Below, piece by piece: positions 1 to 64,000 of a stretch of 64,000 nucleotides of DNA. This DNA is from Elusimicrobia bacterium GWF2_62_30 (GTDB lineage: Bacteria > Elusimicrobiota > Elusimicrobia > Elusimicrobiales > UBA9959), in assembly GCA_001799995.1 (NCBI GenBank), contig MGUK01000007.1:25927-89926 (forward strand), written 5' to 3'. The notes under the pieces were generated by a model. That model was not told where the DNA came from and ran no database searches. It was given only the letters and a program-made list of their open reading frames with translations. The position numbers were made by a program, and so were the translations under genes. Position 1 is the stretch's first letter. Each line of letters begins with the position of its first letter.

Positions 1-203
1 AGGAAAGTCTTGCCCTGCTTGGCGCAGTCTTTCATGAAGGTATAGGCCTTCTTAATTTCCTTGACCGTTTTCTGCAGGTCTAATATGTGGATGCCGTTGC
101 GCTCGCCGAATATGTAGCGGGACATTTTGGGGTTCCACCTGTGCGTCTGATGTCCGAAATGCACCCCGGCTTCAAGCATGCTCTTCATTGATACGTTTAA
201 CAT
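1..203 (-). CDS. rpsB: 30S ribosomal protein S2, N-terminal part (gene runs off the left edge)
   Basis: Not in the ORF track because it is truncated. The reverse complement translates [46 protein letters not shown], the canonical S2 N-terminus. GGAGGA lies upstream of the ATG at 201-203. Confidence 0.9.
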
Positions 204-382
204 TTTTTTACCTATCCTCCATTCACTTCCGGTTCTTTTCCCGCCCTCTAGGGGCAGGATTTCGTTGACTTATAATATCATAATTGAGCCGGGGGGTTCA
301 ACCCGGCGGCGGGCCCAGGGGAGAAAAACCGGGCCGCGGGCTGGTTTGCAACGCCTCGTCTAATTATGATAGCTTCCAGATA

Positions 383-2059
383 ATGGCCGACACGACGAAC
401 CAGGACTGGAAAGACAAGGTGTTCCTTGCGGCCTGGCGGCCCTACGCCTGGATCGCCGCAACCGGGTTCCTGCTTTATAACAGGGCGCTTTCTTTCGGGT
501 TCACCTTCCTCGACGACAACGTGCTGATACTCAACAACCTCGACAACCTCAGGAGCTGGGCCATCATCCCCCAGGCCTTTACCCGCGACGTCTTTTTCAC
601 CGCTGGCGGCGCCTTCTACCGGCCGCTCCTTACGCTTTCGCTGGCGCTCGACGCGCAGCTCGGCGGAACCCTGCCCTTCTTCTACCACCTGAGCGGCATC
701 TTCCTGCACCTGGCCGCTGCGGCGCTGCTGTACAGGCTGTTCCTGCGCCTGGAATACGGCAAAGGCCTCTCGCTTTTCTCGGCGCTGGTATTCACGGTGC
801 ACCCGGCGCTGAGCCAGGCCGTAGCCTGGATCCCCGGCCGCAACGACTCCCTGGCCGCCATCTTCGTCATCCTCTCTTTTACCCAGTTCATCCGCTTCCG
901 CTCCGGGGCGCCGGGAAGGCGGGGGGCCTACGCCCTGCATCTCGTGTTCTTCGCGCTGGCCCTGCTGACCAAGGAGTCCGCGGCCATAATGCCGGCGGCT
1001 TTCCTCGCGTACGCGCTGCTGATCTCCCGCGAGCGGTCTTTGACGGCGCTCCTGCGGGAAGCCGCGGGCTGGGCCGCGGTCCTGCTCCTCTGGCATTTTC
1101 TCCGCTCTTCGGTGCTGCAGGTTCCCGGCCTGCCGGCGGCGGCGATGGCCCGCTCCGTCTGGACCAACCTGCCGGCCTTCCTGCAGTACGCCGGCAAGGC
1201 GGTCCTGCCCGTCAACCTGTCGGTGATGCCCGCGCTGCGCGACACCACCTCCGTTTACGGGCTCCTCTCGGCGGGCGTAATAGCCTGCGCGCTGATACTG
1301 GGCCGCCCGAAACGCCGGGCGATGGTCGTTTTCGGATTTACCTGGTTCGCTATCTTCCTGCTTCCCTCGCTGATAATGAACTCCCCGGCGCAGGAGGATT
1401 TTATGTTCGAACACCGGGCCTATATCCCGCTGGCCGGCCTGCTGCTGGTCTTCATGGAGCTGGTCCCGGCGGAACTCTCCGCGGGCGCCGCGCGCCTGGC
1501 CGGCGCCGCCGGCCTGGCCTGGCTGTGCCTGCTGGCCTCCGTCACCAGCAGGCATCTCCCGAATTTCGAGGACCGGCTTAAATTCTGGGGCAGCGCGGCC
1601 GCCGCGTCGCCGGGCTCCCCGCTCATCCACCGCAACCTGGGGATAATGTATTTCACGGCGCGGCTTTACGGCCCGGCTGAAAAAGAATACCTGACCGCTA
1701 TCGCGCTCAATCCCTCGGAACCCATCGTGCACAGCAACCTCGGCGTCCTCTACATGGACCGGGGCCGCCTCAAGGAAGCCGAGAAGGCCCTGCTGCGCGA
1801 GCTGGAGCTGAATCCCCGCTACGACAACGGCCATTTCAATCTCGCCATGTTCCGGCGCGTTACGGGCAGGAAAAAAGAAATGGCCGAACTGCTGGAAAAG
1901 ACCCTTGAGCTGAATCCCGGGCACCTGTACGCGCTCAGGGACCTGGCGCTGCTGACCGCCAGGACCGAGCCGTGCCGTTCCGCGGCCTACCTCGGGCGGC
2001 TGGAGAAGCTCGACAGGAAAACCTTCCTTGCGGTGAAAAGCGCCATAGCCGCCCCCTGA
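383..2059 (+). CDS. Polytopic membrane protein with C-terminal TPR repeats, TMTC/PMT_2-like GT-C glycosyltransferase candidate
   Basis: ORF 284-2059, trimmed to the ATG at 383 (MADTTNQDW). It has an FTFLDDNVLILNN first-loop motif typical of DUF1736/TMTC-like GT-C enzymes, many hydrophobic helices, and a C-terminal TPR-like YLTAIALNP...ELELNP...TLELNP. Confidence 0.6.
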   Translation: MADTTNQDWKDKVFLAAWRPYAWIAATGFLLYNRALSFGFTFLDDNVLILNNLDNLRSWAIIPQAFTRDVFFTAGGAFYRPLLTLSLALDAQLGGTLPFFYHLSGIFLHLAAAALLYRLFLRLEYGKGLSLFSALVFTVHPALSQAVAWIPGRNDSLAAIFVILSFTQFIRFRSGAPGRRGAYALHLVFFALALLTKESAAIMPAAFLAYALLISRERSLTALLREAAGWAAVLLLWHFLRSSVLQVPGLPAAAMARSVWTNLPAFLQYAGKAVLPVNLSVMPALRDTTSVYGLLSAGVIACALILGRPKRRAMVVFGFTWFAIFLLPSLIMNSPAQEDFMFEHRAYIPLAGLLLVFMELVPAELSAGAARLAGAAGLAWLCLLASVTSRHLPNFEDRLKFWGSAAAASPGSPLIHRNLGIMYFTARLYGPAEKEYLTAIALNPSEPIVHSNLGVLYMDRGRLKEAEKALLRELELNPRYDNGHFNLAMFRRVTGRKKEMAELLEKTLELNPGHLYALRDLALLTARTEPCRSAAYLGRLEKLDRKTFLAVKSAIAAP

Positions 2060-2154
2060 ACGAACGCAGCTGTTCCCGTCCTTGCCGCGCGCCGGGCGCT
2101 GGCACGCTATTGACGTAATTTCCTATACTTGTGCTTTACGCGCCGGACACCGAC

Positions 2155-3798
2155 ATGAAAATAGCCATCGCACAGATAAATCCCAAAGTGGGCGACATCG
2201 CCGGCAACGCCGCGCTGATAGAGGCTTTCGCCCGCCGGGCCCAGGACCTCGGCGCGGAACTTGCCGTGTTCCCCGAGCTGGCGCTGACCGGCTACCCGCC
2301 GCTGGACCTGGTGGAGAGAACGGATTTCATCGACGCCAACCTCGCCGCGCTGCGGCGCCTGGCCCGCCTGAAGCTGAAGACGGCCCTCGTCGTGGGCTAC
2401 GTGGACCGCAACCCGGGGAAGAAAGGCAAAGCCCTGCTCAACTCCGTAGCCCTGCTCGACGGGGGGAAGATAGCCGCCCGGCGCCATAAATCGCTGCTGC
2501 CCACTTACGACATCTTCGACGAAGCGCGGTATTTCGAGCCGGCGCGGGAAAACAAGCCGCTCCGGTTCAGGGGCGAGGTGCTGGGCCTTACCATCTGCGA
2601 GGATATCTGGGCCGGGACCACGCTGCTGCCGAGCCGGATGCTTTACCGCAACAACCCGGTGAAGACGCTCTGCGCCGCCAGGGCCACCATCGTCATCAAC
2701 ATCTCGGCGTCGCCGTTCTACCGGGGCAAGGGAGCGCGCCGGCGCGCCATCCTTTCCGGCCTGGCCAGGCGCATGCGCGCGCATATCATCTACGCCAACC
2801 AGACCGGCGCCAACGACGAGCTTATTTTCGACGGCAACAGCTTCGCGCTTTCTCCTTCCGGCGGCCTCACCGCGCGCGGGAAAGCGTTCGAAGAGGACCT
2901 CCTGCTGGTCGATACCGCCGGCGGCCGCCGCCCGCCCGCAGAAAGCCCGCACGACGAGGCGGGCGAGATCTTCTCCGCCCTCACGCTGGGCATCAGGGAT
3001 TATTTCGGCAAGATGGGCTTTAAGAAAGCCGCGCTCGGCCTGAGCGGGGGAATAGACTCCGCCATAGTGGCCGCCCTGGCCGCCGCGGCCCTGGGGCCGG
3101 AAAACGTCACCGGCGTGCTGATGCCTTCAAAGTACACCTCGGCCCGCAGCAACGCCGACGCGCTCAGGCTCGCGCGCGGCCTGGGCATCCCGACGATGAC
3201 CGTTCCGATAAAGAACATCTACAGCGCTTTCCTGTCCGAACTCAAAACCGGCAGCGCCGGGGAAGTCAGCCTTACGATGCAGAACCTGCAGTCCCGGGCC
3301 CGCGGCACCATCCTTATGGCCCTGTCGAACGCCAATAACTGGCTGGTCCTGACCACCGGCAACAAGTCCGAGATAGCCATGGGCTACTGCACCCTGTACG
3401 GCGACACGGCCGGGGCGCTGGCCCCGATCGCCGACCTTTTCAAGACCGAAGTGTACAGGCTGGCCGCATTCCTCAACCGGGAGAAAGAGGTTATCCCCCG
3501 GGCCATCATCGAACGTCCTCCCACGGCGGAACTGAAGCCCGGGCAGAAAGACCAGGACGACCTGCCGCCGTACAGCACGCTCGACGAGATAATACGGCTT
3601 TATATGGAAGAGAACCGCACCCCGGCCGCGATAATCCGAAAAGGCTTCGGCCGGGACCTGGTGCGCTCCGTCCTGCGGCGCGTAGAGATGAACGAATACA
3701 AGCGCAAGCAGCTGCCGATAGCCCTGAAAGTAACGGAAAAGTCCTTCGGCTTCGGCCGGAAGATGCCCATAGTAAAGTCCTTGTCCTTCACCGGCTGA
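2155..3798 (+). CDS. nadE: Glutamine-dependent NAD+ synthetase (CN-hydrolase plus NAD synthase domains)
   Basis: MKIAIAQINPKVGDIAGN nitrilase-like N-terminus with the ICEDIW motif. The C-terminal domain has the LGLSGGIDS P-loop and the KRKQLP tail. Start trimmed from 2131 to the ATG at 2155. Confidence 0.9.
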   Translation: MKIAIAQINPKVGDIAGNAALIEAFARRAQDLGAELAVFPELALTGYPPLDLVERTDFIDANLAALRRLARLKLKTALVVGYVDRNPGKKGKALLNSVALLDGGKIAARRHKSLLPTYDIFDEARYFEPARENKPLRFRGEVLGLTICEDIWAGTTLLPSRMLYRNNPVKTLCAARATIVINISASPFYRGKGARRRAILSGLARRMRAHIIYANQTGANDELIFDGNSFALSPSGGLTARGKAFEEDLLLVDTAGGRRPPAESPHDEAGEIFSALTLGIRDYFGKMGFKKAALGLSGGIDSAIVAALAAAALGPENVTGVLMPSKYTSARSNADALRLARGLGIPTMTVPIKNIYSAFLSELKTGSAGEVSLTMQNLQSRARGTILMALSNANNWLVLTTGNKSEIAMGYCTLYGDTAGALAPIADLFKTEVYRLAAFLNREKEVIPRAIIERPPTAELKPGQKDQDDLPPYSTLDEIIRLYMEENRTPAAIIRKGFGRDLVRSVLRRVEMNEYKRKQLPIALKVTEKSFGFGRKMPIVKSLSFTG

Positions 3799-3801
3799 CC
3801 C

Positions 3802-5172
3802 ATGCGCAAAAGCCTTCCCGCGGTACTCCTGCTCGTCCTCTTCTGCTGCACGGCGGCCTTCGCGCAGCCGCCCAGGAAGAAGCGCGTTCTGAAAAAACCC
3901 GGCCCCAAGGCCAAGGAAGAGATCGTAAAGATCGAGCCGAAGACCAAGGACGACATCTTAAAGACCGTCTCGCATTCCACCGCCGCCTACCAGGCGGAGG
4001 GCGGCACCCTCTCGAAGATCCTGGCCGCGATAACGATAAACACCGCGCGCGGCCCGATAATCACCTTCCCCGTCGTCGATTCGAGCAAGGACCTCGGCCC
4101 GAGCTTCGGCATCATGCCGGTCATCGCGATAAAGAACAGGACGACCGGGGACATCAGATCCATACTGGTGCCCTCCGTCAGCTACAACCAGAACCTGCGC
4201 ACCACGCTCACTTACCGGCACTATATACTGCCTGACGACAAGCGCTTCTTCATCCTCCGCGCCTCCCGGTCCGAAAGGGTGGAGCGGGAACTCCTGGTCT
4301 ATTACTATACGCCGCAGCTGTTTTCCACGAATATGCGGCTCAGCGCCGAAGCCAAGCACTGGGTTACGGGCAAACCGTCCTTTTACGGCTTCGGCATAAA
4401 CTCGCAGCGCGGCGACCGGTCCAACTATTCCCTGGAGATGACGGGCGAAGAGCTGATCCTGGACGTGCCGCTGCTTAAACCCTTCTTTTTAAATTTCGAC
4501 CACGCCTACTACGGCAAGCGCGTAGGCGACGGCCCCATGGACGACGGCCAGCTGGAGGCTTTTGTCCCGGCGCTTTACCGGGAAGCCTCCCGGATGCATA
4601 CCTTCCACACTAACCGCTTCTCGCTGGTGTATGACGATACCGACCACCCGGTCCTGCCCAAGATCGGCACCTACGCCAGCGCCTCGGTCATGTACTCCAA
4701 CAGGAAGCTCGGCTCCGGTTACGAGTACCGGACCTATTCCTTCCAGGCTAAGAACTACTATAACTATAAGGAAGAGGGCCGGTACGTGACCGCCATCCAC
4801 TACCTGTTGCAGTTCCAGCGCGGCGAGACCCCGCCCTTTTACGCCATGCCGCAGTTGGGAGAGAGCACCGGCCTGCGGATGGCCGGCGACGGCCGCTTCA
4901 CCGGCAGGGGCAAATTCGTCTTTAACATAGAGGAGCGCATCACGCTGTCCAAATCGCCGTTCTACAAGTTCATCAGCGAAATGGAGATCGCGCCGTTCCT
5001 CGACGTGGGCACGGTCTTCGACAAGTATTCGGAATTCACGGCGAAGGACCTCAAATACGGCCCGGGCGTCTCCGCGCGGCTGGTAATAAGGCCGCAGCTG
5101 GTGGCGACCGTAGACCTGGCCTACGGCTCCGAAGGCACCAACGCGATCATCAAGATAGGCTACCCGTTCTGA
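3802..5172 (+). CDS. Outer-membrane beta-barrel protein, Omp85/bacterial surface antigen-like
   Basis: Signal peptide MRKSLPAVLLLVLFCCTAAFAQ, alternating beta-strand pattern, and a C-terminal ...AIIKIGYPF with terminal aromatic residue. Confidence 0.55.
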   Translation: MRKSLPAVLLLVLFCCTAAFAQPPRKKRVLKKPGPKAKEEIVKIEPKTKDDILKTVSHSTAAYQAEGGTLSKILAAITINTARGPIITFPVVDSSKDLGPSFGIMPVIAIKNRTTGDIRSILVPSVSYNQNLRTTLTYRHYILPDDKRFFILRASRSERVERELLVYYYTPQLFSTNMRLSAEAKHWVTGKPSFYGFGINSQRGDRSNYSLEMTGEELILDVPLLKPFFLNFDHAYYGKRVGDGPMDDGQLEAFVPALYREASRMHTFHTNRFSLVYDDTDHPVLPKIGTYASASVMYSNRKLGSGYEYRTYSFQAKNYYNYKEEGRYVTAIHYLLQFQRGETPPFYAMPQLGESTGLRMAGDGRFTGRGKFVFNIEERITLSKSPFYKFISEMEIAPFLDVGTVFDKYSEFTAKDLKYGPGVSARLVIRPQLVATVDLAYGSEGTNAIIKIGYPF

Positions 5173-5173
5173 G

Positions 5174-7252
5174 CTACTGGAGTTGGGAGAGGTCGGCCAC
5201 GCCTTCGAAAAGGTTCACCAGCGACTTTATAAGGTTCAGCCGGTTCTCCCGCACCTTCGGGTCTTCCGCCATCACCATCACCTTGTCGAAGAAGTTATCC
5301 AGGCTGCCTTTGATGGAAAGCAGCTCCGAAAGGCCTTTGGCGTAATCCCGGTCGCCGAGGTGGGCCTGCAGCCGCCCGGACAGCGACTTTATATCGCCGT
5401 AGAGGACCTTTTCCTCGTCCTTCTCGAAAGTACCTTCGTCGGGAGAGCCGTTCAGCGTGGACTTGGCCTGGCGCAGGATGTTCTTGGCGCGTTTGAAGGC
5501 CATGGCTATGCCGGCGAAATCCGGGTTGGCCCGCAGCGAGTGGATGTCCTTTATCCGCTCCCGGCAGTCCGGCAGGTCCGCGCCGGCCAGGAAGAACTCC
5601 CGCACGGCCTTTATCTCGTCGAAACGGTACCCTTCCTCGGAGAAGACGGCCTCCGCCCGCTGCCAGAGGAAATCCAGCAGCGGACCGGGCTCCCTCGCCC
5701 CAGCCGCCGGCGGCAGGGCGGCGAAAGCTTCGGCCACGGCCGCCCTGAAGTCCAGGCGCATGCCGTTTTCCAGGGCCAGGCGCACCGCGCCAAGGGCCTG
5801 CCGGCGGAGCCCGTGCGGGTCTTCGCTGCCGGAAGGTATCAGGCCCAGGGAAAAGTCGCAGGCCAGCGTATCGAGCTTGCCGGCCAGGGAGACCAGGGCG
5901 CCCTCAGCCGACGAAGGGAGGGGGGACCCGGCGGCGACGGGGCGATAGAATTCCCCGACGGCCCGGGAAACCTTTTCGCTCAGCCCGGAGTTCTTCGCGT
6001 AGTAGTAGCCCATTATCCCCTGCAGTTCGGTGAACTCGCGCACCAGGTTGCTGGTCAGGTCCGTATAGACATGCCGCGCCGCGGCAAGGACCTCTTCTTT
6101 GTCCGCCGGCAGGCCGCAGGCCCCGCAGAGCCAGCCGGCAAGTTTCTGCACCCGCGCGGTCTTATCGCTCATCGTGCCGAGCTTTTCCTGGAACGTGATC
6201 TCGCCGAGCTTTTTATTGAAGTCGGAGAGCGGCACGGCCAGGTCACGGGTATAGAAGAAGATGGCGTCGCGGAAGCGCGCTTCGAGCACGTTCTTAAAGC
6301 CTTCCTCGACGTTACGCTGCCCCCTGGAGACGCCGTCGCGGATCCCGACGAAATACGGCTGCAGCGCGCCTTTGGCGTCGGCCACCGTGAAGAACTTGAG
6401 CTGTTTCTTCATGACCAGGTGCACCAGCTCATGGGGCAGCTCCAGGAAGTCCTGCGAGTAGCCGGCCACCACGCAGACGGGGTATTCCACCAGGTAAAGG
6501 TTCTCGCTTAGCAGCTCCGGGTCGGCTTGCACCGAGAGCTTCATGCGCCTGGACAGCCGCTCTATCTCGCGGCGCAGCGCCTCCAGCCGCTCGGCGTCCT
6601 TGACCAGGACGTTGGCGTGTTCCAGCGTCTTGAAGTATTTTTCCGCGGAGGCTATCTTCACCTGCCGCGACCCCTTCGCGCTCAGGCCCGCGGTGACGCG
6701 CCCCGTCTTTATGCCGGCCACGGAGAACCCCACCGGCTTGTCGCCGTAAAGCGCCAGCAGGCCGCGGATCGGGCGGGCGAAGCGGAAACGCGTGCTCTCC
6801 CAGACCATGGTCTTGGGGAACTGCAGCCTGGAAATTATCGCGGGAAAGATCTCAGCGAGCGCCCTGCCCGACGGCCGCCCCGGGACCTTCGTTTCGAACA
6901 CCAGCACCTCGCCCTTGTTGGGCACGGTCTCGACGCCCAGCTTGTCCGGCGTGGTGCCGCGCGAGCGCGCAAAGCCGGCGGCCTGGGGAGTATAGTCTCC
7001 CTTTTCGTCCTTGAGAAGGCGCGCGGCGGGGCCGTAAGCCTTCTGCAGTTTTTCCTCGGTCCTGGCGGGAACGCCGGCGAGGTAAAGCACCAGCCGCTTG
7101 TAAGTGCCGCAGGCCTCTATGCCGTCGCAGGAAAGGTTGGCGGCGGCCAGCAGTTCGGCCGCGTATTTTTTCAGCTGCTCCTCGGCGGAGAGGACGAAAC
7201 GCGCGGGGATGTTCTCTATGCGGATCTCGAGCAGGGCGTCCCTCTTAAGCAT
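5174..7252 (-). CDS. glyS: Glycine--tRNA ligase beta subunit
   Basis: [19 protein letters not shown]... matches GlyS along its full length. The start at 7252 overlaps the glyQ stop by 8 nt. The track ORF extends to 7294. Confidence 0.9.
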
Positions 7253-8129
7253 TGGCTTTCTCCTTCTTTTCCGAAGGCTCGCTGAGCCCGACATAAGCCG
7301 CCGCGCAGGCCCTGGCGATGTCGCGGATGCGCTTGATGAGGACCGCCCGCTCCGAAACGGAGATGGCGCCGCGGGCGTCCAGCAGGTTGAAGTTCTGCGA
7401 GCATTTCATCACCAGGTCGAAAGCGGGCAGGTAGTAGCCCTTGCCGGCCAGGCGGAAGACCTCTTTTTCCCAGCGGTCGAAATTGAAACGGAGGTTCTCG
7501 ACGTCCGCCTCTTCGAAATTATAATGGGAGAACTGTTCCTCCTGGCCTTTATGGACTTCGCCGTAGGTCACGCGGTCGTTCCATTTTATATCGAAGATGC
7601 GCTTCTTTTTCTGGGCGAACATCGCCAGCCGCTCCAGGCCGTAGGTTATCTCCACGGTAACCGGGTTGAGCTCGAAGGAGGCCATCTGCTGGAAATACGT
7701 GAACTGCGTCACCTCCATCCCGTCGAGCCACACCTCCCAGCCCACCCCGGAAGCGCCCAGCGTCGGCGACTCCCAGTCGTCTTCTATCCAGCGGATATCG
7801 TGCTCCGCGTGGTCGATGCCGATGGCCTTCAGGGAGTCCAGGTAGACCTGCTGGATGTTGGCGGCCGGCGGCTTTATTATCACCTGGTACTGGTAATATT
7901 TCCCGAGGCGGTTGGGGTTGGCGCCGAAGCGCCCGTCCCCGGGGCGGCGGCACGGTTCGACATAGGCTACGCTGGCCGGCTTGACGGTGAGGGAGCCGAA
8001 GAACGTGGCGGGATTGAAGGTGCCGGCTCCTTTTTCCAGGTCGTAAGGCTGTATCAGGGCGCAGCCCTGCTTGGCCCAGAACTGGCCGAACTTCAAAATA
8101 ATTTCCTGGAAATTCACTGTTGCCTCCAT
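7245..8129 (-). CDS. glyQ: Glycine--tRNA ligase alpha subunit
   Basis: [44 protein letters not shown] is highly conserved GlyQ sequence. Confidence 0.95.
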
Positions 8130-8197
8130 GCGGCCGTGAGCCGCGACGATATTAGCGAATATTATACCTTAACGGGCGGAGGGGAGAAGGGGGGCGG

Positions 8198-8824
8198 TCA
8201 GCGCACGAACGGAAGAGTGCGCAGGTCCGCGCCGAGGGTTTCCGCGAAGAAGCGGGAGAACAGGCCGTCCACGAACACCTCCGTGGCCCTGTCCTCCTTC
8301 AGCGCGCGTACGTCCGCCCAGCTCCCGTCGTGCAGCGCCTCCCAGAGCCCGGCCTGCGGACCGGCGGCCGTTTCCCGGAAGCCGAAGCCCGCCAGGTTAA
8401 GCACCCGCAGCGTAAATGCCTGGCGCAGCCAGGGCGCCGGGCCGGAAACGTCCAGGTCGCGCAGCGCCCCCAGCAGCAGCCGGTATTTTTCAGGGGCGGG
8501 CTGCTGGGCCGCGGTGAGGCGGTTGATCACCTCGCAATAATGCAGGCCCAGGCAGAGGCTCTCCAGGTCCGCGCGTATGCCGCCGAAGGCGCACAGGGAA
8601 CTGCCGCCGGTGCAGACCGGGAAATTGGAACCCTTCTTGAGGTAGAAGCGGAAGTCGCCCCAGACCAGGGGCTCGCTGAGGGCGCGCAGTTTGCCTTTCG
8701 CCAGGCGCACGCTCTTGAAGTTGACTTCGAACTTTCCGCCGTTCTCGGTGAATACGGTGACGATCCTGTCGTTTTCACGCAGCGGACGTTTGTTGAGGAC
8801 TATCCCGTATTCGCAGAAGATCAT
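8198..8824 (-). CDS. recO: DNA repair protein RecO
   Basis: MIFCEYGIVLNKRPLRENDRIVTVFTENGGKF is a RecO OB-fold N-terminus. The track ORF (to 9055) has an Arg/Pro-rich extension that lies over the repeat element, so the start was trimmed to the ATG at 8822-8824. Confidence 0.8.
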   Translation of the reverse strand: MIFCEYGIVLNKRPLRENDRIVTVFTENGGKFEVNFKSVRLAKGKLRALSEPLVWGDFRFYLKKGSNFPVCTGGSSLCAFGGIRADLESLCLGLHYCEVINRLTAAQQPAPEKYRLLLGALRDLDVSGPAPWLRQAFTLRVLNLAGFGFRETAAGPQAGLWEALHDGSWADVRALKEDRATEVFVDGLFSRFFAETLGADLRTLPFVR

Positions 8825-8871
8825 AAGCCGGCTATATTCTACCAAAACCGCCACGCAACCACGGTGGGAAG

Positions 8872-9007
8872 GCAGGACAGGGCAGGGTATGGGTTCGGCA
8901 GGCCGTCTCGCAGGGCGAGGCTTGCGTAAGCGCCGAGCCCGAGAGGGAGCGCGGCCACGGTGTGGCCGATAGCGTGCCTGCCGGGCCCATACCCTGCCAT
9001 GTCCTGC
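8872..9007 (+). repeat. Nested-palindrome intergenic element, copy A
   Basis: 31-nt inverted arms at 8872-8902 and 8977-9007. The core carries GGC-ttgcgtaagc-GCC and GGCCAC-GGT-GTGGCC hairpins. Related copies lie at 26751-26907, 26954-27098 and 51972-52154. Confidence 0.85.
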
Positions 9008-9049
9008 TTCGCGGCGCGAGGAAGCGTAGCGCACATTATGGCGGCGGTT

Positions 9050-9078
9050 TTGCATTTTGCCGCCTTTATTTATATAAT
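9050..9078 (+). promoter_or_regulatory. Candidate sigma70-type promoter of rpmH
   Basis: TTGCAT (9050-9055), 17-nt spacer, perfect TATAAT (9073-9078). The rpmH ATG is only 9 nt downstream of the -10 hexamer and no SD is visible. Confidence 0.4.
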
Positions 9079-9087
9079 TAGAGCACT

Positions 9088-9240
9088 ATGCTACCTACAT
9101 ACAGACCAAACGTACGCAAACGCAGAAAACACATCGGCTTCCGCGCCAAAATGAAAACGGCCGGCGGAAGGAAAGTGCTCGCCCGCCGCCGCAGCAAAGG
9201 CCGCTGGCAGCTTATCCCCGACATGCCGGACCAGAAATAG
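9088..9240 (+). CDS. rpmH: 50S ribosomal protein L34
   Basis: Below the track size cutoff. Translates [42 protein letters not shown]..., the L34 signature. Confidence 0.9.
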
Positions 9241-9325
9241 AGAATGACGCGGATCGCGGCGGATATTATTTACCCTGAACCGGCCAAAGCCGGGCTACAG
9301 TTTTCATAATGATCCGCCGGCATCC

Positions 9326-9703
9326 GTGCCAGCCGCACAAATAGTGAAAAAGTTTGCTTTTTCAAGAGTTTCGCGCCTGCGCCTCAAGAAGGATTTTGAG
9401 GACGTCTTCGACTCAGGGAACAAGACAGCCACCAGGGACCTGGTGATGTGGAACGCTCCCGGAACCGGAACGGAAAAGAAGATCGGGCTGATGGTTTCAA
9501 AAAAGCTCGGCGGCGCGGTCAAAAGAAACAGGTTAAAAAGGCTTCTTAGGGAAGCTTTCAGGCTTACACAAGACGAGTTAAAAGGAAGCGCGCGTCTCAT
9601 CATTTATCCTAAAGCGGGCTGCGCCGTAGGAACTATGGCCCAGGCCCGTGCGGCGCTGGACAGCATCTGGCGGAAGGCGCGCTTAAAAAATGACGGTAGA
9701 TAA
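9326..9703 (+). CDS. rnpA: Ribonuclease P protein component
   Basis: Sits directly after rpmH. Basic protein with KKFAFSRVSRLRLKKDFEDVF and KKLGGAVKRNRLKRLLREAFR motifs. GTG start at 9326, with an alternative GTG at 9344. Confidence 0.8.
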   Translation: MPAAQIVKKFAFSRVSRLRLKKDFEDVFDSGNKTATRDLVMWNAPGTGTEKKIGLMVSKKLGGAVKRNRLKRLLREAFRLTQDELKGSARLIIYPKAGCAVGTMAQARAALDSIWRKARLKNDGR

Positions 9704-9959
9704 GACCGTTGCAAAAAATCTTAAGACTCTTGCGCTGAACACGCTGCGCTCGGCATACAGGACTTTCAGGCCGGCCCTAGGGCCCGGCACCTGCAGGTTT
9801 CAACCGTCCTGTTCCGAGTACGCGTTCCAGGCGCTGGATAAACACGGGATTTTGAAAGGGACCGGCCTGGCCGCAAGGCGCCTGTCCCGCTGCCATCCTT
9901 TAACTCCGGGCGGTTACGACCCGGTGCCTGAGCTTCCCCTCGACGCCTCCGCGCATTAG
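9690..9959 (+). CDS. yidD: Membrane protein insertion efficiency factor YidD
   Basis: CRFQPSCSEYAFQALDKHGILKG...RLSRCHPLTPGGYDPVP is the YidD signature. It overlaps the rnpA end and precedes yidC. Confidence 0.85.
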   Translation: MTVDKTVAKNLKTLALNTLRSAYRTFRPALGPGTCRFQPSCSEYAFQALDKHGILKGTGLAARRLSRCHPLTPGGYDPVPELPLDASAH

Positions 9960-9973
9960 CGCGGGAGGTAAAA

Positions 9974-11566
9974 ATGCAGAAGAATCTTATTTTGGCGGTC
10001 GTATTATCCTCGCTGGTCTACATAGGCTGGTACTCCTACATGGAGAAGACCCTGCCCCAGAAAGCGCCTGCGGCGGCGGCCTCCGCCGCCCCGCAGAAAC
10101 CCGCGGAACAAAGCGCGGCCCCGACCGGCCTCGCGGCACCCGCCCAGTCCCTGATGCGCGCGGCGCGCGCCGAGACAGCGGAAGCGGCAAAGACCGGCGC
10201 GAAGCTGACGCCGGCCGTCTCCAAAGCGCTGGTTTCGCTCACGACGGATAAAGCCGAATACACCTTCCTGGCCCCGGGCGCGTCCCTGGCCGGCATGGTC
10301 TACCAGGGCCCGGTGGCCCCGGTGGAACTGGTACCGAACGCGGGCGCGGGGTTCTTCGCCACCACTTTCCAGTCGGAGTTCGCGCTCAGGTCCAAAACCG
10401 CGGACTCCGTGCAGTTCGCCGCCAGCCTTCCCGGGGGCCTGCAGCTCTTAAAAATATTCACGCTGTCCCCCGATAACGGGCTGAACTCCATCACCGTCAC
10501 CGCCGTCAACACGTCGGGCAAAACGCAGGTCCTGCCGGCCTGGGAAATGTTCCTCGGCCCCGGGCTGGGCACGGTGAAAAGCGAAGAGAAGGAGAATGCC
10601 AGCCTCTGGAAAGCGGAGTATACTTACCAGGAGGCCGGCCTCAAACACCCCACCATCAAAGAGCTCAAGGACGATCCCGCCAAGGAAGACCCCGTCTGGG
10701 CCGGCCTGAACAACCGCTACTTCCTTGCCGCCCTTGTCGGCGGGGACCTGCAGAAGACCCGCCCCTACCGCACACAGGAGAAAGTGGGCGAGGACAAAGC
10801 GCCGGTACTGGCCGTTCCTTTCGCCGCCTGCGAACTGAGGCCCGGCGAAAAACGCGAATGGACCATGAGTTTTTACTTCGGCCCGAAAGATTACCAGCAC
10901 CTGCAGAAACTGGGCAACGGGCTGGACCGTTCCGTGGACTTCGGCTATTCCCTTATCGCGCCCCTGGCCAAGCTGGCCAATTCCGCGCTGGGCTATTTCT
11001 ACAAGCTCACGGGCAATTACGGCGTGGCCATAATCATCATAAGCGTGCTGCTGCAGCTGATGCTGACGCCGCTGAGCTTTAAGAGCTATAAGGCCATGGC
11101 GGTGATGAAGAAAATACAGCCGGAGATGCAGTCCATCCAGAAGCGCTACAAGGACGACCCCAAGCGGATGAACCAGGAGGTCATGGACCTCTACAAGCGC
11201 CACGGGACCAACCCGCTCGGCGGCTGCCTGCCCATGCTGCTCCAGATCCCGGTCTTTTTCGCCCTGTTCAACGCTCTCAGGAATTCCTGGACGCTGCACG
11301 GCGCGCCGTTCGCCTTCTGGATAAAGGACCTGTCGGCCAAAGACCCGTTCTACGTGCTGCCGCTGGTGATGGGCGGCATAATGTTCCTGCAGCAGTACAT
11401 GACGCCCCAGACTTCGGATCCCGCGCAGGCGACCATGATGAAGTGGATGCCGGTGATCTTCACGTTCATGTTCCTGAGCTTCCCGTCGGGCCTGGTGATC
11501 TACTGGCTGATCAACAGCATCTGGGGCTTCGCCCAGAGCATGTACCTGCAGAAGAAGATGGGCTGA
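9974..11566 (+). CDS. yidC: Membrane protein insertase YidC
   Basis: N-terminal TM helix and large periplasmic domain. The C-terminal 60-kDa IMP core includes NYGVAIIIISVLLQLMLTPLS...MQSIQKRYKDDPKRMNQEVMDLYKRHGTNPLGGCLPMLLQIPVFFALF. Confidence 0.9.
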   Translation: MQKNLILAVVLSSLVYIGWYSYMEKTLPQKAPAAAASAAPQKPAEQSAAPTGLAAPAQSLMRAARAETAEAAKTGAKLTPAVSKALVSLTTDKAEYTFLAPGASLAGMVYQGPVAPVELVPNAGAGFFATTFQSEFALRSKTADSVQFAASLPGGLQLLKIFTLSPDNGLNSITVTAVNTSGKTQVLPAWEMFLGPGLGTVKSEEKENASLWKAEYTYQEAGLKHPTIKELKDDPAKEDPVWAGLNNRYFLAALVGGDLQKTRPYRTQEKVGEDKAPVLAVPFAACELRPGEKREWTMSFYFGPKDYQHLQKLGNGLDRSVDFGYSLIAPLAKLANSALGYFYKLTGNYGVAIIIISVLLQLMLTPLSFKSYKAMAVMKKIQPEMQSIQKRYKDDPKRMNQEVMDLYKRHGTNPLGGCLPMLLQIPVFFALFNALRNSWTLHGAPFAFWIKDLSAKDPFYVLPLVMGGIMFLQQYMTPQTSDPAQATMMKWMPVIFTFMFLSFPSGLVIYWLINSIWGFAQSMYLQKKMG

Positions 11567-11595
11567 TTTTTGTTAGCGATACGGAGGAGACATAA

Positions 11596-12732
11596 ATGAG
11601 AGAGACAAAGACAGAAGCCAAAACGATCCAGGACGCCGTCGAGAAGGGCCTTGCGGAAATGGGCCTTCGGCGCGACCAGGTCGAGGTGGTGGTAGTAACC
11701 GAAGGGACCTCGGGATTCCTCGGGTTCGGCGCTAAAAAAGCCTGCGTTATCCTCAGGGAAAAACGCTGGGCCAGCGGAACCGGCAGCGAGGAGCCGCGCG
11801 GACGCGGCCCCAGGCGCGACGGACGCGGCGGAGGCCCCAGGCGCGACGGACGCGGCGCAGGCCCCAGGCGCGAAGGCGGCCCCAGACGGGAAAGCCGTTC
11901 CGCCTCAGCCCCCAGGCGCCCCGGGCGCTACGGCTACGAAGACGCCAGGCTCCCGCCTGCGGCGTCCACGGAAGAACAACAGCAGCAGCCCCGTCCCGAA
12001 CGCGGGCCGAGAAGAGAGGGCGGCTACCAGGGCGGGTCACGGGACCGCGTCTACAAGGAAGAGCCCCTTGCGGCGGACTTCATGTCCATACAGCCCGCAC
12101 AGGACCCTGTGGAGCACGCGAAAGCCGCGCTGCTCAAGATAACCTCACTGATGGGGATGGAAACGACGGTGACCGAAGCCAGGCTCGAATCGGCGGAGAA
12201 CCTTATCTTCATCCGCTTCGAGTGCGCGGACCACACCGCGTTCACCGAAGAGAACGGGCGCGGGCTGCAGTCCCTGCAGTTCGTCGTCAACTCGATAGTC
12301 AGCCGCAAGCGCGAGCCGCACCCGGCCCTGCGCCTTGACACCGGCGGCTACTGGGACAAGAAAGAAAAGGAACTGGCCCGCCTGGTGGAGGACGCCGTCA
12401 ACTCTGTAAAGAGCACCGCCGCCCCGTTCAGGCTGGACCCCATGCCCGCTTCCATGAGGAAGATGGTGCATAACATGGTTAAGACCTCGTACCCCGGGAT
12501 GGAAACCACCTCCGAGGGCGAGGGCCGCTGGCGCAAAGTGGTGATCCGCCAGACGGAAACCGCGCAGACGGGAACCGTGCAGACGGAAACCGCGCAGGCG
12601 GAAGCCGTGCAGGCGGAAGCCGTGCGGACGGAAACCGCGCAGGCGGTAGCCGCCCCTGCCGCGGAAGCGGCGCCCGAGCAGGCGCCCGCCGTAGAGCAGA
12701 CGGTGGAAACGCAGCCTACAGAGCAGAAATAA
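11596..12732 (+). CDS. khpB: Jag/KhpB RNA-binding protein (Jag_N, KH, R3H) with low-complexity inserts
   Basis: Jag_N N-terminus (KTIQDAVEKGLAEMGL...VVVVTEGTSGFLGFG) and R3H-like C-terminal part (RLDPMPASMRKMVHNMV...). Conserved position after yidC. Confidence 0.8.
   Translation: MRETKTEAKTIQDAVEKGLAEMGLRRDQVEVVVVTEGTSGFLGFGAKKACVILREKRWASGTGSEEPRGRGPRRDGRGGGPRRDGRGAGPRREGGPRRESRSASAPRRPGRYGYEDARLPPAASTEEQQQQPRPERGPRREGGYQGGSRDRVYKEEPLAADFMSIQPAQDPVEHAKAALLKITSLMGMETTVTEARLESAENLIFIRFECADHTAFTEENGRGLQSLQFVVNSIVSRKREPHPALRLDTGGYWDKKEKELARLVEDAVNSVKSTAAPFRLDPMPASMRKMVHNMVKTSYPGMETTSEGEGRWRKVVIRQTETAQTGTVQTETAQAEAVQAEAVRTETAQAVAAPAAEAAPEQAPAVEQTVETQPTEQK
11806..11892 (+). repeat. 27-bp tandem repeat (about 3 units) inside jag, encoding GPRRDGRGG units
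   Basis: ggccccaggcgcgacggacgcggcgga repeats at 11806, 11833 and 11860 (degenerating). It is in frame and gives an Arg/Gly-rich linker. Confidence 0.8.
12550..12654 (+). repeat. 15-bp periodic tandem repeat (7 units) at the jag 3' end
   Basis: cagacggaaaccgcg-like units encode QTETA/QTGTV/QAEAV pentapeptide repeats. Confidence 0.8.
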
Positions 12733-12801
12733 CAAGCGGTGACATACACAGCGTGACAGCCACAGCGCTGTCACGCTGTTCAATTTCGCGGTTACCGGAC
12801 C

Positions 12802-14157
12802 ATGACGCTACCCGACACGGAGCAGACCATAGTTGCGCAGGCCACGCCGCCCGGCACGGGCGCCCTGGCCGTTATCCGCCTGTCCGGCCCGGGAGCGTTT
12901 TGCGCCGCGGCCTCTTTTACCCGTCCGCCGCAGAAGGCCCCGCAGCACCGGCGCGCCGTCCTGCTCGACATCGCCGACGGCGCGAAGCTGATAGACAGGG
13001 TGGTGGCGGTTTTTTTCCGCGCCCCGGCCAGCTACACCGGGCAGGACACGGTGGAAATAACCTGCCACGGGTCTCCCTTCATAATACGCTCTATCCTCAA
13101 CCTGGCCGTCAGGGCCGGCGCCAGGCCGGCCGCCCCGGGGGAATTCACGCTCCGCGCGTTCCTCAACGGCAAACTGGACCTGGCCCAGGCCGAGGCCGTG
13201 GGGGGGCTGATAGCCGCGGGCAGCGAAGCGGCGCACCGCGCCGCCATCTCGCAGGTGCGCGGAGAGCTGTCCGCAGAAGTACTGGGCCTCAGGGAAAAAC
13301 TGGTGCGCCTGCTCGCGCAGCTGGAAGCCCGCCTCGACGATTCATACGAAGAAACGCCCGTTCTCGACGTAGCGCGCTTCGCGCGCGAAGCGGCGGCGGT
13401 GAGCAGGGACACCCTGCGCCTGGCCGCCGGGTTCGAAAGCGGCCGCGGCATCCGCGAGGGCGTCAGGGTAGCCATCACCGGCGCGCCCAATTCCGGCAAG
13501 TCCTCGCTGCTCAACGCCCTGCTGGGCTACGACCGCGCGATAGTTTCGCCCCAGGCCGGCACCACCAGGGACACTCTCGACGTGGAGCTGGAAATACACG
13601 GTTTTTCGGTGATCTTCACCGACACGGCCGGGATCAACGCCGCTAAAAAAGGGCCGCTTGAAAAGGAGGGCATGGACCGGGCGGCCAAGGCCGTAAAAGC
13701 GGCGGACATCGTGCTGCTCCTCAAAGACGCGTCCACCGGCACTACGGCAAGCGACAAGCTGGCCCTGCGCCGCGCCCTGGAGCCGGCCCCGGCGCAGCTC
13801 ATCCGGATCCTCTCCAAAGCCGACCTGCCACGGGCAGCGCGCGGCGCCGGGTTGAAGGTGTCATCGAGGACGGGGGAAGGGCTCCCGGCCCTGAAGAAGG
13901 CCCTCGTCGCCCGGCAAAAAAGGGCCATGAAGGACGGGGCGCAGGCCGCCGTAACTTTCGCGCGCCATTTCGATGCGCTGAACAAGGCAGCCGCCGAACT
14001 GGGGAAACTGGCGGCGCTGCTGCGCGCGGGCGCGGAGCTGGAGCTGCAGGCCGAGCACCTGCGGCGCGCGCTGGCGGCGCTGGCCTCCATCTCCGGAGAG
14101 ACCGCTCCCGAGGAAGTGCTGGCGGACATTTTCAGGAATTTCTGCGTGGGGAAATAA
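12802..14157 (+). CDS. mnmE: tRNA modification GTPase MnmE
   Basis: TIVAQATPPGTGALAVIRLSG N-terminus, G-domain GAPNSGKSSLLNALLG and DTAG, and the C-terminal FCVGK tail. Confidence 0.92.
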   Translation: MTLPDTEQTIVAQATPPGTGALAVIRLSGPGAFCAAASFTRPPQKAPQHRRAVLLDIADGAKLIDRVVAVFFRAPASYTGQDTVEITCHGSPFIIRSILNLAVRAGARPAAPGEFTLRAFLNGKLDLAQAEAVGGLIAAGSEAAHRAAISQVRGELSAEVLGLREKLVRLLAQLEARLDDSYEETPVLDVARFAREAAAVSRDTLRLAAGFESGRGIREGVRVAITGAPNSGKSSLLNALLGYDRAIVSPQAGTTRDTLDVELEIHGFSVIFTDTAGINAAKKGPLEKEGMDRAAKAVKAADIVLLLKDASTGTTASDKLALRRALEPAPAQLIRILSKADLPRAARGAGLKVSSRTGEGLPALKKALVARQKRAMKDGAQAAVTFARHFDALNKAAAELGKLAALLRAGAELELQAEHLRRALAALASISGETAPEEVLADIFRNFCVGK

Positions 14158-14158
14158 G

Positions 14159-14902
14159 ATGCGCGAGACCGCCCTTCTTTTCGGCAAAGTGCTGCTTCGG
14201 CCTTCGGAGGCGCTGCGCGAGCTTTTCGCGGAGTCCCGCACGCTGGCCCCATCCCTTTTATTCTTCGCGCTGTACACGGCGGGCGCGGCCGCCGCCGCGG
14301 TCTTCCTGCCGCGGTCGTTCATGCCGGAAGCCCCGGCCCTGGCCTTCGGCCGCTCCTTTACGGCCTACCTCCTGGCGGGGGCGGCCGGGAGCGCGGTCAA
14401 CACGCTGCTGGCCGCGGCTTTCCTGCCGCGCCTCGCCGCCGTCCTTGCCCGCGGGCGGATAGGGCCGCGCGTGCTCCTGGGGCTGGGGGGGACGCTCGCG
14501 TATTTCGCGGCGCTCGCCCTCTTGAAAAATTATCCCGCGGCCCTTGCCTGCGCCGCGCTGGCGGCGGCCGCCGCCGCGTTCTTCGCCTACCAGGGAGAAA
14601 AAAGTTCCTTTCCGGCCATGCTGCGCGTGCTGCTGGCCTCTTTCGCCATAGGGACGGCGATCCTCCCGCTGGAGGGCCTGGCGATCCTGCTTTCCTCCAG
14701 CCGTCTCTACGAGCTTTCCGTTCTCGCCATGGCCCTGTGGTATTTTGTTTTCCTGGTAAAAGCGCTGCGCCTGGCGGGCGGGCCCGGCGGGCCTCGCGCC
14801 GCGGCCGCGGTTTTCCTCGCCATGGCGGCCTCCGGGCTGTTCCTGTATAACGTTTCGCTGCTGCTGCCGGAAAATATGCAGGCGCTGGTGATGCTCTTCT
14901 GA
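14159..14902 (+). CDS. Ala-rich polytopic membrane protein (Yip1-like topology)
   Basis: Tight spacing between mnmE and mnmG. Five to six hydrophobic helices. No recognisable catalytic motif. Confidence 0.5.
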   Translation: MRETALLFGKVLLRPSEALRELFAESRTLAPSLLFFALYTAGAAAAAVFLPRSFMPEAPALAFGRSFTAYLLAGAAGSAVNTLLAAAFLPRLAAVLARGRIGPRVLLGLGGTLAYFAALALLKNYPAALACAALAAAAAAFFAYQGEKSSFPAMLRVLLASFAIGTAILPLEGLAILLSSSRLYELSVLAMALWYFVFLVKALRLAGGPGGPRAAAAVFLAMAASGLFLYNVSLLLPENMQALVMLF

Positions 14903-14904
14903 CC

Positions 14905-16719
14905 ATGTTCAACTATCCGCGGGATTTCGACGTTATCGTGATAGGCGGCGGGCACGCCGGGTGCGAAGCCGCGCTCGCGGCCGCGCGGCTCGGGGCGGTG
15001 ACGCTGCTGCTTACGCAGGACCTGGACACCGTCGCCCAGATGTCCTGCAATCCCTCCATCGGCGGCGTGGGCAAAGGCCAGCTGGTGCGCGAGATAGACG
15101 CGCTCGGCGGGGAAATGGCGAAGATAACGGACCGGGCCATGCTCGGCTGCCATATGCTCAACACCTCCAAAGGCGCGGCCGTCAGGTCGCCACGCGCGCA
15201 GTGCGACAAGAAGCTTTATCAGTTCTCCATGAAACACGCGCTGGAGCGGCAGGCCGGGCTCCTGGCCGTGCAGGACGAGGCGGTGCGCGTGCTGACCCGC
15301 GGCGGAAAAGCCTGCGGGGTGGAGACCGCGCGAGGCACGCGCTACCGCGCCCCGTCGGTAATACTGACGGCCGGAACGTTCATGCGGGGGGTCGTTCACA
15401 TCGGCCTGCGCTCTTTTCCCGGCGGGCGGTACAACCACCCGCCGAGCAACCCGCTTTCGGAGAGCCTGCTCGCCCTGGGCCTGAAGCTGGGCAGGCTCAA
15501 GACCGGCACCCCTATGCGGCTCCACGCCCGCGGCATCGATTTTTCCAAATGCGACCGGCAGGCCCCGGATTCCCCGGCGCAGCCGTTCTCCCATTTCACG
15601 CCCGCCATCACCAACAAGCTGCTGCCCTGCTGGATAACGCGCACCACGGCGCTGACCGCGGAGGTGATCCGGGCCGGCCTGCACGGGTCCCCGCTTTACA
15701 GCGGCAAGATCAAATCCACCGGCCCCCGCTACTGCCCGTCGATCGAGGACAAAGTGGTCAAGTTCCCGCATCACGGCGCGCACCACGTCTTCCTGGAACC
15801 GGAGGGTTTCGACACGGAGGAATACTACGTCAACGGGCTCTCCACGAGCCTGCCCGAAGAAACCCAGATCGAGATAGTCCGGTCCGTGCCGGGCCTGGAG
15901 CGCGCCGAGATCGTGCGGGCCGGCTACGCCATCGAGTACGACTACTGCGACCCGTCGGGGCTGGACTACACGCTGCAGACGCGCGCCGTGGAAGGTCTGT
16001 TCCTGGCCGGCCAGGTCAACGGCACCACCGGCTACGAAGAGGCGGCCGCGCAGGGTCTGGTGGCGGGCATAAACGCGGCCCTGAAAGTGAACAAAAAAGA
16101 GCCGCTCATTTTACGCCGGGATGAAGCCTACATCGGCGTTATGCTCGACGACCTGGTCACGAAAGGCGTGGATGAGCCGTACCGGGTCTTCACTTCGCGG
16201 GCCGAATACCGGCTGCTGCTCCGCCAGGATAACGCCGACCTGCGCCTGGCCCCGCATGGCTTCAGGCTCGGGCTGCTGCCCCGCGCGCGGGCTGCGGCCT
16301 TCGAAGCGTATGCCAGGGCGGTAACGGAGCTGGGCGCCGCGGGCAAGACCCGGGAATGCCTGCCGGAAGACGGGCCCTGGACGGGACAAAGGGCCGCCGC
16401 CACGGCGGAAATAGAAAAAAAATACGCCGTCTATATCGGGCACAACCGCAAGGAAGCGGAACGCCTCAAGAAATTCGAGCACCTGCGCATCCCCGAAGGT
16501 TTCGATTACGTGAAGGCCCCGGGCCTGTCCAACGAAGCCAGGCACAAACTGCAGAAGGTCCGCCCGCTGACCCTCGCGCAGGCGGGCCGTATACCGGGGC
16601 TGACCCCGGCCGACATACAGCTGCTGTGGGTGAATATGGGCAGAGGGCGCGCCGCGCAGGCGCCCGGCGCCGCCGGACCTCAGGCGAGGAAATCCTCAAG
16701 GAAGGGGAAAAGCGAATGA
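14905..16719 (+). CDS. mnmG: tRNA uridine 5-carboxymethylaminomethyl modification enzyme MnmG (GidA)
   Basis: FDVIVIGGGHAGCEAALAAARLG FAD motif, MSCNPSIGGVGKGQLVREIDALGG, and GQVNGTTGYEEAAAQG. Confidence 0.95.
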   Translation: MFNYPRDFDVIVIGGGHAGCEAALAAARLGAVTLLLTQDLDTVAQMSCNPSIGGVGKGQLVREIDALGGEMAKITDRAMLGCHMLNTSKGAAVRSPRAQCDKKLYQFSMKHALERQAGLLAVQDEAVRVLTRGGKACGVETARGTRYRAPSVILTAGTFMRGVVHIGLRSFPGGRYNHPPSNPLSESLLALGLKLGRLKTGTPMRLHARGIDFSKCDRQAPDSPAQPFSHFTPAITNKLLPCWITRTTALTAEVIRAGLHGSPLYSGKIKSTGPRYCPSIEDKVVKFPHHGAHHVFLEPEGFDTEEYYVNGLSTSLPEETQIEIVRSVPGLERAEIVRAGYAIEYDYCDPSGLDYTLQTRAVEGLFLAGQVNGTTGYEEAAAQGLVAGINAALKVNKKEPLILRRDEAYIGVMLDDLVTKGVDEPYRVFTSRAEYRLLLRQDNADLRLAPHGFRLGLLPRARAAAFEAYARAVTELGAAGKTRECLPEDGPWTGQRAAATAEIEKKYAVYIGHNRKEAERLKKFEHLRIPEGFDYVKAPGLSNEARHKLQKVRPLTLAQAGRIPGLTPADIQLLWVNMGRGRAAQAPGAAGPQARKSSRKGKSE

Positions 16720-17372
16720 ACGAAGAACTGAAAGCGGCGCTGGCGGGCTGGGGCGTGACGCTGACTCCCGCGCAAGAAGGCAGGCTGGAGATCTACGCTG
16801 CCAGGCTTATAGAGAGCAACGCCGTTATGAACCTGATCTCGCAGGCCGACGAGGCCGCGGTCTGGCCGCGCCATATCGCCGATTCCCTGGCGGCCGCGCC
16901 GCTGCTGCGCCGCTACGCCAAGCCCGGCGCGCTGATCTGCGACTCGGGCACCGGCGCCGGCTTCCCCGGCGTGCCGCTGGCCGCCGCGCTGGAAGAGTAC
17001 CGGTTCGAGCTGGTGGATTCCATCGGCAAGCGCTGCGCGTTCATCTCCGGGGCCCTGGCCGCCATGGGAACGGAGAACGCCGCGGTGTTCCAGCGCAGGG
17101 TGGGGGAAGGCCCGAAGGCCCCGCGCTACGCCGCCGTTACCGAGCGCGCCATGGGAAAGCTTGAAAATATACTGCCCCAATGCTTAAATATGTTGACCGA
17201 AGGCGGCGTGTTCCTGGCCTGGCAGAGCGCGGCGCAGGTCGCCTCCGTGCGGCCGGAAGTGGAAAAGGCGATGGCCGCCGCCCGCGCCGTGCTGGCGGAA
17301 AAGGCGGGCTACAGGCTGCCGGGGGAAAAAGAGGACCGCTTCATACTGGTCTTCAGGAAGCAGGGGAGATAG
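16715..17372 (+). CDS. rsmG: 16S rRNA (guanine527-N7)-methyltransferase RsmG (GidB)
   Basis: MNEELKAALAGWGVTLTPAQEGRLEIYAARLIESNAVMNL...DSGTGAGFPGVPLA SAM motif. ATGA overlap with the mnmG stop. The track ORF start at 16356 is an out-of-frame overlap with mnmG. Confidence 0.85.
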
Positions 17373-17376
17373 CGCT

Positions 17377-17934
17377 ATGCACGTCCTTAATTATTATTTC
17401 ACGCCGTTCGCGGTGATACTTATCTTGTTCGCCATATTTTTTTCCGAGCCGGAGAAAAACGTCACTTACCTGTCGTTCGGCCTGCTGGCCGCTTCGTTCA
17501 TAGTCAACTACTGGCTAAACTCCAATATCTACAGGCTGATGCAGTATACCCGGCACATCCGCGGCATCACGGTCTGGATCAACCTGCTCACCAGCGCCGT
17601 CCTGTTCTACCTGCTGTTCCCTTACTGGGCGCCCATGTGGCTGCTGTTCCTCACGGCGCCGGCGGCGGCCGCCATGTTCATGAAGAAGTGGCAGGTCTTC
17701 CTTACCGCAGCCGCGGCGGCGGCGGTAATGCTGGGCATCTACCTCTACAAAGGCATGGCCTTCGCCATGGCCGACGCGCCCGCCATGACGCTGGCGCAGG
17801 CCTTCTCCCAGGCTATGGAGAGCACCCAGCTCTGGGCCGTATGCGCCACGCAGGCGGTCTTTATCATCTTTTTCTCGATGTTCACTGCGGCGATGGCGGA
17901 GATGGCGGTAAAGGTGCGCGATTCCATGCGGTAA
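17377..17934 (+). CDS. Hypothetical polytopic membrane protein
   Basis: Five predicted hydrophobic helices. Tightly follows rsmG. Confidence 0.5.
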   Translation: MHVLNYYFTPFAVILILFAIFFSEPEKNVTYLSFGLLAASFIVNYWLNSNIYRLMQYTRHIRGITVWINLLTSAVLFYLLFPYWAPMWLLFLTAPAAAAMFMKKWQVFLTAAAAAAVMLGIYLYKGMAFAMADAPAMTLAQAFSQAMESTQLWAVCATQAVFIIFFSMFTAAMAEMAVKVRDSMR

Positions 17935-17954
17935 GGGATCGGGCGCCGCTTTAA

Positions 17955-19058
17955 ATGGACATATTATCCAAACTAAGGATAGTCTTCTGGGGCCTTATCA
18001 TAGGCATCTGGGGCCTTTTCATGTACCAGTACATGAGCGAGGACATGTCCCTGGTAAAGAAATTCCGCGTCGGCAATAATCCCTTCACGGGAAAACCGGA
18101 GTCCTCCCACGTAGAAAGAAGAACGGCCCCGCCGCCGGCCTTCGTCCCGCCCGGCCCCGCCCAGCCGCAGGCCGCGCTGCCGCAGCAGGGCTCCCTGGTA
18201 ATGCCCCTGGCCAGCCCCGACATAAAGGACGTCGCCTCTTCGGAGGTGATGCCGATGCATACCGCCGAGGACAAGGCGGCCATAAACGTTTCAGGCGCCG
18301 ACGATGAAACCGCCTACCCCGCCACTCCCGAAGGTTTTGCCAGGCTGGTCACGCGGCATTTCGTGATCTACGAAGAAGGCAAAGAGGTTTCGAAGGAGAT
18401 CTCCGAAACGGTGGAAACCCTGCACGGCAGCATCATGCTGGACCTGGTGGCCTTTTCGCCGTGGACGCGAGAAAAAAAAGTATTCATCTTCTTTTCCCAG
18501 AGCCAGGAAACTTACCGCCGCATAACCGGCCGGCCCGGCTGGTCGGGGGGGGCGGCTTCCCTCTCCGAGCGCAAGATCTACCTGTATAAGAGCGACGAAG
18601 CCTTCGGCATCCTGGCGCATGAGCTGACCCACATCTATTTCGACAGCTTCTTTACGCCGAGCAATCCCAGCCCGCTGTGGCTCAGCGAGGGCCTGGCCAC
18701 GTACGTCCAGTCGGAAAGGGGCAATGCCACCCCGGACTGGCTGGCGCAGAACCTGAAGCTGCTCGACGGCGGCAGCGGCTTCAAGCTGCCGGACCTGGTG
18801 CGCATCGAGAACCTTTCAGGCGCCGACGAAGACAATATCCGCCTGTGGTACGCGCAGTCCTACAGCGTTACGCGCTTCCTGATGAAGATGAAATCCGGCG
18901 ACGCGTTCTACCTCTTCTGCAAGGGGCTGCGCGACGGCGTCCCCGCTTCGCAGGCGCTCTACCGCGCCTACGGCATGCCCTACAACAAGTTCTCTTCCCT
19001 GGAATACGCCTGGCGCTACGACCTCAAGACCGGCAAGATCTCCGACGTGAACCGCTAA
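17955..19058 (+). CDS. Membrane-anchored putative zinc metallopeptidase (peptidase MA-like)
   Basis: N-terminal TM helix, Pro-rich linker and an HELTH (HExxH) motif in ILAHELTHIYFDSFF. Confidence 0.55.
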   Translation: MDILSKLRIVFWGLIIGIWGLFMYQYMSEDMSLVKKFRVGNNPFTGKPESSHVERRTAPPPAFVPPGPAQPQAALPQQGSLVMPLASPDIKDVASSEVMPMHTAEDKAAINVSGADDETAYPATPEGFARLVTRHFVIYEEGKEVSKEISETVETLHGSIMLDLVAFSPWTREKKVFIFFSQSQETYRRITGRPGWSGGAASLSERKIYLYKSDEAFGILAHELTHIYFDSFFTPSNPSPLWLSEGLATYVQSERGNATPDWLAQNLKLLDGGSGFKLPDLVRIENLSGADEDNIRLWYAQSYSVTRFLMKMKSGDAFYLFCKGLRDGVPASQALYRAYGMPYNKFSSLEYAWRYDLKTGKISDVNR

Positions 19059-19103
19059 CCCCGAATACACCCGGGCCCATTAATTTATATTCCTTATATA
19101 TAA

Positions 19104-19140
19104 GGCGCAGGTTGACAACGCTCAACCCGCGCCTTTTTTT
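19104..19140 (+). terminator. Rho-independent terminator
   Basis: ggcgcaggttga / tcaacccgcgcc stem (one mismatch) followed by 7 T. Confidence 0.7.
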
Positions 19141-19196
19141 ACGGCATTTTTTACCACAAAATATGTCTATAAAACAAACACTTTTTAAAAAAGCTA

Positions 19197-19226
19197 TTGA
19201 CAGGTGGGGAACCTATGCTGTATATT
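19197..19226 (+). promoter_or_regulatory. Candidate dcw (Pmra-like) promoter
   Basis: Consensus TTGACA (19197-19202), 18-nt spacer, TATATT (19221-19226), in an AT-rich region upstream of mraZ. Confidence 0.55.
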
Positions 19227-19234
19227 TTATTCCC

Positions 19235-19274
19235 GTGGTGGAAAGTGGTGGATAGTGTTAGATAGTGGTCAGGA
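19235..19274 (+). promoter_or_regulatory. Candidate MraZ operator: four direct repeats with 10-bp period
   Basis: GTGGTGGAAA GTGGTGGATA GTGTTAGATA GTGGTCAGGA, lying between the -10 box and mraZ. Confidence 0.6.
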
Positions 19275-19298
19275 ATGTTGCAAAGCAGTCGAATAGTT

Positions 19299-19748
19299 AT
19301 GAGCACACTTTACGGAGAATATTCATACGTGATGGACGCGAAGAACCGCGTCTTCATCCCGTCCCGTTTCCGTGACGAGCTCCACAAGGAAGACAAGAAC
19401 TATTTCATGGTGAGCATAGGCCTCGACCGCTGCCTGTATCTTTTCCTGCCTTCGAAGTGGGAAGAACTTATCGCCAACAACATGGAAATTTTCAAGTCGG
19501 AGAACAAGGAAGAAGAGCGGGCTTTCAAGCGCTTCTTCTTCGGCAACGCGGCGGACGCCCAGCTTGACGAGCAGGGCCGCATACTGGTGCCGCAGAACCA
19601 GAAAGCGTACGCATCGCTGAAAAAAGAGATCATAATACGCGGCGTCGGTAATAAGGCTGAAATATGGGATGCGCAGTCCTGGTCAAAATACAAAAAAGAA
19701 GTAATGGACCCTTCGTTCGAAAAGTTCAGCAAGATCATAGACCTATGA
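19299..19748 (+). CDS. mraZ: Transcriptional regulator MraZ
   Basis: MSTLYGEYSYVMDAKNRVFIPSRFR plus a second DEQGRILVPQN half (duplicated SpoVT/AbrB-like MraZ motifs). An alternative ATG lies at 19275. Confidence 0.85.
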   Translation: MSTLYGEYSYVMDAKNRVFIPSRFRDELHKEDKNYFMVSIGLDRCLYLFLPSKWEELIANNMEIFKSENKEEERAFKRFFFGNAADAQLDEQGRILVPQNQKAYASLKKEIIIRGVGNKAEIWDAQSWSKYKKEVMDPSFEKFSKIIDL

Positions 19749-20680
19749 CGGAGAACGCGGGAACAGGACCTTCTGACGGCGCGGAGAAAAATCCCGCGCA
19801 GGAATTCACCCACATCGCCGTGCTGGCCCAGGAGGTGGTGAACCTGCTGGTGACCGGCCGCAAGGGCACTTTCGTGGACGCCACGCTGGGGATGGGGGGG
19901 CATACCGCCCGCCTGCTGGCCGCGCTGCCTGCGGACGTCAGCGTGCTGGGCATAGACTGGGACCCCGAGATGGCGGCCATAGCGGCGCGCAACCTGGCGC
20001 AGTTCGGCCCCCGCGTTAAGATAGCGCAGGGGAATTTCGCCAACATCGACGAGATAACCGCCCGCGAAGGCATCAGCTCGCTTTCGGGCGCGCTGTTCGA
20101 CCTCGGCATCTCTTCGCTCCATTTCGACAAGGCTTCGCGCGGCTTCAGCATCAAGCACGACGGACCGCTGGACATGCGCATCAACCCCGACAACCCGCTG
20201 ACCGCGTACACGATCATCAACCAGTGGCCTTACGAACAGATCGAGCACCTGATCCGCATCTGCGGCGAGCGCCATTCCCGCCGCATCACCAAGGCCATAC
20301 TGGACACCCGCAGGGCGCGCGCCCTCGAGACCACGGCCGAGCTGGGCGCCCTGATAGCCAGGGTGGTCCCGGCGCACGGCGAGAAGATCCACCCCGCCAC
20401 CAAGACCTTCCTGGCGCTCAGGGTGGCGGTCAACTACGAATTCGACAACATCACCCGCGGCATTCAGAAGATAATGCCGCTGCTCAAACCGGGAGCAAGG
20501 CTCGGCATCATAACCTTCCACTCGCTGGAAGACCGGATAGTGAAAGAAACGTTCAAGATGATGGCGAGCCTGGGCGGCTGGCAGCCGGTGACACGGAAAC
20601 CCGTGAAGCCCTCGGAAGCGGAACTCCAGGAGAACAAAAGAGCCCGAAGCGCGAAGCTGCGCGTTATAGAGAAGCTGTAA
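19745..20680 (+). CDS. rsmH: 16S rRNA (cytosine1402-N4)-methyltransferase RsmH (MraW)
   Basis: HIAVLAQEVVNLL...FVDATLGMGGH...GALFDLGISSLHFD...ITFHSLEDRIVKETF. ATGA overlap with the mraZ stop. Confidence 0.9.
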   Translation: MTENAGTGPSDGAEKNPAQEFTHIAVLAQEVVNLLVTGRKGTFVDATLGMGGHTARLLAALPADVSVLGIDWDPEMAAIAARNLAQFGPRVKIAQGNFANIDEITAREGISSLSGALFDLGISSLHFDKASRGFSIKHDGPLDMRINPDNPLTAYTIINQWPYEQIEHLIRICGERHSRRITKAILDTRRARALETTAELGALIARVVPAHGEKIHPATKTFLALRVAVNYEFDNITRGIQKIMPLLKPGARLGIITFHSLEDRIVKETFKMMASLGGWQPVTRKPVKPSEAELQENKRARSAKLRVIEKL

Positions 20681-20701
20681 CCGACGGTAAAGGGAGGCAT
20701 T

Positions 20702-20872
20702 ATGTATCCAGAGAACATCCTTAAAGCCGGGGCGAAGTTCAACAAGCTGCTGCATTCCAGGACGACGCGGGCGAAATTCAACGGGCTCAAGGCCTCCCTG
20801 TCCCCGACCAAGATCTTCTACCTGTGGGAGAAACACGGGGTCAGGCGCATAGAGCTTTTCAGCATGGAATAA
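20702..20872 (+). CDS. Small basic hypothetical protein (56 aa)
   Basis: Below the track cutoff. Strong RBS aaGGGAGGcattATG. Translates MYPENILKAGAKFNKLLHSRTTRAKFNGLKASLSPTKIFYLWEKHGVRRIELFSME. Lies between rsmH and ftsL. Confidence 0.45.
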   Translation: MYPENILKAGAKFNKLLHSRTTRAKFNGLKASLSPTKIFYLWEKHGVRRIELFSME

Positions 20873-20895
20873 ACTTCTTAAGGCGGACTACTTTG

Positions 20896-21216
20896 ATGCT
20901 CAAGAAAACACGCAACATGAACCTGGCGGCCCTGGGGCTGCTCTGCGCGGTATGCTTCCTCTTCGCATGGGAGAACGTGCAGGCCGTCAAGCTCGGCTAC
21001 AACATAGAAAAAGTCAGGTGCGAGATCAAGGACCTGGAGAGCTCCAATACCTACCTGAAGAAGGAGATCCAGACCTCTCTCTCGCCCGAGAAACTGGAAG
21101 CCAAGGCCCTGAAGCTCGGCATGGTCTACCCCGAACCCGGCGCCGTCGTGATGCTAGACGGCAGCGCGTCGCCCGAGCAGCAGGCCCGGGGCTGGCTGGC
21201 TAAACTTCCCTGGTAA
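20896..21216 (+). CDS. ftsL: Cell division protein FtsL-like
   Basis: Short bitopic protein: TM helix LAALGLLCAVCFLFAW followed by a coiled-coil region (IKDLESSNTYLKKEIQ). Conserved dcw position. Track ORF trimmed from 20824. Confidence 0.7.
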   Translation: MLKKTRNMNLAALGLLCAVCFLFAWENVQAVKLGYNIEKVRCEIKDLESSNTYLKKEIQTSLSPEKLEAKALKLGMVYPEPGAVVMLDGSASPEQQARGWLAKLPW

Positions 21217-21258
21217 AGCCGGAAGGCGGCAGCGGGCCTATGGGCCCGCGCTTCGCCG

Positions 21259-22953
21259 ATGACAGCAAAAACACTCAAGACAAGACTTAAAGCCGGCGCT
21301 TTCCTGGCCGGCATCCCCGCATTGTTCATAACCGCGCGGCTGTTCTGGCTGCAGACGGTGCGCCACGAGAACCTCTCGGGAATGGCTTCCCGCTCCATGA
21401 ACCGCACAGTTTCCGAAACGGGGCCGCGCGGCCGCATCTTCGGCGCGGACGGGCAGCTGCTGGCGGAATCCATCGTCACCTGGGACTTATCCCTGTTCAA
21501 AAAGGACCTGGCGGACCCGCCCGCGGCCGTGGCCGCGCTGGCCCGCACGCTGACGCTGCCCCCGGACTTCCGCGCGAAGTTCCGCCGGGCTAAGAATTTC
21601 GTCCCTGTAAAAAAAGGCCTGGACAGGACGGCTTTCGAAGCGGTCAGCGCGCTTAAGCTCAAAGGCCTGGTCCTGGAGCCGCGCCAGAGCCGCTATTACC
21701 CGTCGGGCGACCTGGCCAGGAACGTTATAGGCGTGACCAGCGAGGACAAGGGCCTGACAGGCATCGAGCTGCTTTACGACAAGGTTCTGACCGGCCACAT
21801 AAGCCGGCGCGGCGTCATACGCGACGCCGCGGGCCGGGTCATCTTCCAGGACAAGCTGGACAAGGAATCCCGTCCCAGGGACCTGCACCTGACGATAGAC
21901 AAGGATATCCAGTTCTTCTCGCAGGAAGCGATAAAGAGGGCGGTCGAGAAGAACCGCGCGGACCTCGGCATGGCGCTGGTACAGGACCCCGCAAGCGGAA
22001 GAATACTGGCTATGGCCACCTGGCCGGCGGACTACCAGAAGATAGAGCCGGTGGAATGGGTTTACGAGCCGGGCTCTACGTTCAAGTCGATGACGCTGGC
22101 CGCCGCGCTGGAAAAAGGGATCGTCGAGGAGAAAGACACTTTTTTCTGCGAAAAGGGCGCTTGGGCCTTCAACAGCAAGGTAATCCTGCATGATCACGAA
22201 CCGGAAGGGACCCTGAACCTCTCCGAGGTGATAGAGCGTTCTTCCAACATCGGGACGGCCAAGATCGGCCTCAAGCTGGGCGTGAAAGATTTTTACCTCT
22301 ACACCAAGGCCTTCGGGTTCGGCTCCAAATCCGGCCTGGGTTTCCACGGCGAGTCGGCCGGCATCCTGCGCCCCCTGGAAAGGTTCAAGCCCATCGACCT
22401 GGCTGTCGGCTCCTACGGGCACGGCATAGCCGCCACCCCGCTGCAGGTGCTGAACGCTTATTCGGCCCTCGCCAACGGGGGGCGCCTGTTCGAACCGCGC
22501 CTGGTGGACAGGATCAGCGAGTTCGAAGGCGAAGAGGTGTTCAAAAACGAGCCTGCCGTCATACGGCAGGTAGTTTCCGCCTCGGTGGCGGAGCGGGTCA
22601 AGGTCATCCTGCGCAGCGTGGTGGAAAAGGGCACCGGCAAGAACGCGGATGTGGCGGGCTATTCCATCTCCGGCAAGACCGGCACCTCCAAGAAGATAGA
22701 CCCGAAGACCGGGAAATACCTGACCGGCAGGAACGTGGCCTCTTTCGCCGGCTTCTTCCCGCTCGCCAAGCCGCAGTACGTGATACTGGTGGTGCTGGAC
22801 AACCCGAAGGGGCTGACCTACGGCGGCGAAACGGCCGCGCCGGCCTTCCAGGAGATAGCCAAGAAGATCATTACCCGCAAAGGCCTGGCCCCCGACCTCA
22901 AGGTCACGGACGCCCAGCGCGCCCGCTTCCAGGACCGCCCCGTCTCCGATTAA
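21259..22953 (+). CDS. ftsI: Penicillin-binding protein, FtsI/PBP3-type transpeptidase
   Basis: PBP dimerisation domain plus transpeptidase motifs STFK (PGSTFKS), SSN (RSSNIG) and KTG (SGKTGTS). Confidence 0.9.
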   Translation: MTAKTLKTRLKAGAFLAGIPALFITARLFWLQTVRHENLSGMASRSMNRTVSETGPRGRIFGADGQLLAESIVTWDLSLFKKDLADPPAAVAALARTLTLPPDFRAKFRRAKNFVPVKKGLDRTAFEAVSALKLKGLVLEPRQSRYYPSGDLARNVIGVTSEDKGLTGIELLYDKVLTGHISRRGVIRDAAGRVIFQDKLDKESRPRDLHLTIDKDIQFFSQEAIKRAVEKNRADLGMALVQDPASGRILAMATWPADYQKIEPVEWVYEPGSTFKSMTLAAALEKGIVEEKDTFFCEKGAWAFNSKVILHDHEPEGTLNLSEVIERSSNIGTAKIGLKLGVKDFYLYTKAFGFGSKSGLGFHGESAGILRPLERFKPIDLAVGSYGHGIAATPLQVLNAYSALANGGRLFEPRLVDRISEFEGEEVFKNEPAVIRQVVSASVAERVKVILRSVVEKGTGKNADVAGYSISGKTGTSKKIDPKTGKYLTGRNVASFAGFFPLAKPQYVILVVLDNPKGLTYGGETAAPAFQEIAKKIITRKGLAPDLKVTDAQRARFQDRPVSD

Positions 22954-23004
22954 CGCCGCCACCGGCGCCTGACGGCGTACCCGCGAATTTACTATTATAA
23001 AGCG

Positions 23005-23844
23005 ATGAAGCCGGTAAAGATATTGCTGCTGCTGCTCGGTCTCGGCGCTTTTGCCTGGGCCGGGATGGAAGGCTACAAGTACGTGGCCCGCGAGCTCTCC
23101 CGTATCGCCGACGCGAAGGCCAAAAGGCGCGTGGTGGTGATGGGCTTTTCCTCCGAGACCGGCGCCAAAAGCAAGGCCAGCGCCATAGTGACCGAGCGCC
23201 TCACTTCGGAAATAGCCTCCAATCCCCGCATGGAAGTAATAGAGCGCAGCCGCCTCGACGAGGTGCTCAAAGAGCAGAAGCTGGGCGCGAGAGGCGTGGT
23301 GGACGACGCCACCGCCAAAAAGATAGGCAATATCCTGGGCGCGGACGCCGTGGTGACCGGCAGCGTGATAGACCTCGACGGCAAGAACGTGGAAGTTAAC
23401 GCGCGCCTGGTGGACACCCAGAACGCGCATATCCTCAAAGCCGTCACGAAAACGATCAAAAAGGACTGGGAAGAGAAAAAAGCGGACTGGGACCTGAACT
23501 TCGACATGAACATAGACCTGGACGCGCCGATGGCCCTCCTGCCGGACGGCTTCCTGGAAGACGAGACCTGCCGCAAGCTTACCGACCGGGAAAAAGACCT
23601 GGTGCGGTCCTGCGTCGAACTGCGGGCGCGTAAAACGGCCTGGGACCTGAAATCCGGCGTGCTTAAACTGGACCAGCTCACGAAAAATCCCGGGTCGGAG
23701 ATAAAAGACACGGACCTGAAACACTTTTTCTATTCGAAGATCAAGGAATGGTATTATTCCAAGCAGCTGGCGCCGCTCAGCGCCGGGGAAACCGGCCTGC
23801 TCGAAGCGAACGCGCAGCTCATCGAGAAGTACCCCTGCCGCTGA
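23005..23844 (+). CDS. Membrane-anchored protein with LpoB/FlgO/CsgG-like N-terminal domain and unknown Cys-containing C-terminal domain
   Basis: N-terminal TM helix. Pattern VVVMGFSSETG...LTSEIASNPRMEVIERSRLDEVLKEQKLG...AKKIGNILGADAVVTGSVIDLDGKNVEVNARLVDTQNAHIL is typical of that superfamily. Confidence 0.5.
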   Translation: MKPVKILLLLLGLGAFAWAGMEGYKYVARELSRIADAKAKRRVVVMGFSSETGAKSKASAIVTERLTSEIASNPRMEVIERSRLDEVLKEQKLGARGVVDDATAKKIGNILGADAVVTGSVIDLDGKNVEVNARLVDTQNAHILKAVTKTIKKDWEEKKADWDLNFDMNIDLDAPMALLPDGFLEDETCRKLTDREKDLVRSCVELRARKTAWDLKSGVLKLDQLTKNPGSEIKDTDLKHFFYSKIKEWYYSKQLAPLSAGETGLLEANAQLIEKYPCR

Positions 23845-23875
23845 TCTCCCCGGGCGCCGCAAAAACTTTACTATC

Positions 23876-25375
23876 ATGAAGCTTTCACTCATACTGGAAA
23901 ACACCGCAGCGCAGTTCGCCGGCCCTGACGCGGAGATCTCCGCCGTTGTGAACGATTCCCGGCTGGCGGCCCCCGGCGCCGTCTTCTTCGCGCTGCCCGG
24001 GGCCAGGACGGACGGCGCCAGGTTCATAGCCCAGGCGCTGGAGAAGGGCGCCTCGGCGGTGGTCTCCGCGCAAGAGTTCCCAAGGGAGCTCAAAGACGGC
24101 TACCCCGGCGCGGCCTTTGTAAAAACCGCGGACTTGGCAGTTACGCTTTCGCGCGCGGCGGCAAATTTTTACGGCCACCCGTCTAAGAAACTAAGGATCT
24201 TCGGTATAACGGGGACCAAGGGGAAGACCACCACGGCCTACCTGCTGGAGAACATACTGCGCCTCGGCGGCGCCCGCCCCGGGGTCATAGGTACTATAGA
24301 TTACCGTGTGGACGGGCGGGTAATTTCCGCGGCGGCAAACACTACGCCGCTGGCCCACGATCTGCAGGAGCTGCTTTCGAAGATGAGCGCCGCCGACGCG
24401 CTGACCGCGGTCATGGAAGTTTCCTCCCACGCGCTGGCGCTGGGCCGCGTGGAAGATGTGGATTTCGACGTGGCCGCCTTCACCAACCTGCAGCGCGACC
24501 ACCTGGATTTTCACAAGGACAGGGAAAGCTATTTCCAGGCGAAGGCGCGCATTTTCGAACTCCTCGAACGGTCCGCGAAGAAGGACAAGTGCGCCGTGAT
24601 AAACGCCGACGATGAGCGCGCCCCGGCGCTGCTCAAGAGCCTGAAAGGGAAAATGAAGGTGCTCACGTTCGGCATAGACAGGCACGCCGATTTCAGGGCT
24701 GAAAAGATAGAAGTACTGGAAGATATGACCCGCTTTGTCCTGAAGACGGACCAGGAGTCGCTGCCGGTGAAACTGCACCTGCTGGGCTGCCACAACATTT
24801 ACAACGCCCTGGCGGCGATCGCCTGCGCCTCGGCGGGCGGCGTGACCATGCATTCCGCCGTCGAGGGAGTAGAAGCGCTGAAAAACGTGCCCGGCCGCCT
24901 TGAGCGGGTGGACCTGGGGCAGGAGTACAGGGTTTTCGTGGATTACGCCCACACCGACGCCGCGCTGGAGAACGTGCTTTCCAACCTCAAGCTCATGCCC
25001 CACAGCCGCATCATCACGCTGTTCGGCTGCGGCGGGGACAGGGACCGCACCAAGCGCGGTCCTATGGGGAAGATAGCCTGTTCCATGAGCGACGTCACTA
25101 TTATCACCAGCGACAACCCGCGCACGGAAGATCCGGCGCAGATCTTCTCCGACATCGAGCAGGCAATAAAAGGCGAGTTCAGCAGCTACGAGCTCATCCC
25201 CGACCGCAAAGAAGCTATAACGAAAGCCGTCGGGCTGGCCCGGAAGGGCGACATAGTGCTGATCGCCGGCAAAGGACATGAGACCTACCAGATCTTAAAG
25301 GACAGCACCATTCACTTCAGCGACGTGGAAACCGCGACGGAAGCGATAAAGAACAGGGGCGGGGACGCGAAATAA
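23876..25375 (+). CDS. murE: UDP-N-acetylmuramoyl-L-alanyl-D-glutamate--2,6-diaminopimelate ligase
   Basis: GITGTKGKTTT P-loop, a Mur ligase middle domain, and a DNPR motif (TSDNPRTEDP) consistent with meso-DAP-type MurE. Confidence 0.9.
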   Translation: MKLSLILENTAAQFAGPDAEISAVVNDSRLAAPGAVFFALPGARTDGARFIAQALEKGASAVVSAQEFPRELKDGYPGAAFVKTADLAVTLSRAAANFYGHPSKKLRIFGITGTKGKTTTAYLLENILRLGGARPGVIGTIDYRVDGRVISAAANTTPLAHDLQELLSKMSAADALTAVMEVSSHALALGRVEDVDFDVAAFTNLQRDHLDFHKDRESYFQAKARIFELLERSAKKDKCAVINADDERAPALLKSLKGKMKVLTFGIDRHADFRAEKIEVLEDMTRFVLKTDQESLPVKLHLLGCHNIYNALAAIACASAGGVTMHSAVEGVEALKNVPGRLERVDLGQEYRVFVDYAHTDAALENVLSNLKLMPHSRIITLFGCGGDRDRTKRGPMGKIACSMSDVTIITSDNPRTEDPAQIFSDIEQAIKGEFSSYELIPDRKEAITKAVGLARKGDIVLIAGKGHETYQILKDSTIHFSDVETATEAIKNRGGDAK

Positions 25376-25391
25376 GGGCGGGAGACAGACT

Positions 25392-26735
25392 ATGGACCTG
25401 AAGATAGATTTAAAGACTTTAGCGGAGGCGGTCAACGGGAAACTGGTGAAGGGAAACCCGGAGGCGCCGTTCAATACGTTCGGAACCGACACGAGAAAGC
25501 TGAAATGCGGTGATTTTCTCTGGGCGCTCAAAGGCGCTTCCTACGACGCGCACGATTTCCTCGCCCAGAGCCTGCCTTGCGTCAGCGGCTGGCTGATCCG
25601 CGAAAACGCGGCCGGGAGCATAAAAGACCTGCCCGCGGAACTGGTCACGGTCAAAGACACGCTGAAGGCCCTGCAGGACCTGGCGGCCTGGCACCGGCAG
25701 CGCTTCCAGATACCCCTTACCGCGATAACCGGCTCCAACGGCAAGAGCACCACCAAGGAAATGCTGAAGAGCATCTATTCCTTCGCCGGGGAGACCTGCT
25801 CCAACGCCGGGAACCTCAACAACCAGTTCGGCCTGCCGCTGTCCCTGCTCGAGCTGTCGCCGGCGCACAAGTTCGGCGTGTTCGAGCTCGGCGCTTCCCG
25901 GCGCGGCGATATCAGGGAGATCGGCGAAGTGGCGCGCCCCACCTGCGGCGTCATTACCAACATCGGCCCTTCGCACCTGGAATATTTCGGCGACCTGGAA
26001 ACCATCTTCGAGACTAAGACCGAGCTGGCGCGCTGCCTCGCCCCGGGCGGCACGCTGGTCTATAACTGCGACGACAGGTATCTCGGCCGCCTGGGCGGCC
26101 GCGGGCTCAAAGCGCTCACTTTCGGCAGGGCGAACGAGGCTGACCTGCGCATCCTCGAGGGGGAGAAGCTGCGCATCGAATACCGCGGCCATCTCGTCGA
26201 AATGGACCTGCCGCACGCCTGCGCGCACAACTACCACAACGCCGCCGCCGCTGCCGCCGCGGCGCTGGCCTCGGGGCTGGATTTTGCGGCGATAAAGAAA
26301 GGCCTGGAGAACTATACCCCGCCGCCGATGCGCATGCAGGAGCTGCGCATCAAAGGCTCGCTGGTCATCCTCGACGCCTACAACGCCAACCCGCAGTCCA
26401 TGAGCTCGGCGCTGAAAGAGATGTTCGATAAGCCCAAGCCCCTTTACCTGATGCTGGGCGACATGAAGGAACTGGGCACCCATTCCGCGCACTACCACAC
26501 CGACCTGGGCGCGGCGCTGGCGCATATGGGCGCGGCCAAGGTTTTCCTGGCCGGCCCCGAGATGAAGGCCGCCGCCGGCGCCTACTGCCGGGCCGGGGGC
26601 AACAGCATGGAGTTCGGCGAAACCCTGGACGACTGGCTGCCCGAAGCGCGCCGCCTCATCGGCGAAGGCAAAGGCACCTTCCTCATCAAAGCCTCCCGCT
26701 CCATGAAATTCGAGCGCATCATCGAAGGCCTGTAA
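25392..26735 (+). CDS. murF: UDP-N-acetylmuramoyl-tripeptide--D-alanyl-D-alanine ligase
   Basis: ITGSNGKSTTKEM P-loop, NLNNQFGLPLSLL, and AYNANPQSM. Confidence 0.9.
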   Translation: MDLKIDLKTLAEAVNGKLVKGNPEAPFNTFGTDTRKLKCGDFLWALKGASYDAHDFLAQSLPCVSGWLIRENAAGSIKDLPAELVTVKDTLKALQDLAAWHRQRFQIPLTAITGSNGKSTTKEMLKSIYSFAGETCSNAGNLNNQFGLPLSLLELSPAHKFGVFELGASRRGDIREIGEVARPTCGVITNIGPSHLEYFGDLETIFETKTELARCLAPGGTLVYNCDDRYLGRLGGRGLKALTFGRANEADLRILEGEKLRIEYRGHLVEMDLPHACAHNYHNAAAAAAAALASGLDFAAIKKGLENYTPPPMRMQELRIKGSLVILDAYNANPQSMSSALKEMFDKPKPLYLMLGDMKELGTHSAHYHTDLGAALAHMGAAKVFLAGPEMKAAAGAYCRAGGNSMEFGETLDDWLPEARRLIGEGKGTFLIKASRSMKFERIIEGL

Positions 26736-26750
26736 AAGTTCCCGATACCC

Positions 26751-26907
26751 AGTCGGGACGGTCACGGGGTGAGGGTTATCAAAACGCGCTCGGCACACCG
26801 TGCCTCGCTCTTCCTCCGGGCAAGAAAGTGTCGCTTCGCTCCACGCGGCGCTATGCAAGCCTCGGCCTCCGGAAGGGTTTGCTAACCCTCACCCCGTGCC
26901 CATCCCT
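26751..26907 (-). repeat. Nested-palindrome intergenic element, copy B1 (inverted orientation)
   Basis: Arms cacggggtgagggtta / taaccctcaccccgtg. The reverse complement carries gaggcttgcatagcgcc and GGCAC-GGT-GTGCC core hairpins. Confidence 0.8.
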
Positions 26908-26953
26908 CCAGTCCTCTCAATTGCATTTTAGTGAAACTCTCAGGTCTCGCCTA

Positions 26954-27098
26954 GTCCGGAGGGGCGGACGCGGGGACCGGGTTAGCAAAACCTTCCGACG
27001 ACCGAGCCTTGCGTAAGCGGCGAGGGAGGAGGATGAGCGACGGGCACGGTGTGCCCTAGCGCGTTTTGCGTTCCGGTCCCCACGGCCACCCCGACCGG
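26954..27098 (+). repeat. Nested-palindrome intergenic element, copy B2
   Basis: Arms ggggaccgggttagcaaaac / gttttgcgttccggtcccc. Core gagccttgcgtaagcggc and GGGCAC-GGT-GTGCCC. Forms an inverted pair with B1. Confidence 0.8.
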
Positions 27099-27117
27099 CA
27101 TCGTGGGAACCTATCTG

Positions 27118-28416
27118 CTATTGTTTTGAGAAGACTACGGCTTTGATCATTTCGTCCCAGTAGGTGGCCCGGGAGAAGGAGAGGTGTTCGTACTTGGGCT
27201 TGTAGTTCAGGTAGAAGAGGGGGAAATGGATGGACAAGCCGTTGGCGTCCTTTGATTTGTGGCCCACCGCGTCGTTGCGCGCCACGAACTTCCCGGAGAG
27301 GAAAGTAATAACGTCCAGCGCCGACTCCTTCACCGCGGGGGTGCCGGAATTGTCGTAATACAGCTTCATCAGCTGGTACAGGTCGCGCGCGTCCTCGTCG
27401 TCGAAGCTGCGCAGCCCGAACCGCTTATCGTTGTAGATCTTCATGTCCGACGGGGAAGCCGCCACCAGCCGCGCGAACTTGTCGAGCTTGCCCGCCAGCT
27501 CCGCCGCCAGCGCCGGCCGCACAATGGACATGGTCACCGACTGCTGCTTTGAGCCGTAGAATTCCGAGAAGCCCTTCATCACGGCCTGCGCCGCCGCGAA
27601 GGGATCGCCCGGGTTAGCCGTCAGCGCATTCAGGAAAACCTCGTAGTTGTAGCCGCTGCCCGGCGTGGTCTCCTGCGAACCCACTATATACTCCGCCGAA
27701 CTCCTGAGATCGTAGACGAACTCCACCGTCTGCATCAGGCAGGCGTCCGACGCGTAAACGTTCACGCCGCCGCCGGCCTTAATGGCCGCCGCCAGCTCCG
27801 CGGGGGAAATATGGTTATTGGAAACCTCGTCGTAGGAGATGCCCTTGGCCGCGCCGGGAGGGGGCTTAACGCCGCGCCAGCCGCTGCCGTGGCCGCCCAC
27901 TACCAGCAGGTACTTCTTCGCCGGGTAATTGGCTTTGCCCCAGGCTATGAATTCGGCCAGGTGCTTCCAGTCGCCCATGTCCGCGTCGGGAAAATGCGCC
28001 AGCGCCGGGGAGTTGATGGCCAGCGGATCGGTATCCTTCTTTATCAGGAAGCGGCGAGAGCCCGTCCAGTCCGCCTGGGGCGGTACGGGTTCCTGCACGC
28101 TGGCGAACGGGTTGAAATCCGGCTTGCACACTATGCGTCCCATCTCCACGACGACGTTCACCTTGTCCGTGGAACCGGCCGCCTCCATCTCGTTGACGTC
28201 CTTTATGGCCTCCAGCCCCAGGTTATTGCGGGCGCTGACATAAATGAGTACGGTCCATTCTTTGAGCGCCGCCTTGACCGGAGCACCGGGAACGGGGGCC
28301 TCCGCCTTAACTGTTCCAGCGGCGGAAGAAAGTTGTTCAATGGAAAGGGAAAAAGCAAAAGGCGCCTGAGAGAGCAGGAAGAACACCGCGGCGGGAAATA
28401 TGCGCATGGACGACAT
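27118..28416 (-). CDS. Secreted clostripain-like cysteine peptidase (family C11)
   Basis: Signal peptide MSSMRIFPAAVFFLLSQAPFAFS. Catalytic His in LLVVGGHGSGW and Cys in YASDACLMQ. Track ORF trimmed from 28518. Confidence 0.7.
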   Translation of the reverse strand: MSSMRIFPAAVFFLLSQAPFAFSLSIEQLSSAAGTVKAEAPVPGAPVKAALKEWTVLIYVSARNNLGLEAIKDVNEMEAAGSTDKVNVVVEMGRIVCKPDFNPFASVQEPVPPQADWTGSRRFLIKKDTDPLAINSPALAHFPDADMGDWKHLAEFIAWGKANYPAKKYLLVVGGHGSGWRGVKPPPGAAKGISYDEVSNNHISPAELAAAIKAGGGVNVYASDACLMQTVEFVYDLRSSAEYIVGSQETTPGSGYNYEVFLNALTANPGDPFAAAQAVMKGFSEFYGSKQQSVTMSIVRPALAAELAGKLDKFARLVAASPSDMKIYNDKRFGLRSFDDEDARDLYQLMKLYYDNSGTPAVKESALDVITFLSGKFVARNDAVGHKSKDANGLSIHFPLFYLNYKPKYEHLSFSRATYWDEMIKAVVFSKQ

Positions 28417-28603
28417 CGGTAATAGTATATATGCGCGGCGCCCGCGGCACCTGAGCCTTATAGGCCCTCCGCCCCTGGGCCATAAGGGAAGTGTCCGCGC
28501 AGGCCGGCAGATCGCCAAATCAATTCGTGCGAAGGCCCATAAAAATAATAAAATATAGATATAGAAGCGGGCCGGAAAGCCGGCGGCAATTTTAAGGAAC
28601 GCG

Positions 28604-29689
28604 ATGCTCTACTACGCACATTTATTCAGAGACCTCTTCAGTCCCCTCAACGTTTTCCAGTATATCACCTTCAGGGCCGGCGGCGCGGTAATGACCTCCT
28701 TCCTGCTCAGCCTGCTAATAGGCCCCTGGCTCATTGCCAAGTTGCGCTCTTACAAAATAGGCCAGGTACAGCGCACGGACGGCCCCAAGACCCACCTGGC
28801 CAAGCAGGGCACCACCACCATGGGCGGCCTGCTGATCTTCCTGACCCTTATCACCTCCACGCTCCTGTGGGCCCGCATCGACAACCGCTTCATCCTGCTG
28901 CTGCTGTTCACCACCGTGGTGCTCGCTTTTACCGGCTGGATGGACGACTACACCAAGCTGGTTAAGAAGAACCCCAAAGGCGCGTCCTCCGCTTTCAAGT
29001 TCTCGCTGCAGCTTTTCACCGCCATCGTTGTCGCCGGCTACCTGGCCGCCAACCCGCCTAATGCCGGGTATTCAAACCTGCTGTCCATACCCTTCGCCAA
29101 AGAAATGTACCTTAACCTGGGGCTTATGTACGCGGCGCTGGTCATGATAGTCATAATCGGCTCCTCCAACGCGGTCAACCTCACCGACGGCCTGGACGGC
29201 CTGGCGGCCGGCACGATAGTCTTCACGGCGCTGACCTTCGCCATCCTTGCCTATTCCGCCGGCAACGTGAAGCTCGCCTCCTACTTCAAGATCATCTACG
29301 TGGAAGGAGCGGGGGAGATGACCGTTTTCCTTTCCGCCATGATAGGCTCGTGCCTTGGCTTTCTCTGGTATAACGCGCACCCCGCCGAAGTGTTCATGGG
29401 GGACACCAGCTCCCTTTTCCTCGGCGGCACCATCGGCGTGGCCGCCATCGCGACCAAGCAGGAACTGCTGCTGCCCGTGGCCGGCGGGATCTTCCTGCTG
29501 GAGACCCTCTCGGTGATCCTGCAAATGGGCTCCTACAAGCTGCGCAACAAGAAGCGCCTCTTCCTGATGGCGCCGATCCACCATCATTTCGAATTGAAAG
29601 GCATAGCGGAATCCAAGGTGACGATCCGCTTCTGGATAGCCGGGATCATGCTGATGCTGCTGGCCCTGTCGTCGCTGAAGATCCGCTAG
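28604..29689 (+). CDS. mraY: Phospho-N-acetylmuramoyl-pentapeptide transferase
   Basis: TPTMGG-like KQGTTTMGG, NAVNLTDGLDGLA, and MGDTSSLFLGG motifs. Confidence 0.95.
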   Translation: MLYYAHLFRDLFSPLNVFQYITFRAGGAVMTSFLLSLLIGPWLIAKLRSYKIGQVQRTDGPKTHLAKQGTTTMGGLLIFLTLITSTLLWARIDNRFILLLLFTTVVLAFTGWMDDYTKLVKKNPKGASSAFKFSLQLFTAIVVAGYLAANPPNAGYSNLLSIPFAKEMYLNLGLMYAALVMIVIIGSSNAVNLTDGLDGLAAGTIVFTALTFAILAYSAGNVKLASYFKIIYVEGAGEMTVFLSAMIGSCLGFLWYNAHPAEVFMGDTSSLFLGGTIGVAAIATKQELLLPVAGGIFLLETLSVILQMGSYKLRNKKRLFLMAPIHHHFELKGIAESKVTIRFWIAGIMLMLLALSSLKIR

Positions 29690-29698
29690 CCGTACGCT

Positions 29699-31066
29699 AT
29701 GTTCACCCCCGAAGAATTCAAAGGCAAAAAGGCGCTGGTAATAGGCGCCGGGAAGTCCGGCATAGCCTGCGCCAACCTCCTGTACGCCAACGGTTTCCAG
29801 GTCCTGCTCACCGACTCAAAAAAAGCGGGGGAACTGAAAGACCGCCTGAAAAGCCTCTCCCGCAAGGTGAAAGCCGAGACCGGCGGCCATTCCAAAGCGG
29901 TCTTCTCCTGCGGCTTCGCCGTGAAAAGCCCGGGGCTGGCGCACTCCAGCCCGCTTATCGTCGCGCTTAAAAAGAAAGGCATCCCCGTCTTCAGCGAGAT
30001 CGAGACGGCGCTGGCTTTTTCCCGCGCGGGGCGCTTTCTCGCCGTAACGGGCACCAACGGCAAGACCACCACCACCATCCTGCTCGGGGAAATAATGAAC
30101 GCCGCGCTGCGCCCGGCCGCCCGGGCCCTCGTCTGCGGCAATGTCGGCGTACCGGCCGCGGAAGTGGCCGCAAAAGCCCGGGCCGGCGACGCGGTGGTCA
30201 TGGAAGCTTCAAGCTACCAGCTCGAAGACAGTTCGCGCCTGAAGCCCGACGCGGCCTGCGTCCTCAACATCACCCCGGACCACCTCGACCATCACGGCGG
30301 CATGGCCGCCTACGTCAAGGCCAAGGCAAATATCTTCAGGTACCAGGCCCCGTCGGGCTGCTGCGTTTTTAATTACGAGGACGCGCGCTGCCGCCGCCTC
30401 GCGAAGCGCTGCCCTTCGCAAGTCCTTTTCTTTTCCTCGAAGCGCCGGGGCGCCCGGCTCAGCGCCTGGACGGAAGACGGCAGCCTTAAATTCCGCAGCG
30501 GCGTGAAAACGGTAAAGATAGAGCCGCCGGCCCTGCCCGGAGCGCATAATCTGGAGAACGCCATGTGCGCGGGCCTGATGGCGTTGCACCAGGGCGTGAA
30601 ACCGGCGGTCATCGGCAAAGTGTTTTCCGCTTTCAAAGGCGTTGAGCACCGCATCGAACCGGCCGGGAAGATAAAAGGCGTTTCCTTCATAAACGATTCC
30701 AAAGCGACCAACGTGGATTCCACCGTGGTGGCGCTGAAGGCCCTGGGGGAAAAGCGCAACATCTGGCTGATACTGGGCGGCCAGGACAAAGGCAATCCCT
30801 ACGAGCCGCTGACGCCGCTGATCAGGAAAAGCGTGAAAGCCGTGGTAACCATAGGCGCGGCCGCCGCGAAAATAGAACGCGAGCTGGCCGGAACGGCCCC
30901 GCTGATAACCGCCGCGACCATGGAGAACGCCTGCCGGGAGATACTGCAGCTGGCCTCGCCGGGCGACATCGCCCTTTTTTCGCCGGCCTGCGCTTCGTTC
31001 GACCAGTTCAGGGATTTTGAAGACCGCGGCCGCAGTTTCAAGGCGCTGGTAAAGGAGCTCCGATGA
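29699..31066 (+). CDS. murD: UDP-N-acetylmuramoylalanine--D-glutamate ligase
   Basis: VIGAGKSGIA Rossmann motif, VTGTNGKTTTT P-loop, and NDSKATN. Confidence 0.9.
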   Translation: MFTPEEFKGKKALVIGAGKSGIACANLLYANGFQVLLTDSKKAGELKDRLKSLSRKVKAETGGHSKAVFSCGFAVKSPGLAHSSPLIVALKKKGIPVFSEIETALAFSRAGRFLAVTGTNGKTTTTILLGEIMNAALRPAARALVCGNVGVPAAEVAAKARAGDAVVMEASSYQLEDSSRLKPDAACVLNITPDHLDHHGGMAAYVKAKANIFRYQAPSGCCVFNYEDARCRRLAKRCPSQVLFFSSKRRGARLSAWTEDGSLKFRSGVKTVKIEPPALPGAHNLENAMCAGLMALHQGVKPAVIGKVFSAFKGVEHRIEPAGKIKGVSFINDSKATNVDSTVVALKALGEKRNIWLILGGQDKGNPYEPLTPLIRKSVKAVVTIGAAAAKIERELAGTAPLITAATMENACREILQLASPGDIALFSPACASFDQFRDFEDRGRSFKALVKELR

Positions 31067-32253
31067 GCTTCCAGGGTCGCGGCGCGGTATCCGCCAACCC
31101 GGGGCGCGGGGGGGATCTTTCCGGCCGGCGCGCCATTTCCTACAACACCATCTCCAACCGCAGCCTTAAATACATCAACTACCCGGTTCTTTTCATCGTC
31201 CTCATGCTGCTGCTGCTGGGCCTGGTCTCGCTCTTTTCGGCCAGCGCCATCTACGCCGAGAACAAAGGGCTCGGCGCGCTCTTCTACACCAAGCGCCAGG
31301 GCCTGTGGATCCTGATGGGCCTGGGCCTGGCCGCCGCGGCCGCCAGGGCCGACCTGGAAAAACTGCGGGAATACATCAAGCCCGTCTTCGCCGTGACCGC
31401 GCTGCTGCTGCTGATAACCCTGTTCATGCCGCCTATCGCGAAAGTGCGCCGCTGGATCCCGCTCGGCTTCATGAAGCTGCAGATGAGCGAGTTCGCCAAG
31501 GTGGCCGTGGTGCTGTACCTGGCCGATTTCTTCGACAGGAACATAAGCACGATTCAGACGGACTGGCGCCGCATGATAAAACCGTTCTGCGCCGTCTGCG
31601 TGATCCTGCTGCTGATCGCCGTCGAGCCGGACCTGGGCACGCCCGTGCTGCTCTTCGGCGTGACGATGTTCCTCTTCTTCTCGGCGGGGATAAAGCTGCG
31701 CTTCATCCTGGGCCCGGTCCTGGCGGCCCTTCCTGTCGTCGTCCTTGCCATCGTCTTCAACTCCTACCGGCTGGCCCGCCTTAAGACCTTCCTCTCCCCG
31801 TTCGAGAACATCAAAGGCACCGGGTACCAGCTCTCGCAGTCGCTGCTGGCGGTAGGCTCGGGCGGCTGGTTCGGCAAGGGGCTGGGCGGCTCGCAGCTGA
31901 AGCTCCTCTACCTGCCGGAGGCCCACACGGATTTCATCTTCCCCATCTTTGCCGAGGAGATGGGCCTGGCGGGGACCCTGCTCGTCGTGGGGCTTTTTAC
32001 CGCGCTGCTGGTAAAGGGGGCCCGCATAGCCCGCAACGCCCCCAGCCTTTACACGGCCCTGGCGGCTTTCGGTTTTACCCTCGTGATAACGCTGCAGGCC
32101 TTCTTCAATATGTCGATGGCGATCGGCCTGATCCCGACGAAGGGCATCCCGCTGCCTTTCTTCTCCTACGGCGGCTCCTCCATCCTGGCCTCGCTGCTTA
32201 TGACGGGGATAATACTCAACGTCTCGGCGCACAGGAGCGGCACACGATGCTAG
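31063..32253 (+). CDS. ftsW: Peptidoglycan glycosyltransferase FtsW (SEDS family)
   Basis: SEDS motifs QMSEFAKV, EPDLGT, LPEAHTDFIF and PLPFFSYGGSS. The start could be further downstream. Confidence 0.88.
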   Translation: MSFQGRGAVSANPGRGGDLSGRRAISYNTISNRSLKYINYPVLFIVLMLLLLGLVSLFSASAIYAENKGLGALFYTKRQGLWILMGLGLAAAAARADLEKLREYIKPVFAVTALLLLITLFMPPIAKVRRWIPLGFMKLQMSEFAKVAVVLYLADFFDRNISTIQTDWRRMIKPFCAVCVILLLIAVEPDLGTPVLLFGVTMFLFFSAGIKLRFILGPVLAALPVVVLAIVFNSYRLARLKTFLSPFENIKGTGYQLSQSLLAVGSGGWFGKGLGGSQLKLLYLPEAHTDFIFPIFAEEMGLAGTLLVVGLFTALLVKGARIARNAPSLYTALAAFGFTLVITLQAFFNMSMAIGLIPTKGIPLPFFSYGGSSILASLLMTGIILNVSAHRSGTRC

Positions 32254-33359
32254 GGAAACGGCGCATACTTATAGCTTCCGGCGGGACCGGCGGGCATTTT
32301 TATCCCGGCTTCGCGCTGGCGGCCGAACTGCGCGGCCGCGGCTGGCAGGTGCTGTTCCTGGTGAAAAAAGAGGACATCTCCATCCCCGCCCTGCGGAAAG
32401 CCGATTTCCCCTACGCGGAAACGGACATGACCTCCCTGCCGCGCTCCCTGAACCCCGCGGCGCACGTCTCTTTCTTTTTCAAGTTCTTAGGCTCCCTGGC
32501 GCTCGCGCGCCGGGTGATCGCCGACTTCCGGCCGGACGCGGTACTGGGCACGGGGAGCTACATAGCCTTTCCCGCCGTGCTGGCCGCGCGCCTGGCCGGC
32601 GTCAAGTCGTACATCCACGAGTCCAACGCCATCTTCGGGCTGGGCAACCGCCTGGCCGGCGGCTTCTGTAATAGAGCCGCGCTGGGCCTGCCGATAGAGA
32701 ACAACGCTTTCGCGGCCAGGTCCGCGCTGACAGGCACGCCGATACGCGAGGATTTTGCCTCTGCGCCCGGCGCCAGACAGGCCCGGGAAGCCCTGGGCCT
32801 GGAGCCGGATAAATTCACGGTGCTGCTCTTCGGGGGAAGCCAGGGCGCCCGCCGGCTCAACGACGCCATGATAAAAAGCGCCGCCGCCCTGAAAGGCGGG
32901 TTCCAGCTCATACACATCGCGGGCAGGAAGAACCTGGAAGCTGTAAGCGCCGCCTACGCCGCCTCCGGGCTGGCCGGCGCCCCCTGGCTGAAGCTTTTCG
33001 ACTACAGGGAAGATATGCCGCTGCTCTACGCCGCGGCCGATCTGGTGCTGTCGCGCTCGGGAGCGGGCACGGTAGCCGAGCTGGCCGCCCTGAAGAAACC
33101 CGCCATTCTTTCGCCGCTGCCCTCCTCCGCCGCAGGACACCAGAAGGCCAACGCCCTGGTCCTGGCCTCGCGGGGCGCGGCCGTCTGCCTGGACGAAGGG
33201 CCGGATTTCGACTCCGACCTGCGGAGAACGCTGGGAGAATTCCTCGCCGCCCCGGCGCGCACCGCGGAAATGGCGGACAATTTCGGAAAGATTGGAATAC
33301 CGGACGGCCGCAAAGCGGCCGCCCTGCTTGCCGACATCATAGAAGAAAAGCAAGCCTGA
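32247..33359 (+). CDS. murG: UDP-N-acetylglucosamine--N-acetylmuramyl-(pentapeptide) pyrophosphoryl-undecaprenol GlcNAc transferase
   Basis: ILIASGGTGGHFYPGFALA, SRSGAGTVAELAALKKPAIL and HQKANA motifs. Confidence 0.9.
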   Translation: MLGKRRILIASGGTGGHFYPGFALAAELRGRGWQVLFLVKKEDISIPALRKADFPYAETDMTSLPRSLNPAAHVSFFFKFLGSLALARRVIADFRPDAVLGTGSYIAFPAVLAARLAGVKSYIHESNAIFGLGNRLAGGFCNRAALGLPIENNAFAARSALTGTPIREDFASAPGARQAREALGLEPDKFTVLLFGGSQGARRLNDAMIKSAAALKGGFQLIHIAGRKNLEAVSAAYAASGLAGAPWLKLFDYREDMPLLYAAADLVLSRSGAGTVAELAALKKPAILSPLPSSAAGHQKANALVLASRGAAVCLDEGPDFDSDLRRTLGEFLAAPARTAEMADNFGKIGIPDGRKAAALLADIIEEKQA

Positions 33360-33375
33360 CACAGGAGGGATTATC

Positions 33376-34491
33376 ATGGAAATAGAAAAAGGCGCCAAGT
33401 GGGTTAAGTTCGGGACCATGGAAGATTTCATGCGCGACGTGCTCAAAGGCATCGGCGTGCCCGCCGCGGACGCCGCCGTCTGCGCCGACGTGCTGATAAC
33501 GGCCGACAAGTTCGGCATAGACTCGCACGGTGTTTCGCGCCTCAAGCCGATCTATTATGACCGCATCAAACAGGGCATACAGCTGCCGAAGACCCGTTTC
33601 GAGATAGTGAAGGAAACCCCGACGACCGCGGTTATCGACGGGCACAACGGCATGGGCCACGTTATCGCCAAGCGCGCGATGGAGATCGCCGTGAAGAAGG
33701 CGAAGAAATACGGCCTCGGCATGACCGCCGTGCGCAACTCCACGCATTACGGCATAGCGGGCTATCACGCGCTCCTGGCGGCCAAGGCCGGCATGATCGG
33801 CATCACCGGCACCAACGCCCGCCCGTCCGTGGCGCCCACCTTCGGCGTAGAGAACATGATGGGCACCAACCCCTTGACGTTCGCGATCCCCACCGACGAG
33901 AAGTTCCCGTTCCTGCTCGATTGCGCCACTTCCATCACGCAGCGCGGCAAGATCGAGGTCTACGCCAAGCTCGGCAAGAAGATGCCCAAGGGCTGGGTGA
34001 TAGACGATAAGGGCAATTCCAAGACCGATTCCGTCGCCGTGCTCAGGGACCTGGTGGCCGGCACGGCCGCGCTGGTGCCCGTAGGCGGCATAGGCGAGGA
34101 GCTGGGCGGCTACAAAGGCTACGGCTACTGCGCCGTGGTGGAGATACTTTCCGCGGCGCTGCAGGATGGCGCCTATATGAAGATGCTGCTGGGCGTGGAC
34201 AAAAAGGGGAAGAAGATCCCTTACCCGCTGGGACATTTCTTCCTCGCCATAAACATAGAGGCTTTTACCGCCCTGCGCTCCTTCAAGAAGACCGCGGGCG
34301 GCATCCTGCGGGAACTGCGCGCTTCCAGGAAGATGCCCGGCGCGAAGCGGATCTATACGGCGGGGGAGAAAGAGCACCTCGCGTGGCTGTACCGCAAGGA
34401 CCGCGGCGTACCGCTCAACAAGGAAACGCAGAAAGAGATCCTGCAGATGCAGGCCGAGCTGGGGCTGAAGAAATACAAGTTCCGCTTCTAA
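33376..34491 (+). CDS. Ldh_2 family (malate/L-lactate/sulfolactate-type) dehydrogenase
   Basis: DSHGVSRL, NSTHYGIAGYH and GGYKGYGY motifs are typical of the Ldh_2 family. Good RBS (GGAGGG). Confidence 0.75.
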   Translation: MEIEKGAKWVKFGTMEDFMRDVLKGIGVPAADAAVCADVLITADKFGIDSHGVSRLKPIYYDRIKQGIQLPKTRFEIVKETPTTAVIDGHNGMGHVIAKRAMEIAVKKAKKYGLGMTAVRNSTHYGIAGYHALLAAKAGMIGITGTNARPSVAPTFGVENMMGTNPLTFAIPTDEKFPFLLDCATSITQRGKIEVYAKLGKKMPKGWVIDDKGNSKTDSVAVLRDLVAGTAALVPVGGIGEELGGYKGYGYCAVVEILSAALQDGAYMKMLLGVDKKGKKIPYPLGHFFLAINIEAFTALRSFKKTAGGILRELRASRKMPGAKRIYTAGEKEHLAWLYRKDRGVPLNKETQKEILQMQAELGLKKYKFRF

Positions 34492-34515
34492 GCGCCTGTC
34501 CTGCCGGGGGGGTAT

Positions 34516-35487
34516 ATGCTGGACGAAGAATCAAAGGCGAGATCCGCGTTTTACGCCGGGCTGATGCTGTTTTTTTTCGTGCTCGGCGGACGCGCCCTCC
34601 AACTGGAGCCGGTGAGCAGCCAGTTCTTCGTCTTTTCCTCCTGGACCTGCCTGCTCCTGGTCAGCGCGGTGCTCTACTGGGTAAAAGGCAGCTCGCCGCT
34701 GGTTTCCCGCACCGGGGAGTTTTTCGTGCTGGCGTTCTGGTCCGCTTTCTTCGGCGCGTGCTTCGAATTGTTTAACCTGCGGCTGCGCCTGTGGCAGTAT
34801 ACTTCCCAGCCTTTCACTCTGTCCACCCGCTGGACCGGCCATGTCCTGTCCTGGGCCGTCATGCTGCCCTTCCTTTTCACCCTCACCGAATTCCTCTCCG
34901 TCTACAGGCCCTTCCGCAGGATAAGAACCCCGGCGTTCCGGCTGGGTAAGGGCAGCGCCCGCGTAATGTACGCGTCCGGAGCTGTAATGCTTGCCCTGGC
35001 CCTGGCGCTGCCGAAGTTCTTTTCGCCGCTGCTCTGCTGCGCTTTCCTCCTGCCCGCGGAAGCCCTTAACCTGCGCCTGGGCCTGCCCTCGCTCCTGCGG
35101 GAACTCCAAGCGGGACTGCCGGAAAAGACCTTGAACCTCCTGGCCTCCGGGACCCTAGCCGGCCTGCTCTGGAACTACTGGAACAGCCTGGCCGGAGCGA
35201 AGTGGGCATACTTCGTCGGTTTCAACGCCGGCACGTCCCTGGCCGGCCTTCCCGCCGCGGGCTGCGCCGCCTTCGCGCTGTTCGCGCTCCAGTCTTACGC
35301 CCTCTGCAGCCTGGCCTCCTACACCCGGGCCGGGAAAAACTGGGAGGAGGGAACCTGGACGATGCCCGGCGAGCGGCCGCATCACTTGCTGCCCCTGGCT
35401 TCTTACCTGCTGGTTATTATTACCTTATATATAGCGCTGCGCGCGGTGGACGCGCGCTCTACCGCCGTATTCCTCGGCTGGATCTGA
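34516..35487 (+). CDS. Hypothetical polytopic membrane protein
   Basis: Eight or so hydrophobic helices. No recognised motif. Confidence 0.5.
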   Translation: MLDEESKARSAFYAGLMLFFFVLGGRALQLEPVSSQFFVFSSWTCLLLVSAVLYWVKGSSPLVSRTGEFFVLAFWSAFFGACFELFNLRLRLWQYTSQPFTLSTRWTGHVLSWAVMLPFLFTLTEFLSVYRPFRRIRTPAFRLGKGSARVMYASGAVMLALALALPKFFSPLLCCAFLLPAEALNLRLGLPSLLRELQAGLPEKTLNLLASGTLAGLLWNYWNSLAGAKWAYFVGFNAGTSLAGLPAAGCAAFALFALQSYALCSLASYTRAGKNWEEGTWTMPGERPHHLLPLASYLLVIITLYIALRAVDARSTAVFLGWI

Positions 35488-35556
35488 TCCGCCTTTACCC
35501 TAAAGACCCAGGCCGCACATGGGCCCATTGGCCGCGCGGCATGGGCCGCACGGGCA

Positions 35557-35585
35557 TTGACATTTATCAACCCCGGCTGTATAAC
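35557..35585 (+). promoter_or_regulatory. Candidate sigma70-type promoter
   Basis: Consensus TTGACA (35557-35562), 17-nt spacer, TATAAC (35580-35585), about 50 nt upstream of the protease gene with a GGAGGA RBS. Confidence 0.55.
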
Positions 35586-35637
35586 ATAGTGGCAAAATAT
35601 TGCGGCTGCCATAAAACAAGGACGATCCGGAGGAGTT

Positions 35638-36633
35638 ATGAAAAACCTTATGAACCTCACGCTGAGCGCAACAGTACTGCTCGCGCTTCCCATGCTTTCT
35701 TTCTCCGCGGGAAAGAGCATCTACGGCGCCGACAACCGGCTGGATTATTTCGAATCCGCCGCGGACATGCAGACCCTTTCGGATTCCGTGGTCTCCTTCT
35801 GGAAATCCGCGAAGGTGACGGAGGCCGGCGGCAAGTACAAACTTTCCACCAGGCCCTTTAAAGACGCGATGAAGCTCTGTCCCGGCGAGAAGTTCGAGGA
35901 CCAGCCCATCGGCGCCTTCTGCTCCGGCTCGCTGGTGGGGGAAGACATGGTGATGACGGCCGGCCACTGCATAAAGACCGAAGCGGACTGCAAGGACGTC
36001 AAGCTGGTGTTCGGCTACAATGTGGGCAAAGCCGGCGCGGCGGCGACCACCACTATCGCCAAGAGCGAAGTGTACGGCTGCTCCAAGATAGTGAAGCGCT
36101 TCCTGGGCGGCGAACCCGGCTCGGCCAATCCCGCGGGACAGAGCCTCGGCCCGGACTACGCGCTGCTCAAGCTTGACCGCAAAGTTACCGGCCACAAGCC
36201 CCTTCCCGTCAACAGGGCGCAGAACCTCAAGAAGGGAGAAAAGATGTTCGTGATCGGCCACCCCGTAGGCCTGCCGCTCAAGGTTGCCGCCGGCGCTTCT
36301 GTGCGCGACGCGGGTAAGATCGGCTACTTCGTAGCCGACCTGGACACCTTCGGCGGGAATTCCGGCTCCCCGGTCTTCAACACCGCCACGAAGAAGATCG
36401 AGGGCATCCTGGTGCGCGGCGACACGGACTTCATAAAGAGCCCGGCCGGCTGCACCACGATGGCCACTTATGAACAGACCAGCGGGCGCGGAGAGGACGT
36501 GACCAAGATCTCCGTGGTCACCGCCGATATCCCCAGGCTGGCCGGCGAGAAAGCGGAGACCGAGTATATAGACGTGGCTCCGACCCCCGGCCGCTACATA
36601 GCGGCGCCTGACGCGACTTCGGTCAGGTTCTGA
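35638..36633 (+). CDS. Secreted trypsin-like serine protease (S1, V8/Glu-endopeptidase-like)
   Basis: Signal peptide. Catalytic triad contexts TAGHC, DYALLKL and GGNSGSPVF. Confidence 0.75.
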   Translation: MKNLMNLTLSATVLLALPMLSFSAGKSIYGADNRLDYFESAADMQTLSDSVVSFWKSAKVTEAGGKYKLSTRPFKDAMKLCPGEKFEDQPIGAFCSGSLVGEDMVMTAGHCIKTEADCKDVKLVFGYNVGKAGAAATTTIAKSEVYGCSKIVKRFLGGEPGSANPAGQSLGPDYALLKLDRKVTGHKPLPVNRAQNLKKGEKMFVIGHPVGLPLKVAAGASVRDAGKIGYFVADLDTFGGNSGSPVFNTATKKIEGILVRGDTDFIKSPAGCTTMATYEQTSGRGEDVTKISVVTADIPRLAGEKAETEYIDVAPTPGRYIAAPDATSVRF

Positions 36634-36650
36634 CAGATCGGGCTAAGATG

Positions 36651-36686
36651 AAAAGAGACCCCCCTGCGACGGGGGGTCTTTTTTTT
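36651..36686. terminator. Bidirectional rho-independent terminator
   Basis: aaaa-gacccccc-tgcgac-ggggggtc-tttttttt. Sits between convergent genes, with an A-run and a T-run flanking the stem. Confidence 0.8.
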
Positions 36687-36700
36687 GCCGCGGAATGTTT

Positions 36701-37345
36701 TTACCCGGCGGCCAGGAGGCCGCGGATCCCTTCCCAGATTATCTGCACGCCGATGGCGAGCAGGATAAAGGCGGAGATCTTCGAGATGGTCTGCGCCCCG
36801 GCCTTGCCCAGGCGGCGCAGGAGGTTCTCCGAATAGCGGTAGAACAGGAAAACGCTTAAAGCCGCCAGGGCGATCCCGGCGGAATTGCCGAAAAAGCTCA
36901 GCCAGGTGGAGGAGCTCAGCAGCGGCCCGGCCGGGATCAGGGTAAGGGTCACCGCGATGGACCCGGGCCCGGCGGTGACCGGCATGGTCATGGGGAAGAA
37001 AGCCCGGGAGGACATCTTTTCCTTGAGCTCCGCCTGCTCCTCGCGGGAGAATTTAGGTTCGTTGTTAAGCATCTTCCAGGCGGTATTGAAGAGCAGCAGC
37101 CCGCCGGCCACGCGTATCACGGGGACGGAAATGCCGAAGATCTTCAGCAGCCAGCCGCCCGCCACCAGTACCACGAAAAGCATCATGAACGTATAGCGCC
37201 CGATAAGCCCGGCCAGGCGGTGCCGGTCCTCGTCGGGCAGCGAAGAGGTCATCTCCAGGAAGATGGGGGACATGGCCGGCGGGTTCAGCACCGGGAAGAG
37301 GGCAAAGAATACGAGCGCCGCGTCGTTGACCAGGGAATGTATCAT
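36701..37345 (-). CDS. MarC family (UPF0056) integral membrane protein
   Basis: MIHSLVNDAALVFFALFPVLNPPAMSPIFLEMT...PMTMPVTAGPGSIAV. The track ORF 36701-37720 runs this gene's frame on upstream through the intergenic boundary, antisense-frame over the next gene's region. Confidence 0.75.
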   Translation of the reverse strand: MIHSLVNDAALVFFALFPVLNPPAMSPIFLEMTSSLPDEDRHRLAGLIGRYTFMMLFVVLVAGGWLLKIFGISVPVIRVAGGLLLFNTAWKMLNNEPKFSREEQAELKEKMSSRAFFPMTMPVTAGPGSIAVTLTLIPAGPLLSSSTWLSFFGNSAGIALAALSVFLFYRYSENLLRRLGKAGAQTISKISAFILLAIGVQIIWEGIRGLLAAG

Positions 37346-37635
37346 TAGTTCTTCTCCGAGAAGTAGTGGAACGCCATCAGGCCCGCCGCTATGAGCACCA
37401 CGTAAAGCGTGTCCGAGACGAAATACGGGAAGGCCATGAGCGTCACGCCGATTCCGAGCGTGAAGAAACTGTTGTTGCGCCTTCCATACCTGTAATACAG
37501 GTAGCCGATGCCGGATACGAGCAACCCGACGACAAGCCCCCAGACCGTGAACCCCATGAGGCTGCCGCCGGAACCCTTGAGGGCGGCCCCCTGGGAGGAC
37601 AGCTGCGCGAGGGCGTTTTGCGTTGTCGGGTCCAT
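37345..37635 (-). CDS. Small hypothetical membrane protein
   Basis: Two or three hydrophobic helices (GFTVWGLVVGLLVSGIGYLYY...). Its stop overlaps the MarC start by 1 nt. An alternative start lies at 37650. Confidence 0.45.
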   Translation of the reverse strand: MDPTTQNALAQLSSQGAALKGSGGSLMGFTVWGLVVGLLVSGIGYLYYRYGRRNNSFFTLGIGVTLMAFPYFVSDTLYVVLIAAGLMAFHYFSEKN

Positions 37636-37829
37636 GACTAATCTTACCAAATACCTCCGCGCAAAATTGAACGGGACGGGATATATTTTCTAGGATAGTG
37701 CTATACAGCCTGTACTCCACGGAGCTCTCGCATGAACGCCCTGCCGCCGCAGCTGCCAGCCCTGCTGGTCTTCCCCAGGAACAGGCCCACCCCGGCCTAT
37801 AGCCTGCTGCGCGGGCGCACGGAGCCGGC

Positions 37830-40085
37830 GTGAGGCGGCTGCTGGCGCAAGCGCTGAAGTCGGCGGGAGATTTTCCCGCGGCGGCCCCGCGCCCCCTGCG
37901 CGCCGCCCTCTGGTTCTTTTTAGCCCTGGCGGCGGCGTTCCTGATCTTCCCGGACGGCTGGCTGTATCCGCAGGACGTCGTCTCCCTGAATTCCGTATCG
38001 CTCCATTACACCTCGCACGGCAGGCCGCTTTTCCACATGCTCTCGCCGGTGTCCCGGAACTCTATGCCCCTGTTAAGCGTGGCTTCGCTTATGGCCGGCA
38101 ACACGACCTGGCCCGAAGTCCAGGCGCTGTGGGCGCTGCTCTCGCTGCTGCTCTGCGCGGCCGGCTACAGCCTGGGCTGCCTGCTCTCCGGCAGGCCGGC
38201 CGGCGTCGCGGCCGCGGCCGCGCTTTTCGCGGGGCAGATCTCGCCCTGGCTGTTCTTCGATATCGAGCAGCGCTTCAACTGCCTTATGCTGGCCCTTGTC
38301 GCCAACGCGCTGGCGCTAACGCTGTTCTCGCCCGCGGCCAGGAGGCTCATCGAAGGCTGCGCGATCGGCGCCAGCTTCCTCGCCAGGTCCCTGCTCTGCT
38401 GGCTGCCGGCCGCGCTGGCCGCGCTGGAGCTGGCCGCCTGGAAGACTTCCTGGAAACGTTCACTGGCCGGCGCCGCCCTGATCCTGGTGGTACCATTCCT
38501 TTTCCTTGTCCCCTGGATAACGTTCGGACCGGGAGACGCGGCCGGGCTGAGGATCTTCGACGGGCGGGCGGAATGGAACATGGTCACCGGGGCGTTGGGG
38601 AAAGTTTCCACCTTCGAGGGGGATTACAGGGCGCTGGCCGGAATAACGCAGGGAGACAATGCCGCCCTCTGGGTGGCGAAACGCATAATGACGCACCCGC
38701 GGGAGTACGCCGCCGGGGTGGCGAAAAGGACCTGGTTCCTGCTTTCGCCGCACGCCCTCCTCGTCCTGTTCTGGCTGGTCCCGGCGGTATTCTTGCGGCG
38801 CGATCCGGCTTTTTCCAGGGTTAATCTCCTGTGCGCCTACCTGCTGGCGGTCAACCTGGCTTTTTCCTCCGAGGAGCGGTATCTCACGGCGATACTGCCG
38901 CTGCTGGCGGCCGCGGGCGCCGCCGGGTTCCTGTCGCTGGGCGCCGGCGGCGGGGATGCGCGCGGCGAGGGCGTTCTTGTTTTCGCGGGCGCGGCGGTGC
39001 TCCCGGCCGCCCTGGTCGTTTTCTGCATGGCCCTCCTTATCCGCCATCCGGGGGCGGCCCCCGGGCACGAAAAAGCCGCCGCTCTCGAGCGAGCCGTCGC
39101 CGCCGCTCCCGGGATCTCCTGGCTGCGCTGGGAATCAGGCAGGCTGAAGCTTCTGGCCGGGGATTATTCCGGGGCCTACCGCGAGCTGGGCAAAGCCGCG
39201 GTACTCGCGCCGCACGATATTTATATCAAGACCGACCTGGCGGCCGCCGCGCTGCTTAAGAACAGGAAGAAGGGCAGGCCGTCGGGCGGGGCGGACCTGA
39301 TAACCCGCATCACCCCCCGGGAGACGGAGTGGAACAAGGATGTGACGGGGAAGAACTACATACTGCGCGCGCTTTACGCGCTTGACGCCGGCAAGCGCCC
39401 GCTGGCCGCCGCCAGCATGAGGCTGGCCCTGGCCGAACGGGACAAGGGGATCTACTTCAAGCGCAGCGGCGACGCTTCGGAAGAGAAAAGCCTGAAGACC
39501 CGGGACACGATGCTGCTGGACCGGACTTTCCCGGAGCTCCTTACCTATTTTCCCACGGAACTGCAGAACTCCCTTTGCCCGGAGCTGGTCGCGCTCTACG
39601 GCCGGGAAGCCGGCGCCGCCCGCGCCGGGCTCTGCGAAGGCGTGCTCGCCCTGAGCGCTGACTTCCGGCGGAATTATCTTGGCCCTGCGCCAGGTTCCGG
39701 CCGGGGGCCCGACAGCGCCTGGGCGCTGCCGCAGGCTGCCCAGCCGGCGCCGCGCGCCGCGGCTGCCGCGGGCGGCCCGGACGGCCGCTACCCCAGGGCT
39801 CTCCTGGACAGGTGCCTTGCCTTGTCCTCGGCAAATAAAAAAGAACAGGCCCTGCAGGCCTGCCAGAGCGCCGTTTACGCGGCGGCCGCGCACACGGGCG
39901 GGGAACCGGCCGCGATGGCCGAACTGGGCAGCGACGCGTCGCTGGAAAGCTACAGGCTGTTCAAAGCGCTGGGGCGCGGCGAGGAAGCGGAAGAGACTCT
40001 TTTCTGGGCGGTACAGAACGCGCCGGCTTCATGGCCGAAGCTGGCGGAAGCGAGAAAGCTTCTGGAGGGGACTAAAAGCCGCTGA
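37830..40085 (+). CDS. Large polytopic membrane protein with soluble helical-repeat C-terminal half (GT-C/ArnT-like candidate)
   Basis: 751-aa ORF with a GTG start, more than 10 hydrophobic helices in the first ~400 aa, and an Ala/Leu-rich helical C-terminal domain. Confidence 0.5.
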   Translation: MRRLLAQALKSAGDFPAAAPRPLRAALWFFLALAAAFLIFPDGWLYPQDVVSLNSVSLHYTSHGRPLFHMLSPVSRNSMPLLSVASLMAGNTTWPEVQALWALLSLLLCAAGYSLGCLLSGRPAGVAAAAALFAGQISPWLFFDIEQRFNCLMLALVANALALTLFSPAARRLIEGCAIGASFLARSLLCWLPAALAALELAAWKTSWKRSLAGAALILVVPFLFLVPWITFGPGDAAGLRIFDGRAEWNMVTGALGKVSTFEGDYRALAGITQGDNAALWVAKRIMTHPREYAAGVAKRTWFLLSPHALLVLFWLVPAVFLRRDPAFSRVNLLCAYLLAVNLAFSSEERYLTAILPLLAAAGAAGFLSLGAGGGDARGEGVLVFAGAAVLPAALVVFCMALLIRHPGAAPGHEKAAALERAVAAAPGISWLRWESGRLKLLAGDYSGAYRELGKAAVLAPHDIYIKTDLAAAALLKNRKKGRPSGGADLITRITPRETEWNKDVTGKNYILRALYALDAGKRPLAAASMRLALAERDKGIYFKRSGDASEEKSLKTRDTMLLDRTFPELLTYFPTELQNSLCPELVALYGREAGAARAGLCEGVLALSADFRRNYLGPAPGSGRGPDSAWALPQAAQPAPRAAAAAGGPDGRYPRALLDRCLALSSANKKEQALQACQSAVYAAAAHTGGEPAAMAELGSDASLESYRLFKALGRGEEAEETLFWAVQNAPASWPKLAEARKLLEGTKSR

Positions 40086-40093
40086 CCTGCCCG

Positions 40094-40468
40094 CTATTCT
40101 TCCCTGCGCACGGTCTCCGAAGAGAAAGCCGGCAGACAGACGGCTATATATTCCGCGCCTTCCGGTTCCGGGGTTGAGTAGCGCACGCGCTCGCCGGGCT
40201 CCATGATGATAGCCTGGCCGCCCCGCACCTCGTAGGTCCCGTCGTGGGTTTCCACCTTGAGCATTCCCTTGAGCACCAGCGTATACTCGGTGAACCGGGG
40301 CTCCTGCGTAGGCTCGTCCCAGCCGCCGGGGCTTACCATGCGGGCCACGCTTATCGTCGTGGTCTTTGAATTGACCCGCCCGATATACTCTTCTATGACT
40401 TTCGGTTTGTTGCCGGCCGCCTGCACTATTGAAGGCCCTTTGATGAATATTGCCATAAATCGCTCCAT
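40094..40468 (-). CDS. Cupin domain protein
   Basis: Small beta-barrel pattern EYTLVLKGMLKVETHDGTYEVRGGQAIIMEPGERVRY. Confidence 0.65.
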   Translation of the reverse strand: MERFMAIFIKGPSIVQAAGNKPKVIEEYIGRVNSKTTTISVARMVSPGGWDEPTQEPRFTEYTLVLKGMLKVETHDGTYEVRGGQAIIMEPGERVRYSTPEPEGAEYIAVCLPAFSSETVRREE

Positions 40469-40515
40469 GCCCGCCTTTCCCTAATTTTATCTTACTTCAT
40501 GCCGCTAAAACCAGT

Positions 40516-40544
40516 TTGCGCGGCCGCTCCGCTACCGCTATAAT
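40516..40544 (+). promoter_or_regulatory. Candidate sigma70-type promoter of the ABC-2 operon
   Basis: TTGCGC (40516-40521), 17-nt spacer, perfect TATAAT (40539-40544). Confidence 0.45.
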
Positions 40545-40592
40545 ATCGGAGAACGGGTTCCCGCCCCCGCGGGGGAAGCGGCCGGAGATACC

Positions 40593-41312
40593 ATGAACGC
40601 GGTAGAATTGCGCGGCCTTACAAAAAAGTACAAGGATTTCGAGGCCATTTCGGGCCTGGACCTCTCCGTCGGCGCCGGGGAGATCTTCGCGCTGGTGGGC
40701 CCCAACGGGGTGGGGAAATCCACCACGCTGAAAATGATCGCCACGATACTGACCCCCACCGCCGGGACCATCTCCGTGTTCGGCCTGGACACCGTGCGCG
40801 ACGCGCACCGCGTGCGGGAGCTTATCAGCTACCTGCCCGAAGAGGCCGGGGCTTACAAGAACCTGACGGGGCGGGAATACCTGCGGTTCATGGCCATGGT
40901 CTTCCTCAAAGACCACGCCAGGGCGGAGGCCGCCACCGCTTTCGGTGAAGAGCTCTGCGGGCTGAAGGACAGGCTGAAGGACAAGATCAAGACCTACAGC
41001 AAGGGGATGGCGCGCAAGCTGCTGCTGGCGAGGGCCGTGATGATACGCCCGAAGCTGGCCATCCTCGACGAGCCCACCAGCGGCCTCGACATCGTGAACG
41101 GCTACGAGATTCGCAAGACCATCAAGCAGCTCGCCGCGGAAGGCACCACCTTCATCATCTCCAGCCACAACATGGCCGAGATAGAATTCCTTTCCGGCCG
41201 CATCGCGGTCATCAACAAGGGGAAACTCCTGGCCTGCGATACCCCGGCCGCCCTCCGGGTAAAATTCTCGACCGAAGACCTTGAAGAGGTCTTCATAGCT
41301 CTCGCCCGATGA
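40593..41312 (+). CDS. ABC transporter ATP-binding protein (ABC-2/drug-exporter type)
   Basis: Walker A GPNGVGKST, signature YSKGMARKLLLA, and Walker B ILDEPTSGLD. Confidence 0.85.
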   Translation: MNAVELRGLTKKYKDFEAISGLDLSVGAGEIFALVGPNGVGKSTTLKMIATILTPTAGTISVFGLDTVRDAHRVRELISYLPEEAGAYKNLTGREYLRFMAMVFLKDHARAEAATAFGEELCGLKDRLKDKIKTYSKGMARKLLLARAVMIRPKLAILDEPTSGLDIVNGYEIRKTIKQLAAEGTTFIISSHNMAEIEFLSGRIAVINKGKLLACDTPAALRVKFSTEDLEEVFIALAR

Positions 41313-42607
41313 ACATCTTCCTCGTCCTGTTCAAGAAAGAGATAAAAGAGCTGCTGACCCGGCAGCTCCTGATCTCCATCGCCGCCATGCTCTTCATCTT
41401 CGCGGTAATCGGCAAATCCGTGGGCAGCCACAGCCGCTCTTCCGGCGTGCGCAACTCCGTAGTGCTGCTCGACCTGGACCGCTCGCCGCTTTCCAAGCGC
41501 ATCGCCGGGGCCATGCGCAAGGCAAAGGCTGAGATCCTGCCCTCCGGGGCGGCGAACATCGCGGCCGCGCTGGCCGACCCGCAGTTCGCGGGGGAGAACT
41601 CTTTCATCCTGCTCCCGGCCGGGCTCGAAAAGGACGTGGCGGGGCAGAAGGCTTCGCGCGTGGAGTATTACTCGCGCTTCCGCCGGGACGCTTCCGGCCT
41701 GGGGCCGGCGCTCGCGGCCGGAAGGGTCAGGAAGCTTTCCACCGCGGTTTCCGGCGCGGTGAGCGCCTGGGCGCTGGAGCGCCGGCTGCCGGGGCTCTCC
41801 GCGGACCTGTTGAAGGACCCCGCTCCGGCCAGGGAATTCGCGGTGATAGACGGCCGCATGGAACAGGTACCGGTGGCGCAGGTGGTGGCCTTCATGCAGT
41901 CCCAGTCCTATTTTTTCCCGATGGCGGTCTTCTTTATAGTAATGCTGTCCGCGCAGATGATCATGACCTCGGTGGCGAGCGAAAAAGAGAACAAAACGCT
42001 GGAAACGCTTTTGAGCTCCCCGGTGGACAGGCGCCTGCTGGTGCTGTCGAAGCTCGCCGCTTCCACGTCGATCGCGGCCGCGCTGTCGCTGGCGTACATG
42101 CTGGGCATGCGCTCGTTCATGTCCGGGATAAACAGCATAGCCGGAGCGGGCCCCGCCGCGGCGGCCTCGGAGGCGCTGGCGCGGCTCGGCCTCGTAATGA
42201 CCCCGTCCGGATACCTGCTCACCGGGCTCTCGGTGCTGTTCTGCATTCTCTGCGCCATCTCCATGGCGTTCATCCTGGGCATCCTTGCCGAGGACGTAAA
42301 AAGCGTGCAGACGCTGCTCACGCCCCTGATGATGCCGCTGATGCTGGCCTACCTGCTCCCCATCTTCATCGACCTGAGCACCGCCAACTTCGGGATAAAA
42401 TTCCTGCTCTACGCCATCCCGTTCACGCACGCTTTCATGGCCCCGCAGAACATCCTGATGGGCAATATCCAGCAGGTGCTCTACGGCATAGCTTACCAGG
42501 CCGCGGTCTTCGCGGCTTTCGTCCTGCTGGCCGCCAGGCTGTTCTCGGGGGACGCGCTGCTCACGCTGCGCATCAAGGGCTTTAAGTTCGGAGGAGGCGG
42601 AAGATGA
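41309..42607 (+). CDS. ABC-2 type transporter permease
   Basis: N-terminal TM helix, large extracytoplasmic loop, and a C-terminal bundle of five TM helices. ATGA overlap with the ATPase gene. Confidence 0.7.
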   Translation: MNIFLVLFKKEIKELLTRQLLISIAAMLFIFAVIGKSVGSHSRSSGVRNSVVLLDLDRSPLSKRIAGAMRKAKAEILPSGAANIAAALADPQFAGENSFILLPAGLEKDVAGQKASRVEYYSRFRRDASGLGPALAAGRVRKLSTAVSGAVSAWALERRLPGLSADLLKDPAPAREFAVIDGRMEQVPVAQVVAFMQSQSYFFPMAVFFIVMLSAQMIMTSVASEKENKTLETLLSSPVDRRLLVLSKLAASTSIAAALSLAYMLGMRSFMSGINSIAGAGPAAAASEALARLGLVMTPSGYLLTGLSVLFCILCAISMAFILGILAEDVKSVQTLLTPLMMPLMLAYLLPIFIDLSTANFGIKFLLYAIPFTHAFMAPQNILMGNIQQVLYGIAYQAAVFAAFVLLAARLFSGDALLTLRIKGFKFGGGGR

Positions 42608-43134
42608 AAAAGAAAGCGTTCCCGCTCGTCAAAGTGAATACCCTGCTGCAGCACGGCCCCGTGGTCATGATCTCGACCGCCGCCGGAGGCCGCAACAACG
42701 TGATGACGCTGTCCTGGCTGACCATGGTGGATTTCGACCCGCCGCTGGTAGGCTGCGTGATCAGCGACGAGAACCGCACCTTCGGGACGCTGAAGAATAC
42801 CTGCGAATGCGTTATAAACATCCCGACGCTGGCGATCGCCCGCAAGGCCCTGGCCTGCGGCAGCACGTCGGGGGCAGATACCGACAAGTTCGCCGCCTTC
42901 GGACTTACGCCGCAGAAAGCGTCGCTGGTCAAAGCCCCGCTGATAAAGGAATGCTACGCCAGCCTGGAATGCCGCCTGGAAGACTCCGGCATGTCGGATA
43001 AATACAACTTCTTCGTCCTCAAAGTGGTGAAGGCCTGGGTCTCGGGAGAAAAGAAACCCAAAACGCTGCACCACCTCGGGGGCAATTCCTTCATGTTGCC
43101 GGGCAGGACCGTGAAAGTGAAGAAATGGAAATAA
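42604..43134 (+). CDS. Flavin reductase-like FMN-binding domain protein
   Basis: PVVMISTAAGGRNNVMTLSWLTMVDFDPPLVGCVIS is the flavin reductase-like domain pattern. Overlaps the permease stop. Confidence 0.7.
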   Translation: MKKKAFPLVKVNTLLQHGPVVMISTAAGGRNNVMTLSWLTMVDFDPPLVGCVISDENRTFGTLKNTCECVINIPTLAIARKALACGSTSGADTDKFAAFGLTPQKASLVKAPLIKECYASLECRLEDSGMSDKYNFFVLKVVKAWVSGEKKPKTLHHLGGNSFMLPGRTVKVKKWK

Positions 43135-43138
43135 ACCT

Positions 43139-45076
43139 ATGAAAAGAATCCTTCCCCTGCTGCTCCTCGCCGCCGCCGGCTGCACCCTCGTCAACAAGAA
43201 ACAGGACGCGCCGGCTTACAAGGGCCTGGGCCTTGAAAGCACGGACCAGAAAACTCTTTCCGCGTTCGCCCCGAAGCCGCTGGGGCCGGCCGTGAGCTCG
43301 CGCGTGCAGTCGATGATGGATATAAAGTCGCCAGGCATGGGAGCCGTAGCCCCGGGCGGGACGGCGCTGCATTTCTCGTGGACGATAACCGGCGTCTCGC
43401 AGATCTGGAAGCTGGACGGGCCTATGCGCTTTCCCAGGCAGATGACCGGCGGGGAAGACCCCACCAGCCTGCTCGGGTATACACCCGACGGGAAATATAT
43501 CCTGGTATCCCGCGACAGGAACGGCCAGGAGAACCCCGGCCTTTATTACCAGCCCGCGGACGGCGGCGCGCTGCAGGAGATAAACCATGTCAAAGGCGTG
43601 CAGACCTATTTTCAGCACGTCAGCGACGATTCCCGCTACGTGTATTATTCCGCCAACGACCGCAAACCAGACCAGCGCACCCTTTACCGCTACGAAATGG
43701 GAACGGGGGAAAAGAAAATGGTGTTCAACGAACCCGGCCTCTGGCGCGTGGCGGACGCCGTGCCCGGCAGGTTCCTGCTTATCAAGGACCGGGGCTCCAT
43801 GTGGAACGAGCTCTACGAACTGGATCTCTCGTCAGGCAGGCTGACGCCCCTGCTGGGACAAGGCGAGCGCGAAGATTATGACGCCGCGTTCGGGGCCGGG
43901 CAGGGGGAATACCTGGTGCTCAGCAACAAGGGCACGGATCTCAGGCAGGTCTGCCTGCTTAAGGACGGGCAGCTGTCGCCCAGGATAAGTTCGCCCGACC
44001 GGGAGATCTCCCGGTTCATGGTCGACGAAGCGCGCAAGCACCTGGTCGTGCAGTGGCTCGACAAGGGCTACACCCGCTTCGACGTTTACGATCCGCTTAC
44101 CTTCGATAAGCTGGCCATGCCGGATTTCGGCGACGCGGAGAATATCTACGTCGGGGAAGTCTCGCGCGACGGCCGGTATATGACCGTCGGGATCGACAAG
44201 GCCTACGAGCCGCGGACCAGCTACGTCTGGGACTGGAACAAGCGCGAACTGGTCAAGTGGCTCGCCTCCAGTTCTCCGGAGATAGACACTTCCGGCTTCG
44301 CGAAAGCCTCTCTCGTCTACTACCCGGCCCGGGACGGGACGCAGGTCCCTATGTTCGTGCGCAGCCCCGCGCAATGCGCAGACCGCGTCTGCCCGGTGAT
44401 AGTCAGCTTCCACGGCGGGCCGGAGGGGATGAGCGCTCCCGGCTTCAGCTCCGGCGCCCAGATCTTCGTGGACGCCGGCTTCGTCTGGGTCACGCCTAAC
44501 GTACGCGGCAGCGACGGCTTCGGGCGCAAGTGGGGGGAAGCCGACAACGGCCCGAAGCGCCTCGACGTGATTACGGACATAGAGGACTGCGCGCTTTACA
44601 TCAAAAAAGCCTGGGCGAGGGACGGGGTTGCCCCGCGGGTCGGCGTGACCGGCGGCAGCTACGGCGGCTACGCCGCGCTGCTGGCCATGACGCGCTTTGC
44701 CGGCGCCTACGACGCGGGCGTAGCCTCCGTCGGCATGAGCAACCTCTACAGTTTCCTGATGAACACGGCCCCTTATCGCCGCAGCCTGCGGGCTTCGGAA
44801 TACGGCGACCCGGAAAAAGACAAAGAGGCCCTGCTGAAGCTCTCCCCTATAACCTACGTAAAGGCTATCAGCGCGCCCCTGCTGATAATCCAGGGCGCCA
44901 ACGACCCGCGGGTACCTGTCGGGGAAGCCGTCCAGATGTACGAAGCGGTAAAGGCCAAAGGCGTGGACGCGGGGCTGATGATCTTCGCTGACGAAGGCCA
45001 CGGCGCCGCCAAGCGCCAGAACCAGGTCCTGTCCACTGGCCATACCCTGAGGTTCTTCGAACAGCACCTGAAGTAG
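43139..45076 (+). CDS. Prolyl oligopeptidase family (S9) serine peptidase with N-terminal beta-propeller; lipoprotein-like signal
   Basis: LLLAAAGC lipobox-like signal. Catalytic GGSYGG, with later D and H (ADEGHG) in the alpha/beta-hydrolase domain. Confidence 0.8.
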   Translation: MKRILPLLLLAAAGCTLVNKKQDAPAYKGLGLESTDQKTLSAFAPKPLGPAVSSRVQSMMDIKSPGMGAVAPGGTALHFSWTITGVSQIWKLDGPMRFPRQMTGGEDPTSLLGYTPDGKYILVSRDRNGQENPGLYYQPADGGALQEINHVKGVQTYFQHVSDDSRYVYYSANDRKPDQRTLYRYEMGTGEKKMVFNEPGLWRVADAVPGRFLLIKDRGSMWNELYELDLSSGRLTPLLGQGEREDYDAAFGAGQGEYLVLSNKGTDLRQVCLLKDGQLSPRISSPDREISRFMVDEARKHLVVQWLDKGYTRFDVYDPLTFDKLAMPDFGDAENIYVGEVSRDGRYMTVGIDKAYEPRTSYVWDWNKRELVKWLASSSPEIDTSGFAKASLVYYPARDGTQVPMFVRSPAQCADRVCPVIVSFHGGPEGMSAPGFSSGAQIFVDAGFVWVTPNVRGSDGFGRKWGEADNGPKRLDVITDIEDCALYIKKAWARDGVAPRVGVTGGSYGGYAALLAMTRFAGAYDAGVASVGMSNLYSFLMNTAPYRRSLRASEYGDPEKDKEALLKLSPITYVKAISAPLLIIQGANDPRVPVGEAVQMYEAVKAKGVDAGLMIFADEGHGAAKRQNQVLSTGHTLRFFEQHLK

Positions 45077-45081
45077 GGGAC

Positions 45082-45112
45082 AAAAAAGCGGGGCGGACCA
45101 TATGGTCCGCCC
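45082..45112 (-). terminator. Rho-independent terminator for the minus-strand ABC operon (hairpin may also stop the plus-strand S9 gene)
   Basis: gggcggacc-atat-ggtccgccc is a 9-bp stem. On the minus strand it is followed by TTTTTT (45082-45087). Confidence 0.55.
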
Positions 45113-45215
45113 TCTGCGTGGGTCTCAACTGTGCTGCGTCTCTGCTTAGGGTGAGACCCCGTCCCTGATTATAGTCTACCAGCTAAATCCGGAATTATCA
45201 AGGGCCCTCCGGCCC

Positions 45216-45899
45216 TTATTCCGCGTGGATCTTCCCGTCGCGGATCTCCAGCCTGCGGTCGGCGGAACGGGCCAGGTCCAGGTTATGGGTGACCAGCACC
45301 ACCGTGATGCCCTGTTTCGTAAGCCCGTGCAGGATGGCGCTGATCTCGTCCGCCCGCCTGCTGTCGAGGCTGCCGGTAGGTTCGTCCGCCAGGATCACCT
45401 TGGGCCCGTTGATGAGCGCCCGCGCTATCGCGACCCGCTGCATCTCGCCCCCCGAGATCTCCCCGGGCAAGTGCCGGTAGCGCTGTTCTATCCCCAGCAG
45501 CTTCATCACGTCCCGCGCGGCTTTCGCGCCCGGCGCCTGGTAGAACGCCCCGGGCAGCATGATATTCTCCTCCACCGTCAGCGTCGGGATCAGGTAGAAC
45601 TTCTGGAACACGTAACCGAACAGCTCGCGCCGGATGCGCGTAAGTTCCCGCTCCGAAAGCTCCCTGTGCCCGCCGAAGACCGGCCGGCCGCCTACGGAGA
45701 GCGTGCCGGAAGTCGGGTTGTCCAGGCAGCCTATCATATTGAGAAGAGTGGTCTTGCCCGAACCGGACGGACCGGTGATAGCCACCATCTCCCCGGCCCC
45801 GGCCTCGAAACTGATCCCGTCCACGGCCCGGACCTCTTCGGAACCGCGGCGGAAGACCTTGCTCAGGTCCCTGGCGGAAATGATCATGTCGTTGGCCAT
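45216..45899 (-). CDS. ABC transporter ATP-binding protein, MacB/LolD type
   Basis: MANDMIISARDLSKVF...GPSGSGKTTLLN Walker A, LSGGEMQRVAIARAL, and ILADEPTGSLD. Track ORF trimmed from 46142. Confidence 0.88.
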   Translation of the reverse strand: MANDMIISARDLSKVFRRGSEEVRAVDGISFEAGAGEMVAITGPSGSGKTTLLNMIGCLDNPTSGTLSVGGRPVFGGHRELSERELTRIRRELFGYVFQKFYLIPTLTVEENIMLPGAFYQAPGAKAARDVMKLLGIEQRYRHLPGEISGGEMQRVAIARALINGPKVILADEPTGSLDSRRADEISAILHGLTKQGITVVLVTHNLDLARSADRRLEIRDGKIHAE

Positions 45900-45901
45900 A
45901 G

Positions 45902-47089
45902 CTATTCTCCCTCGCTGCGTATCGCGTCCAGGGGGCGCACCCGCGCCGCCCGCCACGCCGGGTAAATGCCGCTCAGCAGTCCGCCCACGACTATCAGCGC
46001 GAAGGCGAAACCGCTGATGCGCGCGTCCAGCGCTATAAGCGCCCCGTTCGGGGCATAGGGCAGGAAGTAGCGCACCGCCGCTTCCGCGAGCCGCGCCGTT
46101 ACGAACGCCAGCCCTATGCCCGCGGCGCCGCCAAGGCCGCACAGGATGGCCGTCTCCATCCAGATCATCCTGAAGATGTCCAGCGGCATAGCGCCCATGC
46201 TTTTTATGATGCCTATTTCCGCGTAGCGCTCCATGACCGACATCAGGATGGTATTCACCACACCGGCCATCGCGATGATGATGGCGATGCCGGCGATGCC
46301 CAGCACTATCACGCGCGCGCTGTTGACCAGGTTCATTATCGTCGTCTTTACCTGCGCCATGGAGACCACCTGCACGTCGGGCAGTTCATAGAGCTTGTTC
46401 TCGAACGCGGCCATATCAATATCTTTCTTGACACGTATCCCCAGCCCCGTAAGCTGGCCTTTCTTTTTAAAGAGCTTCTGCACGGTATTTATGGGGAGGA
46501 AAATAGTCCCGTCGTCCTGTGTGCCGGAACGCTTGAGCACGCCTACCACCGTCAGTTCCTCGTCCATGCCCGGGATCAGCAGTTTGTCTCCCGCTTCCCG
46601 CTGTTCCAGTTCGGCCGCCTCAAAGCCCATCACGACCTCGTAGGAATCATTCCTGGAGAACCAGCCGCCCTGCTTGAATTCCAGGTAGGTCTTCATGCCT
46701 GGGAACGTTTCGGCGTCCACGCCCAGGTAGGCGGCCACGGCGCCGTTCTCGCCCTTGTCCGGGTCGAAGACGCCCTGCATCAGCATCGGCGTTATTTTAT
46801 CAACCTCGGCGTTGGCGTAGACCGTTTTGACCACGTCCTCCGGCATGTAGCGCAGCCCTGTCCCGCCTTTAAGCATGAGGGTGGCCGCCTCGTAGGGGCA
46901 GCCTTTGGCGGTCAGCAGCACCTGGAAGCCCATATTATCGATGTCGCGGTTGAGGCCCTGCTGGTAGCCGCGGTTAAAACCCAGCAGCGTGGCCAGCACC
47001 CAGGCCGACAGCATGATACCGCCGGCGGTGAGCGTGGTACGCACCTTCTTGCGCAGCAGGTTTTTGTAGGCTATGGAATATACGTTCAT
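45902..47089 (-). CDS. ABC transporter permease, FtsX/MacB type
   Basis: N-terminal TM helix, periplasmic MacB_PCD-like domain and a C-terminal FtsX three-helix bundle. Confidence 0.8.
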   Translation of the reverse strand: MNVYSIAYKNLLRKKVRTTLTAGGIMLSAWVLATLLGFNRGYQQGLNRDIDNMGFQVLLTAKGCPYEAATLMLKGGTGLRYMPEDVVKTVYANAEVDKITPMLMQGVFDPDKGENGAVAAYLGVDAETFPGMKTYLEFKQGGWFSRNDSYEVVMGFEAAELEQREAGDKLLIPGMDEELTVVGVLKRSGTQDDGTIFLPINTVQKLFKKKGQLTGLGIRVKKDIDMAAFENKLYELPDVQVVSMAQVKTTIMNLVNSARVIVLGIAGIAIIIAMAGVVNTILMSVMERYAEIGIIKSMGAMPLDIFRMIWMETAILCGLGGAAGIGLAFVTARLAEAAVRYFLPYAPNGALIALDARISGFAFALIVVGGLLSGIYPAWRAARVRPLDAIRSEGE

Positions 47090-47706
47090 TTTTCCTTCTT
47101 TGAGAAGACGAATTCGTCCATCAGTATCAGGTTCTTTTTTACGGCGCGCATAACGGAATTAAAATCCTTACCGGCTTTGACGGGGGCCTTGATCGCGGCC
47201 GGGGGGGAGCCGGGCGCCGCTTTGGCGGCCGCGGGATCGTATCCCTCGAAGTCTTTAAGCGCCAGGCCCGTGAACTGGGAACCGAATTCCCGGGAGCGCA
47301 GGTTTTTGGCGGCGCGGGAAGTAAGCTTCTGCACGTAAAACGCCTTTATTCCCCCGGCGGGGTCCAGCGCCAGGAAGACCTGGATGCCGCCGTATTCGCC
47401 CTTCTGGTTGACGCCGTGTATATAGCCTATGGTCTGCGTGCCCCTGTAAATATCGTAAAGAGTATAGGGAACATCGATGTTCTCGTAAAGGCCGTGAAAA
47501 CTGTCGCCCAGCCTTTTTTCTACCCGGGTCAGCAGTTCAGGCCCGCCGCCGGTCTTTATCGAAAGGTAGCGGGTCTTGTAGTTGGTGGAAGCGGGGAACA
47601 GGCGCGCCACGTCCCGGTCGGGGTCGTTCAGGTCGCAGCCCACGGCGGCGAAAGAACTGGGCGCGAAGCAGAACAAGAGCAGGACCGCGAGCATTTTTTT
47701 TGCCAT
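47086..47706 (-). CDS. Secreted FMN_bind-like domain protein
   Basis: Signal peptide MAKKMLAVLLLFCFAPSSFA. KGEYGGIQVFLALDPAGGIKAFYVQKLTS resembles the RnfG/NqrC-type FMN_bind fold. Overlaps the permease start. Confidence 0.45.
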   Translation of the reverse strand: MAKKMLAVLLLFCFAPSSFAAVGCDLNDPDRDVARLFPASTNYKTRYLSIKTGGGPELLTRVEKRLGDSFHGLYENIDVPYTLYDIYRGTQTIGYIHGVNQKGEYGGIQVFLALDPAGGIKAFYVQKLTSRAAKNLRSREFGSQFTGLALKDFEGYDPAAAKAAPGSPPAAIKAPVKAGKDFNSVMRAVKKNLILMDEFVFSKKEK

Positions 47707-47713
47707 ATTCCCT

Positions 47714-48688
47714 TTATAGCGGCAGGTAATAATACAGCTGGGTGGTCACCCGCCTGTCTTTCATGGGCTCGTCGTATTCGAACAGCGCGCGCCAGGTCAG
47801 TTCCGGGGCGAGCGTGAAGGAAACCCCGGAAGCCAGCGCCCAGCCTTCGGCTTTTTCCAGCCCGGAGTACACCGCCTGCGCCTCCAGTTTCAGCCGGTTC
47901 TCAGCAAGCAGGTTCAGGCCGAGGCGCGCAAGGCCCGCGGAATATTTCATGCCGCGCATTTTTCCGGCCCTCAGGTCGGCGCGCAGTTCCCAGCGGTCCC
48001 ACAGCAGGGCATAGTCCGTTCCCAGGGCCGCGCTGCTTCTTTCGGAGCCTTCCATGACGTCGTAGCCGTGGATCTCGGGGATCTTCCCCGCGGAGGCGTA
48101 AAAACCGTTCTCGCTGTTATCGCCGGAAAGCGAGCCTTTTGCCACCCTGGCCGACAGCAGGTAACTGCCGGCGCAGCGCAGGGGCATGCCGGAACCCGTA
48201 GTCGCGGAGAACGCGGCGCCGCCCCAGGCAAGGTCTTTCGAAACGCCAAGCCCCCAGTCTCGGTCATTGCCGTAGCCGTACATCGGCAGGACCTGCAGCA
48301 GGGCGCCGTGGGTATCGAAATAGGATTCCAGGCCGGAGGCGGGCCGGTTATGGCCCAGCCAAAGGTAGCCGTACGGGGTTTTAGCCCTGTAGTAAGCGTT
48401 ATAGAGCTGGGCCTCCAGGCGGTCGGACGCGTCCGGCTCGTAGGCGAGCCGGCCCTGCAGCGCGAGCGTGCCGGTATCCCCTGCTTCCGAAGAGAATTTG
48501 GAGAGGAAATCGAAGCCAGCGGAAGTCTTCTGCATCGGCGCGGACGCGGACATGGAATGAAAAACCGCTTTGCCGGCCTCGGAAGAATAGCCGCCTACGG
48601 CCTGCCCTTCGAAGTACAGCAGGTTCTCACCGGCCGCTGCGGCGCAGGGGAAAAGAAAACTAAATATTAAAAAGCACTTCGCCGGCAT
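47714..48688 (-). CDS. Outer-membrane porin-like beta-barrel protein
   Basis: Signal peptide and alternating amphipathic strands with Tyr/Gly-rich turns throughout. Confidence 0.5.
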   Translation of the reverse strand: MPAKCFLIFSFLFPCAAAAGENLLYFEGQAVGGYSSEAGKAVFHSMSASAPMQKTSAGFDFLSKFSSEAGDTGTLALQGRLAYEPDASDRLEAQLYNAYYRAKTPYGYLWLGHNRPASGLESYFDTHGALLQVLPMYGYGNDRDWGLGVSKDLAWGGAAFSATTGSGMPLRCAGSYLLSARVAKGSLSGDNSENGFYASAGKIPEIHGYDVMEGSERSSAALGTDYALLWDRWELRADLRAGKMRGMKYSAGLARLGLNLLAENRLKLEAQAVYSGLEKAEGWALASGVSFTLAPELTWRALFEYDEPMKDRRVTTQLYYYLPL

Positions 48689-49100
48689 AGATCTCCTTCT
48701 TGTCCTTCTTAACGCGCACGATAACGCGCCACTCGCCGGGCATTACGACGTCCACCGGCAGCAGGTAATTGCCTTTCTTGTTTTTCTTGAACTTCACCGC
48801 GCCGGAGTCATGGTAGGGCATGGACGGCATGCCCGAGTCCCCGATGAGCTCGTAGGAAGTGTCGCGCCTGCCGTCCTTTGAATACGCCTGGATTATCATG
48901 ATGCAGGTGCCCAGCTTAGGCTTATTATCGAATTTCCAGGTGAACCAGCCGCCGCCGGGCAGGCTGTTCTTCTTCCCGGCCTGGGCGAGCTGCGCTGGTT
49001 TGGCGGGCTTCACCGCCGCCGCGGGCGCGGTGGAACCGCCCGCTGCAGTGAAGGAGGGAAGAATAACGGCGAGCGCTCCGGTAAGGAACAGTTTTTTCAT
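48660..49100 (-). CDS. Secreted YtkA/FixH-like domain protein
   Basis: Signal peptide. The MPSMPYHDSG...GNYLLPVDVVMPGEWRVIVRV pattern is typical of YtkA-like domains. Confidence 0.5.
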   Translation of the reverse strand: MKKLFLTGALAVILPSFTAAGGSTAPAAAVKPAKPAQLAQAGKKNSLPGGGWFTWKFDNKPKLGTCIMIIQAYSKDGRRDTSYELIGDSGMPSMPYHDSGAVKFKKNKKGNYLLPVDVVMPGEWRVIVRVKKDKKEIYAGEVLFNI

Positions 49101-49220
49101 AAAGATATCACGGGCAATGACGTTCTGAGCTGCCGCGGCCGCTACCCCCTGTACGCGGCAGCCGTTTCTTAGGGTAATTATACAAAGTTACAGGCCGCCG
49201 CTCTGCCGGGCCTGCGTAAA

Positions 49221-49232
49221 AATTATATAATT
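49221..49232. promoter_or_regulatory. Perfect 12-bp palindrome AATTATATAATT in a divergent promoter region
   Basis: Contains TATAAT on both strands (49226-49231 plus, 49222-49227 minus). No good -35 on either side. It could be shared back-to-back -10 boxes or an operator. Confidence 0.35.
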
Positions 49233-49280
49233 ACATTCGGTAAAACCTTAACCTGTTCTAGAGTCCATGGAGAACCACAG

Positions 49281-49982
49281 ATGAAAAAGATCCTGCTGAC
49301 AGCTATAATCGCCCTGGCCGTGACTTCCGGCAACTTATTTGCGGCCGACAAAGCCGCCCCCGCAGATAAAAAAGCCGCCGCTCCCGAACACGACTGCGCG
49401 GACTGTCCCATGCACAAGAAAGCCGCGGAGAAGAAGGCCGGCGACAAGAAAGACATCAACTGCCCCATGGGGGAGATGGGAAAAGCGAAAAAGCACGAAG
49501 GCAAAATGTGCCCCGAGCAGATGCCCGGCGTTGAAAAGACCTCTAAGAACATCGACAACGGCGTAGAGATAACGATGACGGCCAAGGACAAGGAAACCGC
49601 CGCCAAGGTCCAGAAGCTGGTAGCCGAGCGCCACTCGGACAAGTCCCAGATGAACAAGGACTGCGCTTGCGCCATGGAAGGCGCCGAGACCAAAGTTGAG
49701 AATACCGCTGACGGCGTCAAGATAACGATAACCGGCAAAACCCCGGAAGCGGCAAAAAAGATACAGGAAGCCGTCTCTAAAAAGCACGCCGGCAAAGACT
49801 GCGACTGCGGCGGCAAGCACGCCGGCAAGCACGCCGCCAAGGGCATAGATGAAGCCAAGGCGGCAAATGCGGCCAAGGCTGCAAAGAAATATATGTGCCC
49901 GATGAAATGCCCCGGCGGCGAATCCGACAAGCCCGGCAAATGCCCCAAGTGCGGCATGCCTCTCGAAGAAGTAAAACAGTGA
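49281..49982 (+). CDS. Secreted Cys/His/Met-rich protein with C-terminal heavy-metal-binding domain (HMBD)
   Basis: Signal peptide. CxxC/CPM motifs (HDCADCPMH, INCPMGEM, KMCPEQM). Internal duplication at aa 92-130 and 143-176. C-terminal YMCPMKCPGGESDKPGKCPKCGMPLE. Confidence 0.65.
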   Translation: MKKILLTAIIALAVTSGNLFAADKAAPADKKAAAPEHDCADCPMHKKAAEKKAGDKKDINCPMGEMGKAKKHEGKMCPEQMPGVEKTSKNIDNGVEITMTAKDKETAAKVQKLVAERHSDKSQMNKDCACAMEGAETKVENTADGVKITITGKTPEAAKKIQEAVSKKHAGKDCDCGGKHAGKHAAKGIDEAKAANAAKAAKKYMCPMKCPGGESDKPGKCPKCGMPLEEVKQ

Positions 49983-50023
49983 TCCCGGCGGCGGGAACGA
50001 ACAGCCATTCGACAGGAGAACCT

Positions 50024-50707
50024 ATGACGCACGTCTGGAAAGCCATTAAAAAGGTGCCTTTTTTCAAGGGACTGAAAGACACCGAGATAATGCAGGTCAT
50101 CAAGATAGCCGACTCCCGCCGCTACAGGAAAGGGGAGATAATCTTCCGTAAAAAAGATATCGGCAACAGCTTCTTCATCGTCAAGGAAGGCAAGGTCAAG
50201 ATCTTCACTTCCATCGGCGGCGACAAGAAAAAGACGTTCGCCTTCCTTAAGCGCGGGGATTTTTTCGGCGAGATGTCCCTGCTCGGCGGCAGGGTGCGCT
50301 CAGCTTCGGCCCAAGCGTCCGAGGAAACGGAACTCTACGTCATCTCCAAGAAGAATTTCAAGCGGCTCATCATGGCCAACCCGGAATTCACGCTGAAGCT
50401 CCTGCAGACCCTGGCCGACCGCCTCACCAGGGCAGACCGGGAAATAGCCTCGATGCTGTTCCACAACATACTGGGACGCCTCGCCGAAGCCGTGCTTGAG
50501 CTTGCCAAGGGAAAGCACACCGGCCAGGCCAAGGTCGCCATAGACCAGAGCGAGCTGGCCCAGTACCTGGGCACCACCCGCGTACCCGTCTGCCGCGCCA
50601 TAAACGTGCTCAAGCGCGACGGCGTCATTGATTACCGCAGGGGAGAACTTATCATTCTCGACCACGCCCGCCTCGTCTCCATGGCGGGCAGCGGGGCCGA
50701 CCTGTGA
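50024..50707 (+). CDS. Crp/Fnr family transcriptional regulator
   Basis: cNMP-binding domain (FFKGL...GEIIFRKKDIGNSFFIVKEGKVKIF...GDFFGEMSLL) and C-terminal HTH (SELAQYLGTTRVPVCRAINVLKRDGVI). AGGAGA RBS. Track ORF trimmed from 49895. Confidence 0.85.
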   Translation: MTHVWKAIKKVPFFKGLKDTEIMQVIKIADSRRYRKGEIIFRKKDIGNSFFIVKEGKVKIFTSIGGDKKKTFAFLKRGDFFGEMSLLGGRVRSASAQASEETELYVISKKNFKRLIMANPEFTLKLLQTLADRLTRADREIASMLFHNILGRLAEAVLELAKGKHTGQAKVAIDQSELAQYLGTTRVPVCRAINVLKRDGVIDYRRGELIILDHARLVSMAGSGADL

Positions 50708-51948
50708 TAACTTCGCTCAGGGGCTTCCGCGACATCCTGCCGCCGGAATCGGACATTTTCGCCCGCGTAGAGGCGGCGGCGCGGGAAGTGTTCGGCCTGT
50801 ACGGCTACCAGGAACTGCGCATCCCCACGCTTGAACAGAAGGAGCTCTTCGTAAAATCCACCGGCGACACCACCGACATAGTGGAAAAAGAAATGTACGC
50901 CTTCACCGACGGCGGCGGCCGCGAAATAGCCAACCGCCCCGAAGGGACCCCCGGGGTGGTGCGCGCCTATATCGAACACAACCTCGGCCAGACCGGGCGC
51001 AACGCCAAGTTCTTCTACATAGGCAGCATGTTCCGGGCCGAGCGCCCGCAGGCAGGCCGCTACCGCGAGTTCGAGCAGATAGGCGCCGAGCATATCGGCA
51101 ACCCCGCGCCCGCGGCCGACGCCGAGACCATTTCCATGCTGGTGCGCCTGCTTGAAAAAGCCGGGGTAGAAGGCTGCTCCGTGGTCATAAACTCACTCGG
51201 CTGCGCGGAATGCCGCAAAGCCTACCGCGAAATACTGCTGTCCTTCCTGCGCACGCACGCCGGGACCCTCTGCGAACCCTGCAAGGGCCGCATTGAGCGC
51301 AACCCGCTGCGCGCCCTCGACTGCAAGATAGACGGCCCAAAGCTGGCGCAGGAAGCGCCGAAGCTGGCGCTCTGCCCCGCCTGCGTCGAGCACTTTGACG
51401 GAACACAGCGCCTGCTGGGCGCGGCCGGCATCAAGTACGAAGTGAACCCCAATCTAGTGCGCGGGCTGGATTACTACACCCGCACGGTCTTCGAAGTGCG
51501 CTCCACCGCCCTGGGCAGCCAGGACGCGGTAGCCGGCGGCGGCCGCTACGACGATCTCATCAGATCCATGGGCGGCCCCGCCGCGCCCGCCATAGGCTGG
51601 GCCATGGGCGTGGACCGCCTGGCCATGCTGCTCAAAGATAAGGCCGTTATAGACACCGCCCCCAAAGCCTTCGTCATAGCCGCCGCCAAAGAAGCGGGAG
51701 ACAAAGCCTTTGAAGTAATGACCAGCCTCCGCGCCGCGGGCATCAGCGCCGATTTTTCAAACTTCGCGCTGAGCCTCAAGTCGCAGATGCGCTCCGCCGA
51801 CAAGAGCGGCGCCTCCTTCGCGCTCCTGATAGGCGAAGACGAGCTCAAAGCCGGCACCGTCGCCATCAAGCCCCTAAAGGTAAAAGGCGAACAGTTCACA
51901 GTCGCCGCTGCCGACGCTCCCGCAAAGCTGAAGGAGCTGATGCGGTAA
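50704..51948 (+). CDS. hisS: Histidine--tRNA ligase
   Basis: GTG start overlapping the crp stop (GTGA). LRGFRDILP, MFRAERPQAGRYREFEQIG (motif 2) and GGGRYDDL. Confidence 0.92.
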   Translation: MITSLRGFRDILPPESDIFARVEAAAREVFGLYGYQELRIPTLEQKELFVKSTGDTTDIVEKEMYAFTDGGGREIANRPEGTPGVVRAYIEHNLGQTGRNAKFFYIGSMFRAERPQAGRYREFEQIGAEHIGNPAPAADAETISMLVRLLEKAGVEGCSVVINSLGCAECRKAYREILLSFLRTHAGTLCEPCKGRIERNPLRALDCKIDGPKLAQEAPKLALCPACVEHFDGTQRLLGAAGIKYEVNPNLVRGLDYYTRTVFEVRSTALGSQDAVAGGGRYDDLIRSMGGPAAPAIGWAMGVDRLAMLLKDKAVIDTAPKAFVIAAAKEAGDKAFEVMTSLRAAGISADFSNFALSLKSQMRSADKSGASFALLIGEDELKAGTVAIKPLKVKGEQFTVAAADAPAKLKELMR

Positions 51949-51971
51949 GAGTTCTCCGGGATCAGATCATG

Positions 51972-52154
51972 CCGGAGGGGTGGCGAGGGCATGGGTTCGG
52001 CGGGCCCTGTCGGGGTGGAGCGAAGCGACACTTCCCCGCGCGAGGCTTGCGTAAGCGCCGAGCCCGGATAGCCGAAGGCTAGGTCCCCGAGAGGAGCGCG
52101 GCCACGGTGTGGCCGACGCGGTGCCCGCCGGGCCCATACCCTCGACACCCCGAC
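51972..52154 (+). repeat. Nested-palindrome intergenic element, copy C
   Basis: 32-nt arms near 51975-52006 and 52123-52154. Core identical to copy A (gaggcttgcgtaagcgccgagccc ... gagcgcggccacggtgtggccga) with an extra 23-nt hairpin insert ggatagccgaaggctaggtcccc. Confidence 0.85.
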
Positions 52155-52185
52155 ACAAACTAAGAGATTCTTCAACTAACCACCT

Positions 52186-53967
52186 ATGACCACAATCAAC
52201 AACACCTCGAAAGCCACCGCGCTGCGCACCCACACCTGCGGCGAACTCAACGCCTCCCACGCCGGCCAGACCGTAACCCTCTCCGGCTGGCTCGACAGCA
52301 AACGCAACCACGGCGGCGTCCTCTTCATCAACCTCCGCGACCTCTACGGCATCACCCAAGTAGTAGCCGATCCCGGCGGACCCGCCTTCAAGACCGCCGA
52401 AGAAGCCAAGAGCGAATACGCCCTGCGCGTCACCGGTAAAGTGCGCCAGCGCCCCGGCGCCAACGCCAACAAGCACATGCCCACCGGCGAAATAGAGCTG
52501 GAAGCCCTGGAGATCCAGGTCCTCAACGCCTCCCTGCCGCTGCCCTTCGACCTCGGCGAACACGCCGGCGTCTCCGAAGAGACCCGCCTCAAATACCGTT
52601 TTCTCGACCTGCGCCGGCCCCGCATGGCTAAGAACCTCGTCCTGCGCAGCCGCCTCTCCCGGATAATCCGCGATTACCTTTACGACCTCGATTTCAACGA
52701 AGTGGAGACCCCTATGCTCACCCGCTCCACCCCCGAGGGCGCGCGCGACTTCGTAGTGCCCTCGCGCAACAACCCCGGCGAGTTCTACGCCCTGCCGCAG
52801 TCCCCGCAGCAGTTCAAGCAGGTGCTGATGATGTCCGGCATGGACCGTTATTTCCAGCTGGCCCGCAATTTCCGCGACGAGGAGCTCCGCTCCGACCGCC
52901 AGCCCGAACACACGCAGGTAGACCTGGAAATGTCCTTCGTGGACGAACAGGACATAGCCCGCGTAGTGGAAGGCATGATGAAGGCCGTGTTCGCCAGCCT
53001 GGGCGACGAGGTCTCCGGGCCGTTCCCGGAAATGGAATTCTCCGACGTAATGCTCAAGTACGGCTCGGACAAACCGGACCTGCGCTACAGCCTCGAGATC
53101 AAGGACTGCTCCGATCTCTTCAAAACCTCCGAGTTCAAAGTGTTCTCCGGCGCGCTGGCCGACGGCGGCGTAGTGCGCGCCATAAGAGGCGAAGGCGCGG
53201 CCGTTTTCAGCCGCGGGGACATGGACAAGCTCACCGAGCTGGTGAAAAGACTCGGAGCCAAAGGCCTTGTCTGGCTGCGCTTCAAGGACGGCAAATGGGA
53301 ATCGCCCACGCTGAAGTTCATAAGCGAGGCCGAGCAGGCCGCGCTGAAAGAGCGCCTGGGCGTTAAGGACGGCGACGCCGTCTTCCTGGCCGCCGACAAA
53401 GCCGCCGTGGCGGCCCCGTGCCTGGGAGCGCTCCGCAACGAACTAATCGCACGCCTTAAGCCCGCAGCGATAAAAAAATGGGCCTTCCTGTGGGTCCGGC
53501 ATTTCCCGCTGCTGGAAAAAGACGCGGAATCCGGCAACTGGACATTCACACATAATCCCTTCACGGCCCCGCTGCCGGAAGAGGCGCACAAGCTCGACAC
53601 CGATCCCGGCAATATCCGCTCAGCCCAGTACGACCTGGTCCTCAACGGCGTCGAACTGGGCTCAGGCTCGGTGCGCAACCACAGCCGCGCCATGCAGGAG
53701 AAGATCTTCGCGCTGATGGGCTACGACAAGGAACAGGTGCAGAAACGCTTCGGCATGATAGTCAACGCCATGGATTTCGGCGCACCGCCGCATGGCGGTA
53801 TCGGGATGGGCTACGACCGCCTGATAGGACTCATCTGCGGCACGGAGTCCATCCGCGACGTGATAGCTTTTCCGAAGACTACCAGCGGCGCCTGCCTCAT
53901 GAGCGACGCCCCTTCTACAATAGACGCCAAACAGCTCAAAGAGCTGCACTTGAAGATCGAGAATTAA
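52186..53967 (+). CDS. aspS: Aspartate--tRNA ligase (bacterial type)
   Basis: OB-fold N-terminus (LSGWLDSKRNHGGVLFINLRD), FRDEELRSDRQPEHTQVD motif 2, a GAD insertion domain, and GGIGMGYDRL motif 3. Confidence 0.93.
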   Translation: MTTINNTSKATALRTHTCGELNASHAGQTVTLSGWLDSKRNHGGVLFINLRDLYGITQVVADPGGPAFKTAEEAKSEYALRVTGKVRQRPGANANKHMPTGEIELEALEIQVLNASLPLPFDLGEHAGVSEETRLKYRFLDLRRPRMAKNLVLRSRLSRIIRDYLYDLDFNEVETPMLTRSTPEGARDFVVPSRNNPGEFYALPQSPQQFKQVLMMSGMDRYFQLARNFRDEELRSDRQPEHTQVDLEMSFVDEQDIARVVEGMMKAVFASLGDEVSGPFPEMEFSDVMLKYGSDKPDLRYSLEIKDCSDLFKTSEFKVFSGALADGGVVRAIRGEGAAVFSRGDMDKLTELVKRLGAKGLVWLRFKDGKWESPTLKFISEAEQAALKERLGVKDGDAVFLAADKAAVAAPCLGALRNELIARLKPAAIKKWAFLWVRHFPLLEKDAESGNWTFTHNPFTAPLPEEAHKLDTDPGNIRSAQYDLVLNGVELGSGSVRNHSRAMQEKIFALMGYDKEQVQKRFGMIVNAMDFGAPPHGGIGMGYDRLIGLICGTESIRDVIAFPKTTSGACLMSDAPSTIDAKQLKELHLKIEN

Positions 53968-53977
53968 GGGCGCCCGC

Positions 53978-54862
53978 ATGTTCCCGGACTGGATACTGAC
54001 CGAGGTAAAAAAGAACAAGGCCGGCCTGCGCGCCTCCGCGGCCGCCGGCACCTCGGGCGATCTGGCCGAGAGCCGGCTGCATACGGTCTGCGCCGAAGCC
54101 CTGTGCCCCAACCGCGGCAAGTGCTTTTCCGAGGGCGAGGCCACTTTCCTTATACTGGGGGACAGCTGCACCCGGTCCTGCACTTTCTGCGCCGTATCCA
54201 GGCGCAAGCCGGGGCCGCCGGACCCGGGCGAACCCCGGCGCGCGGCGCTGCTCGCCAAAAAGTGGAATTTAAAACACGCGGTCTTCACCTCGCCGACGCG
54301 CGACGACCTCGCCGACGGCGGTGCGGCCCACTTCGCCGCCACCGTGGCCGAAATGAAAAAACTAAACCCGGGCATGACCACGGAGCCCCTCATTCCCGAC
54401 TTCAAAGGCGACAGCCAGGCGCTGAAGACCGTCCTGGCCGCGGGCCCCGACGTGCTGGGCCACAATATCGAGACGGCCGCCGGCCTTTATGAAACAGTAC
54501 GCATCGGCGCGGATTACCGGCGTTCGCTGGAACTCCTGGCCCGGGCCAAGCGCCTGCGCCCGGAAACCCTCACCAAGTCCGGGCTCATGCTGGGCCTCGG
54601 CGAGACCGACGCGCAGATAGAGCGCACCCTCGGCGACCTTCGTGACCACGCCTGCGACCTGCTGACCCTAGGGCAGTACCTGGCCCCGTCAAAAACGCAT
54701 TTCCCGGTAAAGAAGTATTACACCCCCGAAGAATTCTCGTCGTGGGAACGCAAGGCCTCGGACATGGGGTTCAGAGCCGTCCTCGCGGGCCCGCTGGTAC
54801 GGAGCTCCTACCGCGCCCATTGGCTTTACCAGGAAGCGGGGAGGGGCCATGGAACCCGCTGA
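53978..54862 (+). CDS. lipA: Lipoyl synthase
   Basis: CEEALCPNRGKC-like auxiliary cluster motif (CAEALCPNRGKC) and radical-SAM CTRSCTFC. Confidence 0.9.
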   Translation: MFPDWILTEVKKNKAGLRASAAAGTSGDLAESRLHTVCAEALCPNRGKCFSEGEATFLILGDSCTRSCTFCAVSRRKPGPPDPGEPRRAALLAKKWNLKHAVFTSPTRDDLADGGAAHFAATVAEMKKLNPGMTTEPLIPDFKGDSQALKTVLAAGPDVLGHNIETAAGLYETVRIGADYRRSLELLARAKRLRPETLTKSGLMLGLGETDAQIERTLGDLRDHACDLLTLGQYLAPSKTHFPVKKYYTPEEFSSWERKASDMGFRAVLAGPLVRSSYRAHWLYQEAGRGHGTR

Positions 54863-55565
54863 GAACGACGCCGGAACCGGGGTGTTCAGCTGGCTTAAAC
54901 TTTCCTGGGACGATTATCTTACCGGCTTCTTTACCATCTTTCCCGTGCTGCTAACCCTGGCCGCGCTGAACGTGCCCATCTACTGGCTGGTCCGCGAATA
55001 CAATTCCTATCTGCCGGCGCTCATCTACCTGCTGCTGGTGGTTACCCCGTTCACCACCGGTTCCAACCTCGTCTATATCCGGCTCGCGCGGGGGGAAAAA
55101 ACCTCCTTCGCCGCCCTCTTCTCCGCTTTCCCCGTTTACCCCCAGGCGCTTGCCGTAAGCGCCTGGCTGGGTTTTATCACCCTGGCGGGAACGCTGGCCC
55201 TGGTCATCCCCGGGATCGTCATCTATACTACCTACTGCTTCAGCGAGTACTCCGTAGTGGACCGCCGTACCCCGATACGGGAGTCTTTCAGCCTCAGCTC
55301 CCGCATTACCCCGGGCTACAGGGATTCCCTGTTCCTTATAGTGGCGCTCACCACGGCGATAGACATCTTCACACCCAACCCGTTCGGCTTTACCGGCAAG
55401 ATGTCCGCGCCTGAACTGGCTTTCAACCTGGAGCCCTGGGTGATAGCCGGCTTCTGCCTTAAGACCCTGGTTTTCCTGCCCTGGCTGCATATGACCATGG
55501 CGCGCGCCTATATCACCCTTCTGCCCAGGGCAGCCCTGCCCGCAGCCGTGCAGGCCGATGACTGA
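54849..55565 (+). CDS. Hypothetical membrane protein (DUF975-like topology)
   Basis: Five or six hydrophobic helices. Overlaps the lipA end. Confidence 0.45.
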   Translation: MEPAENDAGTGVFSWLKLSWDDYLTGFFTIFPVLLTLAALNVPIYWLVREYNSYLPALIYLLLVVTPFTTGSNLVYIRLARGEKTSFAALFSAFPVYPQALAVSAWLGFITLAGTLALVIPGIVIYTTYCFSEYSVVDRRTPIRESFSLSSRITPGYRDSLFLIVALTTAIDIFTPNPFGFTGKMSAPELAFNLEPWVIAGFCLKTLVFLPWLHMTMARAYITLLPRAALPAAVQADD

Positions 55566-55622
55566 ACTTATTGACCAATGTCATAGGCCTTACGGCCCAC
55601 GCCGGGGAGCACCTAAAGCCTC

Positions 55623-55651
55623 TTAACCAACCGCGGCGTATGATATAGAAT
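55623..55651 (+). promoter_or_regulatory. Candidate sigma70-type promoter
   Basis: TTAACC (55623-55628), 17-nt spacer, TAGAAT (55646-55651). Followed by a GGAGGGAG RBS and the ATG at 55686. Confidence 0.4.
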
Positions 55652-55685
55652 ATAAGCGTAGAAGACAGTCAGGAGGGAGAAAAGA

Positions 55686-56558
55686 ATGAACAAATTAGCG
55701 ATAATAGCGGTCACCGCGCTCTGTGTTTCCACCGCGCAGGCAGCCGAGCTTAACGGGATTTTTGCCGCCGACGTTGCGGCCATAAAGATGGATGTTCCCG
55801 CCCCGGTCCTTCAGAAGACCGCCGACGCCCCCAAGTGCAACCACGTTACCGGCGAGATCGCCGCTAAACTGCACCTCCTGGCCCAGACCGCGAAAAGCCA
55901 GCTTTTCACCTTCGCCAAGACCGAAGCGGAGTTCAAAGAGTTCACCGATATGTGGACCCCGATCCTCGCCAAGTTCGACATGAAGGTCATAGGCAGGACC
56001 TACGACCCCAAGGTCGGTTTCGGCACGCTGCAGTACGTTTCCGCCGACGGCAGCGTGGTGCGCGAATTCCAGGTGGACGGCATGACTTACGACGCCCTCA
56101 GCCAGCCCGCCATGGACAAGCTCAAGCATGAGCTGCTCGAGCCGCTTGAAAAAGCCGGCCTGACCCCGGTAGCCGTCCTCGACATCAAGAACCCCATCTT
56201 CAGGCCCACCTTCCGCATCTATTACCTCACCAAGCCCGAAGAGAACATGGACCGCGAAGCGCAGCTCCGCCAGCTCAAGAACGGCGACGACATCGACTTC
56301 GACCTGCTGGCCAACGCCGTGAACATCGTCAAGAAGGACGCTACCTTCTCGATGGTCTACATCGGCAAGCTGGTCGGTTCCAAGTCGAAGCTCGCCAAAG
56401 ACGAACTTTCCGCCACGATGAGCATAGCCAAGTACAAGGAATTCCTGGCGGAGAACAAGAAAGAGTTCATCGCCTCCAGGACCTCCAAGCTGGACAAGCC
56501 TTTCACGGTGGGCGAGAACACCTACAACTTCGTGTACAGCGTCTACTTCTTCCAGTAA
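55686..56558 (+). CDS. Secreted hypothetical protein
   Basis: Signal peptide MNKLAIIAVTALCVSTAQA. Normal (non-GC-artefact) amino-acid composition. Bracketed by a promoter and a strong terminator. Confidence 0.6.
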   Translation: MNKLAIIAVTALCVSTAQAAELNGIFAADVAAIKMDVPAPVLQKTADAPKCNHVTGEIAAKLHLLAQTAKSQLFTFAKTEAEFKEFTDMWTPILAKFDMKVIGRTYDPKVGFGTLQYVSADGSVVREFQVDGMTYDALSQPAMDKLKHELLEPLEKAGLTPVAVLDIKNPIFRPTFRIYYLTKPEENMDREAQLRQLKNGDDIDFDLLANAVNIVKKDATFSMVYIGKLVGSKSKLAKDELSATMSIAKYKEFLAENKKEFIASRTSKLDKPFTVGENTYNFVYSVYFFQ

Positions 56559-56580
56559 GACAGGAAGCCCGGACAATAAA

Positions 56581-56615
56581 AGAACGAGGGCGGAAATCCG
56601 CCCTCGTTCTTTTTT
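56581..56615. terminator. Bidirectional rho-independent terminator
   Basis: Perfect 13-bp stem agaacgagggcgg-aaat-ccgccctcgttct followed by TTTTT, with an A-rich run upstream for the opposite strand. Confidence 0.85.
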
Positions 56616-56633
56616 GTACCGTCGGTCAAGCTA

Positions 56634-57188
56634 TCAGAGTCCCAGCTCTCCTGCCACCCCGCGCATAGCCTCAAGGGAAAGAGCCGCGAATTCCTCCAGC
56701 GGTATCCCTATCTCGGCGCATTCCCGTATAACGTCCCTGTCCACCGACGCGGCGAAGCGCCTGTCGCCCATGCGCTTTACCACGGAAGAGACCTTCACGC
56801 TTGAAAGCTTTTTATCCGGGTAGACCAGGGCCGTGGCGGTTATCAGGCCGGTCATTGTTTCCCCGGCGGCCAGCGCCTTGTGGAACAGCTCCGAGCGGGC
56901 TTTGCCGTGCGCGGAAGCGTTGTGCATCTTTACCGCTTCCACCAGTTCGGCGGGCAGCCCGTTCTCCGCCAGGATGCGGGCCGCTTCGTGCGTGTGGCGC
57001 ATAATATCGCCGGCGGTAATTTCCACGTCGATATCGTGCAGGAGGCCCGTAAGCCCCCACAGTTCGGGGTCGCCGCCCAGGCGGGCCGCGAGGGCCCGCA
57101 TGACCGCTTCCGAAGCTATGCAGTGCTTCACGAGGTTCTCGTTCTTCACGTGCTGCCGCAGCAGCTCCAGGGCTTTGTTCCTGTCCAT
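56634..57188 (-). CDS. HD (HDIG-type) domain phosphohydrolase
   Basis: MDRNKALELLRQHVKNENLVKHCIASEAVM...GLLHDID HD motif. Track ORF (to 57614) trimmed to the ATG at 57188. Confidence 0.7.
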   Translation of the reverse strand: MDRNKALELLRQHVKNENLVKHCIASEAVMRALAARLGGDPELWGLTGLLHDIDVEITAGDIMRHTHEAARILAENGLPAELVEAVKMHNASAHGKARSELFHKALAAGETMTGLITATALVYPDKKLSSVKVSSVVKRMGDRRFAASVDRDVIRECAEIGIPLEEFAALSLEAMRGVAGELGL

Positions 57189-57208
57189 AAGGTCACCTGC
57201 CTTAAAAG

Positions 57209-58609
57209 TTAAAACTCGGCGTAGCCGGGCACGCGCGGGAAAGCGGTCACGTCGCGGATGTTGGAGATGCCGGTAATAAGCATCATCATGCGCTCGAAGC
57301 CCATGCCGAAGCCCGAGTGGGGCACCGAGCCGAAGCGCCGCAGGTCCAGGAACCACTGGTAGTCCTCTACTTTCATTTTCAGGTCGCGCATGCGGGCCTC
57401 CAGCACTTCCAGCCTGTTCTCGCGCTCGCTGGCGCCTATGATCTCGCCTATGCGCGGCACCAGCACGTCCATACCGCGCACGGTCCTGCCGTCGTCTTCG
57501 AGCTTCATGTAGAACGCGGCCACTTCCTTGGGCTTGTTGTGCAGCATCACGGGCTTCTTGAAATGCTGCTCCACCAGGAAGCGCTCGTGCTCGCTGGCCA
57601 GGTCCACGCCCCATTTCACCTTCACCTCGAAGCGGTCGTTGACCGGCTCCAGGATCTTCACGGCTTCGGCATAGGGCAGCCGCTCGAACTTGTTCTCCAG
57701 GATGTTCCTGAGGTTGTCCATCAGCGCCGGCTCCACGAACTTAGCGAACAGCTCGATATCCGACGGGCATTTTTCCAGCACGCTTTTCGTGATGGACTTG
57801 ATAAAGTCCTCGGCCAGGTCCATGTCGTCGGCCAGCTCGTAGAAAGCCATCTCCGGCTCTATCTGCCAGAACTCGGAGCAGTGGCGGTAGGTGTTGGAAT
57901 TCTCGGCGCGGAACGTGGGGCCGAAGGTGTAGATCTTGCCGAGGGCCAGCGCCAGGGCCTCGCCCTCCATCTGCCCCGAGACCGTCATGCCGACCTTCTT
58001 GCCGAAGAGGTCCTTCGAAAAGTCTATCTCGCCAGCTTCGTTCTTAGGGATGCCGGCCAGCTTCGTCAGGTCGAAGGCGGTGGCCGTGAACATCTGGCCC
58101 GCGCCCTCGCAGTCCGAGGCGGTGAAAATGGGCGTATGGACGTAGGTAAAGCCGTTGTCGCGGAAATAGCTGTGTACCGCGAAGGCCAGCTCGGAGCGGA
58201 CGCGCAGCATGGCCGCGTACTTGTTGGTGCGCGGGCGCAGGTGCGCCACGGTGCGCAGGAACTCGTCGGAGGTCTTCTTCTTCTGGATCGGGTATTTCTC
58301 CGGGTCGCAGCCGCCGTAGATCTTCACCTGTTTGGCGGCCAGCTCTATCTTCTGCCCGGCGCCGGGGGAAGCCACCAGGTCGCCCAGTATTTCCACCGCC
58401 GCGCCTGTCACCAGCGCGGGCAGCACGGAGGCGAAGTCCCCGTTCTCAGGTGAAAATATCACCTGCAGGCTCTCGCGGCAGGAGCCGTCGTTGAGCTCCG
58501 CGAAGGAGTGGGTTTTGGAGTCGCGGCGCGTTTTTATCCAGCCGCGCGCGGCCACGCCCTTGTCGGGCGAGCCTTTCTTGAGAATTTCACGTATGGTAGG
58601 AACAGCCAT
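57209..58609 (-). CDS. asnS: Asparagine--tRNA ligase
   Basis: OB-fold N-terminus (GWIKTRRDSKTHSFAELNDGS), FRAENSNTYRHCSEFWQIEPE motif 2, and GFGMGFERMMM motif 3. Confidence 0.92.
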   Translation of the reverse strand: MAVPTIREILKKGSPDKGVAARGWIKTRRDSKTHSFAELNDGSCRESLQVIFSPENGDFASVLPALVTGAAVEILGDLVASPGAGQKIELAAKQVKIYGGCDPEKYPIQKKKTSDEFLRTVAHLRPRTNKYAAMLRVRSELAFAVHSYFRDNGFTYVHTPIFTASDCEGAGQMFTATAFDLTKLAGIPKNEAGEIDFSKDLFGKKVGMTVSGQMEGEALALALGKIYTFGPTFRAENSNTYRHCSEFWQIEPEMAFYELADDMDLAEDFIKSITKSVLEKCPSDIELFAKFVEPALMDNLRNILENKFERLPYAEAVKILEPVNDRFEVKVKWGVDLASEHERFLVEQHFKKPVMLHNKPKEVAAFYMKLEDDGRTVRGMDVLVPRIGEIIGASERENRLEVLEARMRDLKMKVEDYQWFLDLRRFGSVPHSGFGMGFERMMMLITGISNIRDVTAFPRVPGYAEF

Positions 58610-58666
58610 GGTACCGCCAGTGCGCCGCTGACGGCGGACGACTGCGGTCCCGCCGCCATACGACGC

Positions 58667-59197
58667 TTATTTTTTATTTTTCTTGGGATCTTCCGGAACG
58701 GCGCAGACGGCTACGAGCTCCAGTTCGCAGGTCTTGTCCTCGCCGCTGTATTCCTCGAGGACAAGGCCGGTGCCGGGCGCGTAATAGCGCACGGACTTGC
58801 CCGCGTCGCCGCCGGCCAGCATCGTCACTATCTTCATGCATTTCGCGAACTTGCCAGCCTTGATGGAAACCTTGTCGGAAAGGGAGATCACCTCGCAGGA
58901 GTCCGGGGCTTCGGTCCACTTCGCCCCTTCCTTGACCGGGAGGGGGAACTCGCGGCGGCCGCCGGTTATAACGCCGTCGGTGGTGGTGAGCCACTTGGCG
59001 TCGCGGGTTACGGTATACTGGGTGGTATGGGAATCGCGCAGCTCGAAGATCATCCTGGCCTGCGCCAAGGCCTTGCCGGCTTTTTTCTTCACTTCGAGTA
59101 TGTCGATGAAGATCTTCGCCGTTCCTTCGAACTCGGAACTGGTGAACTTATACTCGTAGCGGGTCTTCTCTTTAAGCGGGAAATAATCTGCCGGCAT
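58667..59197 (-). CDS. Hypothetical protein (176 aa)
   Basis: GGAGAAAAAAATG RBS and start at 59197. The track ORF extension to 59272 runs into the tRNA-derived sequence and is rejected. Confidence 0.55.
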   Translation of the reverse strand: MPADYFPLKEKTRYEYKFTSSEFEGTAKIFIDILEVKKKAGKALAQARMIFELRDSHTTQYTVTRDAKWLTTTDGVITGGRREFPLPVKEGAKWTEAPDSCEVISLSDKVSIKAGKFAKCMKIVTMLAGGDAGKSVRYYAPGTGLVLEEYSGEDKTCELELVAVCAVPEDPKKNKK

Positions 59198-59226
59198 TTT
59201 TTTCTCCACCCTAGCCTGTAAGAATC

Positions 59227-59338
59227 TGGTGGACGTGACAGGGATCGAACCTGCGACCTCCTCGTTGCTCACTCGGCCTCTGGCGGCCTTCCGGCCGCCA
59301 GCGCCTCGTTCGAGGATACACGTCTCTGCTGCTACTCT
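59227..59338 (-). pseudogene. tRNA-Ala-derived unit d: exact 41-nt tRNA 3' part (anticodon-loop CAA to CCA) preceded by a hairpin insert and a degenerate 5' part
   Basis: 59227-59267 is identical to the 3' 41 nt of the intact tRNA. Upstream on the minus strand: CCTCG-AA-CGAGG, then GC-rich insert containing the CTGGCGGCC-GGAA-GGCCGCCAG hairpin. Confidence 0.7.
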
Positions 59339-59345
59339 AAAGATC

Positions 59346-59421
59346 TGGTGGACGTGACAGGGATCGAACCTGCGACCTCCTCGTTGCGAACGAGGCGCTC
59401 TCCCAACTGAGCTACACGCCC
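59346..59421 (-). tRNA. tRNA-Ala (anticodon CGC), CCA encoded
   Basis: GGGCGTGTAGCTCAGTTGGGAGAGCGCCTCGTTCGCAACGAGGAGGTCGCAGGTTCGATCCCTGTCACGTCCACCA folds into a full cloverleaf with the G3:U70 alanine identity pair and anticodon loop TTCGCAA. Confidence 0.92.
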
Positions 59422-59531
59422 AAATCTGTTTCGGAGATCGAACCTGCGACCTCCTCGTTGCTCACTTCGGGCTCGGCGTCCTGCTGGCCGCCAGCGCCCT
59501 GCGGGCGCTCTCCCAACTGAGCTACACGCCC
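59422..59531 (-). pseudogene. tRNA-Ala-derived unit b (110 nt): 5' 28 nt and internal 26 nt of the tRNA, 42-nt insert at the anticodon position, no 3' acceptor strand
   Basis: GGGCGTGTAGCTCAGTTGGGAGAGCGCC + CGCAGGGCGCTGGCGGCCAGCAGGACGCCGAGCCCGAAGTGA + GCAACGAGGAGGTCGCAGGTTCGATC + TCCGAAACAGATTT. Confidence 0.75.
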
Positions 59532-59641
59532 AAATCTGTTTCGGAGATCGACCCTGCGACCTCCTCGTTGCTCACTTCGGGCTCGGCGTCCTGCTGGCCG
59601 CCAGCGCCCTCCGGGCGCTCTCCCAACTGAGCTACACGCCC
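59532..59641 (-). pseudogene. tRNA-Ala-derived unit a (110 nt), tandem copy of unit b
   Basis: Differs from unit b at two positions (GCA to GGA in the hairpin triloop, and GGTTCG to GGGTCG). Begins 10 nt after the mltG stop. Confidence 0.75.
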
Positions 59642-59650
59642 AAAAAACGT

Positions 59651-60619
59651 TTATTTCCCTTCTTTCGCCGCTTTCTCTATGCTCTTCTTGGCTTTAAGAT
59701 GCTCTTTAAAATTCGCGTTAAAGATGTGCTTTCCTTTACGGTCGGCCACAAAATACAGCGCGTCGAAATTAGCCGGCGCCAGGGCCGCTTCTATCGAACT
59801 GCGGCCGGGGTTGCATATCGGCCCCGGGGGAAGCCCGTTCACGACATACGTGTTGTAAGGCGACTTGACCTTGAGGTCCTTGTACGTAAGCCCCTTCTTC
59901 CAGTACGTCTGCCCTTTTTCCGAGTAGCCGAGAGCGTACTGCGTGGTCGGGTCGGCCTCAAGCGCCATCTTCCTGCGGTAGCGGTTGATGTACACCGCCG
60001 CTATCAGCGGCCGCTCGCTGTCATCCACCGCCTCGCGCTCCACTATGGACGCTATAATGAGGGTTTTCGGCTCATCCAGCCCCGCGGCGAAACCTTTAGA
60101 GAACAGAGACCTTACCTGCCTGTCGAATTCTGATTTTAGCAAATTTATCACTTCCTGCGGCGGCATATTTTTTTTCAGATGGTACGTCGAAGGGAAAAGA
60201 TAGCCCTCCAGCTTCTGAGCGCGGGCCAGCTCCAGGAACTTCGCCGCCGGGGCGATACCGTTGGCCTCGAGTCTTTCGGCCACCTGCTCCATGCGCCACC
60301 CTTCAGGCAGCACCACTTTCACGGAGGTTATATAGACGCTGTGCGTCAGCCGCCACAGGGCTTCTTCCGCCGACATATATTCCCGCAGGGAATATTCCCC
60401 GGGCATTATGCGCTTGCCGGTGCCGGTCACCTTCACCAGCAGCTTGAACCAGGTCCCGCTCAGGATGATGCCCCGCTCCTTGAGTATGGCGGCGGCCTGC
60501 CTTGCGGTAGCGCCTTCCGGGATGGCGACCGCAGCCGGTTTACCGGGCCAGAAAAGATAGACCGAGAGGAGCAGCAGCGCTGCCGCGGTGAAACCCAGAA
60601 GTAATTTAAATTTCCTCAT
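59651..60619 (-). CDS. mltG: Endolytic murein transglycosylase MltG (YceG-like)
   Basis: N-terminal TM helix. EGYLFPSTY, ASIVEREA and SPYNTYVVNGLPPGPICNPG motifs. Confidence 0.88.
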   Translation of the reverse strand: MRKFKLLLGFTAAALLLLSVYLFWPGKPAAVAIPEGATARQAAAILKERGIILSGTWFKLLVKVTGTGKRIMPGEYSLREYMSAEEALWRLTHSVYITSVKVVLPEGWRMEQVAERLEANGIAPAAKFLELARAQKLEGYLFPSTYHLKKNMPPQEVINLLKSEFDRQVRSLFSKGFAAGLDEPKTLIIASIVEREAVDDSERPLIAAVYINRYRRKMALEADPTTQYALGYSEKGQTYWKKGLTYKDLKVKSPYNTYVVNGLPPGPICNPGRSSIEAALAPANFDALYFVADRKGKHIFNANFKEHLKAKKSIEKAAKEGK

Positions 60620-61176
60620 AAAAGACTTTTCGAGACTATCTTCCTGTACACCGGCCCTTCCGGGGAACTCACGCTCTGCATAAGGTCCACCGAAGCTATC
60701 GCCGAAGAAACCCTTTTGGCGGAAGCGTAATCCGCGGCCCTCCGAAAAAAGTTATCGGGCAACTGGCGTTTTACCCGGCCCAGCGTGATATGCGGCTCAA
60801 AACGGTCCTCGAACTGTATCCCGCCCGCCGTAAGGGCCTCCGCCAGCCTGCCATTGACGCCACGCAGGAGTTCCGCTCCTTCCGCCACGGATATCCACAG
60901 CACCCTGGGATTCCGGGAAGAGGGGAAGGCCCCGAGCCCTCCCGAGCCCACCCTGAACGCGCGGCAGCCTTCCAGTGCCGACTCCATGATGCGCGCTACC
61001 GGGGCCGCGTCCGGGACCTCGCCCAGGAAGACATACGTAAGGTGGAGGTTGCGGCCTTCCACCCATTTTACGCTGTCTTTGCCCGCCTTATCCCGCGCGT
61101 AGTCACGGATATCTTCCAGCACTTTGAGAAAACCCGGTTCGAACGACGAAGCGATGAAAAGCCTCATCCCGGTCAT
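60616..61176 (-). CDS. thpR: RNA 2',3'-cyclic phosphodiesterase (2H phosphoesterase, ThpR/LigT)
   Basis: Two HxT/S motifs: NLHLTYVFLGE and EPHITLGR. MRLFIA N-terminus. Confidence 0.8.
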   Translation of the reverse strand: MTGMRLFIASSFEPGFLKVLEDIRDYARDKAGKDSVKWVEGRNLHLTYVFLGEVPDAAPVARIMESALEGCRAFRVGSGGLGAFPSSRNPRVLWISVAEGAELLRGVNGRLAEALTAGGIQFEDRFEPHITLGRVKRQLPDNFFRRAADYASAKRVSSAIASVDLMQSVSSPEGPVYRKIVSKSLL

Positions 61177-62099
61177 TCTCCCTGGGTGTCGTCCTGGAAT
61201 TCCTCCTGCGGCCGCTCCGCAGCTTTACTGCGTGAAGGCTTCTTGCGCCCGGCCCGGCCGCCTTTTTTGGACGAGCCGCTGCCGAGCTTCCTGTGCAGCA
61301 CCTTGCGCTTTAGCGCCGCGTCGCGCATATCCTTGCGGGCCGCCGCCGTAACGGGCTTCCAGGTCTTCCTCAGTTCGGTGATCCTGGCGCGCATCGTGGA
61401 GACTTCGGTGCGGTGCCGGGACATGCGGGAAAGCTTGACCGCCCGGAACCGCTTCTGCGAAGGGTTGAAAAAGAGCTCCATGTTCTTTTCCAGCACGTAG
61501 TCCTCGCCGGGGTTGCCCGTATCGTCGAAGGGGTTGACGGTGACGCGGCCCTCGTCGAAAGTTCCCGCGCCGGTGTCCTTGCCCAGCTGCGAGTACTCCA
61601 CGGCGAATTCTGCCCCCGTCACGGCGCAGACGGCGGAGGGGGTGCGCACCTGCGCTTTATACTTGGGGTTGAGCTGGTGCCCTATCTTGCCGGAAAGAGA
61701 GCCGGACTTGAGGGTAAAAACCGTATCGGTCTGGTCGATGGAAGAGATGCGAAACTCCGTATTCCTGCCCACGTAAATAGCCGCTTTTGCGTCCAGGTAC
61801 AGTTCAGCCACCCCGTCCGAGCCGGTCTTGACCCAGTCGGAAGCGTTCAGTGGCATCACGCCGGTTATGCTCGACCATTCTCCGCCTTCCGACGCCTTTA
61901 CGCTTACCGTTCCGGAAACGCGTTTAAGGCGCGCGTCCCAGTTCTCCGCCTGGTCCTGCCGGTAATTGCGGGTCTTCATGGCCTCTTCCGTCATGGCCCG
62001 GTACTCGTCCTGGGTATAGACTTTGGACGGGGTCTGGGCATACGACATTGCCGCGGCCGCAAGGACCGAAGCGCACAGATAAAATATCCTGATTCTCAC
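61173..62099 (-). CDS. Secreted FecR-domain protein with basic C-terminal tail
   Basis: GTG start with GGAGG RBS and a signal peptide. FecR-like segment GTVSVKASEGGEWSSITGVMPLNASDWVKTGSDGVAELYLD. Confidence 0.55.
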   Translation of the reverse strand: MRIRIFYLCASVLAAAAMSYAQTPSKVYTQDEYRAMTEEAMKTRNYRQDQAENWDARLKRVSGTVSVKASEGGEWSSITGVMPLNASDWVKTGSDGVAELYLDAKAAIYVGRNTEFRISSIDQTDTVFTLKSGSLSGKIGHQLNPKYKAQVRTPSAVCAVTGAEFAVEYSQLGKDTGAGTFDEGRVTVNPFDDTGNPGEDYVLEKNMELFFNPSQKRFRAVKLSRMSRHRTEVSTMRARITELRKTWKPVTAAARKDMRDAALKRKVLHRKLGSGSSKKGGRAGRKKPSRSKAAERPQEEFQDDTQGE

Positions 62100-62126
62100 C
62101 TTACCTCCCGCTCCCCGGACGGTTCA

Positions 62127-63299
62127 CTACTTTACCACCTTGCGGAAAGCTCTCCGCCCCACCTGCAGCACGCATTCGCGCGGCTCGAACTGTATATCCT
62201 CGGCGACTTTCTCGCCGTCGATGCGCACCGCGCCCTGCGTTATCAGGCGGCGGGCCTCGTTCATCCCCTTGGCCATGCCGGAGGCCACTATCAGGTAGGA
62301 AAGCTTGCCGGGCTTTTCCGCGCGGAAGGTTTCCATCTCGTCGGGGATCTCCTTGCGGGAGAAGACCTGTTCAAAATGCGCGCGGGCGGCCGCGGCCTGT
62401 TCCGCGCCGTGGTAGCGCGCCGTTATCAGCCCCGCCAGCTTCTTTTTAGCTTCCATCGGGTGCGCGGCCTTCACGGCGGCCAGGTCTTCCGAGGTCAGCA
62501 GCTCGTAATAGTTGTACATCAGCGCGTCCGGGAGGGACATCAGTTTCCCGAACATGTCGTTCGGCTCGTCGTTAAAAGCCACGTAATTGCCGAGGGACTT
62601 GGACATTTTCTTTACGCCGTCGGTCCCTACCAGCAGCGGCAGCGTCATCACTACCTGCGGCTCAAGCCCGTTAAGCTTCTGCATGTCGCGGCCCATCAGC
62701 ACGTTAAGGCGCTGGTCCTGGCCGCCCAGCTCGATATCGGCTTTCACGGCCACCGAATCGTAGCCCTGGAACACCGGGTACAGGATCTCCAGCAGGCTTA
62801 GCGGGTTGCCTTCCTCGAGGCGCGCCTTGAAGTCCTCGCGCCCCAGCAGCGTGGCCATGGTCACGCTCTTGGCGGTCATTATAAAATCGGAGCCGGCGGC
62901 GGATCGGCCGCCCATGAAGGGCTTGAGCCATTCGCTGTTGAAGCGGATCTCGGTGCGCTCACGGTCCAGGATCTTGTAGGCCTGCTCGGTATAGGTCTTG
63001 GCATTGGCGGCCACCGTCTCCGCGTCGAGAACGGGGCGGGTGGAGTCCCGCCCGGACGGGTCGCCTACCTGCGCGGTGAAATCGCCTATGATCAGGACGG
63101 CGGTATGGCCCAGGTCCTGGAACTGGCGCAGCTTGTCGAGCACCACGCTGTGGCCCAGGTGCAGGTCGCGGCTGCTGGGGTCCACGCCAAGCTTTACGCG
63201 CAGCTTCTTGCCGGAAGACAGCTTCTTGGCCAGCTCCTCGCGGCTAACGATGTCCACGGTGCCGCGCAATAGTGCCTGCAGGTTGGCTTCGGTCGTCAT
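62127..63299 (-). CDS. tyrS: Tyrosine--tRNA ligase
   Basis: HLGH (class I HIGH) in DLHLGHSVVL, KMSKS present, and a C-terminal S4 domain. Track ORF trimmed from 63353 to the ATG at 63299. Confidence 0.9.
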   Translation of the reverse strand: MTTEANLQALLRGTVDIVSREELAKKLSSGKKLRVKLGVDPSSRDLHLGHSVVLDKLRQFQDLGHTAVLIIGDFTAQVGDPSGRDSTRPVLDAETVAANAKTYTEQAYKILDRERTEIRFNSEWLKPFMGGRSAAGSDFIMTAKSVTMATLLGREDFKARLEEGNPLSLLEILYPVFQGYDSVAVKADIELGGQDQRLNVLMGRDMQKLNGLEPQVVMTLPLLVGTDGVKKMSKSLGNYVAFNDEPNDMFGKLMSLPDALMYNYYELLTSEDLAAVKAAHPMEAKKKLAGLITARYHGAEQAAAARAHFEQVFSRKEIPDEMETFRAEKPGKLSYLIVASGMAKGMNEARRLITQGAVRIDGEKVAEDIQFEPRECVLQVGRRAFRKVVK

Positions 63300-63349
63300 A
63301 ATAGACAATTGTATTATTTTTAGCCGCCGCCGCGCGAGTGCGGGGGAGT

Positions 63350-64000
63350 TCAATAGAACCCGTGCGGGTCGGCCTCGAGGAAAAGCTTCACGCCCGGCAC
63401 GGCCGGCAGAGCGCCGGCTTTTTCCAGGCAGAGCATGGCCGTTCTCTCGGAGGCGGCCTTGACGAGGTAATACTCGCTGTGGAATTTGCGCTTTTCCTCG
63501 CCCGGCTGGGTGACCGGCCCCAGTATTTCGCTGCCGTCGCCGTGCTTGCCCATGAAAGAAAGGGACCTGAGGAAAGCGGCCGCCGCGGCGTCCAGGGCGC
63601 GGCGGTCGTAAGACGCGAACCGCGCTTTGACTATGAAAGAATACGGGGGGTAGAAGAAATCTTTGCGCGCGGCCAGTTCGCCGTCGGCGAAAGAAGGATA
63701 GTCCATTTCCGCCAGCCGCGAAAAGACATAGTGACCGCTCTCGCGGGTCTGGATGAAGAGCTGGCCTTTGGCGCCCAGCAGCCGCCAGGCCCCGTAGAAA
63801 CCGCGGTAGGCCTTTTCCGATGCGCGGAAGTCGGCGCTGGAAAGTTCGGAGTCCGCGTCGATGAACGCGACCAGCGCCAGGCGCGGGGCGCCCAGTTCGC
63901 GCAGGGCGATGCGCGTGCCGACCAGCACTTCGCTTTCTCCCTTGGAGAAACTTTCGAGGTCGGCCCGCATCGCTTTAAGCGAACCGCGCAGCACGTCGCC
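63350..64000 (-). CDS. priA: Primosomal protein N' (PriA helicase), C-terminal part; gene runs off the right edge
   Basis: LVGTRIALRELGAPRLALVAFIDADSELSSADFRASEKAYR... matches the PriA helicase C-domain/C-terminal region. The frame is open to position 64000. Confidence 0.75.
   Translation of the reverse strand, partial: GDVLRGSLKAMRADLESFSKGESEVLVGTRIALRELGAPRLALVAFIDADSELSSADFRASEKAYRGFYGAWRLLGAKGQLFIQTRESGHYVFSRLAEMDYPSFADGELAARKDFFYPPYSFIVKARFASYDRRALDAAAAAFLRSLSFMGKHGDGSEILGPVTQPGEEKRKFHSEYYLVKAASERTAMLCLEKAGALPAVPGVKLFLEADPHGFY

Follow-up and report, generated by a model that had tools for sequence, protein, structure and literature searches.

An intergenic hairpin repeat with a covarying three-way junction in Elusimicrobia: an apparently undescribed and possibly mobile family

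The divergent genes recO and rpmH of Elusimicrobia bacterium GWF2_62_30 are separated by a 136-bp palindrome that is one copy, here called copy A, of an interspersed repeat. The DNA analysed is a stretch of 64,000 nt of contig MGUK01000007.1 (positions 25,927 to 89,926), referred to as the window, and the identities of recO, rpmH (L34) and rnpA around copy A were confirmed by Pfam. The features on which the analysis rests are the following, in coordinates of the window.

8810 to 8838, plus strand: promoter-like site TTCGCA-17-TATATT, a consensus match only, which could read copy A in sense
8843 to 8852, no strand assigned: left half of a host palindrome, CAAAACCGCC, with its partner at 9043 to 9052 (inverted repeat of 10 nt, 100% complementary)
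8853 to 9039, plus strand: inserted block of ~187 bp with copy A, between the divergent recO and rpmH core promoters
8872 to 8903, plus strand: 5′ arm of the closing stem P1 of copy A, with weaker pairing outward to ~8866 (repeat search and RNA fold)
8874 to 9005, plus strand: copy A according to the covariance model (cmsearch 119.7 bits, E = 2.8e-25; 133 of 133 model positions)
8907 to 8945, plus strand: P2/P3 arm of copy A, CTC...GAG closing GGGC-GA-GGC-TT-GC-GTAA-GC-GCC-GA-GCCC (fold, and covariation of P2 and P3)
8952 to 8968, plus strand: P4 hairpin of copy A, CGGCCAC-GGT-GTGGCCG (fold and family covariation)
8976 to 9007, plus strand: 3′ arm of P1 of copy A, with weaker pairing outward to ~9011 (repeat search and RNA fold)
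9009 to 9033, plus strand: degenerate partial repeat of the 5′ half of P2/P3 (TCGCGGCGCGAGGAAGCGTAGCGC), inside the inserted block (repeat search and direct reading)
9043 to 9052, no strand assigned: right half of the host palindrome, GGCGGTTTTG, overlapping the rpmH −35
9049 to 9078, plus strand: rpmH promoter-like site TTTGCA-18-TATAAT, downstream of copy A and left intact by the insertion
26755 to 26906, minus strand: copy B, with an extra GTGGAGCGAAGCGACAC hairpin module, head-to-head with copy C
26961 to 27092, plus strand: copy C, between a Mur-ligase gene (murF by position) and a convergent peptidase C11 gene
51976 to 52152, plus strand: copy D, in the hisS-aspS spacer, with two extra hairpin modules

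The original prediction for this locus had described inverted arms of 31 nt around a core with two small hairpins. A repeat finder returned arms of 32 nt that are 91% complementary and 72 nt apart, and direct reading of the pairs gave 29 Watson-Crick pairs, two T·G pairs (8894-8895 facing 8984-8985) and one G·A, in agreement with the predicted count within one position. Both hairpins were found as well. The first, GGC-TT-GC-GTAA-GC-GCC, occupies positions 8919-8934 within a longer arm (8913-8940), and the P2/P3 arm as a whole combines a GTAA loop of the GNRA/GNNA type with a TT bulge and an internal loop of tandem G·A. The second is P4, whose outer GGGG/CCCC, present in the family consensus, is unpaired in copy A according to the NC line of the cmsearch alignment. 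RNA folding of the plus strand between 8865 and 9012 gave −106.4 kcal/mol (z = −8.8), a value equalled by none of 200 shuffles, and folding with DNA parameters gave −59.8 kcal/mol (z = −9.15); the minus strand also folds well. The partial second core that had been seen beyond the right arm proved to be a degenerate repeat of 8908-8934, in which the first 13 nt are 85% identical and are followed by AAGCGTAGCGC versus TGCGTAAGCGC. As for transcription, the promoter-like site upstream of copy A overlaps both the recO start and the recO minus-strand −10, TGGTAGAAT.

In the window, a covariance model built from 62 copies had four matches and no others (A, 119.7 bits; C, 83.5 bits; B, 56.9 bits, on the minus strand; D, 47.3 bits), B, C and D being the three other places where the same core had been noticed. 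Promoter scans around these three copies were empty. The census of the core reached far beyond the window, to well over 100 copies across many MAGs, so that what had been proposed as a repeat family from four copies is indeed one. The core pattern was matched in at least 110 loci, every classified one of which belongs to an Elusimicrobia MAG, with several loci per genome. With the covariance model, 126 + 19 matches (~145) were obtained in ~0.85 Mb of other Elusimicrobia MAG loci, sampled as ~8 kb around each copy. The element is found at a density of ~1 copy per 15-60 kb in many MAGs, whose labels range from the phylum to the family (Elusimicrobiales, Elusimicrobiaceae), and its copies are confined to intergenic DNA, including the housekeeping spacers hisS-aspS, cydA-cydB and lpxD-lpxC.

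The absence of any recognised RNA, REP or MITE family, already pointed out from the sequence, was borne out by database and literature searches. At gathering thresholds, a tRNA was the single Rfam 15 match of the window; when the thresholds were relaxed for copy A, copies B/C and the top-scoring copy, L095, the scans produced sub-threshold noise of the miRNA-precursor, C4 and other hairpin types (for example, 36 bits against a threshold of 100). The core pattern had no match in viral contigs, blastn against plasmids gave none, and literature searches, including the core sequence as text, returned nothing relevant to the family and no account of an interspersed repeat or structured non-coding element in Elusimicrobia. 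This ~135-nt intergenic repeat family of groundwater Elusimicrobia is thus apparently undescribed so far. None of the testable outcomes that had been named beforehand as contrary to the original prediction was observed.

On one strand, the family unit of ~135 nt folds into a ~30-bp stem, P1, that closes a compact three-way junction formed with two hairpins: P2/P3, whose GUAA loop is accompanied by a UU bulge and tandem G·A loops, and P4, which has a GGU loop and a bulged A. All four helices covary very strongly. Of the cells of the alignment, 86% are paired (shuffles, 63%; slid controls, 37-47%), and both sides change in 51 of the 57 pairs. The exchanges of GGC/GCC for GCC/GGC and of GGCCAC/GTGGCC for GGGCAC/GTGCCC, first seen between the copies of the window, turned out to be real and general: at column pair 54/94, 59 copies have C-G and 57 have G-C, and at column pair 135/174 the corresponding numbers are 63 and 59. 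Because covariation lies far above both kinds of control, conserved structure, and not chance GC-rich similarity, explains the resemblance between copies, as had been argued. The fold of the element is under selection. Copies located at the same position in different MAGs are 2-12 double compensatory changes apart and still keep their pairing, which suggests that selection acts at the host locus, beyond an active master copy. A coding origin of the conserved core was considered and rejected, since the spacing from hairpin to hairpin varies by non-multiples of three and substitutions compensate one another pair by pair. Family-wide, variability is highest in outer P1 and conservation strongest in the apex, the invariance of the apex in the first 110 loci being imposed by the core search pattern. 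The outer stems nevertheless resemble one another throughout the family (GGSBKGRCRAGGG-type), which indicates that they are inherited. Extra hairpin modules are added at the junction.

The element also carries features that distinguish its two strands. There are three tandem G·A motifs and a GNRA-type loop, and the inner stem contains a run of G·U/U·U/U·G; the tandem sheared G·A is replaced by Watson-Crick pairs in some copies, and the G·U/U·U runs can pair on the plus strand only. Counts of G·T against A·C were 144 versus 54 in the inner stem and core and 57 versus 51 in the outer stem. An apparent stem-wide excess of G·T (111 versus 36) was discarded, as per-column counts place it at a few subfamily-conserved inner positions. 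G·T pairs form in single-stranded DNA as well, and for that reason T·G pairs alone are no sign of RNA, which refines the original reading of those in copy A as pairs possible only in RNA. With respect to the flanking genes, 24 copies are tandem sense, 33 tandem antisense, 18 convergent and 10 divergent, and a second count among copies between co-directional genes gave 24 sense versus 38 antisense. Pairing in the outer two-thirds of P1 reaches 90.7% in sense and 90.8% in antisense copies, and in both classes alike G·U exceeds A·C and purine·purine far exceeds pyrimidine·pyrimidine. The strand-specific non-Watson-Crick features therefore belong to the element and are independent of the direction of host transcription.

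Comparison of equivalent loci demonstrated turnover between close relatives, in which one and the same spacer may gain a copy, lose it or have it replaced by another. At the recO/rpmH site, four relatives (L111-L114, with RecO proteins 76-89% identical) have no copy and only ATGCAAAACC-CCGGCCGGGAT-GTTTTGTAGAAT in its place, and the covariance model found no match in them. Removal of 8853-9039 from the window restores the spacing of 21 nt between the rpmH −35 and the recO −10 that the relatives have, and the host palindrome that the insertion of copy A splits is unbroken in all four of them. The element would have landed at the centre of a small palindrome that was already there, between the two divergently oriented core promoters, and would have left both of them undisturbed. 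In the hisS-aspS spacer, an element of type 1 is present in the window and in L121, an element of type 2 in L118 and L005, and a second family with a different core in L117, and the spacer is empty in L115, L116, L122 and L123; AspS proteins are 86-90% identical (L115-L118, L121-L123) and the aspS gene of L005 is 81% identical at the DNA level. Copies at one site can also have opposite orientations, as occurs downstream of secA (L017 versus L049 and L064) and between L055 and L086, and more pairs of filled and empty loci exist.

Traces of a particular insertion chemistry were sought around the copies. In 116 copies the mean length of the longest direct match between the two flanks was 5.48 nt, against 5.33 nt in mismatched controls, so target-site duplication is not apparent, with an 18-bp direct duplication around L015 as the lone outlier. 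No conserved motif other than the continuation of the stem was seen at positions −25 to −1 and +1 to +25, and the flanks of 115 copies displayed neither positional −10-like enrichment nor a T-run, and no shared promoter or terminator. Insertion boundaries are blurred and no single insertion chemistry is evident. An outer stem made from the target was rejected in part, given the family resemblance of the stems, yet copy A splits a host palindrome and in L037 an inverted copy of the end of the upstream gene lies at the insertion. Many copies begin a few nucleotides past a stop codon, and some lie beyond a canonical terminator (L008, L032). All-against-all clustering of 677 ORFs revealed no recurrent transposase-like ORF near the copies, only housekeeping or paralogous families, and no insertion sequence with matching ends was present in the 114 loci. 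The statement that the window encodes no RAYT, TnpA or TnpB was upheld for its Y1 part, in that tblastn with approximate Y1-transposase queries gave nothing significant in the window or the 114 loci (best E = 0.028). Orientation was unbiased with respect to local GC skew (57 versus 68, a weak test in 8-kb windows), which lends no support to lagging-strand targeting.

Among 18 pairs of neighbouring copies within 250 nt, 16 are head-to-head, one is tail-to-tail and one tandem; the members of a doublet are mostly of different subtypes, and the conserved spacer enclosed by head-to-head pairs, ~50 nt long, bears −10-like boxes on each strand (TTAARTYGAG, TGATAAAGT). Copies also cluster in mosaics with a second hairpin family, which has an unrelated three-way-junction core and uses a closing stem (CCGGAGGGGTGGC.../...CAGGCCCCCGAC) and 3′ tail (TNNGCATCTCGCGGT) identical to those of the element. 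One subgroup of the element has conserved ends (GGAGGGG... / ...CCCCGAC plus the tail) in common with this second family. Shared ends combined with different interiors are the pattern expected if a mobilising machinery recognises the ends.

Our preferred explanation, to which we give about an even chance, is that the family of copy A is a non-autonomous REP/ERIC-like mobile repeat propagated via a strand-specific single-stranded hairpin. Spread, present or past, would proceed through a single-stranded hairpin intermediate of the element plus strand, probably as single-stranded DNA handled in trans by an enzyme of the HUH/Y1 type or by another structure-specific enzyme, with an RNA intermediate as the alternative. 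The conserved apex may be the recognition module, presented by the long stem. In co-transcribed copies the hairpin may serve secondarily as a signal for RNA 3′-end formation, stability or RNase III. Several observations count against mobility: the sampled ~8-kb loci yielded no mobilising enzyme and no autonomous parent; the apex and not the termini is most conserved, the reverse of a classical element with terminal inverted repeats; several features are typical of functional RNAs; compensatory changes occur at shared positions; insertion boundaries are blurred; and GC-skew bias is lacking.

Known repeats provide partial precedents, and the chance is about even that copy A is a member of a superfamily of interspersed repeats that spans the lineage, short, non-coding and non-autonomous, akin to REP/REPIN, ERIC and Correia elements. 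In Enterobacteria and Pseudomonas, REP elements, which the Y1 HUH transposase RAYT mobilises, are extragenic, present in many copies per genome and persistent across a lineage; they are imperfect palindromes that act as single-strand hairpins, produce no target-site duplication, occur in both orientations, often just after genes, and form inverted doublets (here the head-to-head pairs) and mosaic clusters with other motifs. All this the Elusimicrobia element shares. In contrast, it is four times longer (~135 nt versus 20-40 nt), its apex is a conserved three-way junction where REP has a simple loop, the conserved GTAG-type 5′ tetranucleotide of REP is absent from its flank and end profiles, its doublet partners are usually different subtypes, and the Y1 tblastn with approximate queries found no RAYT gene near the sampled copies. 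ERIC/IRU (127 bp, Enterobacteria) and Correia/NEMIS (Neisseria) are likewise imperfect intergenic palindromes of ~100-150 bp with a conserved internal region, variants with extra internal blocks, a hairpin that forms on co-transcription and presence or absence that differs between related strains. They have TA target duplications and recognisable terminal repeats, whereas the element has no duplication, variable outer arms, a covarying three-way-junction core and a host from a different phylum. IS200/IS605 PATEs and other HUH derivatives resemble it in that they need no terminal inverted repeats, cause no target duplication and show strand-specific activity that requires an imperfect hairpin in single-stranded DNA. 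Strand specificity of the HUH type would explain why the asymmetry is intrinsic to the element. PATEs, on the other hand, have two separate subterminal hairpins in direct orientation where the element has one long stem joining both ends, and they insert by a fixed tetra- or pentanucleotide while the element's flanks hold no conserved target; the approximate Y1 queries detected no TnpA near the copies.

A functional RNA, standing alone or embedded in mRNA, is less likely than a mobile repeat. In this unlikely though serious alternative, the copies would be small RNA genes or cis modules of mRNAs (3′ UTR or intercistronic), in the latter case with a three-way junction that binds a protein, controls decay or terminates transcription. 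Covariation in all four helices, the GUAA tetraloop closed by C-G, the sheared tandem G·A and the G·U/U·U runs limited to the plus strand all agree with it, and the added junction hairpins are reminiscent of RNA expansion segments. So do the many copies that start shortly after stop codons, the head-to-head spacer, whose −10-like boxes could make it a bidirectional promoter, and the promoter-like site that could read copy A in sense. Yet antisense copies are no rarer than sense ones in either count (33 and 38, each against 24), and structure quality and strand asymmetry are equal in both, so the consistent sense orientation expected of a cis-acting mRNA element is missing; the flanks have no family-wide promoter or terminator at the fixed positions that small RNA genes would show. 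Copy A has a divergent core promoter on either side, terminators precede some copies, essential housekeeping spacers are empty in close relatives, and Rfam has no matching family. The leaning towards a structured RNA that was implicit in the original prediction receives no support from the genomic setting: the sense/antisense balance, the equal pairing, the missing shared signals and the presence/absence polymorphism.

A more speculative and rather improbable possibility is that the repeats are substrates of a structure-targeted exchange system, in which a common hairpin shell (closing stem plus 3′ tail) would sit at preferred intergenic hot spots and apices (the three-way junctions) would be inserted or swapped through a strand-specific single-stranded intermediate, with new units landing in the apex of existing palindromes. 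Among known systems, integron attC sites also resemble the element, being single-strand hairpins (57-141 nt) that keep their structure while the sequence varies and are exchanged at fixed sites. But attC sites have a conserved stem base (R and L boxes, GTTRRRY) and a variable apex, while in the element the apex is conserved; the R″/R′ boxes (RYYYAAC / GTTRRRY) are absent, stem bases being GGAGGGG/CCCCGAC or variable, and its context includes neither cassettes nor an intI gene. If it existed, the structure-targeted exchange system would represent mobile-element chemistry outside the DDE, HUH/REP, integron and retroelement paradigms, or alternatively a multi-copy protein-binding or catalytic nucleic acid.

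More doubtful still is a host signal at the DNA level, active as an extruded hairpin, cruciform or single-stranded DNA, whose spread would be a by-product of recombination. A nucleoid, topoisomerase, primosome or recombination protein might bind it or be loaded there, by analogy with the binding of gyrase and IHF to BIMEs or with single-strand initiation signals. Orientation independent of transcription and the retained intra-strand complementarity, with G·U and A·C unbiased in the outer stem (57 versus 51), fit this proposal, as do the equally good DNA-parameter fold (z = −9.15) and the mosaics with the second hairpin family. The loops GC-GTAA-GC and, in the extra module, GC-GAA-GC belong to types known as very stable DNA mini-hairpins. 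Presence and absence at housekeeping spacers argue against a required positional function, however; orientation is unbiased to local GC skew, no binding protein is known, and a double-stranded DNA site would have no need of the strand asymmetry of inner stem and core. Finally, a classical MITE, that is, a deletion derivative of a DDE-transposase insertion sequence moving by cut-and-paste via terminal inverted repeats, is highly unlikely: size, copy number, intergenic location, long inverted arms, documented insertion polymorphism and the conserved termini that a subset shares with a family of unrelated interior would suit it, but flanking direct repeats equal the control, the outer arms are the most variable part family-wide, the interior is asymmetric and most conserved, and the 114 loci yielded neither a transposase nor an insertion sequence with matching ends.

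In conclusion, the covariation signal of this family is among the clearest obtainable without experiments. In a phylum, the Elusimicrobia, that is known nearly exclusively through metagenomes, the repeat provides a marker for assembly, binning and strain typing, and it explains the inflated spacers within the housekeeping operons hisS-aspS, cydA-cydB and lpxD-lpxC. It can also serve as a test case for the spread of long hairpin repeats that leave no target duplications and have no transposase nearby. Should the apex prove to be a protein-recognition module, its partner protein would be a concrete target for phylogenetic profiling.

The element at 8859-9034 was described in the original prediction as a nested-palindrome repeat with a structured core, and both base-by-base reading and a repeat search bear that description out; the three other core copies reported with it are real. 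A covariance model (the structure-and-sequence model of this repeat, family 1) built from 62 full-length copies, with 133 positions and 57 pairs, finds exactly four copies in the window.

Family-1 copies in the window (covariance model)
8874-9005, + strand, copy A
26755-26906, - strand, copy B
26961-27092, + strand, copy C
51976-52152, + strand, copy D

The core pattern CTTGCGTAAGCGNCG-N15-45-CACGGTGTG, scanned against one genome per species, matches at least 110 loci, several per genome, and among the matches listed all classified loci belong to Elusimicrobia, Elusimicrobiales or Elusimicrobiaceae MAGs. The covariance model gave 126 hits in 717 kb of compared loci (L001-L100) and 19 in a further set (L101-L123), two of the 19 being copy D again in the window's own source contigs. 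The usual length is 131-137 nt. No Rfam family and no plasmid or viral sequence matches the element, and a literature search found no mention of family 1 or its core sequence.

Both ends of the element pair in a stem of about 30 bp (P1), which closes a compact three-way junction. The first branch consists of P2 (about 6 bp), a GGA/GA loop and P3 (consensus RGSC-GA-GGC-UU-GC-GUAA-GC-GCC-GA-GSCY); the second, P4, has the consensus GGGG-CG-GSCAC-GGU-GUGSC-CG-A-CCCC with a bulged A. P3 and the P2/P3 junction have tandem G·A steps, as does the base of P1 in one subgroup (G-GA-GGGG / CCCC-GA-C); some copies swap those of P3 for Watson-Crick pairs (CCCGGC/GCCGGG, CUCCGGC/GCCGGAG, CCGCGGC/GCCGCGG). 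Some copies, including B and D of the window, L038, L067 and L071, carry an extra hairpin module, GUG-GA-GC-GAA-GC-GA-CAC (GUGGAC-GAA-GUCCAC in L071), at varying junction positions. Several inner-P1 subfamilies exist side by side in each genome, such as GGGUUAGCAAAAC/GUUUUGCGUUCC in copies B and C, AUGGGUUCGGCGGGC/GCCCGCCGGGCCCAU in copies A and D, and UAUGCCUUCG....

That family 1 is real and its fold selected is virtually certain. In the model-fitted alignment, which is biased towards the model and in which copies of one subfamily are non-independent events, 86.0% of 6707 cells are paired, against 63.1% in column-shuffled controls (0 of 500 as high) and 37-47% when the structures are slid by 1-3 columns; both-sided changes occur in 51 of the 57 pairs, and the covariation score is 0.487 versus 0.142. 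P2, P3 and P4 were recovered independently by RNAalifold on a structure-blind MAFFT alignment, where one P2 pair takes five pair types. Copies at the same position in different MAGs are 2-12 double compensatory substitutions apart.

Copy A has the rpmH promoter (9049-9078) on one side and the TGGTAGAAT -10 of recO on the other; rnpA was also confirmed as a flanking gene by Pfam.

Copy A and its surroundings
8198-8824, minus strand, recO (Pfam)
8810-8838, + strand, weaker promoter-like site from which copy A could be read in sense
8872-8903 and 8976-9007, arms of copy A (repeat search), 32 nt, 91% complementary, 72 nt apart
8919-8934, core hairpin 1, GGC-TT-GC-GTAA-GC-GCC, within a longer arm at 8913-8940
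8952-8968, core hairpin 2, CGGCCAC-GGT-GTGGCCG
9088-9240, rpmH/L34 (Pfam)

By direct reading, the arms form 29 Watson-Crick pairs, two T·G and one G·A. The + strand folds at -106.4 kcal/mol as RNA (z = -8.8) and at -59.8 kcal/mol with DNA parameters (z = -9.15); the minus strand folds nearly as well, as a long palindrome must. A 478-aa ORF at 7104-8540 (+), opposite glyQ and recO, was rejected as a gene and taken as a high-GC artefact, since GC over its three codon positions (0.69 / 0.50 / 0.68) does not peak at the third, as it does in true genes of this region (about 0.8).

Gain and loss of copies between relatives is a conclusion held with high confidence. A RecO metagenome scan yielded four relatives at 76-89% identity (L111-L114). 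All four have a short recO-rpmH spacer without a covariance-model match; it reads ATGCAAAACC-CCGGCCGGGAT-GTTTTGTAGAAT except in L111, which has a stronger hairpin, CCGCGGGG-CGCG-CCCCCGCGG, with A and T runs on its sides. With 8853-9039 taken out of the window, the rpmH -35 and the recO -10 are again 21 nt apart, as in these relatives, and the two halves of a palindrome detected by inverted repeat search (8843-8852 and 9043-9052) are brought back together. Copy A thus belongs to an insertion of about 187 bp, placed in the middle of a small host palindrome and leaving both core promoters intact. The 'empty' spacers (L111:2940-3000 and the same position in L112-L114) hold, between the divergent promoters, a small GC-rich palindrome flanked by A/T runs that resembles a bidirectional terminator. 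The outer CAAAAC/GTTTTG halves look like the inner stem of type-2 elements, so these sites might be remnants of older copies, not naive ones.

The hisS-aspS spacer, which holds copy D, is a hot spot. AspS is 86-90% identical to that of the window in L115-L118 and L121-L123, and the aspS gene of L005 has 81% DNA identity.

State of the hisS-aspS spacer
Window, L121: type-1 copy
L118, L005: type-2 copy
L117: hairpin with an unrelated core
L115, L116, L122, L123: empty, 50-63 nt

Downstream of secA, subtype and orientation differ between L017 and both L049 and L064, and L055 and L086 share flanks of 84-94% identity around oppositely oriented elements just 69% identical. Further filled/empty pairs occur within operons, at lpxD-lpxC and at acyl-CoA dehydrogenase-etfB, where about 210 nt take the place of a TAGCATG stop-start junction.

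Every copy lies between genes, and often only a few nucleotides from a stop codon. Among 85 classifiable copies, 24 lie in sense and 33 in antisense between co-directional genes, 18 between convergent and 10 between divergent genes. No promoter, terminator or target motif is conserved in their flanks; canonical intrinsic terminators adjoin several copies, and direct reading places the element beyond the terminator in L008 and L032. Orientation is not associated with local GC skew (57 vs 68). Neither a recurrent transposase-like ORF nor a Y1 transposase lies near any sampled copy, and there is no target-site duplication across the family. Insertion junctions are non-uniform. An 18-bp direct duplication, ATGCTGATCTTCCGGATG, brackets one copy (L015:7100-7400, compared with L082:4608-4646) and corresponds to codons 1-6 of a lolE-like permease gene; it is the sole long flanking duplication among 116 copies. 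At the L037 junction the final codons of the upstream gene occur again, inverted and diverged.

Neighbours within 250 nt are head-to-head in 16 cases (copies B and C among them; 25% expected at random), tail-to-tail in one and tandem in one. One doublet with a conserved spacer of about 50 nt recurs, and the whole of it is found at least twice in one genome, at different loci (L051 and L077).

Conserved doublet spacers
L016:345-395
L091:2185-2234
L051:133-184
L077:1710-1759
L098:4249-4297

This spacer has -10-like boxes on each strand (TTAARTYGAG / TGATAAAGT) and could serve as a bidirectional promoter or mark the middle of some larger composite. A second family, which was not found in the window, also forms a three-way junction, around a core unrelated to that of family 1 (GGGGAAGGGGGGCCCCG...GGGGGGAACCGCGCAACGGUUCC, also written GGGGAAGGGGGGCCCCG...GGGGGGAACCGCGCAACGGTTCC). 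It occurs in nine further loci, often about 100 nt or less from a family-1 copy, and the spacers it holds are filled by family 1 in other genomes.

Examples of the second family
L040:670-795
L117:1790-1925
L001, L011, L075, L089, L110

The L001 copy has its full closing stem and tail in common with type-1 copies of family 1, and those of L110 and L059 the tail; the common ends are CCGGAGGGGUGGC... / ...CAGGCCCCCGAC with the 3' tail UNNGCAUCUCGCGGU, which occurs about 16 times, each 7-19 nt after a hairpin. Taken together, the doublets, the second family and the shared ends make up one superfamily, with a common 'shell' and exchangeable apices.

Two other repeats were seen in the window. A tRNA-Ala(CGC) gene (59346-59421, minus strand) lies in an array of tRNA-like pieces (59180-59680) in which ARAGORN and Rfam call just one unit a tRNA. 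Two 110-nt units upstream share its 5' half, GGGCGTGTAGCTCAGTTGGGAGAGCGCC; in them 46 nt of GC-rich sequence replace the anticodon arm, and the T-arm is not followed by an acceptor 3' strand. One unit downstream is a 3' half ending in CACGTCCACCA. Pseudo-tRNAs, integration remnants or an odd split arrangement are possible. Downstream of yidC, ORF 11596-12732 has in-frame tandem repeats, a 15-nt unit CAGACGGAAACCGCG in about seven copies and a 27-nt unit in three (12535-12669 and 11797-11877), which points to a low-complexity, repeat-bearing protein region.

In a DNA-style alignment of the P1 arms, G·T outnumbers A·C (111 vs 36), and purine·purine and T·T mismatches are in large excess over C·T and C·C. 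Per-column counts confine the G·T excess to a few inner-stem, subfamily-conserved positions (144 vs 54); no such excess is seen in the hypervariable outer stem (57 vs 51), where purine·purine still outnumbers pyrimidine·pyrimidine (135 vs 27). G·U and A·C number 18 and 5 in sense and 33 and 12 in antisense copies over the whole of P1, and 12 and 8 vs 29 and 19 over its outer two-thirds (Fisher p = 1.0). The strand asymmetry thus belongs to the element and is equal in both orientations, so that one defined strand bears the selected fold and is not chosen by host transcription. GNRA-type loops and tandem G·A steps are hallmarks of RNA; as mini-hairpins in DNA, C-GNNA-G and GC-GAA-GC are also exceptionally stable, and among DNA mismatches G·T and G·A have the highest stability. 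The motifs fit RNA and single-stranded DNA alike and do not decide between them. That the element acts as a functional RNA is possible but rather unlikely. Membership of the classical MITEs, REP, IS200/IS605 PATEs or integron attC sites was rejected on the defining features tested.

Family 1 is placed among interspersed hairpin repeats of the REP/REPIN/BIME, ERIC and Correia types by several properties: it is multi-copy and intergenic; it is gained, lost and replaced at hot spots; it is not tied to host transcription and has no expression signals of its own; it has neither target duplication nor local transposase; and it forms inverted doublets, with ends common to families of different interior. 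It differs from them in its length, its covarying three-way-junction apex and its modular cores. Overall, the favoured reading of family 1 is a mobile repeat, at about even odds. As such a repeat, it would propagate, as the asymmetry of its strand suggests, through a single-stranded form of the fold-bearing strand; an RNA intermediate is possible, and the favoured form would be single-stranded DNA, acted on by a trans-acting structure-specific enzyme.

Follow-up and report, generated by a model that had tools for sequence, protein, structure and literature searches.

ARAGORN and Rfam identified a single tRNA gene in the window, by which we mean the whole 64,000-nucleotide stretch of Elusimicrobia bacterium GWF2_62_30 DNA analysed here; its source is a metagenome-assembled genome of a groundwater Elusimicrobiales bacterium. 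This gene, tRNA-Ala(CGC), occupies 59346-59421 on the minus strand (Rfam tRNA, 67.7 bits) and is the only functional tRNA of an array that reads, 5' to 3' on that strand, mltG stop codon, unit a, unit b, intact tRNA, 30-nt spacer, unit d, a 176-aa ORF (ORF176) and asnS. Units a and b, which we refer to as a-type, are partial copies derived from tRNA-Ala and together form a 110-nt tandem repeat. Unit a (59532-59641, minus strand) is made up of tRNA positions 1-28 (59641-59614), a 44-nt module (59613-59570), tRNA positions 37 to approximately 60 (59569-59546) and an unrelated 14-nt tail; unit b (59422-59531, minus strand) is 98% identical to it, ends in a 14-nt tail as well, and has its module at 59460-59503. 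Within both units the module stands in for tRNA positions 29-36, that is, three stem bases and U32-C36 of the anticodon loop, anticodon included. In unit b it consists of CGCAG, the sequence GGCGCT (an inverted repeat of the tRNA sequence AGCGCC), an imperfect hairpin GGCGGCC-AGCA-GGACGCC and GAGCCCGAAGTGAGC. Besides positions 29-36, the 3' strands of the T-stem and the acceptor stem are missing from units a and b; neither unit was called as a tRNA by ARAGORN or Rfam, and neither has a complete cloverleaf. Since the a-type units have lost the 3' T-stem and acceptor strands they cannot be tRNAs, and units a and b, whose module an earlier note on this DNA treated as an insert at the anticodon position, are in fact truncated tRNA-derived copies.

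Downstream of the intact gene lies unit d (59315-59227), which we refer to as d-type. Its leader and module occupy 59267-59315 on the minus strand. The leader, CCTCG-AA-CGAGGCGCT, is an antisense copy of the tRNA anticodon arm and the 3' strand of the D-stem from which TTGCG has been deleted; its segment CGAACGAGGCGCT repeats tRNA positions 23-35 in inverted orientation without mismatch over 13 nt. Downstream of the leader come a perfect hairpin, CTGGCGGCC-GGAA-GGCCGCCAG, and AGGCCGAGTGAGC. The 3' half of the unit (59227-59266, minus strand) is a perfect 40-nt copy of tRNA positions 37-76, CCA included, so that 59266-59227 is identical to 59385-59346 in the manner of an att-type direct repeat, starting at A37. 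With permissive E values, Rfam returned a weak tRNA match across unit d (20.7 bits, 59230-59325), and across this array and those of two relatives it returned only tRNA and junk or sub-threshold tmRNA matches; no T-box was found, and the tmRNA-like T-arm matches (12-28 bits) fell below the gathering score of 47. In every d-type unit the tRNA 3' half (59227-59266 here) can fold, according to RNAalifold, into an acceptor/T-arm minihelix in which GGAGGUC/CACGUCC is paired at 5/7 positions and which ends in ACCA; this predicted minihelix could be a processing substrate. We also observed a gene for a LigT/ThpR-type 2',3'-cyclic phosphodiesterase of the RNA ligase family (60616-61176, minus strand) that overlaps the start of mltG and is syntenic with the tRNA array in nearly all fetched relatives (it was not called in L007/L008).

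Split and intron-containing tRNA genes include those with archaeal BHB introns, the split tRNAs of Nanoarchaeum, and bacterial genes with group I introns in the anticodon loop. The array is similar to these in having extra sequence at the anticodon position, and separate 5'-half and 3'-half units that each lie beside a GC-rich hairpin. It differs from them in that the anticodon and three nucleotides of stem are replaced rather than interrupted, the a-type units have no 3' end, leader and trailer are same-sense instead of complementary, and an intact tRNA-Ala(CGC) lies between the units. An intron-containing tRNA was likewise rejected as an identity for units a and b: their exons are incomplete, no Rfam intron family matched even at E <=10, and the insert is 44 nt long, far below the size of a group I intron.

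The order mltG, tRNA-Ala(CGC), ORF176, asnS was found in all fetched relatives, and the syntenic arrangement of partial copies occurs in several lineages among the sampled relatives whose MltG is ~72% or more identical to that of the window. At 72-85% MltG identity a d-type unit was found in L007, L011, L013, L121, L123, L128, L129, L130 and L135; expanded forms occur in L120, L134 and L136, and the unit is missing or decayed in L009, L131, L132 and L133. The a-type unit is present in the window, in two copies, and in L011, L119, L124 and L130, the last of which has two copies with a 117-nt period and thus an independent tandem doubling. The array sequence of the window is the same in three independent assemblies (ENA, JGI and NCBI GCA_003488765.1); together with the doubling in L130, this rules out an assembly artefact. 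Three further public contigs (L004, L005 and L006) break within unit a, the NCBI contig L014 has runs of N across the array (8873-9138), and some stretches in this collection are N-masked. As these repeats break short-read assemblies, copy number in metagenome-assembled genomes (MAGs) may be unreliable.

Comparison of these loci gives an ancestral module of GGCGC(T)-GGCGGCC-AGCA-GGCCGCC-GAGCCCGAGTGAGC, whose stem occurs in compensatory variants (GGCGCC/GGCGCC, GGAGCC/GGCTCC and GGCGGC/GCCGCC). Across nine lineages the mean identity of the d-type leader and module was 87%, versus 48-53% for the flanking spacers. Conservation of leader and module, combined with compensatory changes in the stem, indicates that the module is old and constrained, and not a recent insertion. 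In the d-type unit of L135 the antisense anticodon arm is nearly complete (CTTCG-TTGCGAA-CGAGG) and precedes the module and CCGAGCACGAG; the CCTCG-AA-CGAGG of the window is an arm of the L135 type minus TTGCG, a pentamer that has been lost from most d-type units. An outer pairing between CGAGGC of the d-type leader and GCCCG, predicted by RNAalifold, was rejected, as it showed no covariation and was broken in several lineages.

Some of the relatives carry further structure at this site. An extra ~130-nt structured segment lies inside the d-like unit of L134 (3790-4085), L136 (3590-3800) and L120 (100-290), all at ~72% MltG identity; it includes AAACCGCATAGCGGTTT and CCCCGGCTCGGCG...CGCC..CGCCCTTGCGG, has opposite orientations in L134 and L136, lies at different points of the tRNA 3' half, and may be invertible or mobile. 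By eye, the extra module of L136 resembles an element core of the family described below (GGAGGCG-GTTGC-CTGCGTAGC-GCAAC-CGCCGAGCCGGGG); the family HMM gives no match there, so the likeness is one by eye only and this candidate was rejected. In the low-GC relative L132 (4065-4125 and 3990-4060) we observed an upstream pseudo-tRNA 5' half with another hairpin resembling an anticodon arm (TCCGCCTTAGGCGGA); it is without the GC-rich module, and its flanks hold tandem repeats of the heptamer CCACTGT. Where a d-type unit would be expected in L131 (69% identity), the tRNA-Ala terminator is followed by ~600 nt of GC-rich DNA (4100-4720), in which a 99-aa ORF was called on the opposite strand.

The window also contains four copies of an interspersed, imperfectly palindromic element: copy A (8866-9012, plus strand; profile E 4e-30), copies B1 (26756-26922, minus strand) and B2 (26934-27090, plus strand), which form an inverted pair, and copy C (51967-52151, plus strand), which lies between hisS and aspS, has two optional internal hairpins and carries CGCCGAGCCCGG. 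The consensus order is outer arm, CCTCCCGGAGGGCGAGGCTTGCGTAAGCGCCGAGCCCGAG, a variable stretch, the hairpin G(S)CACGGTGTG(S)C, and outer arm. Using RNAalifold on 78 copies, along with explicit pair counts, we found a core, GGGC-GA-GGC-UU-GC-GUAA-GC-GCC-GA-GCCC, with strong compensation (variants AGGC/GCCT and GGCC/GGCC). Its cells were paired in 91.9% of cases versus 79.5% in shuffles, none of which reached the real value (0/500), and sliding the 3' partners lowered core pairing to 20-45%. In the fetched DNA, 145 copies were profile-significant, with element loci in relatives L015-L118. A scan of species-representative genomes for the pattern CTTGCGTAAGCGSCGAG-N14-44-CACGGTGTG gave at least 104 matches; among the matches listed, those with a taxonomic name all came from Elusimicrobia MAGs, the others being titled just 'bacterium'. 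No plasmid matched the element, and Rfam held no family for it, a permissive-E search with copy A giving junk or sub-threshold matches only.

Crude gene calls place the elements between genes, in either orientation and preferentially at convergent gene ends, and the mixed orientation to flanking genes led us to reject a tRNA-sensing RNA in the 5'-UTR as their identity. Head-to-head inverted pairs recur (B1/B2 in the window and 1346-1675 in L011). Two kinds of optional internal hairpin, GTGGAGCGAAGCGACAC and GGTGGCCGAAGGCCAC, have fixed insertion points in the core (window 52015-52042 and 26817-26844; also L011, L024, L073, L101, L109, L113 and L116) and look like modular add-ons. The family resembles REP/ERIC/MITE-like repeats (PMC3184786, PMC3733652) in being multi-copy (at least 145), intergenic, ~150 nt long and imperfectly palindromic, in occurring in both orientations with a preference for gene 3' ends, and in having optional internal hairpins. 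It departs from them in having a conserved centre (the loop TTGCGTAA and the CACGGTGTG hairpin) and outer arms that covary without conserved terminal repeats, and in being found, among the matches listed, in Elusimicrobia MAGs only and outside any Rfam family. Two other repeats were noted in the window, namely a tandem repeat with a 15-nt period at 12535-12669 (seven overlapping 45-nt matches at 15-nt spacing, CAGACGGAAACCGCG-like) and one with a 27-nt period in three copies at 11797-11877; both are probably coding repeats in one gene.

The earlier note had pointed to a resemblance between the module of unit b and copy A, and the sequence bears this out. On the minus strand, unit b reads CGCAGGGCG (59503-59495), 16 nt, CGCCGAGCCCGA (59478-59467) and AGTGAGC (to 59460), and the plus strand of copy A reads CGCAGGGCG (8909-8917), 13 nt, CGCCGAGCCCGA (8931-8942) and then GAGGGAGC; a 9-mer and a 12-mer are thus collinear and similarly spaced. 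The likeness is to the family consensus (CCCGGAGGGCG ... GCGCCGAGCCCGAG) and is not peculiar to copy A. Unit a has CGG where unit b has CGC, so that the exact 9-mer is absent from it, yet the CGGAGGGCG of unit a equals the family consensus. Similarity is kept in the orthologous tRNA-Ala arrays of other Elusimicrobia, and part of the 12-mer is missing from the module of unit d in the window. In copy A the two words form opposite strands of the central stem, GGGC-GA-GGC-UU-GC-GUAA-GC-GCC-GA-GCCC. What module and elements have in common is only the base of a hairpin, 5' CG(C/G)AGGGCG and 3' CGCC-GA-GCCC-GAG, and the apical stem-loops differ. Furthermore, GGCG of the 9-mer is also an inverted repeat of the tRNA's own CGCC (AGCGCCC-GCA-GGGCGCT).

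To place the inserts relative to the family we used a 187-position HMM built from 119 copies. True copies gave E values of 1e-17 to 1e-33, whereas the inserts matched only HMM positions 107-124 (~17/187) at 2.4 to -1 bits (E 5-58 per 215 kb). Coding DNA matched the profile equally well, for example AAGCGCCGAGCCCG in a ligT gene, and neither the d-type module of the window (GAGGCCGAGTGAGC) nor that of L130 was matched. The inserts therefore fall outside the family, an outcome that had been named in advance as one that would count against a common origin. Missing from the inserts is the hallmark loop CTTGCGTAAG, within the apical hairpin GGC-TTGCGTAA-GC(G)CC, in place of which they have GGCGGCC-AGCA-GG(A/C)CGCC; TTGCGTAAG was found 120 times in elements, four times elsewhere and never in the arrays. 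Within the window the second hairpin, G(S)CACGGTGTG(S)C, occurs only at the four element copies and not in the inserts, and no outer inverted arms surround units a, b or d. The a-type inserts do match the pattern of the element's central stem base, xGGA-(R)G(S)C-GA ... GCC-GA-G(S)C(Y)-GAG, reading CG(C/G)A-GGGC-G ... CGCC-GA-GCCC-GA(A)G; in the elements this stem is backed by covariation. The insert is thus not a copy of the element. Nor does the element target tRNA genes or integrate at the tRNA anticodon loop: with only 2/145 element copies lying within 600 nt of any tRNA, the idea of an element targeting the tRNA-Ala anticodon loop had to be abandoned.

As both partners are GC-rich hairpins in a genome of 62% GC, they may share a stem base (GGGCG ... 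CGCCGAGCCC) by pure chance, with no evolutionary or functional link, and we regard this as a serious if lesser possibility. When 1500 random 44-mers were compared with the rest of the window, their longest exact match had a median of 12 nt, so the 12-mer alone is unremarkable; the insert itself has seven other 12-mer matches elsewhere in the window and one 18-mer match (42520-42537). The latter, rather than an element, was the best hit of a plain local alignment of the insert against the window, which was set aside as a means of linking the two. This 18-mer, CTGGCGGCCAGCAGGACG (minus strand), matches the hairpin part of the a-type insert letter for letter and lies antisense in the 3' end of an ORF (41309-42607); only ~1.3% of random 44-mers have a match this long elsewhere in the window. 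The 9-mer is common, occurring eight times in the window; 989 kb of related DNA contains 70 occurrences that belong to neither elements nor arrays. Chance is also favoured by the family-profile E values of the inserts, equalled by coding genes, and by the absence of the motif from some d-type variants. A two-block scan of 1.9 Mb placed the a-type units at the top of all non-element sequences (28.6 and 27.0 bits), with the best unrelated matches no more than 2 bits from the a-type scores (26.4 and 25.4 bits), the blocks having been picked post hoc from the match already seen. In addition, since the 9-mer and the 12-mer are strands of one covarying element stem they are not independent and count approximately once, part of the 9-mer is tRNA-derived, and where TGA follows GAG, as it does in some elements, it marks a covarying position of the stem and no conserved word.

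Several comparisons argue against coincidence. A collinear chain of the two words (total >=21, diagonal shift <=5) was attained by 0.9% of random 44-mers from the window. In the dinucleotide-shuffle control that the earlier note had proposed, the real profile score of the insert was reached in only 0.2-0.4% of shuffles (unit a, 19/5000; unit b, 10/5000), and by 1-3/5000 for the units of L011, giving p values of 0.0002-0.004 across the tested units. A search for the combined motif, which had likewise been proposed, found it eight times in elements, seven times in tRNA-Ala arrays and nowhere else on the two strands of 989 kb; the exact 12-mer CGCCGAGCCCGA occurred 20 times in elements, ten times in tRNA-Ala arrays and once elsewhere in the same ~1.9 Mb. 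When a profile of the insert was run against 971 kb, the best non-self matches were element cores (E 0.12-0.8), which made up all of the first seven matches after the arrays and 18 of the first 20, although cores account for ~2% of the database. In a MAFFT alignment, inserts and element cores differed in length at one place only, by 3 nt. Two further coincidences point in the same direction: GGCTTGCGT, found 113 times in elements and five times elsewhere, directly precedes the d-type leader of L130, and the invariant element loop TTGCGTAA is the antisense of the tRNA-Ala(CGC) anticodon loop, TTGCGAA, plus 1 nt. For the comparison made in the earlier note we estimate p at ~0.003-0.01, which is suggestive and not decisive.

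Two evolutionary routes to the resemblance were also considered. Integration of mobile elements creates partial tRNA genes through att-site duplications (van der Gulik et al. 2023, PMC9897764), and an element that recombines, through its integrase, within the anticodon loop of tRNA-Ala(CGC) might have integrated here and then been almost wholly deleted. The d-type unit would be the displaced 3' part of the tRNA (attR-like), its leader and module the remaining arm of the element, the a-type units the outcome of tandem events, and the interspersed elements miniature derivatives with the same arm motif. As with the att-site fragments of that study, which also confuse tRNA finders, a complete tRNA has a perfect direct repeat of its 3' part downstream, in this case 40 nt long and beginning exactly in the anticodon loop, a classic footprint of integration into a tRNA gene (PMC9897764). 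The duplicated block of L130 and L135 extends over the terminator that follows the tRNA, and the ~130-nt module of L134, L136 and L120, found in either orientation, could be read in the same way. In contrast to att-site fragments, however, the complete copy is not separated from the partial one by an integrase or element in any of more than 12 lineages; the two are 80 nt apart in the window, only 16-71 nt lie between the end of the tRNA and the leader across lineages, and no integrase domain was found within 10 kb in L001. Ahead of the fragment stand an antisense anticodon arm and a hairpin that is conserved and covaries, extra 5'-half copies lie upstream, and the arrangement has been kept across species and has not decayed. 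A dead scar should decay, whereas leader and module are 87% conserved with compensatory changes. An attP origin was rejected, as the junction of module and tRNA was absent from the viral contigs of IMG/VR and from phage records, the latter matching the T arm only. We therefore consider an integration scar unlikely. Conversely, the interspersed family might descend from the tRNA-linked module as a tRNA-derived dispersed repeat, its apical loop being the antisense anticodon loop of tRNA-Ala(CGC) with one added base and its stem base the GAGCCCGAG flank of the module. This would fit the likeness of the loop TTGCGTAA to TTGCGAA (one copy, in L115, is exactly TTGCGAA), the d-type unit of L135 with its near-whole antisense arm, module and CCGAGCACGAG, and the collinear blocks CCTC / TTGCG.AA / CGCCGAGCCCGAG. 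These blocks are short and were chosen post hoc, though, the profile HMM detects nothing past 17 nt, TTGCG is gone from most d-type units, and a permissive-E Rfam search with copy A found no tRNA-like arms elsewhere in the element, so that such descent appears highly improbable.

Taken together, these results identify the reported insert as one copy of a conserved GC-rich stem-loop module, with the layout GGCGC, stem, AGCA loop, return stem and GAGCCCGA(A)GTGAGC, that resides in partial gene copies derived from tRNA-Ala(CGC). The copies form a lineage-specific set in groundwater Elusimicrobiales, arranged around a single intact tRNA-Ala(CGC) between mltG and the 176-aa ORF/asnS. The a-type copies join tRNA positions 1-28, the module and positions 37 to ~60, and in the d-type copies this module stands between an antisense anticodon arm and a copy of the tRNA 3' half. 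The number of a-type copies (0, 1 or 2) probably changes by unequal recombination between the repeated 28-nt tRNA 5' pieces. Judging from sequence comparison, the module appears to be under purifying selection and to form a hairpin, which most plausibly would serve as a processing or stability hairpin in an mltG-tRNA-ORF176-asnS transcript or as a site of DNA recombination. The tRNA-linked module is not a copy of the REP/ERIC/MITE-like interspersed family, and the conserved, covarying, antisense-bearing d-type unit is a variant that falls outside both tRNA integration fragments and REP/ERIC/MITE-like repeats.

With regard to the link between insert and element, we tentatively favour, at close to even confidence, a relationship that is real but limited, consisting of a small module of common origin or of the same binding partner; set against chance, we judge it slightly more likely. 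The common origin of inserts and element family proposed in the earlier note thus survives in part: the shared stem-base motif, rarely matched by shuffles, speaks for it, and the placement of the inserts outside the family by profile speaks against it. A broader reading, which we regard as doubtful, is that the module and the ~150-nt elements belong together as two versions of a single system, specific to Elusimicrobiales and centred on tRNA-Ala(CGC). Such a system would combine an 'anti-anticodon' loop (UUGCGUAA in the element; UUGCGAA, the exact antisense, in the d-type leader) with a GCC-GA-GCCC-GAG stem base. The dispersed family would then be derived from the tRNA gene or be recognised by some factor that is active at the tRNA-Ala locus as well, and the conserved d-type unit might be the functional master or anchor copy.

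In practical terms, repeats of this array can be mis-annotated as tRNA genes or pseudogenes. If the link between insert and element is true, a clade-specific set of dispersed structured repeats would be tied to one particular tRNA gene, representing either a rare tRNA-related dispersed element in bacteria or a shared recognition motif. Regardless of that link, the tRNA gene fragments described here, which are conserved and not decaying and bear a covarying hairpin and an antisense anticodon arm, argue for a function in the processing of tRNA or operon RNA, or in recombination.
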